Shown: positions 1-47,909, numbered from the stretch's first letter. The stretch: 47,909 nt of DNA from an uncultured Bacilli bacterium (GCA_963722445.1 CAVRMZ010000032.1:1-47909), one strand, 5' to 3'. Made by a program: numbers and translations. The notes: generated by a model not told the origin, from the letters alone.

Positions 1-447
1 TGGAGAACTGGCGGCGGAGAACCAAGGATCGGCGGAAAGAAGTTGGCCGACCTGTATGTGCATCGTTCGCGCGGTTTCGGCGTAGGCATCGAAAGAAAGA
101 AGGTAAGTCTTTTTGTCCTGAAGCTTGAGATTGCTGTATTCGATGCGAGGCGAAGCTTGGCCCCAGCTTACCGCGGTGATGGAAAGTTTCAGCATCTTAT
201 TCGTGACTTCCGCCGTGGAAGCGGCCCCTTCGAAATCATTCTTTACGAATGGGGCGATGCCGCCTGTCGAAAAATCGCCGTTGGTGATGAGTTCCTTAGC
301 TTCTTGCGAAGAAGAAGACTGACTACTCGAGGCGGCACTGCTCGAAGACGCCGAAGAAGCGGCCGAATTGGAAGAGGCATTGCCTGGTCCTGAGCAAGCC
401 GCCAGTGTGGCGGCCAATAGCAGAAAAACGCCACTGGTTTTTTTCAT
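1..447 (-). CDS. Lipoprotein with Ser-rich linker and CBM4/9-like carbohydrate-binding domain (5' part only, runs off the window)
   Basis: Not in the ORF track. Manual translation from ATG 447: MKKTSGVFLLLAATLAAC (lipobox LAAC), Ser/Ala linker, then ELITNGDFSTG...KKTYLLSFDAYAETAR, typical of CBM4/9. GGAGG SD at 460-464. Confidence 0.8.
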   Translation of the reverse strand, partial: MKKTSGVFLLLAATLAACSGPGNASSNSAASSASSSSAASSSQSSSSQEAKELITNGDFSTGGIAPFVKNDFEGAASTAEVTNKMLKLSITAVSWGQASPRIEYSNLKLQDKKTYLLSFDAYAETARTMHIQVGQLLSADPWFSAASSP

Positions 448-481
448 AAAATAAATTTTCCTCCATTATTTTATGCGTTTT

Positions 482-577
482 AGGAAATCGGTTTCCTTAA
501 TCACTAAGCGAAAGATGTGAATTTTTAAAGAAACCGCTTTCTTGCATAAATTTTAGCAATTAATAATCATTATGCAA
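482..577 (-). promoter_or_regulatory. SigA-type promoter with two LacI-family operator palindromes
   Basis: On the minus strand TTGCAT (577-572), 16 bp, TGcTAAAAT (-10 at 555-550). Near-palindromes AAGAAACCGCTTTCTT (528-543) and AGGAAATCGGTTTCCT (482-497) with central CG. Confidence 0.6.
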
Positions 578-949
578 GGCTTTTCGATTTTGCAAACGGG
601 AAGTCATGACAAAAAACCGCAGGAGGTTTCCCGATAGGATAAATCGATATCCTTCCGAGAAAATACTCGCTTTTTCCCTCTTCTCACCGCTTGCGAATCC
701 CTTGCCCAATAACGGAAAAATCAACATCAAAAAGACAGTCTTAAATTTCATCGATTCCCTTTTGAACCAAGCGTTCTGGCAAAAAAGGAAAAAGAGTTTT
801 CTTTCTTTTGCGATTCCAATTGGCAAATTCCTTTTTGGGAAATCGGCTTTTAAATTAAGATGCGCCACAAAACTATTGCGTCCAAGGTTCAGGAAGCATT
901 TCCCAAAAGGCAAAAAGCAAATCAGGGAACTCGTTTATAACTGCAAGGC

Positions 950-1294
950 CTATTCGGCTTCGACTTTGGAAATCTCGATGTCCATCCCCGAGACCGGTAT
1001 AAAATCATTATAAGCTCCGCAGTGCGGGCACTTGCGATCGTTTTTGGCGATGGCGAAAACAAAGCCACATTGGTTGCAACGGCCTTTGGCAACAACCTTA
1101 ACCATTTTCAGTTTGGTCTCTTTGAAGTCCGTATCCTGGATGGCCGCATCCCAGCATTCCATCATGTAGTCCGGAACGACCATGGAGGCTTCCCCCACTT
1201 TGAGGGTAACCGAAAGGAGCTTCGTGATGTGGTTCTTCTCGCAGATCCCTTTGAGGGAATCCAGGAGTTCGAAAACGATCCCCATTTCATGCAT
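950..1294 (-). CDS. hypA: Nickel metallochaperone HypA
   Basis: N-terminal MHE Ni-binding motif, VGEAS loop, CNQC...CPHC zinc finger, 114 aa. Confidence 0.95.
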   Translation of the reverse strand: MHEMGIVFELLDSLKGICEKNHITKLLSVTLKVGEASMVVPDYMMECWDAAIQDTDFKETKLKMVKVVAKGRCNQCGFVFAIAKNDRKCPHCGAYNDFIPVSGMDIEISKVEAE

Positions 1295-1297
1295 GGG

Positions 1298-4150
1298 TTA
1301 TTTGAGAGATTCCTTCTTCGCGTTCCCGAATTTCGAAATATCGTCTTTGTTCACCAGCTTGGTTTTGCCTTCCCCCGTGAAGAGGATCTTGACGTTGCGG
1401 GCTAAGATATGTGGAACGCTTGTCGGGGCGATTTGCTCGTAAACACGGCCTTTGACATCAAATCTCCGCTGGAGGTGAATCGCATCGAACTTGCACCGCG
1501 TCGTGCAAAGGCCGCAGCCCACGCACATGGTCTCGTTAACATAGGTGCGACCGCATTTTAAGCAGCGCTTGGTTTCCGCTTGGACTTGTTCCGCGGAGAA
1601 GACGGCGCGGTCATCGCGCATCTTGTCTTCCACTTCCACATGCTGAACTTCCTGGCGTGGCGTATTATCCCAGCCTTGGACCTCGATGTTGTTTTTATCG
1701 AGAGCATAATTCGCGAGATATGGATTCTGGACGCGACCGATGATAAGGCTCTGGCCTTGGTGGACATAGCGATGCATCGACTCTGCGCCTTCTTTTCCCG
1801 TCGCGATGGCATCGATGGCAAAACGGGCGCCATGGTAGCAATCGCCGCCAGCGAAGATGTCAGGCTCGCCCGTCTGATACGTCAAAGCGTCTGCCTGAAC
1901 GCGGCCACGGGCGACCACCGCTTTGGTCCCGTCGAGAAGATGGCCCCATTCGAAGGATTGGCCGATGGCGGATAAGAAGTATTCGCAAGGAACGGTGATG
2001 ACGTTCGTCTCGTCGTATTGCGGGTTGAATTTATGATCCTGATCGAAAACGGAAGTGCATTTCTTGAGGACGGCTTCTTTAAGGAAGCCATTCTCGTCGG
2101 CGTGGAATTCCTTGACGCCCCAAGAGTTGTTAATCCCGATGCCTTCTTTTTCAGCTTCGGCGATTTCGTCATTAGCCGCGGTCATGATATCCCGGGATTC
2201 AAGGCAATAAAGGTCGACTTTGCCGGCACCCCAGCGGATGGCTGTGCGCGCCACATCGATGGCGACGTTGCCGCCCCCCATGAGCACGACATGGCCATGA
2301 AGCTTCGGCTCGTCGCCAAGATTCACGTGGCGGAGGAACTCCACGCCCGAAATCACGTTCTTGGCATCTTCGCCCGGGACCCCAAGCGTACGTCCGCCTT
2401 GGGCTCCGATAGCCACGTAGAAAGCCTTGTAGCCTTGACCGCGAAGCTGTTGGATCGTGATGTCTTTGCCGACTTCCACGCCGATCTTGAACTCCACGCC
2501 TAGCGCTTTGATGCAGTCGATTTCAGCGGCCACGACATCCTTTTCCAAGCGGAAGGAAGGAATGCCAAGAGTCAGCATCCCGCCTAGTTTGCTTTCCTTT
2601 TCGAAAACCGTGACGGAATATCCGGTTTCCGCAAGATAATAAGCGCAGCTAAGGCCGGCTGGGCCCGCGCCGATGACGGCCATCTTTATGTCGTGAAATT
2701 CCGGATGCTTGATCTTCGGAAGCACACGCGTTTCTTCGCTCATGTCGAACTGAGCCACGAATTTCTTGATTTCATCGATGGAGACCGGCTTTAAATTGCC
2801 GATGGTTCCACGGGTGCAAGCGTCCTCGCACTTCTTATTGCAAACGCGCCCGCAAATAGCCGGTAGCGGGTTTTTGTGCTTAATGAGCTCCAAGGCTTCG
2901 GCATAGCGCCCTTCTTTGGCTAATTCGATGTAGCCCTCGATGGAAATATGAGCCGGGCACGCGACTTTGCAAGGCGCGGTTCCCGTTTCGTTCATGATGA
3001 GTTGTTTGTCGAAACGATAGTTTGGATTCCACTTGTCGGGTCCCCATTTATAGTCATAAGCGCTTTGCGGCTCGGCGACTTTGATCGGGGTCTTGTTCTC
3101 AAGACGCTCGCCCAGTCGGAGGGCGTTCATCGGGCAGACCTCAACGCATTCGCCGCACGCAACGCACTTCTCTGGGTCGACATGGGAAATGTAGTTCGAG
3201 CGGACCATCGTGGCCGTGTGGAAATACTCGCCGGTTCTTAGCGAGAAGCAAGAACAGCCGCAGCAATTGCAAAGCGCATGGGTTTTGGCGTTCCCGTCGA
3301 TGTTTGGTATTTCATGCATCAAGCCGTTGTCTTCGGCTTTCTTGACGATGGCGTAGGCCTCTTCTTTCGTGATGCGACGGGCATGCCCCTGCTTAATGAA
3401 ATCGCGGGCTCCTTCGTTGAACTGGATGCACATATCCTGCTCAAGATGGCCACAGCCTTCGCCCATGAGGCGACGGGAGACGCGGCAAGAGCAAGGCGCA
3501 ACGGAAATATCATCGGCCGTGTCGATGTAATGCTCGATCTTTTCGTTATCTTTGGCTTCGGGGTCAGAGGCGATCGCCGAAGAAATCGGGATCACTCTCA
3601 TGACGCCGTGGCCAGTCGGAAGGTTGCCGGTTAGGGGGATGATGCGTTTGATGGTGTACTGCGCAAAAGATTGGGCGATGATCGGGTTGGCTTCGACGAG
3701 GGGGACGTTGTCGACGAGAGCCTCCATGATGCCCGGCACGAAAATCGGGATATGATAGCCTAACTGCCTTTTCCCATCCAAAAGCGGAAGATCGCGATCC
3801 TCAGGATCGACGCTCATAAGGCCAAGCCAAGAGGCATGGTCCAAGATCGGGGAGATCTCTTCCACGGTCATGTGATTCTTTTTGGCCAATTCCGGGACGG
3901 AATAGTGCTTGCGGAGCTTCATCGTCAGCCCCACCTTGGCTTCCTCATCGCTCACGCAGCACGCCAAAGCGTTATATTCGGGGTCGCCAGGAATGACGTG
4001 AACACCAGGCAAATCCTGAATATGATTGCAGAGTTTGGTAATGATAACCCGCTCTTTTTCGCCATCGGGAAGCGAGGCTTTCTTGGGCCCGTTCTTGTAC
4101 TCGTCCTCAGCGAATTTCTGCTCTAAGCGAAGCTCTGGTTGATCTGCCAT
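1298..4150 (-). CDS. Large Fe-S/FAD NAD(P)-dependent oxidoreductase (GltD/NfnB-like core) with a Cys-rich N-terminal domain
   Basis: CSCR..GCGH..C and CNCCGCSC motifs; CVACGECVEVCP; APCKVACP...ICGRVCNKKCEDAC; GAGPAG; GGGNVAIDVAR; C-terminal RCLKC and CVGCGLCTTRC. AAGGAG SD upstream. Confidence 0.85.
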   Translation of the reverse strand: MADQPELRLEQKFAEDEYKNGPKKASLPDGEKERVIITKLCNHIQDLPGVHVIPGDPEYNALACCVSDEEAKVGLTMKLRKHYSVPELAKKNHMTVEEISPILDHASWLGLMSVDPEDRDLPLLDGKRQLGYHIPIFVPGIMEALVDNVPLVEANPIIAQSFAQYTIKRIIPLTGNLPTGHGVMRVIPISSAIASDPEAKDNEKIEHYIDTADDISVAPCSCRVSRRLMGEGCGHLEQDMCIQFNEGARDFIKQGHARRITKEEAYAIVKKAEDNGLMHEIPNIDGNAKTHALCNCCGCSCFSLRTGEYFHTATMVRSNYISHVDPEKCVACGECVEVCPMNALRLGERLENKTPIKVAEPQSAYDYKWGPDKWNPNYRFDKQLIMNETGTAPCKVACPAHISIEGYIELAKEGRYAEALELIKHKNPLPAICGRVCNKKCEDACTRGTIGNLKPVSIDEIKKFVAQFDMSEETRVLPKIKHPEFHDIKMAVIGAGPAGLSCAYYLAETGYSVTVFEKESKLGGMLTLGIPSFRLEKDVVAAEIDCIKALGVEFKIGVEVGKDITIQQLRGQGYKAFYVAIGAQGGRTLGVPGEDAKNVISGVEFLRHVNLGDEPKLHGHVVLMGGGNVAIDVARTAIRWGAGKVDLYCLESRDIMTAANDEIAEAEKEGIGINNSWGVKEFHADENGFLKEAVLKKCTSVFDQDHKFNPQYDETNVITVPCEYFLSAIGQSFEWGHLLDGTKAVVARGRVQADALTYQTGEPDIFAGGDCYHGARFAIDAIATGKEGAESMHRYVHQGQSLIIGRVQNPYLANYALDKNNIEVQGWDNTPRQEVQHVEVEDKMRDDRAVFSAEQVQAETKRCLKCGRTYVNETMCVGCGLCTTRCKFDAIHLQRRFDVKGRVYEQIAPTSVPHILARNVKILFTGEGKTKLVNKDDISKFGNAKKESLK

Positions 4151-4164
4151 GTTTTTTCTCCTTT

Positions 4165-4842
4165 TTATTTTGCGGTCTTATAAGCATTGACTTGCTTGAC
4201 GAGATAAGCGGCTAACGCATCCATGCCTTCTCCCGTTTTGGCGCTTAATGGGAAGAAAGCGGCATCGGGATTCAGCTTTTTGATTCGCTCTTCGGCTTTT
4301 GGGATATCGAAGTCGAAGACCTTGATCGTATCGATTTTAGAGAAGACGATCGCCTTGCAAACTTTGAACATCAAGGGATATTTGAGGGGTTTGTCATCGC
4401 CTTCGGGAATCGAGAGGATCGCCATGTTGAGAGCCGCCCCCGTGTCGAATTCGGCGGGGCAGACAAGGTTGCCGATGTTTTCGAGGATAAGCAAGTCCAG
4501 GCCTTTCGTCCCGATCCCCTCGCATCCTTCTTGCGTCATCTTGGCGTCGAGGTGGCATTCGCCAGCGGTATGCAGCTGAATCGTTTTGACGCCGGTTTTC
4601 GTTTCGATCGTCTCGGCATCCACCGTTGCATCGATGTCGGCTTCCATGACCCCGATTCTCAGTTTGTCTTTCAAGCGGTTGATCAAAGAGACCAGAAGCG
4701 TCGTCTTTCCCGCGCCGGGGCTCGACATCAGGTTAATCAGAAAAACGCCTTGGCCTTTTAACTTTGCCCGCAGTTCGTCAGCCCGGGCATTGTTATTGGC
4801 AAAAACGCTTTGTTTAACGGTAATAACACGAATTTTGTCCAT
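4165..4842 (-). CDS. hypB: Nickel-insertion GTPase HypB
   Basis: SSPGAGKT P-loop, GECHLDA, ENIGNLVCPAEFDTG, EGDDKPLKYP, SKID. Start moved to MDKIRV (ATG 4842, AAGGGA SD) because the ORF-track start at 4863 abuts a -10 box. Confidence 0.95.
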   Translation of the reverse strand: MDKIRVITVKQSVFANNNARADELRAKLKGQGVFLINLMSSPGAGKTTLLVSLINRLKDKLRIGVMEADIDATVDAETIETKTGVKTIQLHTAGECHLDAKMTQEGCEGIGTKGLDLLILENIGNLVCPAEFDTGAALNMAILSIPEGDDKPLKYPLMFKVCKAIVFSKIDTIKVFDFDIPKAEERIKKLNPDAAFFPLSAKTGEGMDALAAYLVKQVNAYKTAK

Positions 4843-4863
4843 GAGGTTTTCCCTTGCGGGCAT

Positions 4864-4937
4864 ATTGTAATCCCAATGAAAGGGATTAATAAAAGATTAA
4901 TAAAGAATTACCGATATCTTTGTTCGATTTCTCACAA
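4864..4937 (-). promoter_or_regulatory. Putative hypB operon promoter with inverted and direct repeats
   Basis: -10 TACAAT at 4869-4864; IR TAATCCC-N7-GGGATTA (4868-4888); tandem GATTAATAAA x2 (4884-4904); weak TTGT...ACAA palindrome (4920-4937). Confidence 0.45.
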
Positions 4938-5086
4938 AGCAACCCAAAAGTTTAAAAATAAAAGCGTGTGTCGGTGTTTTAACGAACGAAAGGAAACAAA
5001 TTTATGTGTATTATCTGATTCGTTAATCGCTTGAAAATGTGATAGGAAATGACGTTTATCAGCTTTTACCGATATTCTGCCCTAAC

Positions 5087-7293
5087 CTAGATTTCCCGAA
5101 TCCCGATGCCGGTGAAAAACTTCGCGATCCTATCGTAATACGCATGGGGGCGGGTGCTATCGATATCCCTTCCCGTGACGGAATCGACCATCGAAGAAGT
5201 ATCCGGAACATAAATCACAAAGCCAAAACGGGACCGCGTCAGCAAGACTCGATAGGAATTGTGAATATAACGTTTGGTCTGTTCGGTCTTTGGGACGCGC
5301 CAACCCGTGGTCGGGGCAAACGTTTGCGGAACCCATTTGATGCCATCCCAATAGAAATCGAGATCCCAGCAAACGCAGGCTCGATCCAATTCGAGGCCTT
5401 CGATGCTGAATTCGCTCATGACGGTCTGCATGCTATTGGATGACTCTGGATCGCTGCTCGGGGCGAAGAACCATTTGTCCATATCCGGGAAACGCTCATC
5501 GGAAGTGATGCCATCGTCTTTCAAACGATCGGCATGGCTGCTGGCGATCACGCCCCAACGGCCACCCGGACTACGATGCTCGTAAAGCCACATCTTCGCT
5601 TTTTTGTAATCGCGAGAAAGTCGGATCTGATAGCCAGCGGCTTCTAATTTCGCCTCGCTTTGGGCCGCTGCTGGAATATCGCCTGAAAGGATAGCCTCGG
5701 TAAACTCATGAAGGCAATCCCCCGTGACGTTACGAAGGGATTTGCTTAAATAAAGATCATTCCATCGCGTATCGAAATGAACGTTAGGGCTTGTCAAAAG
5801 CTGTTCTTTGAGACCATCTTCAAGGGGATCGATTTTCTGATCGATCAGTCCTTTTCCCAAATAGATCTGAAGATCTTTGTATTTCGCGTTCAAGCAAGAA
5901 CGGAACCATTCATTGATTCCTTCCTCTCCGTTATGAATGTCTTGTCCTAGACCAACAAGGCAAACGATGACGCCCCATTTCTGATCATGGTACATTTGGT
6001 TCAATAAGGTCAGCGGCTCGCTTTCGGGGCTCGGGAGGGCAATGACGCCAGAGGAATCTTCGCCATCTTTGGCAGCTTGTTTGGCCTTCTTGGTCTCGTA
6101 TTTCGCCATCTGTTCCTGAGTCCAGGCTCTTTGCGCCTCGTCAAAGACGACGACATGCTCATCGTTGTGCTCTTCGCTCGACAGCGCCTTTTTATAGGAG
6201 GTGAATTGCTCAATCATCCAAGCGATCCCTCGCTTGTTGCCGAGCTTGTCTTTTTGCTCTGCCTTCAAACGACGGATTTCTTCTGGGGCCGAAGCTTCCG
6301 AAAGCTTGATTTCATAGTCGTCTTTGATGGCGTGCCGAAGCGTGGCTTGGAGAACCGTCACCAAGGGCCCATTCCCCGAAACGAAAACCGCTCTGTCTGG
6401 AGGGTTTGCATGTTTAAAGGCAATGTTCAAACCGACAACCGTCTTTCCGGCGCCTGGTACCCCGGCCACGAAAATAATGGCTTTATTTTGAGGGAACGAG
6501 GTTTTAGTCAAGCGAAGGATTGTTTCAACGGTATCCGTCGTATTCGTGATATTGGGATGGGCGGGATCGCATTTGAAGTAATGCCGATAGTCCTCTGAGT
6601 GGGCGCTTAATTGGTCGTAAAGGTATTTTGTCGCCCGAAGAATGTCCGGAGAGGGCTCCGTTTTGGATTTGATCCAATTGAGGCCGCCGTATCGTTTTCG
6701 ATCCTTGCTTGGGGCTTTGGATTCGCTTCGGCGATGGCGGCGATGGCGGTCCTTAATCCTTTTTGACTCGTGGATTGAAGCTCGAAAAGGCCGCTTTCGG
6801 AACGGGACACAGAGGAACGCAAGGCATCGAGATCATAATCATCTTGAATCACCAGAATCGGGCAAACCCAAAGATTCTTGGAAGCTTGGTGAAAATTCTT
6901 TAGATCGTAGGCGTAGCGAATGGCCTGCTCTTGACTGGCTTCCGTGATTTTCTGCTTTCCGGTTTTGAATTCCAAAGAGTAAACGACGCTGTCCATCAAA
7001 AGGATGACGTCCACACGATCGCCTAGACGGTAAATGCTGTATTCGAAGATGATCCACCCTTTCGCGCCGGCGCTTTTGAGGGTGTCCATCAAATCTTCGA
7101 TTTCCTCAGCCCAAGCGTCCGCTTGCTCTTTGGTGATATCTCCGTGGGTTTGTTGACGGTTCTCCTGATAGATCCCGCCAAACACTTCTTTCGCTTTGGC
7201 TTTTTGCTCTTCCTTATTATGGAAATTCAAAAAATCGTCCATCGAGGAAACATAACTGCAGATATCTGGCACGATTCCTTGCTGTTCCATCAT
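5087..7293 (-). pseudogene. Frameshifted nuclease-helicase (PD-(D/E)xK-like N-terminus + DUF2075/Schlafen group 3-like helicase)
   Basis: ORF 6607-7293 has FEY..RVDVILL..LEFKTG. A -1 shift near 6680 continues LNWIKSKTEPSPDILRATKYLY into ORF 5087-6511 (GVPGAGKT, FDEAQRAW, GLELD, YRVLLTRSR). Confidence 0.8.
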
Positions 7294-7384
7294 TAGCGAA
7301 CCCCCTGCAGGTTTCGACTATTATAGCAGAACGAAAAGAGGCTTTTCGCCTGCTAGGCAAATTAAGACTCTGCTTTGGTACCGA

Positions 7385-8854
7385 TCAATTATCGGACCGA
7401 GAATAGCTGTTCTTCATCCGGAGGCTGGCTTCGTAGAGGATTTTGTCCAAAGCCTTTTGGGTTTCCTCTTTGGTCATCGCAGCGATTTCCTCATTCGCTT
7501 TTTCTAGTTCTGAGGGATCCTTGCTGGCCAAGAACAGCGCATCGTGTTTTGCCACAAGCTCATGCCCTCGAGAGGCTACGACGTTCTGATATCGCTCAAT
7601 AAAGAGGGCGGTCGCGCCGAAATGAGCATCTGCGATAACCCCGAGAAGGCGGCTGGCCCAGTAGAAGTTTTCGGTCGTCACTTGAAGCGTGGTATTCGAG
7701 AAGTATTCCGGGATTTTATGGACGTTTGAGTAAAGAGGAACGAAGGCGTTAAACACGTTGGAGCCAAACGCCACCCATTCTATGGCGCTCATTTCCTTTG
7801 GAACACGCGGCCGAATCTGTAGAAGCGAAAGGAAACTCGTGCGGTTCACGCCGATGGTGCGATAAGCGCCACGGAGAGCAGGATCCCCATACTTGGCATA
7901 AGGATCGAAAGGCGTGCCCTGGAAATGCGAGGACAAAGCGTATTTCATGTCCTCGACCGTGATTTTTCTTTCCGGAACCAAACTCCAAGGAATGTCATCG
8001 GATTCGGGGGTGAATTGGGCCCCTTCGCCTTCCCAACGGATCGCCCTCGGATTGAAATAACGTTCGATGAACCAAGCCCGAGGAGTGTTATAGGAATGAT
8101 CGCTGTCGTCATGGCTTCCGAAGGCAAGCCGCGGATTGAAAACCCCGTTCAAACCGAGATCGAGGTTGTTTTTCTTAAGAAACTCTTGGAGATCGGGGGA
8201 GCAGATATTTTCTTTCTGCTCTCCGAAAGCGTCTTTCAAATCGAATGCGTCGAGGCCGAATTGATTAGGCATCGTGACGTAATGGTCATCCGGAACTTTC
8301 TTGGCGATGAAGTGATGGCCTCCGATGGTCTCCAGCCACCACACCTCGTTCTTGTCATTGAAGGCGATCCCGTTGGGTTCGTAGGTTCCGTATTTCTCCA
8401 AGAGGGATCCTAGACGAAGAACGCCCTCCCTCGCCGAATGGATATAAGGCAAAACCAAGACAACGAGATCTTCTTCTCCGATGCCCCCAGGAATCTCTTT
8501 CTGTTCGCCTTTTGCGGGGATATGAAGGATATAAGAATCCGCGCCTAAGACGCGAGGGTTCGTCGTGATGGTCTCGGTGGCCGTCATACCCACGTTCTCC
8601 TCATTGATTCCGCTGGCGGCCCAAGTGCCTTCGCTTTTGTTCACGTTAGGCATCGCGGTGTAACGGAGCGAATGCTCTGGCAACTCGATTTCCAAACCAG
8701 CGATCACCGATTTGTAGTGACGAGGCTGATCTGCTTCCACCACCACAAGTTTCTTGGCATTAAAGACGCCCGACATCGAATCGTCGTTTCTCGCAATCAT
8801 CGTCGAACCGTCATAAGACGCATTTTTCCCTACTAATATCGTTGTGCATGGCAT
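7385..8854 (-). CDS. pepD: C69 family dipeptidase
   Basis: MPCTT N-terminal nucleophile Cys, ASYDGSTMIARNDD, GINEENV, YNTPRAW; AGGAG SD. Confidence 0.92.
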   Translation of the reverse strand: MPCTTILVGKNASYDGSTMIARNDDSMSGVFNAKKLVVVEADQPRHYKSVIAGLEIELPEHSLRYTAMPNVNKSEGTWAASGINEENVGMTATETITTNPRVLGADSYILHIPAKGEQKEIPGGIGEEDLVVLVLPYIHSAREGVLRLGSLLEKYGTYEPNGIAFNDKNEVWWLETIGGHHFIAKKVPDDHYVTMPNQFGLDAFDLKDAFGEQKENICSPDLQEFLKKNNLDLGLNGVFNPRLAFGSHDDSDHSYNTPRAWFIERYFNPRAIRWEGEGAQFTPESDDIPWSLVPERKITVEDMKYALSSHFQGTPFDPYAKYGDPALRGAYRTIGVNRTSFLSLLQIRPRVPKEMSAIEWVAFGSNVFNAFVPLYSNVHKIPEYFSNTTLQVTTENFYWASRLLGVIADAHFGATALFIERYQNVVASRGHELVAKHDALFLASKDPSELEKANEEIAAMTKEETQKALDKILYEASLRMKNSYSRSDN

Positions 8855-9064
8855 ATTTTTTAGCTCCTTTTAAATTTAATGCGTCTTATTTTACTTCAAA
8901 GAACTTATTCAAGGATAACGTTGGAGTCCCCCCAGATAAATATTATCAGCATCGCGTCTTTGAAGCGATCATACCATTTCAATAGCCTTGAGTCTGCGAT
9001 TTTGACCTATGAGGCCGGGGTTTCACGTATTACCTTGATGCAAAAAGTTCGATAACCGCCGGAA

Positions 9065-9788
9065 TCAAATTCTCGTAAGACATTTGTTCGTCAAGAATTC
9101 GAAGTTTTCCGCTTTCTCGTTCGCCTCATGGAAACAGACCAGCGGTTTTTTGTATTCGGGAACGGCTCCGGTTGGGATGACGATGATGCCTTTCCCGTTT
9201 TGGATCAAATGGCAATTAGCCATGATTATTGCGGTCCTTTTGTTCCCATTGAGGAAAATCTACGACTTCACGACGTAAAAAATCGCTTCGATGGCGATTT
9301 CCACCGCATCAAAGGCTTTCATGATGGAAGAAAGCTCCTCCTTGACCTGATTTTCCAAGGGCGCGGGCGGAATGAAGGAGCAACCCTCATTGAGACGGGG
9401 ACGTTCCGGATCATTCCGGCCGTATGGGAAAAACCTTCCTGCACGATGGCGTTGATCTGACGAAGAATCGTATAGCCAAAAGGATGTTGAGTTTGGCCTT
9501 AGGAGCCAAGACGCCTTCGACATAAAAGGCTTCGGATAGGGCTTTTCAATCTCCCTAAGTCGTTTCTTGCAATCCTTCACAAGAGCACCGTTCTCGATAA
9601 TGAGATTATTGGCCTCTGAGGTGTGTTCCCCAGCATTGTCACTCATCAGGATCCCGTCATCGCGGTAAATGGATATAGAGATACTTCTTCCCGCTTCTCT
9701 TCCTGATCTCGACAGAGCCATACAAAAACTTGAAAAAACGCTCACTGATTTGGCTTTTCTCCTGAAGCAAGGCTGCGATATTTTTCAT
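9065..9788 (-). pseudogene. Degenerate Fic-family protein
   Basis: Pieces in different frames: MKNIAALLQEKSQ..GSVEIRKRSGKKYLYI; SFIPPAPLENQVKEEL; in-frame TAG at 9262-9260; then IFLNGNKRTAIIMANCHLIQNGKGIIVIP (Fic-motif-like) ending TGA at 9065. Confidence 0.75.
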
Positions 9789-9852
9789 TTGCTTTCTCTC
9801 AATGTGAAACTTTTGCATGAGTTTTGTTACACATAGGCAATAGTATTCAAAA

Positions 9853-10112
9853 ATGAACGCGAAACATTTTTTAAATGTTTGTTCCATGTGGTGTCCAGGG
9901 AACAAACTGCCATCGTCGTGTTCAAACTAGAAGCACAAAATTTCAAGAGCGTTTGTGACAAACTCAAACAAATCGCTGTATCTCATCCAAAATTTAAACA
10001 AGTCCAATGCGCAAAAGGACAAAACGAGTTCGAATGTGCATTCGAAGACGCCAACGATCCGGAGTCAACAATTTCAATTACTTTTTTTGCAGCCGATTAT
10101 GTAATCCGGTGA
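9853..10112 (+). pseudogene. Small hypothetical gene, possibly frameshifted
   Basis: ATG 9853 (MNAKHFLNVCSMWCPGNK) lies 7 nt after a TAGTAT -10; a shift near 9900 would join it to ORF 9879-10112. No recognisable family. Confidence 0.3.
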
Positions 10113-10302
10113 TCTTGTTTGTTAAAATAAAGATCCTTCTTCCGTTGAAAAACATCAAAGACTCTTTCTCAATTCTTTATTGTTTGAATTCTTTGCGTTC
10201 TTCACGTTGGAAAAACTACCTAAAATCTATCCAAAGTCTACCACGCAGCAAAACAAAAACGTCTAAGGCCTAAAAATGCTCATGAAACAGGAATATTCAG
10301 CA

Positions 10303-10551
10303 CTAAAGAAAACAATACTTAACGGCCGCCCATCTAACGCAGGCAAAATTTTGAATCGACGAAAATTTCCCTAGGTTTGGATGGTTTCTCTCGCTGACGT
10401 TCAGCTTCTTCGCGAAAAAAAAGATTCGGATCTGGGTTCTCGAATGGTCTTTGATGTAGTTCTTGAGAATCAGGAAGCGTTCGGCCTTGGTTAGCTCCGG
10501 AGTTCGACGTATTTCGTACCGTCCGCGGCGGTCGAAACGAGCACTGTGCAC
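10303..10551 (-). pseudogene. Remnant of an HTH DNA-binding protein
   Basis: FAKKLNVSER followed, after a 1-nt shift, by TIQT*; VSERTIQ is a classic HTH_11 recognition helix. Confidence 0.5.
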
Positions 10552-10852
10552 CCCGAATGGAGATGAACTCAGTCCACCGCACCGCTAAAAAGACAGTCTT
10601 GGGCAATAAGGAGATCCCCAACCTCGTCCCGTTCGTCTTTCTCCGCAGCGTTGTCTTTTTTTATGCAGATTCCATTGCTGCGGGGTGGCATTTGGGATAA
10701 TTTCCCCTTTTATATATCCACGCCCTGGTGTATCTACTGATAAATCAAAAACAGCCCTCTTTCTTTACATTGTAGAGACAAATGACAAACGGTGGGTTTC
10801 ATCGTAAAATTTTGTTATTCCCCTATACACTACGCCCGCTCCCATCCTCCAG

Positions 10853-10897
10853 TAAAACCACTAAAATGACCAAAAATACCTATTTTTAGGGGTTTTA
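10853..10897. repeat. Imperfect inverted repeat just downstream of rlmD
   Basis: TAAAACCACTAAAA (10853-10866) / TTTTAGGGGTTTTA (10884-10897), 13/14 match, 17-bp spacer. Confidence 0.55.
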
Positions 10898-10932
10898 GTA
10901 TTTATCGTTATAAATTAGATTTTACCTAATAG

Positions 10933-12300
10933 TTACTTATCATCTCGCAATGTCAGTCTAACCACCGCCTCAACGTGGGATGTATGGGGGAATAAATCGA
11001 CCGGCTGGATGGCTCCGAGTTTATAGGCTTTGCCGATGTAAGCCACATCTCTAGCCAAAGAAGACGGGTTGCAGGAGATATAGACGATCCGCGAGGGCTT
11101 GAGGGCCACCACCGCGTCGAGGAACCTGGAATCGCACCCCTTCCGCGGAGGGTCGACGAAGAGAACGTCGATATGCTTCCCTTCCTTGGCCATCCTCGAA
11201 ATAAAGGAGGAGGCATCGTCCGCGTACGCCTTGAAGTTCTTGATCCCGTTGTTCTCGGCGTTAGCAATCGCGTCCTGAACGGCTTCGGGGATGATCTCGA
11301 CGGAGATGACTTCCTTGCAGTTCTTGCTCGCAATCAAGCCAATCGTGCCAATACCCGAATAAGCGTCGAAAACCACATCTTCGGGGGTCAGTTTGGCATA
11401 ATCCATAGCGGTCTTATAGAGGACTTCCGTCATGACGGGGTTTGTTTGATAAAAGGATTTGGCGGAGATCCGGAAATGGACTCCGCAAAGCTGATCTTCG
11501 ATGTAGCCAGGGCCATAGAGCACGATCGTTTTGTCCCCCAGCACCACGTTCGTATGCTCAAAGTTGATATTCTGAATAAGGGTCGTGATCTCGGGGCATT
11601 GTTCTTTTAAGGCGGCGATGAGTTCGTCTTTCTTGGGGAAGGACTCTTCAGTCGTGACCAAGACCAACATGATTTGCTTTTCGTAATAAGAAGTCTTAAT
11701 CAAGGCGTTCCGAATGAAACCATCGCCCATTTCCTCGATATAGGGCTGGATGTGGAGAGCGGTCAACTGCTGGCACAGAACGTCCAGAATCCGGCGGGCG
11801 CGTTTGTCTTCGATGAAGCATTCGGTGATCGGCACGATCACGTGGGTTCCTTCTTTGTAGAATCCCGAAAAGACTTGGCCTTTTTGATCAAGGCCAAAAG
11901 GAACCTGAATTTTATCGCGATAATAATAAGGATCATCCATCCCCAAGGTCGGAAGCGCCGTCACTTCGAGGTGACCGACTTTCCGGAATTGCTCATTAAC
12001 CATTTGCTGCTTGAAAAGAAGCTGGGCCTTATAGGCATATTGCTGAAATTGGCAACCGCCGCAAGCCGTCGCGACTTTGCACTTCGGGTTGATGCGATCC
12101 GGGGATAAGGTCTTCAACTTTAAAACCGTACCATAAAGCTGCCCGCCCCTGCGGTAACTGACTTCGACATCGCCTTCGTCTCCGGGGAACATTCCTTCCA
12201 CGAAAATGATCTCACCGTTATCTTTGCAAACCCCTTTTCCCTCATACGTTAAATCCAAACATTTGGTGGTAATGGTTCTTTTAATGAATCCGTTATGCAT
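10933..12300 (-). CDS. rlmD: 23S rRNA (uracil-1939-C5)-methyltransferase
   Basis: TRAM-like N-terminus, CKVATACGGC Fe-S motif, SFYQTN, DAYSGIG, DPPRKG, YISCNP, DLFPHTSHVE. Start set at MHNG (12300), coupled to the metG stop. Confidence 0.95.
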   Translation of the reverse strand: MHNGFIKRTITTKCLDLTYEGKGVCKDNGEIIFVEGMFPGDEGDVEVSYRRGGQLYGTVLKLKTLSPDRINPKCKVATACGGCQFQQYAYKAQLLFKQQMVNEQFRKVGHLEVTALPTLGMDDPYYYRDKIQVPFGLDQKGQVFSGFYKEGTHVIVPITECFIEDKRARRILDVLCQQLTALHIQPYIEEMGDGFIRNALIKTSYYEKQIMLVLVTTEESFPKKDELIAALKEQCPEITTLIQNINFEHTNVVLGDKTIVLYGPGYIEDQLCGVHFRISAKSFYQTNPVMTEVLYKTAMDYAKLTPEDVVFDAYSGIGTIGLIASKNCKEVISVEIIPEAVQDAIANAENNGIKNFKAYADDASSFISRMAKEGKHIDVLFVDPPRKGCDSRFLDAVVALKPSRIVYISCNPSSLARDVAYIGKAYKLGAIQPVDLFPHTSHVEAVVRLTLRDDK

Positions 12301-12301
12301 T

Positions 12302-13909
12302 TTAGGCCGCTGCTTTCTCTTTAGGAGCGGCCATGAGCTGCTGGATAAAGTCGACTTCCGTTTCAACGTCCATGCGCGGGAAGAGCTGTTCCCCCTTATG
12401 GACCGAAACGCCATGGAGCGAACCGAATTTCGTCGCCGAAGCATAGTTTCTCATCGAAGCAGGGACGCCAAGTTGGTCGAAGATCTTCTCGCTCTTGGTG
12501 ACGAGGACAGGGCTCAATAAGGTCCCACATAGGAAGATTGTATTCGCAAGATGCGCCATGCAACTCGCGAGTTGGTCTTTTTTCGCCGGATCCTTCGCCA
12601 AAACCCAAGGCGCGCTTTCCTCGATGTACTTATTGGCGGCGCTCACAAGATCCATGACCGCGGTATAGGCTTCCGTGACTTTGAGGTCGTCGTTTAGAAT
12701 CTCATAATCCTTGATGGTTTTCTCAGCTAATTCGCTGAGATTCTTGTCGAGTTCGTTGGTGTCGCCTTTATACTCCGGGATTTTTCCCTCAAAGTACTTG
12801 TCGATCATCGAGACCGTCCGGTTGAGGAGGTTCCCAAGGTTGTTGGCCAAATCGCTATTGAGCCTCTCCACGAATTGCTCAGGGGTGAACTGCCCGTCTT
12901 GCCCGAAGATGATCTCTTTGGTGAGATAATAACGAACCGCATCGACTCCAAATCTCTCGACGAGAGGGGGCACTGGAATAACGTTGCCCTTGCTCTTGCT
13001 CATCTTTCCGTCTTTCATCATCATGAGGCCATGGACGAAAACCCGGCTGGGTTCCCTTAGGCCAAGGGCTTCGAGGAACATCGGCCAATAGATCGTATGA
13101 AAACGGGTGATGTCCGCTCCGATCACATGGACGACTTCGCAATCGGGATCGGCCCAAAAATTCTGAAATTTGCTGTCGTCTTTCTGAAGATAACCTAAAG
13201 CCGTGATGTAGTTTGCTAGCGCGTCCAGCCAAACATAAATAACATGGCCTGGCGCTTCTTCCACGGGAATGCCCCAGTTAAAGGAGGTTCTCGTCACGCA
13301 CAAATCACTAAGACCGGGTTTAATGAAGTTATTCACCATTTCATCTTTGCGGCCCTTGGGGGTGATGAAATTAGGGTTCTTAGCGTAAAAAGCCAATAAA
13401 TCATTCACGTATTTATTGCAGCGAAAGAAGTACGCCGCTTCGCTTTTCTCTTCGCAAGGGCGGTGACATTCCGGGCAAAGATGATCCGGTCCTACCTGGG
13501 TGTCGGTCCAATAGCTTTCCTCATGAACGCAGTACCATCCTTTATAAGAAGAAAGATAGACATCGTCATTCTGCAAAAACTTTGAGAAAATCTTTTGGAC
13601 GGTTTCGTAATGACGGGGCTGGGTGGTACGAATGAAATCGTCATTGGATATCATCATCGTCTTCCATAAAGAAGTGAATTTAACGGCCACGCCATCCACA
13701 AACTGCTGAGGGGTAACCCCTGCCGCTTTGGCGTTTTCTTGAATCTTTTCGCCGTGCTCGTCAAGGCCAGTCAAAAAATAAGTCTCAAATCCGCGGAGCC
13801 TTTTCCCACGGGCGATGACATCGCAAAGGGTCGTGCAATAAGCGTGGCCTAAATGGGGTGAGGCGCTGGGATAATAAATCGGAGTTGTAATATAGAATTT
13901 TTTGCTCAT
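12302..13909 (-). CDS. metG: Methionine--tRNA ligase (no C-terminal EMAP/tRNA-binding domain)
   Basis: FYITTPIYY, HLGH, KMSKS. Start at MSKKFY with AGGAGG SD. Confidence 0.97.
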   Translation of the reverse strand: MSKKFYITTPIYYPSASPHLGHAYCTTLCDVIARGKRLRGFETYFLTGLDEHGEKIQENAKAAGVTPQQFVDGVAVKFTSLWKTMMISNDDFIRTTQPRHYETVQKIFSKFLQNDDVYLSSYKGWYCVHEESYWTDTQVGPDHLCPECHRPCEEKSEAAYFFRCNKYVNDLLAFYAKNPNFITPKGRKDEMVNNFIKPGLSDLCVTRTSFNWGIPVEEAPGHVIYVWLDALANYITALGYLQKDDSKFQNFWADPDCEVVHVIGADITRFHTIYWPMFLEALGLREPSRVFVHGLMMMKDGKMSKSKGNVIPVPPLVERFGVDAVRYYLTKEIIFGQDGQFTPEQFVERLNSDLANNLGNLLNRTVSMIDKYFEGKIPEYKGDTNELDKNLSELAEKTIKDYEILNDDLKVTEAYTAVMDLVSAANKYIEESAPWVLAKDPAKKDQLASCMAHLANTIFLCGTLLSPVLVTKSEKIFDQLGVPASMRNYASATKFGSLHGVSVHKGEQLFPRMDVETEVDFIQQLMAAPKEKAAA

Positions 13910-14232
13910 GGCTAATGGAACCTCCTGTCGCAAAAAACGCACGCGATTTGGCGCGGATAGATTTTAACATTTCGGGCGGGTAAAACTAAGTATAAGAGTA
14001 AGCCAAGATTTTTTAAATGTCTTTCAAACTTAAATACGCTTGGTTAGTTCCGATTGTTATTAATCTTTTTCTCCGAAGGTTTGTTTTAAACGATTCCCTC
14101 GTTTTTGAGTGACGCCAAAGAACGAACTGCTGGGGCTGAGCGCTAACGAATTTTTTCGCATAATGACGAATATGCTACCATTATAAAGAATGCTTGCTTT
14201 GATGGGGCTCACGGAAGGCAAGAGAGGCAAAA

Positions 14233-15939
14233 ATGGATAATATTGAGGACAATTACAATCGTTGGCTGCTTTCTGACAAGGTTTCGGATGCCGACAAAAC
14301 GATTTTAAGAGCCATGACGTCAGAGCAAAAAGATGAAGCGTTTTTCCAAGATATTCAATTCGGCACAGGCGGAATGAGAGGCGTCCTAGGCCCCGGAACC
14401 AACATGATGAATGAATTCACGGTCAAACGCGCCACCATTGCCCTGGGCCAGATGATTCTAAATAAATACTCTGATGCGGCCCTAAGAGGAGTTGTCATTT
14501 CTCATGACAACCGCCATCATAGCCGCGATTACGCCGTTGAATGCGCCCAGATCCTTAATGCCATGGGGCTTAAGGCTTATCTTTTCGATTCTCTGAGGCC
14601 AACCCCTGAGCTTTCCTATGCGGTCCGCTATGAAAAAGCCGTTGGCGGCATCATGATCACGGCTTCCCACAACCCAAAGCAATACAACGGATATAAAGTC
14701 TACGACGAAAAGGGCTGCCAGTTGGTCCCTGATAAAATCCAACCCATGCTGGATATTTTAGCCAAACTCCCTAATGAACTGGAAATAGAGCCAACCCCAG
14801 CCAAGGAAAAGGGAACCACTTCGATTCTCCCATCCAAAATCGATGATGACTACGTCAAGGCCGTGGAGGGTACCCAAGTCAACCCGAACCTCGATAAAAA
14901 GAATTTCAAAATCGTCTATACCCCAAACCATGGAACTTCCTATGAAAACGCCATGCGGGTTTTTCAAGACTGTGGCTATGATGTCACGCCGGTTGCGAAA
15001 CAATGCACCCATGATCCCGATTTCTCAGGGACGCTTTCTCCCAACCCTGAAATGGCGGAATCTTTTATCGAGCCACTTAAGCTAGCCCGTAAAATTCATG
15101 CCGATTTCGTCGTAATGACAGATCCGGATGGGGATCGCTGCGGAGTCGCTTATCTTTCGAGCAAAGGCACCTATGAAAGATTCACGGGGAATCAATCGGC
15201 AGCCCTTTTAATCGATTACATTTTTGGCGAAAGACAAAAAAAGAATCAACTTCACCAAAACGGAGTCATGTATGACACCATCGTCACTTCGGATTTGGGA
15301 AGGAAAGTCGCCAAATCCTATGGGGTCGCTAACGAAAGCTTTTTAACAGGATTTAAATACATTGGTGACCGCATCGGTTATTACGAGGACCTTGGGAAGG
15401 GGCCCGTCTTTGAGTTTGGCTACGAAGAGTCTTATGGCTGTTTAATTGCCCCGTTCGTCCGTGATAAGGATGGAATTCAAGCCATACTTCTCTATTGTGA
15501 AATGGCCCTTTGGTACAAACTCAAGGGAATTCCGCTTGATGTGGCGTTCATTAACCTTGAAAAACGTTTTGGCTTCCACGAAACCGTAACCGATTCTGTT
15601 TATTTTGAAGGATCGGAAGGCGCAGCCAAAATGAAGGCCATCATGGACCAACTCCATGAAAACGCCCCTAAGAGCGTCGAAAACTATCAAATAAAACGCA
15701 TTGAAGATTATGCTAAGGGCATCGCCATTAACATCGACGGAACCAAAGAAACGCTAGCGCTGCCCAAGGAAGAAGTCGTAAGGCTTTTCTTTGATGAGGG
15801 CTCTTGGGCGGCGGTTCGGCCAAGTGGCACCGAACCAAAATGCAAATTCTATGTTGAGGCCGTTTCCAAAGACGATAAAGGACTTCACCAAAAAGCGGTT
15901 GGTTTATCTAAAGCCTTGCAAAAAGCCCTCGGAATTTAA
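14233..15939 (+). CDS. pgm: Phosphoglucomutase/phosphomannomutase
   Basis: FGTGGMRG, ITASHNP phosphoserine loop, DPDGDR, GYEESYG, RPSGTEPK. Confidence 0.93.
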   Translation: MDNIEDNYNRWLLSDKVSDADKTILRAMTSEQKDEAFFQDIQFGTGGMRGVLGPGTNMMNEFTVKRATIALGQMILNKYSDAALRGVVISHDNRHHSRDYAVECAQILNAMGLKAYLFDSLRPTPELSYAVRYEKAVGGIMITASHNPKQYNGYKVYDEKGCQLVPDKIQPMLDILAKLPNELEIEPTPAKEKGTTSILPSKIDDDYVKAVEGTQVNPNLDKKNFKIVYTPNHGTSYENAMRVFQDCGYDVTPVAKQCTHDPDFSGTLSPNPEMAESFIEPLKLARKIHADFVVMTDPDGDRCGVAYLSSKGTYERFTGNQSAALLIDYIFGERQKKNQLHQNGVMYDTIVTSDLGRKVAKSYGVANESFLTGFKYIGDRIGYYEDLGKGPVFEFGYEESYGCLIAPFVRDKDGIQAILLYCEMALWYKLKGIPLDVAFINLEKRFGFHETVTDSVYFEGSEGAAKMKAIMDQLHENAPKSVENYQIKRIEDYAKGIAINIDGTKETLALPKEEVVRLFFDEGSWAAVRPSGTEPKCKFYVEAVSKDDKGLHQKAVGLSKALQKALGI

Positions 15940-15964
15940 TTTTCAAAAGGCTCACGGATAATAA

Positions 15965-15994
15965 AAAGCCGCATCTCAATACAAATGCGGCTTT
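15965..15994. terminator. Bidirectional intrinsic terminator (pgm/rpmE)
   Basis: AAAGCCGCAT-loop-ATGCGGCTTT with A/T tails between convergent genes. Confidence 0.8.
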
Positions 15995-16010
15995 GTTTTT
16001 GAATCAACGA

Positions 16011-16271
16011 TTACTTTTTGATTTCGGCAACGACAGGTTTGACTTCGGGCTTAACTTCAGGTTTGACTTCAACCTTGGCAAGTCTCTTATTGAACTTGTC
16101 AATGCGGCCATCAGCAACTGCGCTACGCTGCTTCCCAGTGTAGAACGGATGGCAATTTGAGCACGTTTCAACCTTAATTTCTTTGAGGGTCGAACCAGTC
16201 TCGAAAGTGGCTCCGCAGCTGATGCAGGTCACGGTGCACTTATGGTACTCCGGATGGATTCCTTTTTTCAT
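16011..16271 (-). CDS. rpmE: 50S ribosomal protein L31 (Zn-binding type) with repetitive C-terminal tail
   Basis: [13 protein letters not shown]...[16 protein letters not shown]; tail [12 protein letters not shown]. Confidence 0.97.
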
Positions 16272-16357
16272 GTCCTTTACTCCTTTCGCCTTGTGGCATC
16301 GGCCACAAAGAGAGTTACGGCTGTTATATTACGCGTAACAAGCGTGCCTTGCAACTC

Positions 16358-16852
16358 TTATCGGCCCGCTTCTTTTTCCTCTTCGGCTTTAAGAGTTTTG
16401 GCTTTCTTTGACAACGCTAGAAGGCCAAAGATACCGTAAAGAATTTCGCATAGCCCAATGAAAAGGGCTGGGACCAAGGCACAAAGCAAAAACGTGGGGT
16501 TAGTAGAAACAGGATTGCCGGGAATGTTTATAAGCCCTTCAGCCAAAATAATCAAACCCGCCCCCAAAATGACCCCAAAGAAAACAATGAGCAAAATAGA
16601 ATAAAGACGCGCTTCGTTGTCGCCAGGTTTCCCGATTAAGAGGAATTGGGAAACCAGCATAACGACTAGAGCTATCAACGTATACATCAAGGGCAAATAG
16701 ATGTTGTTAATGAGGTTCTCTTCCGAATTGATGTTATCGATGGCGGTATACCGCGTTAGGGCTAGCCCGACCAAGAAATAGAAAACCAAAGTTGAGGCGA
16801 TTAAAAAGAGCAAATAGTAGGCTAATTTCCGAATTATTTTGAACGCTTCCAT
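16358..16852 (-). CDS. Hypothetical membrane protein (about 4 TM)
   Basis: Four hydrophobic stretches; start overlaps the stop of the upstream MBL gene. Confidence 0.75.
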   Translation of the reverse strand: MEAFKIIRKLAYYLLFLIASTLVFYFLVGLALTRYTAIDNINSEENLINNIYLPLMYTLIALVVMLVSQFLLIGKPGDNEARLYSILLIVFFGVILGAGLIILAEGLINIPGNPVSTNPTFLLCALVPALFIGLCEILYGIFGLLALSKKAKTLKAEEEKEAGR

Positions 16853-17460
16853 TATTTTTCTCCCGATCCTTCCAAATCGATGTTGTCGTTAGGCTTCATA
16901 AGCATTGCCATCGGGGCGGTTACCGCCATGGCTTGATGATAGTCCCAAAGGAGACCCGGTTTCATATGCATAGGAATGAGATGCTTGGGATTGATCGCTT
17001 TGGCTGCTTCGGTAGCCTCTTCCGGGGTCATCGTGTAAAAACCATCAATGGGCAAAAGCGCGTAATCAATGTGATCTTTGGCTAGATTTTTCATTTCTGG
17101 AATAAAATCCGTATCTCCGGCATGGTACAGGCATAGACCATCGAAGTTCAAAACATAGCCTACGCATTCGGCTTTGCTGTGATGCGAATTATAGGCCGGA
17201 ACCGCTTGAATGTGGATTCCAAATTCATCAAAATGGCGATAGATGCCACCATTTAATCCATCAGAAGCCCTGATGACGATTGTCGTAGGCTTCCGCGTGA
17301 TAAGGCTGATTTGATTATGATCATAATGCTCATGTGTGATCAGGACGAGATCAGCTGGAGTTTTATAGCCTTCCCCGGCAAAGGGATCGATAAAAACAAC
17401 GATGCCTTCGTCTGTCGTGATTCTAAAGGACGAATGCCCTTGATAAAATAACTTGGCCAT
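16852..17460 (-). CDS. MBL-fold metallo-hydrolase (UlaG/UPF0173-like)
   Basis: GHSSF, IDPF, THEHYDH, YHAGDT, IPMH. Confidence 0.92.
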   Translation of the reverse strand: MAKLFYQGHSSFRITTDEGIVVFIDPFAGEGYKTPADLVLITHEHYDHNQISLITRKPTTIVIRASDGLNGGIYRHFDEFGIHIQAVPAYNSHHSKAECVGYVLNFDGLCLYHAGDTDFIPEMKNLAKDHIDYALLPIDGFYTMTPEEATEAAKAINPKHLIPMHMKPGLLWDYHQAMAVTAPMAMLMKPNDNIDLEGSGEK

Positions 17461-17473
17461 AAGATTGCTCTCC

Positions 17474-18079
17474 TTATATGAGTGCGTTATTAAGATAGGC
17501 CTTTTTGAAGGCTTCGTTCCAATATCGTTCGGGAAGATAAAGAACCTCGGAAGAAATAGACTGGTTAGCGATGATGAGATTGAAGCCGAGATGAAAGTTG
17601 GGATTTTGATTGAGATGACGATAAATGATGGATAAATAAGCCAGTTCGCCCCCAGTTAATGAAGCGGGAATCTCGAAAAAAGAACAATCGCTAAGTTCTT
17701 CGTTAACAAGGTTCTTCAGCTTTTTCCCTTCTTTCGAAATGGGGTTCCCTTGGCAAAAAGATTGAACTTTGGAAGAAATTTCCTTTAGGATAATCGGATT
17801 CTCGTTTATCTTTTTCTCAGGCGAGAAAATGATCCAAGTCGGATAATCAAAGACTTCTTGTTGCGCCTCGTTGGTCCACTCCTTAAAAGAATAGGCAAAG
17901 AAAACGTCTCCTTCTTTGACCAGATTTTCCCTTTTATAATAGGAAGAAGTCATAAATCCAACCAACCGCCGCCTAAAAGAATCACGAGAAGTAATAAAAG
18001 ACATCTCCCTTTTATCCAAGGTGACTCTCTTTTGAAGCCACTCCTGATTAATTTCATTTATGATTTTTGCATAATCCAT
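17474..18079 (-). CDS. Hypothetical protein
   Basis: 201-aa ORF heading the unit with the MBL gene; TATTAT -10 ends 7 nt upstream of the ATG. Confidence 0.7.
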   Translation of the reverse strand: MDYAKIINEINQEWLQKRVTLDKREMSFITSRDSFRRRLVGFMTSSYYKRENLVKEGDVFFAYSFKEWTNEAQQEVFDYPTWIIFSPEKKINENPIILKEISSKVQSFCQGNPISKEGKKLKNLVNEELSDCSFFEIPASLTGGELAYLSIIYRHLNQNPNFHLGFNLIIANQSISSEVLYLPERYWNEAFKKAYLNNALI

Positions 18080-18189
18080 ATCTTCATAATAATACGTTCT
18101 CGTCGAGTTTTGAAAATCAAGGTTGTTTCCTAGAGGTGAAGATATGGACTAATTGTGTTAGTATTCGCCTGTCGCAACGGAGGTAAAAA

Positions 18190-19596
18190 ATGATATCAAA
18201 AAAATTGGCCATCGAAGTATTGAATGAGTGCCTAGCCACGGGTGGCGATTATGCCGAAATTTATTTGGAAGATACCGAATCCGAGAGTATTAGTCTTGAA
18301 AACGGAAGCGTTGAATCTTCGGGAAAACGCGAAAAATATGGCGCTGGAATTCGCATTTTAAATAAACTTAAGAGCGTCTACGGTTATTCCAGCAACCTTT
18401 CAAAGAAAAACCTTTTGAGTTTGGCTCACAAGCTGGCCGCAAGTTTTTCCGATCAGCGCATTATTACCGTCGTTTCTGTTGAAAACGAACCGGTTCAGAT
18501 CATTAACAAAGTTATCGATCATTTGGCGGATGTTTCCGCTGCTGAAAAGATCAAGTACCTTAAGGAATGCTATTCGATCACGGCCGCTGTTGACAAACGT
18601 CTCGTCCGAATTCAAGACGCGTTCGCGGACAGCATCAAAAACATCGAGATATTCTCAGCCGAAGGAAGCGTGGCGAAACAGTACGAAAACACCGAAGAAA
18701 GAGGCCGCCTTGTTGTCGTCGCTGTTGCGGCTGAAAATGGCGACATCGAAAATTATTTCATCGGACCGGGGCATTCCGCTGGCTGGAGTTGGTTCACGAA
18801 AGTCCTCGATTACAAAGGCATTGCTAAAAAGTGCGGAGAGAAGGCAATCATGCTTCTGTCCGCCAAGGAATGCCCTTCTGGTCGCTTCCCAGTGGTAATC
18901 ACCAATGGTTGGGGCGGCGTGATATTCCATGAGGCTTGTGGCCACTCCCTAGAGGCCACTGCCACTGCTAAACACTTGTCGGTATTCTCCGACTCTATCG
19001 GAAAGCAAATCGCGGCTCCGATCGTCTCAGCCTTTGACGACGGAACGATGCCCAATGAATGGGGCTCAAACAACATTGATTCCGAAGGCCACCCAACTCA
19101 GAAGAACCAGCTCATTAAAGATGGAATTTGCGTGGGTTTCTTAGTCGACAAGTTCAACGGACGACGTTTGAACATGGCCGCTAATGGTTGCTCGCGGCGA
19201 GAAAGCTATCGTTATGAGCCAACATCTCGGATGAGCAACACTTATATCGCCCCAGGCAACGATAAGCCCGAAGATATTATCAAGGACACAAAACTTGGGG
19301 TTTTTGTTGCTAATTTCGGGGGCGGTTCGGTCAATCCCACCACTGGTGAATTTAATTTCTCGGCCTCCGAAGCTTACATTATCAGAGATGGAAAAATCTG
19401 TGAACCTGTAAAGGGCTGCACCTTAATCGGTTCAGGAAAAGAAGTCTTAATGAACATCGACCGTATTGGAAACGACGTTGACCTAGGCGAGGGCGTTTGC
19501 GGATCGGCATCGGGAATGATACCGGTCAACGTCGGCCAACCCACCATTCGCTTAAAAGAGATTACGGTCGGCGGAAGAGGAGGAAAACTTCAATGA
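18190..19596 (+). CDS. tldD: TldD family metalloprotease
   Basis: GGDYAEIY, FHEACGHSLE (HExxGH), RRESYRYEPTSRMSNT, GVCGS..VGQPT; GGAGG SD. Confidence 0.93.
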   Translation: MISKKLAIEVLNECLATGGDYAEIYLEDTESESISLENGSVESSGKREKYGAGIRILNKLKSVYGYSSNLSKKNLLSLAHKLAASFSDQRIITVVSVENEPVQIINKVIDHLADVSAAEKIKYLKECYSITAAVDKRLVRIQDAFADSIKNIEIFSAEGSVAKQYENTEERGRLVVVAVAAENGDIENYFIGPGHSAGWSWFTKVLDYKGIAKKCGEKAIMLLSAKECPSGRFPVVITNGWGGVIFHEACGHSLEATATAKHLSVFSDSIGKQIAAPIVSAFDDGTMPNEWGSNNIDSEGHPTQKNQLIKDGICVGFLVDKFNGRRLNMAANGCSRRESYRYEPTSRMSNTYIAPGNDKPEDIIKDTKLGVFVANFGGGSVNPTTGEFNFSASEAYIIRDGKICEPVKGCTLIGSGKEVLMNIDRIGNDVDLGEGVCGSASGMIPVNVGQPTIRLKEITVGGRGGKLQ

Positions 19597-20915
19597 AGAT
19601 TCAGGAATTTTTCGATTTAGCCAAGTCAAAAGGAATATCCGAAGCCCAGATTCAAATCAAGAAAGCCTCTAGCCTTTCGATGTCGTTGTTCCATCACGAA
19701 ATGGATAATTACAACGTTAACGATTCCCAGAACGTCATTGCTTGTGGGATCGTCAAGGGAAAATTCGGCAGTTGCCGCACCGAAAAGTTAGACGAATCGG
19801 CTTTTTCTTTTCTTGTTGACGGAATCATTGAGAGCGCAGGAGTGTCTGAGAAATCCGATACGGCCGAACTCTTCAGAGGAAGCGAAAAGTATCACAAGAA
19901 AAACGTCTTCAACAAGGAACTTGCTCAAATCCCCGTTGAGAAAAAAATCGCGCTCCTTCATGTCGTCGAAGATGGGCTTTTTGCCTACGACAAACGCATA
20001 AGCGAAGTTGAAGCGGTCCAGTATTCGGAAGAAGAGATTTTCGCTGAATTCTACAATTCGTTTGGCTTAAAACTTAAGCAGAAGAGCAATTACTTCGTTT
20101 TTGTAGCAGCAGCCGACGCCAAGGTTAACGAAGAGATTAAAAACTCCTGGGACATTTTCATTGGCAACGACTTCAATGCCTTTGATCCAAAGCCTTTTAT
20201 TAAGAAAATTGGAGATAAAGTTTTGGCCAAATTTGGAGGCGCGCCTTGTCTCTCGAACAAATATCCAACCATTCTCAAGAACAACGTTTTCTCGGATTTA
20301 ATCGGTTATTTTGTGGGCGCTGCAAGCAGCGAGGAAGTTCAAAAGAAATCAAGCTTTCTTAATGGAAAATTGAATTCTCAAATCGCCAGCAAAAAAGTCA
20401 CGATCTCCGAAAAACCTTTAGTCAAGAACGTCTTTTTCAGTTATTTCGACGATGAAGGCGTTTCTGAATACAACAAAGACATCGTCAAAAAGGGCGTTCT
20501 TTCAACTTATCTCTATAACAGAGAAACAGCAAAAAAGGAAAATGTCCAATCTACAGGCAACGCGCAGTGGAAAGGGGACAAGATCGGAATCGGTTTCAGC
20601 AACATCTTTGTGAAAGGGTCAAAAAAGACTTTTGAGGAGCTAATCGCCCCCATAAAAGAAGGCGTTTATATCACGGAGATTGAAGGATTAGGAACCGGAA
20701 TGAATGACAATTCCGGAGACTTCTCCTGCCAAGCCCAAGGTTTTATGATCAGGGATGGAAAACTATCGGAACCCTTGAATCTCATCACGCTATCCGGAAA
20801 CCTGTTGAAGATATTGGGCGAGGTTAAGGGATTCGATGGAAATTACGAAATGACGCCCGAAGCAATTACCAGTCCAGACGCATTCATAAAAGAAACCTCT
20901 ATCGGCGGAAAATAG
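19593..20915 (+). CDS. tldE: TldE/PmbA family protein
   Basis: FDDEG, STGNA, SGDFS, ITLSGN; lacks HExxH. Start MKIQEFF overlaps the tldD stop (ATGA), with AGGAGG SD. Confidence 0.9.
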   Translation: MKIQEFFDLAKSKGISEAQIQIKKASSLSMSLFHHEMDNYNVNDSQNVIACGIVKGKFGSCRTEKLDESAFSFLVDGIIESAGVSEKSDTAELFRGSEKYHKKNVFNKELAQIPVEKKIALLHVVEDGLFAYDKRISEVEAVQYSEEEIFAEFYNSFGLKLKQKSNYFVFVAAADAKVNEEIKNSWDIFIGNDFNAFDPKPFIKKIGDKVLAKFGGAPCLSNKYPTILKNNVFSDLIGYFVGAASSEEVQKKSSFLNGKLNSQIASKKVTISEKPLVKNVFFSYFDDEGVSEYNKDIVKKGVLSTYLYNRETAKKENVQSTGNAQWKGDKIGIGFSNIFVKGSKKTFEELIAPIKEGVYITEIEGLGTGMNDNSGDFSCQAQGFMIRDGKLSEPLNLITLSGNLLKILGEVKGFDGNYEMTPEAITSPDAFIKETSIGGK

Positions 20916-20925
20916 CTTCTAAAAA

Positions 20926-20966
20926 CAAAAGAAACGGATTTGAAAAACAAGTCCGTTTTTCTTTTG
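20926..20966 (+). terminator. Intrinsic terminator after tldE
   Basis: AAACGGATTTG-loop-CAAGTCCGTTT followed by a T-rich run. Confidence 0.65.
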
Positions 20967-21105
20967 CAAAATTGGAATTAGCCACACGCCTGTTTTTAAT
21001 TCAAAAGCAAATAAAAAAAGTTAAAAACGCATAGTTCGTTCCGAGAATAAAACAATTTGCTTGTTATCTTTTTACCTTTTTATTTGGTTGTGTTATAATT
21101 CGATT

Positions 21106-21720
21106 GTGAAATCTCGTTTATTAACCTCCATTCAAAATAAATTTCAGCCTCTAGAGTTGTTTCTAATGTCTGATTTGCATGATAAAACGATGACTGATGC
21201 AGCTGTAAAAGAAGAACTCCTTCGCTTGTCAAAAGCCGGTTTAATTAAACGCTTTTCCTATGGGGTTTATTTTCTTCCAGGCAACGGAGAACCCAGTGCG
21301 ATTGGAGCCATCGAACTCCGCTATATTCAAAATGGCGAAAACGTTTTTGGTTTTTATACGGGGACAAGTTTTATCTCCTATATTTTGGGAAGAACTCCTT
21401 CGCTGGATTCAAAGATCGAAATAATGACCAACAGAGCAACTAGCGGAAAGAAATCGGTCTATATGTTTTCGAAACGCTTTATTCTCCGCCGACCCTATTT
21501 CGAGATAACAAAAGAAAACGTTTCTTTGAATGCTTTCCTAAGTTACGTGTCGATGACAAGTTTAACCGATATAAAAATTAACTATTCCGTTTTGGCTAAC
21601 TACATAAGAAAAGAACACCTTTCGGCCAACGACGTTATGGTAGCGACGGATTCTTTTCCCTCAAAAACCGCTTCAAAGCTTCTAGCCACGGATCTCTATC
21701 GTTCCCTCTGGAAACATTGA
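21106..21720 (+). CDS. AbiEi/DUF6088-like winged-helix protein (type IV antitoxin-like regulator)
   Basis: LLRLSKAGLIKRFSYGVYFLP wHTH wing motif and YIQNGENVFGFYTG...IEIMTNRAT. Start set at GTG 21106, 7 nt after TGtTATAAT. Confidence 0.7.
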   Translation: MKSRLLTSIQNKFQPLELFLMSDLHDKTMTDAAVKEELLRLSKAGLIKRFSYGVYFLPGNGEPSAIGAIELRYIQNGENVFGFYTGTSFISYILGRTPSLDSKIEIMTNRATSGKKSVYMFSKRFILRRPYFEITKENVSLNAFLSYVSMTSLTDIKINYSVLANYIRKEHLSANDVMVATDSFPSKTASKLLATDLYRSLWKH

Positions 21721-21727
21721 TCCATAG

Positions 21728-21764
21728 AAAAACGCCCTTTCTTGATGCTGAGGAGGGCGTTTTT
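21728..21764. terminator. Bidirectional intrinsic terminator
   Basis: AAAAACGCCCT...AGGGCGTTTTT between convergent genes. Confidence 0.8.
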
Positions 21765-21776
21765 ATTTGGCTTCGC

Positions 21777-23036
21777 TTATTTTTTGTCCTTTTCGTCTTC
21801 TTTGGTTTTTTCCGTGTCGGTTTTTTCAGGCGTTGTGACAGCGGTTTTTGCGGCATCAGTTCCTTCCGTCTTTTTTTCTTCGGGCTTGGCGCCAAAACCA
21901 TAGGAACTCAAATCCCAATCCGGATGACGCTCAAGAACTTTATTAACCGCATCGACGATAAGCTTCTCTTCGATGGGTTTTTTGTCGGCGCCTGACCCTT
22001 TGACGGCGGAGTCGGCTTTATTCATCGCGGTTTCGGTCTCGCTAAGGGAGTCTTCGACTAAGCCTGAAATGAGGATATAGGCTCTAACGCAGGCGCCGGT
22101 GGCTAAGCCAGCGATAAACTTCTTGTCATCCAACGGAAGGTCAATGTAATACTGTTTAATCTCTTCAAGAGACTTCGAGTATAGCAAAATGGCGGTTTTT
22201 TGGGCAATGGCGTTGTGATAGATGTTCCCAGACACCGTTTTTTTGCAAGCAATCGTGTATTCGCATATTTTTAGAGCTCCGGCGAGGTCGCCATTTTTTA
22301 GATCTTCATAGAGCGTTATGTCGTTGACCCTCGAAGTGAAGTCGGTCACGGATTCATAGACGGGGGCGGCGCCTGCAGGCAGGCCACGCGAAATCTTATC
22401 TTCGGCCACCAGCATTTGGTTATAAGCTTCCACGTTGGTGTCGTTGGTTAGAATCGTGATAAGGTAACCATCGTTTTTGGAATCAAGCGGAGCCGGGAAG
22501 ATATCATAAAGGAAGATAATCCCGGAAGCAGTCAAAACGACGATGGCGAAGACATACCCCCAAATCCAGGAAGGGCTGGCGGTTGCCTTGGTTTGGCTAT
22601 AAACCATCACGCTCACGCAAGCCACAACCTCCAGCAAAAAGAAAAACAAAGGCATATAAATCATGTGCCGCGGGTTGCTCGATTTGACATCCGTAGGAAC
22701 CGCTTTGGTCTCGCCGGTAAAACCATCAAAGCCACCAAAAGAAAGCCGCGTTTTCCCGTTGGCGTTTTTCTTGAGGCACACCCCAAGGCAATTCACAGAG
22801 GATATCTGATACCGACCCATCTTGGCTCCCACAAAATGACCAAGTTCAAGAAGCAGGGACCCCAGCAAAAATCCAGAAACCACAGCAATCAAAACAAATA
22901 AAAAGCCAGGAATCGGAACAACATCACTATAGGTTGCATTGGAGAAAATAGGCCTAATGATCGCAAAAGCCACGACACAGACTATGACAATCATCAAAGC
23001 GTAAACGACATAACCCATCGCATCGTTTTTCTTCAT
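21777..23036 (-). CDS. Membrane protein resembling M50/site-2 peptidases with a degenerate metal site
   Basis: Four N-terminal TM segments, LELGH in place of HExxH, downstream NDG, helical soluble C-terminus; AGGAGG SD. Confidence 0.65.
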   Translation of the reverse strand: MKKNDAMGYVVYALMIVIVCVVAFAIIRPIFSNATYSDVVPIPGFLFVLIAVVSGFLLGSLLLELGHFVGAKMGRYQISSVNCLGVCLKKNANGKTRLSFGGFDGFTGETKAVPTDVKSSNPRHMIYMPLFFFLLEVVACVSVMVYSQTKATASPSWIWGYVFAIVVLTASGIIFLYDIFPAPLDSKNDGYLITILTNDTNVEAYNQMLVAEDKISRGLPAGAAPVYESVTDFTSRVNDITLYEDLKNGDLAGALKICEYTIACKKTVSGNIYHNAIAQKTAILLYSKSLEEIKQYYIDLPLDDKKFIAGLATGACVRAYILISGLVEDSLSETETAMNKADSAVKGSGADKKPIEEKLIVDAVNKVLERHPDWDLSSYGFGAKPEEKKTEGTDAAKTAVTTPEKTDTEKTKEDEKDKK

Positions 23037-23054
23037 ATAAAAATCCTCCTTGGA

Positions 23055-24227
23055 TCATAGGCATGAGCGGTAAATCGCTTCAATGTCTTGCTCGTTTAGT
23101 GATTGGGGGCAACAGCCAATCACATGTGTTCCGTTGCCGCTAGCTAACCGAGCCAATTCGGGGAGGTCAGATATCTCGATCCCAACTTCCTTTAGAGAGG
23201 TTGGCATGCCAATGGACTTGTAGAAATCCCGCATGGCATTAATTCCAATTATAGCGGCTTTGCTATCGTCTGGCTCGTTAATCTTGAACAACCGACGCCC
23301 TAACTTGGCAAATTTGGTCGGATCGGCTTTATTCACGTAGCGAGCCCATCCCAAAAAGCACACGGCAATTCCCGCCCCATGGGTAACGCTCGGAAGATAA
23401 CCTGAAAGAGCGTGCTCAAGCGGATGAACCACAAAAACCGTTTTCTTGCCGATGCCAGTCAGTCCATCATGAGAAAGGCTCGAATCGAGCATCATGGCGG
23501 ACCTTGCTTCAAAATCATTAGGATTTTGCAAAGATTCTATTCCGGCCTCCATGACGTTATGGCACAAATCAAGCGCCCATTCATCGGAAAGCTGATTGCG
23601 GTCCGAAGGGCCGAAATATCTTTCCAAACTGTGCATCATGATATCGGTGATCCCGGCGGCTGTTTGATAAGGCGGAACCGAATAGGTAAGCTCCGGGTCT
23701 TCGATGGCAAAAAGGGGTCTCACGATGTTGCTATTGAAGCCTTGCTTAATCTTCGTTTCGTAATTGCTGATTACGCAGGAGTCGGAGGATTCGCTTCCGG
23801 CGCTGGCGATGGTGAGAATCACTCCCACCGGAAGGGTTTTCAGCGGAATCGCTTTCTTGAGATTGAAGTCAAAGGGGTCGCCCTCGTAATAAAACGAAAC
23901 TCCGATGGACTTGGCCACGTCGATGACGCTCCCGCCCCCGATCGCGAGAATGGCATCCACTTTGTTTTTCTTAGCTAATTCTTTCCCTTTGATAGCCAAA
24001 AGATGGTCGGGGTTAGGGGAAACGCCTCCTAATTCGCAAAAGGAAACGCCGGAAGCGGCGAGTTTGGAAACCACTTTATCATAAAGACCGTTCTTTTTGA
24101 TCGATCCGCCGCCATACACCAAAAGGACCTTTGAGAACCCATATCCTTTTAGAATCTCGCCAACCTTGTCTTCCGCTTTTTTCCCAAAAACGATCCGAGT
24201 AGGATTAATAAAATCAAAATCGATCAT
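23055..24227 (-). CDS. Iron-containing alcohol dehydrogenase (butanol dehydrogenase-like)
   Basis: NPTRIVFG, IGGGSVID, DIMMHSLE, HPLEH, THGAG. Confidence 0.93.
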   Translation of the reverse strand: MIDFDFINPTRIVFGKKAEDKVGEILKGYGFSKVLLVYGGGSIKKNGLYDKVVSKLAASGVSFCELGGVSPNPDHLLAIKGKELAKKNKVDAILAIGGGSVIDVAKSIGVSFYYEGDPFDFNLKKAIPLKTLPVGVILTIASAGSESSDSCVISNYETKIKQGFNSNIVRPLFAIEDPELTYSVPPYQTAAGITDIMMHSLERYFGPSDRNQLSDEWALDLCHNVMEAGIESLQNPNDFEARSAMMLDSSLSHDGLTGIGKKTVFVVHPLEHALSGYLPSVTHGAGIAVCFLGWARYVNKADPTKFAKLGRRLFKINEPDDSKAAIIGINAMRDFYKSIGMPTSLKEVGIEISDLPELARLASGNGTHVIGCCPQSLNEQDIEAIYRSCL

Positions 24228-24781
24228 TTCTTTTTCTCCTCTTTTGAAAGTTCGATAAGGGCAGGGAAAACCTTTAAAAACGAAGCATCGATGAATTTTC
24301 TCATTCCCTTTTCGAATTTGGCGGGGGTTATCTCAACGTCTTTAAAACAATACCCAAACTCATCTCCAACGATTTTGGCGTAACGTCTGGCCACGTTGCG
24401 ATAGCCGTCTTTGCTGAGCCCATATTTGTTTCCGTCCGTCAAAAGCAAAAACATCTTGGTCATGATTTTGTTAAAGAAGAAATCATCCACCAAATCATGG
24501 GCAGCACTGTTGTAGCTTGAACGGAGGAACACGAAGTTCTGGGTCGAATAAGCCAAAAGGGCATTAAGGGTCTCCTTGGTGTCAGCCGATTCTAAAAGGC
24601 CGGGGATGTTTTCATTCAGAAAGATGGCCGCCAATAAGTCGTAGATGTCCTGGTAGTGGTAATAGAAGGTCTGACGATGGCAATCGCATTTCTCGCACAA
24701 GGCCGTGACGTTAATCGATTCGAGCGGCTTCGTCAGCATCATTTCTTTTAAAGCGTATTTGAATTTGGCTTCCGTGGTCAT
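24224..24781 (-). CDS. TetR/AcrR family transcriptional regulator
   Basis: INVTALCEKCDCHRQTFYYHYQDIYDLL HTH. Confidence 0.9.
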   Translation of the reverse strand: MTTEAKFKYALKEMMLTKPLESINVTALCEKCDCHRQTFYYHYQDIYDLLAAIFLNENIPGLLESADTKETLNALLAYSTQNFVFLRSSYNSAAHDLVDDFFFNKIMTKMFLLLTDGNKYGLSKDGYRNVARRYAKIVGDEFGYCFKDVEITPAKFEKGMRKFIDASFLKVFPALIELSKEEKKK

Positions 24782-25698
24782 TGAATGTTTCCTCCTTTTC
24801 GCAAGGCCGCATATTCCTTTGCGATCTTGGCCCCCAGCGCCGCGTTATTGACCACCAGATGAATGTTGGTGTCCAAGCTCTTGCCGCCGGTCAGCTCCAC
24901 GATTCGTTTGAGGAGATATGGCGTGATATCCTTGCCCTTAACGCCTTTATCGGCGCACTCCTTAACGGCTTGGTCGATAATCTTGTCGATGTAATCGTGG
25001 GGCAGGGCATATTCTTCGGGGCAGGGGTTGGCGATCAATATCCCGCCCGATAGTCCAAAATCGCGTTTGGCTTTAATCACTTCCGCGGCTTCCTTGGGGG
25101 TCGCGAAAACATAGTCGACGGGTTTGCCCGAATTCCGGCAATAGAAATTGGCAAAACCTTTTTCTTGGTAGGAAAGAACCGAGACGCCTTGGGTCTCTAA
25201 GACCTCTAGCGTTTTGTCAATGTCGAGGATGGCTTTGGCTCCGGCGCAAACGACGGTGACCGGTTCGCTTCCGAGCTCATAAAGATCGCGGGATACATCC
25301 CAGCTCTCCTCGGCGCCCCGATGAACCCCTCCGATGCCGCCCGTGACAAACACCTCGATGCCAGCCTTAGCCGCCATCAAAATCGTAGCGGAGACGGTGG
25401 TGGCGCCCCATTTTTTCGAGGCTATCACAATCGGAAGATCCCTTTTGGAAACTTTGCTGATGCCTTTTGTTTTGCCAAAAAGCTCAATCTCTTCAGGGCT
25501 CATGCCGACGATGGGTTCTCCTTCGATGATGCCCATCGTTGCGGGGACGGCCCCGTTATCCCGCACCGTCTTCTCGACAAGAAGGGCGGTTTCCACGTTC
25601 TTAGGATAAGGCATCCCATGAGAAATGATCGTGCTCTCAAGAGCAACGACGGGTTTCCCTTCTCTCAGTGCTTGAGCGACTTCTTTGCTCATCTTCAT
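24778..25698 (-). CDS. psuG: Pseudouridine-5'-phosphate glycosidase
   Basis: VALESTIISHGMPYP, ATTVSAT, TGGIGGVHRG, CAGAKAILD, GKDITPYLL. Confidence 0.93.
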   Translation of the reverse strand: MKMSKEVAQALREGKPVVALESTIISHGMPYPKNVETALLVEKTVRDNGAVPATMGIIEGEPIVGMSPEEIELFGKTKGISKVSKRDLPIVIASKKWGATTVSATILMAAKAGIEVFVTGGIGGVHRGAEESWDVSRDLYELGSEPVTVVCAGAKAILDIDKTLEVLETQGVSVLSYQEKGFANFYCRNSGKPVDYVFATPKEAAEVIKAKRDFGLSGGILIANPCPEEYALPHDYIDKIIDQAVKECADKGVKGKDITPYLLKRIVELTGGKSLDTNIHLVVNNAALGAKIAKEYAALRKGGNIQ

Positions 25699-28181
25699 CT
25701 TGCGTTTTCCGCCTTTCCTTTTTCATGTTCCTCAAGGATCCGATTTCCGAGAAAATCCAAAAGGAAATAGATAACTGAAGCGACCGCGAGAACCGCGAAG
25801 CCAAGAAGCCAATGCCATCCCCCGATGGCGCCATAGTCAATGCCAAGCATGCCGATGATTTTCCCATCTTTTTCTTCGATCAGGCCCGCTTTGAAGAAAT
25901 AAAGATCAAGGCCGAAGAAGACCGCGCCAACGGCCAAGAGACCCCCAAAAACCACGCTGCGGTAAAGGTCAAGCGGCAGAGAAATGCGGAATAAGACCAA
26001 ATAACTCATGACGGAGAACACGATAACGGCCAGCGACTTGGCGGTTTCATAACCCATAAAACTCCGATTGCATAACGAGATGAAGAAAATGGCGGAAACC
26101 GCAAAAATGTCGGCAACGGCAGCCGGGAAAGCCCGGCTTAGCACATTGGTGAGGAAACGTCCTTTCAGCCGTTCGCTGGTGGGCTGAAGGGCTAGGAAGA
26201 AGCCTCCGCCTCCAATCGTGACGATCTCCCAAACATACATATTGTTGGTGTAGAAAGGATAGGAAGGGCCATTGCACCAAGAGGAAACAAGAAAAATAAA
26301 ACTCAAAACGATGGCGAAGATCGTCTTGGCCAAAAAGAGGGCGGCCGTTCTTTGCAGGTTGTTGATGACTCTCCGCCCTTCGCCAACAACGGCCGGAAGC
26401 TTGCTGAAATCGTTGTCCATCGAAACGATGTTGGCCACGTTTCTGGCAGCCGAGGAGCCTGAGGCCATGGCGATCGAGCAATCCGCGGTCTTTAAGGCGA
26501 TGATGTCGTTGACGCCATCGCCCGTCATGGCCACTTTGTGGCCGTCGTTTTGAAGCGCTTCGATAAGCTTGCCTTTTTGCTCCGGGCTGACCCTTCCAAA
26601 GACGGTGTATTTGTCGACGAGAGAGGGGACGTCCTCGTCTTTGACGTTTTCCATCGAAAGGAAATTGGCGGCTCCCTCAACTCCAACTTCGTTGGCGATT
26701 TCCGACACCGTGATCGGATTGTCCCCCGAAATGATTTTGATGCCGACCCCATTTCGCCTGAACCACTCGATATTGGCTTTGGCGTCTGGTTTAAGATGAT
26801 CGGAAAGAGAGATAACCGCCACCAATTCGCTTTTGGCTGGGATATCTCCATTCTCGATTGGCTTTTTAGAATAGAAAAGGCCTAAAACGCGATAGCCTCT
26901 TTCGGCCAAATGCGTGATGCGATCGGCGGCAGCCTGATCCTGAGAGCCTTCCACATAGTCGGGGGCTCCCAGAACGAAGGTTCCTTCTTTTGGGAAATAA
27001 GCGGCAGAGTATTTTCTTGCCGAATCGAACGGGATGCTGATTAGGGCCTCTTCCGCTTCTTCCGAAAACGACTCTTTGAGGGCTTTGGCCGTGCCGTTGT
27101 TGTCGCCGGTTGCTTTGATGATGCCAAGGATTTTCGCCTTTAGTTCCGCATCGGTGAAATCCGAATAATTATAGAAATCCTTGACGGCGAGCTTCCCATC
27201 GGTGAGGGTTCCGGTCTTGTCTAGGCAAACCACATCGACCCGGGCCAGCATCTCGATGCTATAAAGATCCTGGACGTTCATGTGCTTTTGGGCGAGGTTA
27301 ATGATGCCGACCGCTAAGGTAAGGGAAGTCAAAAGATATAATCCCGCCGGGATCATGGCGACGAGAGACCCGCTGAGACTCTGGGCAAACCGCTGAAAGC
27401 CAGCGTAGGTGAGGGGCGAAGAATTAAGAACCCACGTCACCACCTCGGCGAGGCCGATGATGATGGCGACGAGGCCGGTCGTCCAGAAAATCTTCAAGAA
27501 GGAAAGCTTGAGTTCGCTCCGGGGCCTTTTGAATTTCTTGGCCGCGGCCTGAAGCCCTTCGGCGTAATTGGCGATGCCGACTCTATTGATGCGAACATAA
27601 GCCTTGCCGGACTTAACGAAAGAGCCCGAAAGAACCTGGGAGCCGATCGCTTTGGAAACAACGTTGGACTCTCCCGTGACCAAGGATTCGTCGGTGTTGA
27701 TTTTGCCATTGACGACAAGGCCGTCCACGCAAATCTGATCGCCGGCTTCCAGAATCATGATATCGCTTAAAACGGCTTCGTCTATCGGGATGTTTTCTTC
27801 TTTGCCTTGCCGCATGACCCTGACGCGAGGGTCCGTAACAACTCGGAGTTTGTCCACCAAATGGCGGGCTCGGATATCCGAGAACAAGCCGATGACGATA
27901 TTGCAGGCAATAGGCAAAAGGAAAAAGTAATAACGGATTTCCAGTTTGGCCACGACCATGAGAATCGCAATGGCAAAAAAGACGAGGTTAAAGAAGGAGA
28001 AGAAGTTATCGGCAAAAATCTGCCAATAGGTTTTGGTGACTTTCTTCTGGACCTTGTTGCCAAAGCCCTGTTTTCTTCTTTCCGCGACTTGCTCCAAGGT
28101 GAGGCCGATCATGAAATCGGCTTCCATTGGCTCGGCCGCAGCCACCTCTCTAGCGAATTCCTCGCGCTTTTTTCCTGTCAT
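25695..28181 (-). CDS. P-type cation-transporting ATPase (CtpE-like)
   Basis: TGES, DKTGTLT, SGDN, MTGDGVND; TM4 reads MIPAGL. Confidence 0.92.
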   Translation of the reverse strand: MTGKKREEFAREVAAAEPMEADFMIGLTLEQVAERRKQGFGNKVQKKVTKTYWQIFADNFFSFFNLVFFAIAILMVVAKLEIRYYFFLLPIACNIVIGLFSDIRARHLVDKLRVVTDPRVRVMRQGKEENIPIDEAVLSDIMILEAGDQICVDGLVVNGKINTDESLVTGESNVVSKAIGSQVLSGSFVKSGKAYVRINRVGIANYAEGLQAAAKKFKRPRSELKLSFLKIFWTTGLVAIIIGLAEVVTWVLNSSPLTYAGFQRFAQSLSGSLVAMIPAGLYLLTSLTLAVGIINLAQKHMNVQDLYSIEMLARVDVVCLDKTGTLTDGKLAVKDFYNYSDFTDAELKAKILGIIKATGDNNGTAKALKESFSEEAEEALISIPFDSARKYSAAYFPKEGTFVLGAPDYVEGSQDQAAADRITHLAERGYRVLGLFYSKKPIENGDIPAKSELVAVISLSDHLKPDAKANIEWFRRNGVGIKIISGDNPITVSEIANEVGVEGAANFLSMENVKDEDVPSLVDKYTVFGRVSPEQKGKLIEALQNDGHKVAMTGDGVNDIIALKTADCSIAMASGSSAARNVANIVSMDNDFSKLPAVVGEGRRVINNLQRTAALFLAKTIFAIVLSFIFLVSSWCNGPSYPFYTNNMYVWEIVTIGGGGFFLALQPTSERLKGRFLTNVLSRAFPAAVADIFAVSAIFFISLCNRSFMGYETAKSLAVIVFSVMSYLVLFRISLPLDLYRSVVFGGLLAVGAVFFGLDLYFFKAGLIEEKDGKIIGMLGIDYGAIGGWHWLLGFAVLAVASVIYFLLDFLGNRILEEHEKGKAENAR

Positions 28182-28182
28182 T

Positions 28183-31080
28183 TCATTCCGTCCTCAAGGC
28201 TTCGACCGGATCTCGTTTGGCGGCGATAAAAGCTGGGATGGCGCCGCTCACAAGCGCAAGCACCACGGCCAAACCCAAAAGCACAAGCGCATGGACGGGG
28301 TTGAGCTGAGCGATCGAGGAAAGGTTGTTCCCCGGATAAAGATTGTTGATGATGATGTTAATGGGTATGCAGGCGATATAAGTGAAACCGATGCCAATAA
28401 TGCCGGCCCCGAGGCCGACAACCGAACATTCGGCTTCGAAAAGCCTTGCCACATCGATCTTACGAGCTCCGCAGGCCCTCAGGATTCCGATCTCCTTGGT
28501 TCTTTCGATGACGGAGACATAGGTGATGATTCCCGTCATGACGGAACTGACGACCAAAGAAACGGAAGCGAAAACCAGCAAGACGATCGAAATGACATCG
28601 ATGAGGATGCCAAGCGAACTTGTGAGGGTCGACATCAAGTCGGTGTAAAGAATCGTCTCCACGTCCGTCTTTCCGACGTTATAGGCATCGAGATAAGCGT
28701 GGAGCTGGTCTTTGACCCTGAGATTGGCGGGGAAAATCAAAATCGAGGAAACGAGGGAATAGGAATTGTAGTAAGCCAAAAAGTCGATGGCGCCCCAGGG
28801 GCTGTCATCGCTCACCGCGTTGTTGTAGAAGTCGGCGCTGGTGAGCTTCCCTTCCCAATAATCAAGAAAGGTTTTCCACATGGAATCGGTGGCGCTATAG
28901 GCCGTCGAAGGAGTGGCCGGAAGATCCGTGATGTTATTTTCCCTAAAGTCCCCACCGACCGCTCGGTTGCTGCGTAAAAACCAATATAAAGAAGTAGAAT
29001 TCCCAAGTGTGTTTGAGCTTCGATACATATAAAGGGCGCTCCACCGATAGGCGCTGGTGATTAGATCGTTAAGCGTGCTTTCAGAAATAGCGCTTGCGCT
29101 GCTTGAAAACACTTTTTTAATGGCGGCATTGAGCGCCTTCAAACCATCGGGCGTGGTATCGTTTCCCCCGGTGTTCCGATAAATATAGAAATTGGAAGAC
29201 TGAATCTTGCCTAGGATCTCGCCTTTCCCGCCGGGCGACACATCGGCGGAGATGACGTCTTTCAAAGCCGTCGTATAGCCGATGGAAGAAGGCATCAAAT
29301 TGACGTAAGAACTCTCTGAAGGGCGAAGGACTCCCACGATTTTGAGTTTGATTGGATGGTAACGCCCCGTCGTGTCGTTCATGATCTTCCCGGTGTCGCT
29401 TTGAAGACGATAGTACTGAACATCCTGAGACGTCTCAGTTCCCACGAATTGATTGGTGAGGTAGTTGAAGTGGTCGATCTTCCAGGTCGGAATACTAATG
29501 CTCTTAGGAGCGTTTGCCGTTCCGTCCGCATTAGCCATATCGAACCAATCGCTATTGAGATAGGCGTAATAGGGTTTGTAGGAGATGTCTCCGTTTTTGT
29601 CGTAGACGAGGTCAGAGAAAGAAATCTTCGTCCCCGCCGTGGCGGAGGGCAAAGCCTCGCTATTGACGATCCCTAAATCCTGCAACGTGGCGAAGTCAAT
29701 CCGGTTGTAGCGGTCGGTGATCAAGACGATTTCATCGTAGTTCGTCGGAAACCGCCCGTAAATGCAGTTGTACATCGACGAAAGCCCGGATTGATCGCCA
29801 TAGAGCTCGTGGAAGACCGTTGCCGGAAGACTGGTGAGGGAAGACACGACGTCGTTGGTGACGCCGCTTTCGGCATATTGGTCAACCGTCTTAGCCAAAG
29901 GGGTGCCATCAGAATTGGTTCTTGTGCCATCTTGGGTCAAAACGTTAAACGCCAGATCTTCGCGGTTATAAAGAATCTCCCGAGCGAGGCCGTTGGTTTT
30001 GGTTTTGTTGATATAGTTAAAATAATCCTGATTGTAGTTGTTGCGGTGGGAGATATAGGAAGAACTCGAGGTATCGTAAACAACGAGATTGCCGTCATTC
30101 GGATACTCTGGGTCGTTGCTGGTCAAACTGGAATTTGATTTATAGGAATACTGAGCTGGGGAAATCGTAATCGGCATGCTGGAAGCCAAGGAGGATTCCA
30201 CGTTATTGACATAGGCCGAGAAACCATTGGAGACGGCTAAAACGAGCGAGACGCCAATGATGCCAAAACTAGAAGCGACGATGGTTAAAATCGTGCGGGC
30301 TTTTTTGGTTTGGATGCTGCTTAGAGAACTTTTAAAAGCCGTCCAGAAACTCATCGAGGTCTTTTTGCTGATGACTTTGCCTGAGGCGATGGTCGCCATC
30401 AGCGAAAGAGGGGCGCTGTCATCCGTGATGGAACCATCCTTCATTTCGATGATCCGGCTCGCATAACGGTTGGCCAAATCGCGGTTGTGGGTAACCATGA
30501 TCACAAGACGGTCTTTGCTGATGGCCTTGAGGATCTCCATAACCTGGATGGAGGTAACGGAATCCAAAGCTCCCGTCGGCTCGTCCGCTAAGACGATCTT
30601 AGGGTTGTTGACGATGGCGCGAGCCAAGGCCACGCGTTGCATCTGGCCACCCGAAAGCTGGTTTGGCTTCTTTTTGGCGGAGTCCGAAAGGCCCACGGAT
30701 TCAAGAGCCTTGAGCGCTCGTTCCTTCCGCTCAGAGCGCGAGACGCCGTTGAGCATCAAAGAAGTCTCGACGTTGGCGAGAACCGTTTGGTGCGGAATGA
30801 GATTATAGGTTTGGAAAACGAAGCCCACCATTTCGTTGCGGTAGGCATCCCATTCCGAATCCTTGAAATTGTTCGTGGATTTCCCATCAATCAGCAAATC
30901 GCCGGCGGTGTAATGGTCCAAGCCCCCGATGATGTTGAGAAGGGTGGTCTTGCCACATCCAGAAGGGCCAAGAACGGCAACGAAACCCTTATCGGGGAAG
31001 CTAAGCGAAAGATCCTTGAGAGCAGTGAAGGGCTTCCCGTCGATGTAGTAATCCTTTTTTATGTTCCGAAGTTCCAACAT
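28183..31080 (-). CDS. Fused ABC transporter ATPase/permease (MacB/FtsX type) with a large extracellular loop
   Basis: [20 protein letters not shown]-terminal [14 protein letters not shown]...DPVEALR. Start set at MLELRNIKK (31080). Confidence 0.93.
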
Positions 31081-31208
31081 TTTCGCTTCCCTGAAAAGCG
31101 TTACAAATATAACACAAGGAAACAAGCAAGTTGCCTAATAATTAAGCATCTTTTTGTACGCTGACAAAAACGCTAGTCGTTATCGCTTTAATCTTGCGAA
31201 GATTAAAT

Positions 31209-31658
31209 TCATTTTCTTTTTTCCGAGAAAAATTCCGTCAATAAAGCTTCGCATTCTTTTTCTTCAACGCCGCCCCGGATTAGCGGCCTTCCATAAAAGG
31301 TCGGAGCGTCGTAAACGAAGTAGCGCGAAACAAGCGCCCCGTCTTTGGGGTCTTGGGCCCCGAACACCACTCTTCCGATCCTTGCTTGAAGGATGGCGCC
31401 CGCACACATGAGGCATGGTTCGAGGGTGACATATAGCGTCGTCTGATCGAGCCGCCAGTTCTCTAGTTTCTTTTCGGCTTTCCGGATGGCTTCGATCTCG
31501 GCGTGCGAAGAAACGTCTTTTTTCTTTTCCCGACGATTAAACCCACGCCCGATAATCTTGCCGTCTCGAACGACGACGGCGCCGACGGGGACCTCGCCTT
31601 CAAGAGCGGCTCTCCGCGCTAAGACAAGGGCTTTCTCCATGTATTCTTCATCCGTCAT
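31209..31658 (-). CDS. tadA: tRNA adenosine(34) deaminase
   Basis: EVPVGAVV, HAE, TLEPCLMCAGA. Confidence 0.93.
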   Translation of the reverse strand: MTDEEYMEKALVLARRAALEGEVPVGAVVVRDGKIIGRGFNRREKKKDVSSHAEIEAIRKAEKKLENWRLDQTTLYVTLEPCLMCAGAILQARIGRVVFGAQDPKDGALVSRYFVYDAPTFYGRPLIRGGVEEKECEALLTEFFSEKRK

Positions 31659-31685
31659 GCCCCCATTATACAGGCAAAAAGAAAA

Positions 31686-31763
31686 CCACCGCGCAGGGGA
31701 TTCCCGATTAAGGCTGCTTCCTTCCGGACCTGACCTGGTTCACGGGCTTCTCCTCGCGATGGC
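31686..31763 (-). ncRNA. ffs: Small bacterial SRP RNA (4.5S type)
   Basis: Minus strand GTGAACCAGGTCAGGTCCGGAAGGAAGCAGC is the conserved helix 8. Ends GCCATCGCG/CGCGGTGG pair; TATAAT at 31775-31770; U-tract downstream. Confidence 0.93.
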
Positions 31764-31784
31764 GTTTCTATTATAGCGGTCTCG

Positions 31785-33071
31785 TTATTTCTTGGCGATT
31801 GGCTTTAGAACCGAAACGCCATTCATGAACGGACGCAGCACTTCTGGGACGATGACGGAGCCATCGGCTTGCTGGAACTGCTCCAAGATGGCCGGGAAGA
31901 CCCGCGAAGTCGCTAGGCCCGAACCATTCAGGGTGTGGCAGAAGTGAATGGCGCCTTCATGATCCTTGTAACGAATCATGCCGCGCCGTGCCTGATAGTC
32001 TCTCGCATTAGAAACACTCGACACTTCCTTGTAAATATGCATCGAAGGAATCCATACCTCGACGTCATAGGTGCGCGCCATCGAAGCGCTGCAATCGCCG
32101 GCCGCCAATTTATCAAGCTGGTAGCAAAGGCCAAGGCCTTCAACGAGTTTTTGGGCTTTTTTAACGAGTTCCTCGAAGGCGGCGTCCGATCCGTCTTCCG
32201 TGGTGTATTGGACCATTTCGACCTTATTGAACTGATAGCCTCTCACCGTGCCTCTTTCGTCGGTTCTGTAGCTTCCGGCTTCCTTGCGGTAGCAGGGCGT
32301 ATAGGCGAAGAGCTTCTTCGGGAGGTCGTCGATCGGGATGATCTCGTTGCGGTAAAGGTTCACGAGCGCGGTCTCGGCGGTCGGCAAAAGAAACTTTTTG
32401 GTCTCGGAGTTTCCGATCCAGAAAACATCGTCTCGGAACTTCGGGAACTGGCCTGCGGTAAAGCCGCTTTCTTCGTTGAGAAGGTGCGGCGGGAGAATAA
32501 AGGTATAGCCATCGGCAAGATGCGACTGGATGAAATAATTGAGAAGCGCCCATTCCATCTGCGCGCCAAGACCCGTATAAATCCAAGTTCCGGTGCCGGC
32601 GATCTTAGCGGCCCTCTTATAATCGATAAGACCAAGGGATTCCGCTAATTCGACGTGATCTTTGGGCTTAAAGCCCTCGAACTTCGGCTCTTGGCCAAAA
32701 TGGTAAATCGGATGGTTGTTCTCTTTGCCCCCGGCCAATAAATCCGGATCGGGCATATTGGGCAGGACGGCCACCGCATCGAAAATTTGGCTTTCAACGG
32801 CCTTGAGCTCGTCTTCCTTGGCTTTATTGGCTGCGGAAAGCTCTTTGACTTTGGCGAAGATCTCTATGAGGTTGCCACCCGCTTTCTTAACGGCGGGCAC
32901 GCTCGCGGATAGTTTGTTCTGCTCCGCTTTGGCCGCTTCGACTTCCTTAAGAAGCGAACGGCGGTAGGCAAAAAGCTTAAGAAGCGGGGCCGGATCGAAG
33001 TCCCAACCCTTCTTCGCCAAGGCCGCTTTGACCTCTTCCGGCTTTTCTTCAATCCGCTTGTAATCAATCAT
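31785..33071 (-). CDS. serS: Serine--tRNA ligase
   Basis: N-terminal coiled coil, LLPTAET, CYRKEAGS, QFNKVE, HTLNGSGLA. Confidence 0.97.
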   Translation of the reverse strand: MIDYKRIEEKPEEVKAALAKKGWDFDPAPLLKLFAYRRSLLKEVEAAKAEQNKLSASVPAVKKAGGNLIEIFAKVKELSAANKAKEDELKAVESQIFDAVAVLPNMPDPDLLAGGKENNHPIYHFGQEPKFEGFKPKDHVELAESLGLIDYKRAAKIAGTGTWIYTGLGAQMEWALLNYFIQSHLADGYTFILPPHLLNEESGFTAGQFPKFRDDVFWIGNSETKKFLLPTAETALVNLYRNEIIPIDDLPKKLFAYTPCYRKEAGSYRTDERGTVRGYQFNKVEMVQYTTEDGSDAAFEELVKKAQKLVEGLGLCYQLDKLAAGDCSASMARTYDVEVWIPSMHIYKEVSSVSNARDYQARRGMIRYKDHEGAIHFCHTLNGSGLATSRVFPAILEQFQQADGSVIVPEVLRPFMNGVSVLKPIAKK

Positions 33072-33073
33072 GC

Positions 33074-34084
33074 TTATTCCTCCGAGTCCTTCAAAACGGA
33101 CTCATAATACGCCTTCAGGCGTTTCCCCGTCTCGAGAAGGGAATTCGCCTTGGCGGTGCGATACCCTTCGATTATAGTCGAAGCGAGTTTTCCTGAGCAG
33201 TAGGAATCGAGGGCTTTGCCTGCCTTATCCGGCGTTGAGAAGGCCAAGCAGTTCTTTTTGTCGATAAGGATTTCGCCTTCGATAGGCTGGCCAACATAGA
33301 GGATTTGCGTCTTGCTGGCCATGGCTTCGAGCGCCACCAAGGCATCAAAGCGGGCGGAGGCAAAGACGAGATAGACGGCGGCGCACATCATTCCAGAACG
33401 GTAGACATCGTCTTCGACCACCGGGGAGAATCTGAGATTCTTAGGCGCCTCGCGATTCAGCTTCTTTAACAGAATGTCGCCCCCGAGCTTCAAAAGCCCG
33501 AAATAGAAGAACCGCATCGAAGGCATCGCCAAAGCCATCTCGCTTAATTCACCGATGGTCTCTTTGTCCTCGAAATCCCCGACGGTTATGGCGAACTTGG
33601 TCGTTGGCGGAAAACGGAAATAACGGCTGAAGACCTCAAGTTCGATGGGGTCCGATTTCTCAAACCGAGCCAAATTGACGCCGGGAGAAAGGGGCTTCAC
33701 ATGCGGATTTTTAAGCCCGCACTGAACAAGAAGGTCCCGCTCGGCCACGCTCGGGACCAGAATCAAATCGGCTGACTCAAGCATCCGCTCGGCTTTGGGC
33801 GACAGCGAATAGTAGCCATCGTCATCTCGTTCCAAAAAGCGATCGTAGGGATCGTTTTCGCCATAAAGGGCGCTCACGACGAGTTTCACGCCATCGAATT
33901 TGGAATCATGGGCTTTAGCCTCGTCCAAAGGGGAGATGAAATGAGCGATGTCGGGTAAGGCGAAAACGCTTTCGACCCAACCGACGCCGGTCAATTCCAA
34001 GGCGCCTTTAAGATTCTTCCGCAGCCTCGTGCCTTCGAACACGTCGTTCTTGGGCCCGGGGTTGTAGTAGACGAGGATTTTCAT
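33074..34084 (-). CDS. Divergent GT4/GT-B glycosyltransferase (CpoA-like)
   Basis: ADLILVPS, LSPGVNLARF, VALEAMAS; tightly coupled between gyrA and serS. Confidence 0.75.
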   Translation of the reverse strand: MKILVYYNPGPKNDVFEGTRLRKNLKGALELTGVGWVESVFALPDIAHFISPLDEAKAHDSKFDGVKLVVSALYGENDPYDRFLERDDDGYYSLSPKAERMLESADLILVPSVAERDLLVQCGLKNPHVKPLSPGVNLARFEKSDPIELEVFSRYFRFPPTTKFAITVGDFEDKETIGELSEMALAMPSMRFFYFGLLKLGGDILLKKLNREAPKNLRFSPVVEDDVYRSGMMCAAVYLVFASARFDALVALEAMASKTQILYVGQPIEGEILIDKKNCLAFSTPDKAGKALDSYCSGKLASTIIEGYRTAKANSLLETGKRLKAYYESVLKDSEE

Positions 34085-34089
34085 CGCCC

Positions 34090-36870
34090 TTATTCGTCGT
34101 CCTTGCCGCTTCCGGAGACGCCATCGGACGAAGAAGCGTCTTCGTCAACGTCGTTCGGGGTGACGACTTTGGCCGCGGGCTTTTTCAAGGCGTCTTCGCT
34201 CGGGGCCACTAAGCCCGGGTTAATCTCTTCGATCGGCGCGGAAGCGTCATCAGCGACCGCGGATTCATCAAGATGAGGAACAACGGCCAAGGAAGCGACC
34301 TTCTGGCCAGGATCGAGCGCGATGATCTTGACGCCTTGGGTGTTTCGCCCTGCGATCTTGACCTGCGATAGCGGAGTGCGAATGACAATGCCATGGGTGG
34401 TGATGACCATGAGGTCTTCGTCGCCATGGACGCACCGCATGGCCGTGAGTTCGCCGTTCTTGGCGCTCTCTTTAAGGGAGTAAACGCCTTTGGCGCCTCG
34501 CGCGGTAAGCCGATAGCCATCATAGTGGCGGGCCGTGCCATCTTCCATGGTGATGTCGGTATCGGAAGCATAACTGATCTTGCCATAGCCTAGAGCCGTC
34601 AAAACCAAGATTTTATCGCCCTCCAAGGAGGTCGTGATATCGACGAGATGCGACCCGTCTTTGAGATTCATGCCCGTAACGCCGGCGGCATCGCGCCCCA
34701 TGGAGCGGACATCCGCTTCGTGGAAGGAGCAGACCTTGCCGTTGCTCGAAGCCAAGCCGATAACGGCTGATCCGTTGGTCCTCTTGACGGCGAGAAGCGA
34801 ATCGCCCTCCCGCAAGGACAAAGCGCGTTTGCCGTTGTTGTGAATCGAAGCGAATTCGGTCAAAGCCGTCCGCTTAACAACGCCGCCGACGGTGGCGAAG
34901 AAGAGATAGTCTTTGTCGGAGTAATCATCGCAAGTCACAATCGAAATGATCTTCTCGTTCTGATCAAGATTGAGAAGGTTGATGGCGGGCATGCCTTTGG
35001 AATCACGGGCGCCATCCGGCACCATATAGCCTCGCATCCGGTAGACCTGGCCCAAGGAGCTGAAAAAGAGAAGATCCGTGTGGGTCTTGGTGTGCAGCAT
35101 GATGGACACTAAGTCGCCATTGGTGGTGCTCATGCCTTTGACGCCGCGCCCGCCGCGATTCTGGGTTCTGAAGGTCTGATCGTTCATTCGTTTGAGATAT
35201 CCGTTCTTCGTCAGGACCACGATGATGTCTTCCTGCGGAAGGAGATCCTCGTTATCGATGTCGGCGGCCTCGTTGGAAATCTCGGTCATGCGGGCGTCGC
35301 CGAAGCGCTCTTTGATATCGGTCAGCTCTTCGATGAAAAGATCGACGATGTGCTGTTTGTCGCTAAGAAGGAACTTGTAACGCTCGATGCTCTTGGTGAG
35401 ATCGGCGTGCTCGGCTTGAAGCTTATCCTGCTCAAGCCCCTCCAAGCGGCGGAGGGTCATGGCGAGAATCGCGTCGGTCTGGTCTTCGGTCAGGCCAAAG
35501 CGCTCATTGAGTTTGGCGGCCGATTCCTCGTCGGTCTTGGAAGCTCTAATGATGTGGATGACTTCATCGATGTTGTCGTGGGCGAGCAATAAGCCAATCA
35601 CGATGTGGTCGCGATCGGCGTCTCGCTGCAAGAGAAATTTGGTTCTCCGCGTGAGAACCTCGAGCTGGAATTTGTTGTATTCGGAAATGAGCGTCGTGAT
35701 CGGCAGCACGCGGGGCTCGCCATTGACCAAGCAAAGGTTAATGACCCCGTAGTTGATCTGCATCTGCGTGTGTTTGATGAGGTTGTTGGCGACGACTTCC
35801 GGCATCGAATCGCGCCGGATTTCAATGACGACGCGAATGCCTTCCTTGTTGGATTCATCGCGAATATCGGTGATGCCGTCGATGATTTTGTCACGAACGA
35901 GCTGAGCCATGTTTTCGATCATCGCGGATTTGTTCACCTGATAAGGAATCTCGGTGATGATGATGCGGCTCTTGCCGCTCTCTTCTTCTTCGATGTGGTA
36001 TTTGCTTCGAATCGTGACGGAGCCCGTCCCGGTCGTGAAGTAGTCCAAAATGCCCTGCCGCCCCAAAATAACGCCGCCGGTCGGGAAATCAGGGCCGTAA
36101 ATGCATGTGGTCATGAGTTCGAGCGGAGTGATGGCTGGGTTTTTGGCAAAAGCGATGCAGGCGTCGATGGATTCCGAAAGATTGTGGGTTGGCATATTCG
36201 TCGCCATGCCCACGGCGATGCCTTCGCTTCCGTTCACCAAAAGGTTCGGGAAACGAGAAGGCAAAACGACCGGTTCCTTTTCGGTGCCGTCGTAGTTGTC
36301 GCAGAAGTCGACCGTGTTCTTATCGAGGTCGCGGATGATTTCCACGGCCAATTTGGTCATTCTGGCTTCGGTATAACGCATGGCGGCGGGCTCGTCCCCG
36401 TCGATGGAGCCGAAATTGCCATGTCCGTCGACAAGGGTGTAGCGCATGGCAAAGGGCTGCGCCATACGGACGAGCGTCAAGTACAAAGCGGCATCGCCGT
36501 GCGGGTGGTATTTGCCCATGACATCGCCGACGATACGAGCGCATTTCTTATAAGGTTTCCCAGGCTGCATGCCCGATTCGTTCATGCCGTAGATGATGCG
36601 GCGCTGAACGGGTTTTAGGCCATCGCGAACATCCGGAATAGCCCGGCTTTCGATGACGGACATCGAGTACGAAAGGAAGGCCGTTTGGACCTCGTTCGTG
36701 ATTTCGCGGTCGATGAGGCCTGGCATGATGCCAGCCACGGCCGCGTCTTGCTTGGCGTGATCAGCCGGGGCTTCCGGAGCGACCGCTTGCTCTGCCGTTT
36801 CGGTCTTGTCGTCTTGCTCTTCCGGGGTTTCCTCGGTGAGCAAATCTTTCTTCTTGTCTTCGTTATCCAT
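34090..36870 (-). CDS. gyrA: DNA gyrase subunit A
   Basis: RAIPDVRDGLKPV, YHPHGD, AAMRYTE, GyrA-box QNRGGRG. Confidence 0.98.
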   Translation of the reverse strand: MDNEDKKKDLLTEETPEEQDDKTETAEQAVAPEAPADHAKQDAAVAGIMPGLIDREITNEVQTAFLSYSMSVIESRAIPDVRDGLKPVQRRIIYGMNESGMQPGKPYKKCARIVGDVMGKYHPHGDAALYLTLVRMAQPFAMRYTLVDGHGNFGSIDGDEPAAMRYTEARMTKLAVEIIRDLDKNTVDFCDNYDGTEKEPVVLPSRFPNLLVNGSEGIAVGMATNMPTHNLSESIDACIAFAKNPAITPLELMTTCIYGPDFPTGGVILGRQGILDYFTTGTGSVTIRSKYHIEEEESGKSRIIITEIPYQVNKSAMIENMAQLVRDKIIDGITDIRDESNKEGIRVVIEIRRDSMPEVVANNLIKHTQMQINYGVINLCLVNGEPRVLPITTLISEYNKFQLEVLTRRTKFLLQRDADRDHIVIGLLLAHDNIDEVIHIIRASKTDEESAAKLNERFGLTEDQTDAILAMTLRRLEGLEQDKLQAEHADLTKSIERYKFLLSDKQHIVDLFIEELTDIKERFGDARMTEISNEAADIDNEDLLPQEDIIVVLTKNGYLKRMNDQTFRTQNRGGRGVKGMSTTNGDLVSIMLHTKTHTDLLFFSSLGQVYRMRGYMVPDGARDSKGMPAINLLNLDQNEKIISIVTCDDYSDKDYLFFATVGGVVKRTALTEFASIHNNGKRALSLREGDSLLAVKRTNGSAVIGLASSNGKVCSFHEADVRSMGRDAAGVTGMNLKDGSHLVDITTSLEGDKILVLTALGYGKISYASDTDITMEDGTARHYDGYRLTARGAKGVYSLKESAKNGELTAMRCVHGDEDLMVITTHGIVIRTPLSQVKIAGRNTQGVKIIALDPGQKVASLAVVPHLDESAVADDASAPIEEINPGLVAPSEDALKKPAAKVVTPNDVDEDASSSDGVSGSGKDDE

Positions 36871-36885
36871 TGATTTGGCCTCCTA

Positions 36886-39027
36886 TCAAATATCGAGGTT
36901 CTGCACGAACTTGGCGTTCTTGGAGATAAAGTCTTTGCGCGGCCCGACGTCATCGCCCATGAGCTCGGTGAAAGCCTTGTCGGCTTGGGCCGCGTCATCG
37001 ACGGTGATCCGGATCATCTTGCGGGCTTTGGGGTCCATGGTGGTCTCCCAAAGCTGCTGGGCGTCCATTTCGCCAAGTCCTTTATAGCGTTGGAAGGGGT
37101 AGCCGGCCTTGAGTTCGAGCGCTTTCTTGAGTTGGTCGAGCTGATCGTCGTTATAGGCGTAATAAGACTGGCCCTTAAGGTCGATCTTATAAAGCGGCGG
37201 CTGGGCGATATACACGAAACCGCCATCGATGAGAGGCTTCATGAAACGATAGAAGAACGTGAGCAAGAGAATGCGAATATGGTCACCGTCGACATCGGCA
37301 TCGGTCATGATGACGATTTTGTGGTAGCGAATCTTCGTGACGTCGAAGTTCTCGCGGATGCCCGCGCCGATGGCCGTGATCATGTTGCCGATCTCGGCAT
37401 TCTTGAAGATGCGTTCCTCCGCGGCTTTTTCGACGTTGAGAATTTTGCCTCTTAAGGGCAAAATGGCCTGGGTTTGACGATCGCGCCCGTTCTTGGCACT
37501 GCCGCCGGCGGAGTTGCCCTCGACGATGTAGAGCTCGCAGATGCTCGGGTCTTTCGAGGAACAATCGGCAAGCTTCCCCGGAAGGGTCGTAAGGCCAAGG
37601 CTTGATTTGCGGATGGTCTCACGAGCGACTTGGGCGGCTAGGCGTCCTTTGGTTGCGATTTTGACTTTTTCGATGATGAGTTTCCCTTGATCGGGGTGCT
37701 CCAAAAGGTATTGTTCAAGTTGATCGCCGACGATGGTTGAAACGATCTTGCGGACCTCGCTGTTGCCGAGTTTGGTCTTGGTTTGGCCCTCATACTGCGG
37801 GTTCGGGTGTTTGACGGAAATAACGCAGGTGAGACCCTCGCGGCAGTCATCGGTCGTGAAATTCGAAGCTTTGTCGTCGAGAAGCTTGAATTTGCGGGCA
37901 TAGTCGTTGATCGTGCGGTTGAGGGCAAGGTTGAAGCCCTCGACATGGGTGCCCCCTTCTTTGGTGGAAATGTTGTTGCAGAAAGAATAGACGCCATCGC
38001 TATTGTAATAATCGGTCCACTGCAAGGCCGCCTCGACGTAAATCCTTTCTTTGGTCCCGTCGAGAAGAGTCACCTCTTCGGCGCCTTGGCAATAGATAAC
38101 CTCATTATTGATGGGGAGTTTGCCTTGGTTGATGAAGGAAACGTACTCTTTGATGCCGCCGTTATAAAGGAAAGCCTCGGTGACGGGGGCGTCTTGGCGG
38201 AGATCGGTCAGCGTGATTCTGACCCCGCCGTTAAGGAAGGCCATCTGACGAAGATGGTTCTTGATGGTTTCGTAACTGAAGACCGTGGTTTCGGTAAAGA
38301 TCTCTGGATCTGGCAGGAAGGTGACGGTCGTGCCGTGATCGGTGCAATCGCCAATTCTCTTAAGATGATCCCCGATCTTGCCGCCGTTCGTGAACTTGAT
38401 GTCATAGATGCCGCCGTCTTTATGGACGGTGACCTCCATCCACTTGGAAAGGGCATTGACGACGGAAGCGCCAACGCCATGCAAACCGCCGGAGACCTTA
38501 TAGCCTCCGCCCTCGCCGAATTTGCCGCCGGCATGAAGAATCGTGAAGGCCGTTTCGACGCCGCTAAGCCCCGTCTTGCTGACGATATCGACCGGGACGC
38601 CCCGGCCATCGTCTTGGACAGTCACAGAGCCGTCTTTGTTCAAGGTGACTTCGATGTTTTGGCAGTATCCCGCCAAAGCCTCGTCGATCGAATTGTCGAC
38701 GATTTCCCACACGAGGTGGTGAAGCCCGGCGCTCGCGGTGGTCGCGATATACATGCCCGGACGTTTCCTTACGGCCTCGAGGCCTTCGAGAACCTGAATG
38801 TTGTCGGCCGTGTATTTTTCGTTGGCCTTTTCGGCGTTCTTCTCGTTGGAGACGTCTTCCATCCTGTAGGTGAATTTATCTTCCTCAGCCATGGATTCCT
38901 TGGAGATGCCGCTTTCTTTCGCGGCCTCATCGGTTTCTTCTTGTTCTATCTCGGCTTCCGTCTTCGCGGGGTCTTTCTTGCTTTCCGTGAGATTGAGGTC
39001 GAGCTTTTTCTTTTTGTCATCCGCCAT
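36886..39027 (-). CDS. gyrB: DNA gyrase subunit B
   Basis: LEGLEAVRKRPGMY, EIVDNSIDE, PLRGKILN, MTDADVDG, RYKGLGEM. Confidence 0.98.
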   Translation of the reverse strand: MADDKKKKLDLNLTESKKDPAKTEAEIEQEETDEAAKESGISKESMAEEDKFTYRMEDVSNEKNAEKANEKYTADNIQVLEGLEAVRKRPGMYIATTASAGLHHLVWEIVDNSIDEALAGYCQNIEVTLNKDGSVTVQDDGRGVPVDIVSKTGLSGVETAFTILHAGGKFGEGGGYKVSGGLHGVGASVVNALSKWMEVTVHKDGGIYDIKFTNGGKIGDHLKRIGDCTDHGTTVTFLPDPEIFTETTVFSYETIKNHLRQMAFLNGGVRITLTDLRQDAPVTEAFLYNGGIKEYVSFINQGKLPINNEVIYCQGAEEVTLLDGTKERIYVEAALQWTDYYNSDGVYSFCNNISTKEGGTHVEGFNLALNRTINDYARKFKLLDDKASNFTTDDCREGLTCVISVKHPNPQYEGQTKTKLGNSEVRKIVSTIVGDQLEQYLLEHPDQGKLIIEKVKIATKGRLAAQVARETIRKSSLGLTTLPGKLADCSSKDPSICELYIVEGNSAGGSAKNGRDRQTQAILPLRGKILNVEKAAEERIFKNAEIGNMITAIGAGIRENFDVTKIRYHKIVIMTDADVDGDHIRILLLTFFYRFMKPLIDGGFVYIAQPPLYKIDLKGQSYYAYNDDQLDQLKKALELKAGYPFQRYKGLGEMDAQQLWETTMDPKARKMIRITVDDAAQADKAFTELMGDDVGPRKDFISKNAKFVQNLDI

Positions 39028-39029
39028 AG

Positions 39030-40097
39030 TTATGTCCTCCTTATGGCTTTATGATCGGACACCTCGATAACCGAGGCTCCGTCGATGGAAATTTTGGCCG
39101 CCGTCACAAACGTCTGACCGATTCGCGCGATGAGGCCGCTAAGACGGCGGGAGTGGGTTTCATCCAACTCGCTATAGACATCATCCAGAACCGCGATGGG
39201 TTTCTTCGCCTCGTCTTCGATGAGGAAGAAGGGGGCGAGCTTGAGGGCGATGGCCGCTAAGCGGTTTTCTCCCTGCGACCCATAGGAGGCGATGTCCTTG
39301 CCATCCAAGAGGAGCGAGAAGTCCTCTCGATGGATCCCTAACGACGTTGCTTTGTGGAGAATGTCGCTTTCGAGGGCTTTCTCATAGGCCTTTTTGGCTT
39401 CTTCCTTCCAAGCCGTGTCTTTGACGAAGGGGCGATAGACGATCGTCGCGCTTCGATCGAGCCCATAGAGCTCGCTCGCGAGGCCGCTGAGTATTTTGTT
39501 CAGCTCCCCGACGTAGAACCTCCGATAACGGTCGAGAGGTTCGCTCACTTCGATCATCTGATCGGTCACGACCCCGATATAGGTGCGATCCGGCTTGGCG
39601 CGTTTGAGAGCGGCGTTCCTTTCATCGAGCAGGCGATTGTATTTCCCGATAAGCGAGAAGTAGTCAAGGGATTGCTTGGAGAGGTTTAAGTCCAGGAAGT
39701 TCCTTCTTTCGGCCGGGGGGCCTTTGAAAATCGTGGTGTCCTCAGGGGAAAAAAGAATCACATTCACGAGCCTGGAGAGCTCGCTAAGACGATGAATCGG
39801 TTTGCCATTGATGGAGATCCTCCGTCCGGTAAGGGTAAGAACAATCTCGATTTCGCGGACGAGATCCCGTTCCTCGATCCGAGCTAAGATTCGGGCGTTA
39901 CTGGAGCCGTTTTTGATTAAGGCTTCTTGCTCGTTCGTGCGCCAGCTTTTAGCTAAGCTCAAGTAATAGATGGCTTCGACGAGGTTCGTCTTACCTTCGC
40001 CGTTGGCCCCCTCGATGACGTTAAGCTTCGAAGTGAAGTCTAAAGACAGCGAAGGATAGTTCCGGAAATCCCGGAGCTCGAGGTGAGTGACGTTCAT
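39030..40097 (-). CDS. recF: DNA replication/repair protein RecF
   Basis: FRNY, GANGEGKTN, GSQGENR, LDDVYSELD. Confidence 0.95.
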   Translation of the reverse strand: MNVTHLELRDFRNYPSLSLDFTSKLNVIEGANGEGKTNLVEAIYYLSLAKSWRTNEQEALIKNGSSNARILARIEERDLVREIEIVLTLTGRRISINGKPIHRLSELSRLVNVILFSPEDTTIFKGPPAERRNFLDLNLSKQSLDYFSLIGKYNRLLDERNAALKRAKPDRTYIGVVTDQMIEVSEPLDRYRRFYVGELNKILSGLASELYGLDRSATIVYRPFVKDTAWKEEAKKAYEKALESDILHKATSLGIHREDFSLLLDGKDIASYGSQGENRLAAIALKLAPFFLIEDEAKKPIAVLDDVYSELDETHSRRLSGLIARIGQTFVTAAKISIDGASVIEVSDHKAIRRT

Positions 40098-40330
40098 TTG
40101 CTCGCGATTTCGTAAGAATCGGAACCAACCTGAACGGCGTCGCCGGGACGAATCTTTCGCCCCCGTCGAGTTTCCTTTGTTCCCCCGACCATGACGTCGT
40201 GGGACGAAAGAAAGCTTTTGGCCATTCCGCCTTGGTCGATGATACGGGCGAACTTCAAAAACTGCCCGAGGGTAATGTACTCGCCCTCGATGGCAATTTT
40301 TTTAACGTTAGCCGACGTGTCTTTCACCAC
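40094..40330 (-). CDS. yaaA: S4-domain protein YaaA
   Basis: YITLGQFLK..GGMAK..ETRRGRKI; canonical position between dnaN and recF. Confidence 0.92.
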   Translation of the reverse strand: MVKDTSANVKKIAIEGEYITLGQFLKFARIIDQGGMAKSFLSSHDVMVGGTKETRRGRKIRPGDAVQVGSDSYEIASK

Positions 40331-40414
40331 GGGTATATTTTACTACTACGTAGTAAAAAAAGGAATGGCTTTCCACTCCTTATTTAAGGCAGTTTTTAAA
40401 TTGCCTCTAAAACC

Positions 40415-41536
40415 TTATCTCGTCCTCATTGGGGTGATTAACTCCACGATGGAGTCATCTTTGGGGTCTTTGATGACAAACGGTTTCATTTCCCCGATAA
40501 ACGAAAGAACGACGTCTTCGCTTCCGAGGGCTCTTACGGCCTGGCTCACAAACGCGGCGTTAAAGGCGATATCAAGGCGCTCCCCTGTATATTGAATCGT
40601 GGTGAGTTTTTCGGCGCCTGACCCGGTCTGGTCGCTTGAGGACGAGACTTCAACGCTGTCCTGAGCCATTGAAAGAAGCACGACGGCGGCGCGGTCGGTC
40701 GAAAGAACGGCAACGCGATCAACGGCATTGAGAAGCTGCTGGGCGTTCACCTCAAGGAAATAATTGAAATTCTGCGGAATGATGGAGCTCGAAACCGGGT
40801 AATCCCCCGAAATAAGGCGGCTCGAGACGAGGGTCGTCCCAAAACTCAGGATGACTTTGTCGGCCGAAGCGTTGATTTCGACATCCGACCCCGCCTCAAA
40901 AAGTTTGGTGACATCGATCAAGGTTCGAGCGGGGATGTTCGCGGAGAAACGCAAAGAAGGATCCACCGGAATGCTCTTTCTCGAAAGACGGGCGCTGTCG
41001 GTCGCGGTGGCCGTCAATTTGCCAGCCTCGGCTTTCAGGTTAATCGCCATGAGAATCGGGCGGGTTTCTTTGTCGAGGGCGGCAAAGGCCGTCTGCTCCA
41101 CAAGCCGCGTCAAATCGGCCGAATGGATGGTGAAACCGCTTCCGGTTTTCTCCATATCGATATCCGGATACTCGTCGGCGGTTTGGCAATTCAGTTTGAA
41201 CGTGGTCTTCCCGTCATCGATCTTCGCCATGCTTTCATCGATGATCTCAAGGGAGATTTCTTCTCCTTCGAGTTTGCGAATGACTTCGGAGATGATGTGC
41301 GCGTTGATCAGGATGGCCCCTAGGGATGAATTGCGAATTATTTCTTTGTCGTTAAGCGTTGGCGGGATTAAAGTCCAAATCGAAATGTCGTCGTTAGAAG
41401 CCGTAATCTCCAAACCGCGGTTTGTCATTTCTAACTTGAAATTTAGCAAAGTCGGAGTCACGGATTTGGAACCGATGGCATGTCCGGCGATCAGTAAGCC
41501 TTTCAGAAATTGTTCTTTTTGGATTGTGAAACGCAT
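40415..41536 (-). CDS. dnaN: DNA polymerase III beta clamp
   Basis: ATDSARLS, SRLISGDYP, IAFNA, C-terminal LITPMR; follows dnaA. Confidence 0.96.
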   Translation of the reverse strand: MRFTIQKEQFLKGLLIAGHAIGSKSVTPTLLNFKLEMTNRGLEITASNDDISIWTLIPPTLNDKEIIRNSSLGAILINAHIISEVIRKLEGEEISLEIIDESMAKIDDGKTTFKLNCQTADEYPDIDMEKTGSGFTIHSADLTRLVEQTAFAALDKETRPILMAINLKAEAGKLTATATDSARLSRKSIPVDPSLRFSANIPARTLIDVTKLFEAGSDVEINASADKVILSFGTTLVSSRLISGDYPVSSSIIPQNFNYFLEVNAQQLLNAVDRVAVLSTDRAAVVLLSMAQDSVEVSSSSDQTGSGAEKLTTIQYTGERLDIAFNAAFVSQAVRALGSEDVVLSFIGEMKPFVIKDPKDDSIVELITPMRTR

Positions 41537-41560
41537 ATCTGATACTCTCCTTCTTTTTTG

Positions 41561-41607
41561 GAATACTAATACTACTTATTACTAATCTCTGTGGAAACGG
41601 TGGACAA
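41561..41607 (-). other. oriC unwinding module: two DnaA-box-like sites plus DnaA-trio-like repeats
   Basis: In dnaA orientation TTGTCCACC, GTTTCCACA, then TTA-GTA-ATA-A-GTA-GTA-TTA-GTA just upstream of dnaN. Confidence 0.7.
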
Positions 41608-41689
41608 GTGGTGTGATGATGTTCTTTCTACGTTGCGTATATTGTACCATGAACGGAAGAGCGAGCGCTAGATTCTCTTCGGTGCTTTC

Positions 41690-43048
41690 TCACGCTTTAA
41701 GCCGACCTTGAAGTTCAGAGACAGCCTTCTGAAGATTGCGATCGTCCTTGAGGGATTTTTCCACTTTGGATACACCATTCATCACCGTTGCGTGATCTTT
41801 GCCTCCGAAGGACTCTCCGATCTTGGTAAATGGGACATCCAGAAGCGTTCGGATGAGATACATGGCGATGTGTCGCGCCAGGGCGATTTGGCTTGTTCGT
41901 ATCTTGCCGGTTAATTGATAAGGGGCAAGGTTATAGTAATCGGCCACGATGTTGATGATTTTCTCTTCCGAGAGCTTAGTCTTGTCGTTTTGGACGTCCA
42001 CCAAGCTTTGAACTGAATCCATGGCGGTATTAAGATCGACGTGCTTGGTTGGATGAATGTTGACGGTATAGAAGAGAAGGCGGTCAAATGCCCCCTCGAG
42101 TTCCCGAACGTTTTTATGAAACCTTTCGGCGAAATAGCTGATGACTTCAGGATCGAAATCAGAAACGCTAAGGCCATTTGCTTCGATTCTCAATTTAAGA
42201 ATGGACTCACAGGTCTCTTTTTCGGGGGCGTTAATGGAAAGCGGGAGCCCTTGCACGAAACGGGATTTGAGTCTTTCGTCGAGCCCGTTTAGTTTGCTTG
42301 GATGCTGATCGGACGTTAAAACGACCTGTTTTCCCGCCGCGTAGAAATTGTTATAAATCGAAAAAAAGGTTTCCTCGGTTTTCTGCTTGTTGACCAAGAA
42401 TTGGACATCATCGACAAGGAGGACATCCACCGAATCCTTAAACCAATCGACGATGTTGTTGTCGCCTTTGTCGCCGGTGACGTATTTGACGTATTCATTA
42501 AGGAATTCCTGGGCGTGAACATAAAGAACGCGCATATTCGGGAACTTCTCTTTGATCGAATTGCCAATCGCATGCAAAAGATGGGTTTTGCCCAGCCCCG
42601 AGTCCCCATATATAAGGATAGGGTTATAAAGTTTCCCCGGGTTTTGAGACACCATCAAAGAGGCTTGGTAAGCTTCGCGGTTGGAAGGCCCCACCACGAA
42701 AGTCTTGAACGTATATTGGGGGTTCAGATAACTATCCGCGAAATAGGCGGGCTTGACCGGTTTGGCCTCAACGGTTTTTTTAACGTCTTCGAGTTTGACG
42801 AATTTTATTTCGAAGTTCGATTCGGTAGCCTCTTTGGCCACTTCATCCACCATGTCTTTGTATTTCGTGGAAAGAATCTGGACGGCAAGGCCAGAATTGG
42901 CCACCACGATCATTTGGTTTCCGCGGATGGAGTCAATGTAACTGCCATCGAAAAAGGAATCATAGACAAGCGGGTCATCCATCCGATCTTTTATTTTCAG
43001 AAGTATTCGATCCCAGAGCGCCGCAATCTCGCTGATGCTTTTTTCCAT
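41690..43048 (-). CDS. dnaA: Chromosomal replication initiator DnaA
   Basis: YTFKTFVVGPSN, GDSGLGKTHL, DDVQF, NVRELEGA, GGKDHATV. Start set at MEKSISE (43048) because the upstream extension runs through DnaA boxes. Confidence 0.97.
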   Translation of the reverse strand: MEKSISEIAALWDRILLKIKDRMDDPLVYDSFFDGSYIDSIRGNQMIVVANSGLAVQILSTKYKDMVDEVAKEATESNFEIKFVKLEDVKKTVEAKPVKPAYFADSYLNPQYTFKTFVVGPSNREAYQASLMVSQNPGKLYNPILIYGDSGLGKTHLLHAIGNSIKEKFPNMRVLYVHAQEFLNEYVKYVTGDKGDNNIVDWFKDSVDVLLVDDVQFLVNKQKTEETFFSIYNNFYAAGKQVVLTSDQHPSKLNGLDERLKSRFVQGLPLSINAPEKETCESILKLRIEANGLSVSDFDPEVISYFAERFHKNVRELEGAFDRLLFYTVNIHPTKHVDLNTAMDSVQSLVDVQNDKTKLSEEKIINIVADYYNLAPYQLTGKIRTSQIALARHIAMYLIRTLLDVPFTKIGESFGGKDHATVMNGVSKVEKSLKDDRNLQKAVSELQGRLKA

Positions 43049-43072
43049 AAATGTAACCGACAAAAATCTAAC

Positions 43073-43489
43073 ATATCCACAGAGGCAACTCACGCAAAAA
43101 TACCTAAAAAACGATTTATCCACAATTCTGGTTTCAAAAACCCCACGTAACGGGCACCCAAAACGTTTTCAACAAAATGAGTAAAGTGAATAAATTGTGG
43201 ATAAGTTCGATCAGTTTTTTGCCTTGTGGGAAACGGCCAAAAACAATGACTTATCCACACTTAATATATAGGGAATAAAGAACATTCCATCGCCATTGTG
43301 CCCCATTGGTTAACCGGTATGGGAAAAGTTTCCCCGCCTCTTGTTGATTGTTTATTAAAGATAAGAAGCCACCGCTTTGGATCGTGAGGAATCAACCAAT
43401 TCTAGATATTTGGCAACGTAAGCGGTTTCATTCGTTAAAAACAATCCTTTTTATTTCGTTCCCATTTTCAAACAACGGGGTTATCCACA
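43073..43489. promoter_or_regulatory. DnaA box cluster upstream of dnaA (oriC)
   Basis: Perfect TTATCCACA at 43116, 43251 and 43481; TGTGGATAA at 43196; near-matches at 43073, 43166, 43185 and 43225. Confidence 0.9.
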
Positions 43490-43565
43490 ATTTACGAACG
43501 GGAATTATCTTTTCCTGTTTTGGAGTAAGAATTAAGTATCTCTTGCGCGTACGTGTATTTCTTTA

Positions 43566-43594
43566 TTGTCTTAAAACCTTCCAAAACCTATAAT
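43566..43594 (+). promoter_or_regulatory. SigA promoter of the rpmH operon
   Basis: TTGTCT-17 bp-TATAAT. Confidence 0.7.
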
Positions 43595-43630
43595 CTATCC
43601 GCACGCAAGTGAACCTCGGAGGAAAAGGAT

Positions 43631-43765
43631 ATGAAGAAAACGTACCAACCGTCTAAAGTGAAGCATGCCAATATGGCCGGCTTCCGTGCCAGGATGGCGA
43701 CCCCAGGCGGCCGCAGTGTTCTTGCACGTCGCAGAGCGAAGGGCAGAGCCAAAATTGCCGACTGA
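43631..43765 (+). CDS. rpmH: 50S ribosomal protein L34
   Basis: Not in the ORF track. [44 protein letters not shown], with GGAGG SD. Confidence 0.96.
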
Positions 43766-43804
43766 TTCCTGCTCAGGCAGGATTTTCGGTTTTTAGAGGG
43801 ATCG

Positions 43805-44137
43805 ATGAAAAGAGCTAACCGGATCCTAAAACATCAGGAATTCGATGAGATCATCCGTTCCTCCCCCTTCATCAAAAGCCAACACTTTGTCGTTCATTTT
43901 CGCAAAAACGAAAAAAAGCTCGCCCGAATCGGCGTTCTTGTTTCCAAAAGGAACGGAAACGCCGTGATTCGGAATAAGATAAAGCGTCAAATCCGCGCCA
44001 TCGTTGGAACCCATTTGGATTTATCCAAACAACTTGATCTCATTATTGTCGCTCGAACCACGTATGACATCGCGAAATTCCACGATGAGGAAACGGAACT
44101 GGCTTCCTCGTTAGCGAAGATCGGAGAAAAAAATTGA
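43805..44137 (+). CDS. rnpA: Ribonuclease P protein component
   Basis: RIGVLVSKRNGNAVIRNKIKRQIR (RNR-type motif); canonical position. Confidence 0.95.
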   Translation: MKRANRILKHQEFDEIIRSSPFIKSQHFVVHFRKNEKKLARIGVLVSKRNGNAVIRNKIKRQIRAIVGTHLDLSKQLDLIIVARTTYDIAKFHDEETELASSLAKIGEKN

Positions 44138-45753
44138 AAAAAAGCACCAAAGCAAAAATCCTCGGCGGGATGGCCTTGTTGGCTGGGGCCGTCATGCTTT
44201 CAAGCTGCACCGCGAATTTCTGCTCCAACCTCGACAAAGCCAACATTGCATATCCATACGAACAAGGGGTCACGGTTTATTGCTCTGAAGCCCAGATTCC
44301 TGATGGATACAAAGACGCTTCATTAAGCTGGCAGCCTTTTAAAGACGAAGGAAATATCGACCTTTGGGCTTATATCCCTGTTAATTCTTCGGGATTTTAC
44401 GCCGCCAAGAAGGCGACGTATCTTACGAATACCGTCATCGCTTCCGCTTCAAGCAGTAATTACAACATTCCCTCTTATGATTATTGGAAAGGCATGGATC
44501 AAAAGCTTTTGGATGCCGCCGTTTCCCAATACGCCACCGAAAAGAAAAAAGACGTTTCAGTCGTTAAAAAAACCATTACAGCGACCGGAACAATCGACGG
44601 AACGGTCATTGGGCTTAACCCTTTCGATCAGCCGGATGTTCTTGGAAACGAAACCGGAATTACCGTTATTAGCGATGGCGTTTTAAGGAATTACGGTTAT
44701 CTAAAGTTCTATGGCGCCGATGGCAACAACTGGACGAATTGGGATGCTTGGACAGCCGAACTTAAGTCTTCCTTAGGCGCCGGAGTTTGTCCTAATACCG
44801 ACTTCACCGGAATCTATAAAAACGACGTGAATTCCATCATTAACACAGCTCGCACTTGCATTGCCACCCGCGACGGAAGCTATGGCCACTATGGCAACAG
44901 TTCCAACTGGGCGGTTCAGATTTCCTCAACTACTTGGGGCCAAGCTTGGGGCAAGGGTTTCCTTGAAGGTTTGATTGTTTACCCGATTGCTTGGATGGTG
45001 GACACTTTCTCATTCTCTTTGGATGCCAACCTAACGGGATGGGGCCAAATCTGGGCCATCGTCTTCGTTACTCTTATCGTCCGCTTCTTGCTTATGGGGC
45101 TGACCTTTAAGAGCACGCTCGACCAACAGAAGACGCAAGCTCTGCAACCGCAGCTTGCCAAGCTTCAGGCCAAGTATCCGAACAGCGACACCAACAAATC
45201 AGAAAAAGCCCGCCTTACTCAAGAGACGATGGCTCTATATAAGCGAAACAAAATCAATATGGCCTCTACGATTATTGGCGTTTTATTCCAGCTCCCTATT
45301 TTCATCGCGGTGTGGGGCGCTCTTCAAGGCAGCGCCGTTTTGTCTTCAGGCGAATTCCTTAATCTCCGTCTTTCGGATAGCATTCAATCCGTTATTTTCA
45401 ACTTCTCTGGAGGCTGGTACGTCAACACCACGGGTTGGTGGACGGCCCTTGTTCTCTTCGTTCTCATGGCGGGTTTCCAATGGGTCAGCATGATGCTCCC
45501 GCAATGGATGACCAAAGCCAGAACCAAAAACATCGCCAAGATCTCGGCCAACCCAGCCAAAGACAAAAACTCTCAGACCATGAAATGGGTCATGTATGGC
45601 ATGCTGATCTTCACGATCATCATGGGCTTTGCCTTACCGGCCGCCATGGGAGTTTATTGGGCTATCGGCGCTATTATTTCCATGATTCAGACGCTTATTA
45701 CGCAATACTTCATGGCGCGTCACGACAAAAAGCTTAAAGAAGGAAGGATATAA
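44134..45753 (+). CDS. yidC: Membrane insertase YidC/Oxa1, lipoprotein with a large ectodomain
   Basis: TTG start, lipobox LSSC, TLIVRFLL, LQPQLAKLQAKY, QLPIFIAVW, AAMGVYW. Confidence 0.92.
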   Translation: MKKSTKAKILGGMALLAGAVMLSSCTANFCSNLDKANIAYPYEQGVTVYCSEAQIPDGYKDASLSWQPFKDEGNIDLWAYIPVNSSGFYAAKKATYLTNTVIASASSSNYNIPSYDYWKGMDQKLLDAAVSQYATEKKKDVSVVKKTITATGTIDGTVIGLNPFDQPDVLGNETGITVISDGVLRNYGYLKFYGADGNNWTNWDAWTAELKSSLGAGVCPNTDFTGIYKNDVNSIINTARTCIATRDGSYGHYGNSSNWAVQISSTTWGQAWGKGFLEGLIVYPIAWMVDTFSFSLDANLTGWGQIWAIVFVTLIVRFLLMGLTFKSTLDQQKTQALQPQLAKLQAKYPNSDTNKSEKARLTQETMALYKRNKINMASTIIGVLFQLPIFIAVWGALQGSAVLSSGEFLNLRLSDSIQSVIFNFSGGWYVNTTGWWTALVLFVLMAGFQWVSMMLPQWMTKARTKNIAKISANPAKDKNSQTMKWVMYGMLIFTIIMGFALPAAMGVYWAIGAIISMIQTLITQYFMARHDKKLKEGRI

Positions 45754-45756
45754 AAT

Positions 45757-46356
45757 ATGAAGCAGTACACGAACAAGACCGTTGAGGATTGCCTTGCGGA
45801 CGCGAGCAAGGAGCTCGCCGTCACGTCGGATCAACTCGTTTACCGCGTTGTCGAAGAAAAGAAAGGCCTTTTCTCCAAGAAGGCCACGATTGAGGTCTAT
45901 GAAGTCAATGATGCCGTGGCCTTTGCTCAAGACTATCTCAAAACCGCGATCGGAGGGATGGGCGTTGCCATTACCACCGAAGCCAAAGTCGAAGAGGACA
46001 TCATCCATATCACGATTAATTCTGAACGCAACCCGGTTCTCATCGGGAAAAACGGCCGCACGCTTCAATCCTTGAATGAACTTGATCGTCTTGCGGTCAG
46101 CAATAAGTTTCGTCATCGGTATCGGATTCTTCTCGATGTCGGCGGCTATAAAGAGGATAAATATTCTCGCATCGCTTACATCGCCAAAAAGACCGCCAAC
46201 GACGTTCTCAAAAGCCACGTTGATGTGAAGATGGATCCGATGACGCCGGACGAGAGAAGGGTTATTCATAACACTCTTAGCGGCTTGGATCACATTAAAA
46301 CCGAATCTTCGGGCGAAGGGCCCGATCGGGCTGTGACGATTAAATACGTCGAATAA
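45757..46356 (+). CDS. jag: Jag/KhpB (EloR) RNA-binding protein
   Basis: Jag_N KKGLF, KH LIGKNGRTL, R3H ERRVIH...SSGEG. Confidence 0.93.
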   Translation: MKQYTNKTVEDCLADASKELAVTSDQLVYRVVEEKKGLFSKKATIEVYEVNDAVAFAQDYLKTAIGGMGVAITTEAKVEEDIIHITINSERNPVLIGKNGRTLQSLNELDRLAVSNKFRHRYRILLDVGGYKEDKYSRIAYIAKKTANDVLKSHVDVKMDPMTPDERRVIHNTLSGLDHIKTESSGEGPDRAVTIKYVE

Positions 46357-46365
46357 TAAAATCCT

Positions 46366-46398
46366 AAAGAAGCGGGCTTAGCGGCCCGCTTCTTTTTT
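46366..46398 (+). terminator. Intrinsic terminator after jag
   Basis: AAAGAAGCGGGC-ttagcg-GCCCGCTTCTTTTTT. Confidence 0.88.
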
Positions 46399-46487
46399 GG
46401 TTTCGTTAAAAGGGGACACTACTTTATTCTCTTCCAAAAAAGAACCTGGCGAACGCGAGAAACCCCTAACCCTCGTATAATATAATT

Positions 46488-47819
46488 ATGAGCAATGTCA
46501 TTGTGGCCTTAGCGACCGCGCCGCTTAAAAGCGCCCTAGCCCTCATTAGGCTTTCTGGCGAAGGGGTTTTCGCGATGACCGACGAGATTTTTTCTCAAAA
46601 AATAAGCGGAATCCAAAAACATACGATGTTTGTCGGAACCATCAAAGACGGAGGGGAGATCGTCGACCAAGTGGTTTTGCTGGCCTATCCGGCCCCCCAT
46701 TCGATGACAGGCGAGGACGTCGTCGAAATATCTTGCCATGGTTCCTTGATCATCACAAACGAGATTATCGAATGCTATTTAAAAAGAGGAGCCTCCTATG
46801 CCACGCGGGGTGAGTTTTCAAGCCGGGCTTTCTTTAACGGAAAAATGGATCTTGTCGAAGCCGAAGCCATTAATGAATTAATCAACGCCACAACCAAAGA
46901 AGCCAAAAATCTTTCTTTGCTATCGCTTGAAGGCAAAACAAGCGAACTTGTAAAACCTCTTAAAAAAGACATCGCGGATCTTTTGAGCCTCATTGAAGTG
47001 AATATCGATTTCCCAGAATATACCGACATTGAAGAGGCCAACGAAGCCAAAATTTCCTCAAAGATAAGCGAAATAAGAAAAAACGTTTCCTCTCTAATTA
47101 AAGGCGGGGAAGAGGGGAAAATCGTTAAAGAGGGCCTTAAGATCGCCATCGTCGGGGAGCCCAACGTAGGCAAGTCTTCGCTTTTGAATGCTTTGATGAA
47201 CGAAGAAAAAGCCATCGTAAGCGAAATTCCAGGGACCACGCGCGATGTAGTGGAAGGAGACATCAATCTTAAAGGCGTAGCCTTACATTTATTAGATACC
47301 GCCGGAATTCGAGAAGACGCAGACCGCCTTGAGGCCATGGGGATTGCCAAGAGCGAAAAATCCATTGCCGAAGCCGATGTCGTGGTGCTTGTCGTAGATG
47401 CGACGAAAGGCCTCCAAAAGGAAGACCAGAAAATCCAAAAAATGGCAGGAGAAAACAAAATCGTCATCACGGTTTATAACAAAGAAGATCTTCTGTCCAA
47501 AAAAGAAGCGGGGAAACTTTATATCAGCGCTCTTAAAAAAGACATCCAACCCCTTCTTGATAAAATTTATCAGGAACTGAATCTTAACGAAGAAGCTTTT
47601 GTGACCCCCTCTCTTTCTTCCGTTCGCCAAATCGGCCTCTTGAAGAAAATCGACAATTGCTTGGCTCAAGCCCAAGAAGACTGCGCAAAAAAGGTGCCAA
47701 TCGATTTAGTGTCAGTGAATCTTTCAGCCGCTTACAACGCCGCCCGCGAGCTATTAGGCGAAGACGCGACGCTAGATTTAACCGACGAGATTTTCTCGAG
47801 ATTTTGCGTAGGAAAATAA
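46488..47819 (+). CDS. mnmE: tRNA modification GTPase MnmE
   Basis: GEPNVGKSS, PGTTRD, DTAG, NKED, C-terminal FCVGK. Confidence 0.97.
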   Translation: MSNVIVALATAPLKSALALIRLSGEGVFAMTDEIFSQKISGIQKHTMFVGTIKDGGEIVDQVVLLAYPAPHSMTGEDVVEISCHGSLIITNEIIECYLKRGASYATRGEFSSRAFFNGKMDLVEAEAINELINATTKEAKNLSLLSLEGKTSELVKPLKKDIADLLSLIEVNIDFPEYTDIEEANEAKISSKISEIRKNVSSLIKGGEEGKIVKEGLKIAIVGEPNVGKSSLLNALMNEEKAIVSEIPGTTRDVVEGDINLKGVALHLLDTAGIREDADRLEAMGIAKSEKSIAEADVVVLVVDATKGLQKEDQKIQKMAGENKIVITVYNKEDLLSKKEAGKLYISALKKDIQPLLDKIYQELNLNEEAFVTPSLSSVRQIGLLKKIDNCLAQAQEDCAKKVPIDLVSVNLSAAYNAARELLGEDATLDLTDEIFSRFCVGK

Positions 47820-47820
47820 C

Positions 47821-47909
47821 ATGCTCGATAGTCATTGCCATCTTAACGACGATAAACTTTTCCCACGAAGGGAAGGCATCGTTAAAAGCGCCAAAGAAGT
47901 CGGAGTTAC
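47821..47909 (+). CDS. tatD: TatD family hydrolase (5' end only)
   Basis: MLDSHCHLNDDKLF...SAKEVGV, the DxHxH TatD start, 1 bp after the mnmE stop. Confidence 0.8.
   Translation, partial: MLDSHCHLNDDKLFPRREGIVKSAKEVGV

Follow-up and report, generated by a model that had tools for sequence, protein, structure and literature searches.

Which protein do HypA and HypB serve at a locus that encodes no hydrogenase? The question is raised by three genes on the minus strand of the window, a stretch of 47,909 nucleotides from an uncultured Bacilli bacterium (GCA_963722445.1, CAVRMZ010000032.1:1-47909), where hypB (4165-4842) is followed by the gene for a 950-residue oxidoreductase (1298-4150) and then by hypA (950-1294). 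The original prediction had described this sandwich, with 14 bp between the hypB stop codon and the ATG of the large gene and 3 bp between the large gene and hypA, and scans of open reading frames and domains bear it out. A Shine-Dalgarno sequence, AAGGAG (4158-4163), can be read directly within the 14-bp gap, 7 nt upstream of the ATG. It was also claimed that the window lacks hypCDEF, a [NiFe]-hydrogenase, a urease, and a nickel transporter, and indeed none of these was found among the 31 other reading frames scanned; the neighboring genes of the window gave no hint of a substrate. The window spans the origin region dnaA-dnaN-recF-gyrBA. Scans of promoters and terminators returned counts no higher than those of shuffled sequences, and one promoter-like site lies upstream of hypB (5037-5010, minus strand) against this shuffle-level count. 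A search of public sequencing runs returned no RNA run and a single DNA run, whose share of words was 0.06.

The two chaperones are intact by their profiles and conserved residues. HypB, a GTPase nickel chaperone, is matched by PF02492 and passes the HypB model TIGR00073 with 229 bits against a cut-off of 121. Its reading frame is open over 4165-4863 (232 amino acids), with the conserved start at Met-8 (position 4842, the end coordinate given in the original prediction); relatives align from residue 7 or 8, and Met-8 is retained in 93% of 61 HypB sequences. The P-loop residues (S48-P49-G50-x-G52-K53-T54), C103, and C135 occur in 100% of the 61 HypB sequences linked to the large gene, and H104 of the C103-H104 pair in 95%. 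HypA, a nickel metallochaperone of 114 amino acids, passes PF01155 (90.5 bits against 28.9), and its H2-E3, belonging to the MHE N terminus, and zinc cysteines C73, C76, C89, and C92 are present in 76 of 76 HypA sequences, with M1 in 96%. On the equivalog TIGR00100 it scores 58 bits, under the cut-off of 88.1, which is passed by the hydrogenase-linked HypA alone (95.3 bits), the nine others tested scoring 58-84. The phylogeny proposed in the original prediction places the HypAs linked to the large gene on one side of a branch and the hydrogenase-linked HypA apart (SH-aLRT 94, not starred), in a tree of 113 columns with long branches and one confirmed hydrogenase-linked sequence. On this tree the linked HypAs form a clade separate from a hydrogenase-linked HypA, which is new in this analysis. 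Unlinked HypAs, from Treponema sp. HNW and Paraclostridium ghonii, group with the linked sequences on their side of the branch.

The protein between the chaperones is an IsrA-family Fe-S flavoprotein, as judged from its Pfam and NCBIfam domains and from full-length homologues of ~890-950 amino acids (52-93% identity, 91-100% of the query covered). The original prediction had taken the trio for a new system with no characterization, which does not stand, as the family and its co-occurrence with HypA and HypB were published in 2023, around the putative isoprene reductase IsrA (VUZ27132.1, Acetobacterium wieringae ISORED-2) and its "clade 9" homologues (Kronen et al. 2023, PMC10134865). An N-terminal ferredoxin motif, CxxCxxCxxxCP (C329, C332, C335, and C339; 3101-3190), is matched by PF00037 at residues 324-344 and is invariant in 86 of 86 homologues. 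It is followed by Fer4_20 (residues 391-472; 2735-2980; PF14691, 75.9 bits), the [4Fe-4S] cluster domain of the dihydropyrimidine dehydrogenase domain II type, whose cysteines C394, C398, C433, C437, C441, and C445 are 99-100% retained in the same 86 sequences, and by a GltD/NfnB-like FAD/NAD(P)H domain, Pyr_redox_2 (residues 489-785; 1796-2686; PF07992, 84.4 bits). The C-terminal ferredoxin motifs (C863, C866, C876, C879, C882, and C886; 1439-1564) give a weak Fer4_7 match at residues ~876-904, and their cysteines are found in 85 of the 86 homologues.

Residues 1-320 have no Pfam match. In the AlphaFold2 model residues ~30-175 (3626-4063) form a winged-helix-like subdomain, modeled with block-mean pLDDT values of 80-98 across residues 21-170. 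This assignment is based on weak matches: a wide VIA search with the N-domain model gave a best Z of 7.1, the matches listed covering mostly residues 29-173 and being chiefly winged-helix proteins, and Foldseek against the PDB gave 0 matches at E ≤ 0.001 for the whole N-domain. The Cys-rich module that follows (residues 176-320; 3191-3625) is the candidate metal site. All 86 full-length homologues examined have C220, C222, C241, H279, C294, C296, and C301, whereas C233 is retained in 88% and H235, C297, and C299 in 73%. These seven invariant residues, six cysteines and His-279, and a division into two sequence subtypes are defined in this analysis for the first time. A model of residues 176-345 (pLDDT 73), compared with solved structures with an eye to the ACS A-cluster, CODH, and double-cubane proteins, gave a best Z of 3.8 in VIA with 0 chains at Z ≥ 5 and a best E of 0.65 in Foldseek, values too weak to name a known fold; this lack of a match for the module is likewise new in this analysis. 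A sequence search of the PDB returned ferredoxin-motif matches alone, and the ESM Atlas just unnamed or ferredoxin-type clusters of ~270-410 amino acids. Such absent matches in a modeled region do not make the fold of the module a new one.

We consider it fairly probable that the trio is a member of a widespread module of hypB, IsrA-like oxidoreductase, and hypA, in which HypA and HypB insert nickel for the Fe-S flavoenzyme. Electrons from (or toward) NAD(P)H would pass FAD and then the [4Fe-4S] clusters of Fer4_20 and of the N- and C-terminal ferredoxin motifs, with their end point at the N-terminal site of the six cysteines and His-279. HypB, as the GTPase, and HypA, through its nickel-binding MHE N terminus, would act as dedicated maturation factors, most likely inserting nickel at or beside the Cys6 site and so yielding a nickel-containing Fe-S center that reduces the substrate. 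Our best guess for the latter is an unsaturated compound other than isoprene, reduced at a C=C bond and serving as an electron sink. The original prediction had envisaged a thiolate-ligated nickel wired through Fe-S clusters to FAD and NAD(P)H; the layout with its Cys-rich site fits this picture, in which nickel is the putative metal. A bolder version, offered tentatively and with slightly less than even confidence, is that the six cysteines and His-279 hold a Ni-Fe-S center unlike those of known nickel enzymes, served by a HypA/HypB clade without HypCDEF, and that the protein represents a new nickel class hydrogenating unactivated C=C bonds or other small unsaturated molecules, an NAD(P)H-linked sink for diet- or host-derived alkenes in gut-type small-genome Bacilli. 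Reduction of unfunctionalized C=C bonds is rare chemistry in biology.

HypA and HypB may instead mature the large protein without nickel, either with another metal such as zinc or as structural or gating chaperones of an all-iron Cys6 cluster of the double-cubane or P-cluster-like kind, which we regard as unlikely but worth weighing. The CH..C site of HypB also binds zinc, and an unusual cluster of iron alone would fit the six cysteines equally well. Among 41 genomes, including that of the window, neither CbiM/NikM nor NicO over its cut-off was found (each 0/41), and metal analyses of family members were not found in print. The Cys6 site, proposed as a nickel site under the name "cluster V", was also likened by Kronen et al. 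to P-type and double-cubane clusters (PMC10134865). Against this, the MHE motif of HypA and the metal residues of HypB are retained in the sequences linked to the large gene. To our knowledge all functions of HypA and HypB concern nickel, and nickel may enter the cell through unspecific or uncharacterized carriers. A membrane protein of the DUF5692 family adjoins the module in other taxa and is a candidate nickel carrier there; as a carrier for the present host it was set aside, with no tblastn match in the genome of the window and the profile cut-off passed in just 2 of the 41 genomes. The residues and clades defined here provide direct targets for mutagenesis and metal analysis.

Family and architecture are those of IsrA, and the window protein could specifically be an isoprene reductase, as proposed for that enzyme; we find this quite improbable. 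According to the published description, IsrA has ~900 amino acids, an N-terminal region of ~270-320 residues matching no family, and the same domain order of ferredoxin motif, Fer4_20, FAD/NAD(P) domain, and C-terminal ferredoxin. Two CxC motifs lie 72 residues apart in both proteins (C180/C182 and C254/C256 in IsrA; C220/C222 and C294/C296 here), and both have hypA and hypB as neighbors in genomes where no [NiFe]-hydrogenase is found, the A. wieringae genome also lacking hypCDEF (PMC10134865). Three traits of "clade 9", namely the full-length architecture (which extends to the homologue L069 of an Acetobacterium woodii MAG at 49% identity), Cys6 with two CxC motifs, and hypA and hypB nearby, are found for the window protein, IsrA being compared by its description. 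The operon isrA-hypA-hypB-fdx-hypA of A. wieringae is induced by isoprene (PMC10134865), and the accessible part of a preprint reports that hypA rises ~373-fold and hypB ~585-fold in a Pelotomaculum enrichment with isoprene (10.64898/2026.02.25.708027). In contrast, Acetobacterium strains with homologues ~47-49% identical to IsrA do not reduce isoprene, and other substrates are expected for them (PMC10134865). The N-domain of the window protein is only ~43-47% identical to those of Acetobacterium homologues, and the five-gene isr layout is absent: the order here is hypB, large gene, hypA, and both a second hypA and an N-domain or extra ferredoxin gene are missing. A search of 27 Acetobacterium genomes gave 15 full-length homologues and no isr-type operon. 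The hosts differ as well, a small-genome Bacilli MAG here and an acetogen for IsrA. The substrate of the window protein probably differs from that of IsrA.

That the large protein is the client of the chaperones, as originally predicted, is most likely, and its genomic distribution argues for this. Within the genus or order of the host, hypA adjoins the homologue at 16 of 16 loci and hypB lies within the fetched stretch at 13. Other taxa contribute 71 loci with a full-length homologue, 56 of which, from many phyla, extend for 1.5 kb or more to either side. Within 2 kb, 46 of these 56 have hypA and 36 have hypB; the two occur together in 34, at least one occurs in 48, and 8 have neither nearby. 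Because it recurs in all related loci and in most loci of other phyla, the arrangement is, by these counts, far beyond chance, and the published neighborhood analysis of 988 homologues found co-occurrence values of 0.73 for HypA and 0.56 for HypB (PMC10134865). HypA also tracks the large gene across the 41 genomes (28 of them at least 90% complete), scoring over its cut-off in 17, namely the 16 in which the N-domain is strongly matched and one more (G038) whose hypA is a broken copy with two stop codons. A complex prediction for the N-domain with HypA scored 0.56 (best of three controls, 0.00). Of 80 solved complexes, 58 reach the mark of this measure, as do 2 of 110 mismatched pairs; at scores of 0.60 or below, just 7 of the 80 do so, together with both of the passing mismatches. 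At least 71% of contacts are shared between the runs, the partner pLDDT is at least 84, and the predicted contact lends the client reading weak support.

The hyp genes could otherwise serve a different, unlinked nickel enzyme, their position around the large gene reflecting co-regulation or chance inheritance. The genome of the window is a Bacilli MAG of 55% completeness, an unknown nickel enzyme may exist, and some genomes have a hypB-hypA pair away from any large gene; four related genomes have a third such pair, whose neighbors in the one genome inspected by Pfam (L109 of G014) include no client, only an HTH_3 regulator. The full-genome search suggested in the original prediction nevertheless found no [NiFe]-hydrogenase large subunit (PF00374), HypD, Prismane/CODH, PF00346, or urease alpha over cut-off in any of the 41 genomes, including the incomplete one of the window; PF00374 was also absent from 5 additional named genomes with the trio, and Lar_N over cut-off from 5 genomes. 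With HypA confined to genomes that have the large gene, linkage across phyla, and a separate HypA for the hydrogenase of P. ghonii, we judge an unlinked client very improbable. The assignment of the large protein as client is well supported because linkage, HypA co-occurrence, and the absence of other known clients from the 41 genomes coincide. The large gene is patchy in its lineage (16/41 genomes), a pattern suggestive of an accessory role as electron sink in communities of gut and sediment. The reported range of the family takes in "Tenericutes" and Firmicutes (PMC10134865); it is widespread in anaerobes, and the present window adds only one further member.

A reading of the protein as a plain GltD/NfnB-type subunit, be it of glutamate synthase or of bifurcating Nfn, with irrelevant hyp neighbors, is hardly credible: Fer4_20 and Pyr_redox_2 agree with it, as do the NCBIfam models for gltA, gltD, and their relatives that match, but all these models score under their cut-offs (TIGR01316, 270 against 472; TIGR01318, 255 against 483; TIGR01317, 190 against 448; PRK12771, the best, 424 against 516), and the extra 380-residue N-region with invariant cysteines, the extra C-terminal ferredoxin, and the absence of GltB and NfnA among the reading frames of the window argue against it.

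When the window protein is compared with known systems, NfnB, GltD, and dihydropyrimidine dehydrogenase domain II share its Fer4_20 and nested FAD/NAD(P)H domain, whereas its Cys-rich N-region, lack of a partner subunit, and linkage to hypA and hypB set it apart from NfnB and GltD. As in [NiFe]-hydrogenase maturation, HypB passes TIGR00073 and HypA has the MHE motif and a zinc Cys4 site; in contrast to that system, HypD, the large subunit, and PF00346 are missing from the 41 genomes, and HypA falls under the TIGR00100 cut-off and on the other side of the tree. Should nickel be confirmed as the metal, IsrA and its relatives would add a class to the nickel enzymes and be the first flavo-Fe-S reductases known as clients of HypA and HypB. 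For a dedicated HypA/HypB-like pair beside a non-hydrogenase client, the precedent cited in the original prediction would be GhaA/GhaB next to the nickel guanidine hydrolase GdmH, and the idea of such a pairing is what the two systems would have in common. The accessible part of PMC11410670 describes GdmH with nickel and does not contain the name GhaA; GdmH is an arginase-fold dinickel hydrolase, unlike the redox Fe-S flavoprotein encoded here.

The arrangement of hypB, oxidoreductase and hypA claimed in the original prediction was confirmed by coordinates, gaps, profile scores and a scan of 31 window ORFs, none of which is a hydrogenase, urease, hypCDEF or metal-transport gene. All three genes lie on the minus strand, with the hypB ORF at 4165–4863 (conserved start Met8 at 4842), the 950-aa gene at 1298–4150, and hypA at 950–1294. 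The gaps are 14 bp between hypB and the 950-aa gene and 3 bp between the latter and hypA, and the 14-bp gap holds an AAGGAG motif 7 nt upstream of the ATG of the 950-aa gene. HypB exceeds the cut-off of the HypB equivalog model TIGR00073 (229 bits versus 121) and HypA that of the Pfam HypA family (90.5 bits versus 28.9), with HypA below the TIGR00100 cut-off (58 versus 88.1). Pfam places a ferredoxin motif at residues 324–344 of the 950-aa protein, a Fer4_20 domain at 391–472, an FAD/NAD(P)H domain at 489–785 and a further ferredoxin motif at the C terminus; residues 1–320 matched no Pfam family. The NCBIfam models for the glutamate-synthase, Nfn and YgfK types all stayed under their cut-offs. 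Two genes lie directly upstream of hypB on the minus strand, at 5087–7293, and may form a defence-type pair: one encodes a Schlafen group-3-like helicase of 474 aa (PF09848, 192 bits), and the other is a 228-aa ORF that matches no family. Genes of the chromosomal origin region (dnaA, dnaN, recF, gyrB, gyrA, yidC, jag, mnmE) make up the remainder of the window; at 39030–47819 the order is the classical one of recF, dnaN and dnaA (minus) followed by yidC, jag and mnmE (plus), and the replication origin should lie near 43.1–44.1 kb.

The source MAG (1.07 Mb, the window being its contig C32) is 55% complete, so absence from this genome proves little and relatives were used. The set comprised 41 genomes, namely its own and those of 40 relatives from the same genus or order, 28 of the 41 being at least 90% complete. 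A strong match to the N-terminal 383 residues of the large protein was present in 16 of the 41, and HypA exceeded its cut-off in 17, which are exactly these 16 genomes plus one other (G038). In the 16 loci fetched from 12 relatives, hypA adjoins the homologue of the large gene (43–78% identical) in every case, and hypB is inside the fetched stretch in 13. A cross-taxon pattern scan limited to one genome per species returned 80 loci, spanning Clostridia, Negativicutes, Spirochaetota, Chloroflexota, Thermodesulfobacteriota, Actinomycetota, Bacteroidota and others. A full-length homologue is present in 71 of them, 56 of them with flanks of 1.5 kb or more on each side. Within 2 kb of the large gene, hypA occurs in 46 of these 56 loci and hypB in 36; 34 loci have both genes, 48 at least one and 8 none, and the exact hypB-gene-hypA order with gaps below 150 bp is found in 22.

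Several further arrangements were observed in these genomes. The hypA of G038 (C1:57449–57751; fetched locus L112:7432–7638) is a remnant with two TAA stops in a genome where the large gene was not found, and it looks like a chaperone gene decaying after loss of its client. Four same-genus genomes have a third locus, a hypB-hypA pair with no adjoining large gene (loci L109:7517–8537, L110:8266–9286, L111:5003–6024 and L113:63–1084). The pair in L109, the only one of the four with neighbours scanned, is downstream of an HTH_3 regulator and also has a Schlafen AlbA_2 protein nearby. Three genomes holding this third locus (G014, G019 and G021) also carry two copies of the large gene in their fetched loci, one with hypA only. 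In Clostridium sp. Marseille-P2415 (L074:6929–14234), a second, partial copy of the large gene (445 aa) has a hypA after it that is identical to the first one, suggesting that the end of the module was recently duplicated in tandem.

The original prediction would be undermined by a hydrogenase or urease elsewhere in need of HypA/HypB, and none was found in the genomes searched. The [NiFe]-hydrogenase large subunit (PF00374), HypD, the Group-4/NuoD-type subunit (PF00346) and Prismane/CODH were each absent from all 41 genomes. Urease alpha was over cut-off in none of the 41, with one weak sub-cut-off match (G017), and Lar_N in none of five, with three weak sub-cut-off matches. PF00374 was likewise absent from all five named trio carriers searched (an A. 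woodii MAG, Metaclostridioides mangenotii, Terrisporobacter mayombei, Anaerosporobacter mobilis and Kineothrix alysoides).

All 76 HypA sequences from the loci of the large gene retain H2-E3 of the M1-H2-E3 motif as well as the four zinc cysteines, and 96% retain M1; in HypB (n = 61) the P-loop and C103-H104...C135 are kept in 95–100%. These residues are established as the nickel-handling ones of the two proteins. In a quick maximum-likelihood tree of HypA (84 sequences, 113 columns), a branch (SH-aLRT 94, not starred) separates 80 rows from the other four. The 80 consist of all but one of the rows linked to the large gene together with five unlinked rows. The four rows opposite are the one HypA located in a classical hydrogenase cluster, that of Paraclostridium ghonii, which adjoins large and small subunits, HycI, HypE, HypD and HypF; two lone HypAs, from Sporomusa and a Desulfobacterales genome; and a Syntrophobacter row whose supposed large-gene neighbour is a 33%-identical partial ORF ending at the contig end. 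TIGR00100 is passed only by the hydrogenase-linked HypA (95.3 bits), six HypAs linked to the large gene scoring 58–82 bits and three other unlinked HypAs 69–84. With one confirmed hydrogenase-linked sequence and long branches as its basis, the tree supports a putative dedicated HypA clade. Treponema sp. HNW and P. ghonii have the large gene without hyp neighbours, and because their unlinked HypAs fall inside the side linked to the large gene, these probably serve it in trans.

Alignment of 86 full-length homologues identified seven invariant residues in the N-terminal domain (C220, C222, C241, H279, C294, C296 and C301), along with the ferredoxin cysteines C329, C332, C335 and C339. C233 is kept in 88%, and H235, C297 and C299 in 73% each. 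The full pattern defines one subtype (63 of 86, including the window protein); in the remaining 23, position 235 is Asp or Glu and C297 and C299 are missing. Both subtypes are hyp-linked. In an AlphaFold2 model of residues 1–383 (pLDDT 76.9), a winged-helix-like subdomain precedes an alpha/beta Cys-rich module, which fold searches did not place and for which they found no solved structural relative. The predicted complex of the N-terminal domain with HypA scored 0.56, against 0.00 for the best of three controls, with at least 71% contact agreement between runs and partner pLDDT of at least 84. The benchmark mark was reached by 58 of the 80 solved complexes, compared with 2 of the 110 mismatched pairs, and passes at scores of 0.60 or below comprise just 7 of the 80 and both mismatches. 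The model gives weak support for an interaction.

The six cysteines could instead build an unusual all-iron cluster, and the 41 genomes yielded no CbiM/NikM or NicO transporter, which speaks against nickel. A DUF5692 multi-pass membrane protein (~307 aa; 468 bits on PF18948) adjoins hypB, the large gene or hypA in 23 fetched loci (25 ORF hits; e.g. L125:9609–10532 in P. ghonii, where it adjoins the isolated hypB-hypA pair, L030:5072–6079, L053:4238–5173 and L069:3180–4160). This protein may be the missing carrier of nickel (or of the substrate); the genome of the window yielded no match to it, and it was over cut-off in only 2 of the 41 genomes. The best-supported reading is nevertheless the HypAB-client mechanism, and we consider it reasonably likely that the 950-aa protein is such a client, with a thiolate-rich nickel site that Fe-S clusters connect to FAD and NAD(P)H.

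That mechanism, put forward in the original prediction, is not new, as it is a published hypothesis (Kronen et al. 2023, mSystems, PMC10134865); the window gene is a further member of a family already described, and the finding itself is already in print. That paper reports an isoprene-induced five-gene operon in Acetobacterium wieringae ISORED-2, encoding the 901-aa oxidoreductase IsrA, two HypAs, HypB and a ferredoxin, in a genome described there as lacking [NiFe]-hydrogenase and hypCDEF. For 988 homologues it gives neighbourhood co-occurrences of 0.73 (HypA), 0.56 (HypB), 0.21 (TetR) and 0.4 (DUF5692), and it proposes IsrA as the nickel target, with a Cys6 "cluster V" at the end of a substrate tunnel. 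Jin et al. 2022 (PMC9765523) report high expression of the identical protein in strain Y. A 2026 preprint (10.64898/2026.02.25.708027) reports ~373-fold and ~585-fold induction of hypA and hypB with isoprene in a Pelotomaculum enrichment and still calls for biochemistry on isrA-like proteins. No metal analysis or purified isoprene reductase or IsrA-type enzyme was found in the literature searched. New here are the all-or-none co-occurrence of HypA and the large gene within a single lineage, seven invariant residues and two subtypes, the apparently separate HypA clade, the putatively trans-acting HypA/HypB pairs where the large gene lacks hyp neighbours, and a Cys-rich module without a solved structural relative.

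Acetobacterium strains with homologues ~47–49% identical to IsrA showed no isoprene reduction (PMC10134865), and the window protein is only 43–47% identical to Acetobacterium homologues over the N-terminal domain. Its six invariant cysteines include two CxC motifs spaced 72 residues apart and correspond to the Cys6 set that Kronen et al. describe for IsrA (C180/C182 and C254/C256). The Cys-rich module with ferredoxin also occurs in standalone proteins, of ~420–436 aa in Acetobacterium (26–33% identity; e.g. genome G059, C1:2670553–2671428) and ~350–390 aa elsewhere. These are similar to the isr-operon ferredoxin, of which, according to Kronen et al. (PMC10134865), the first 270 residues align with IsrA.
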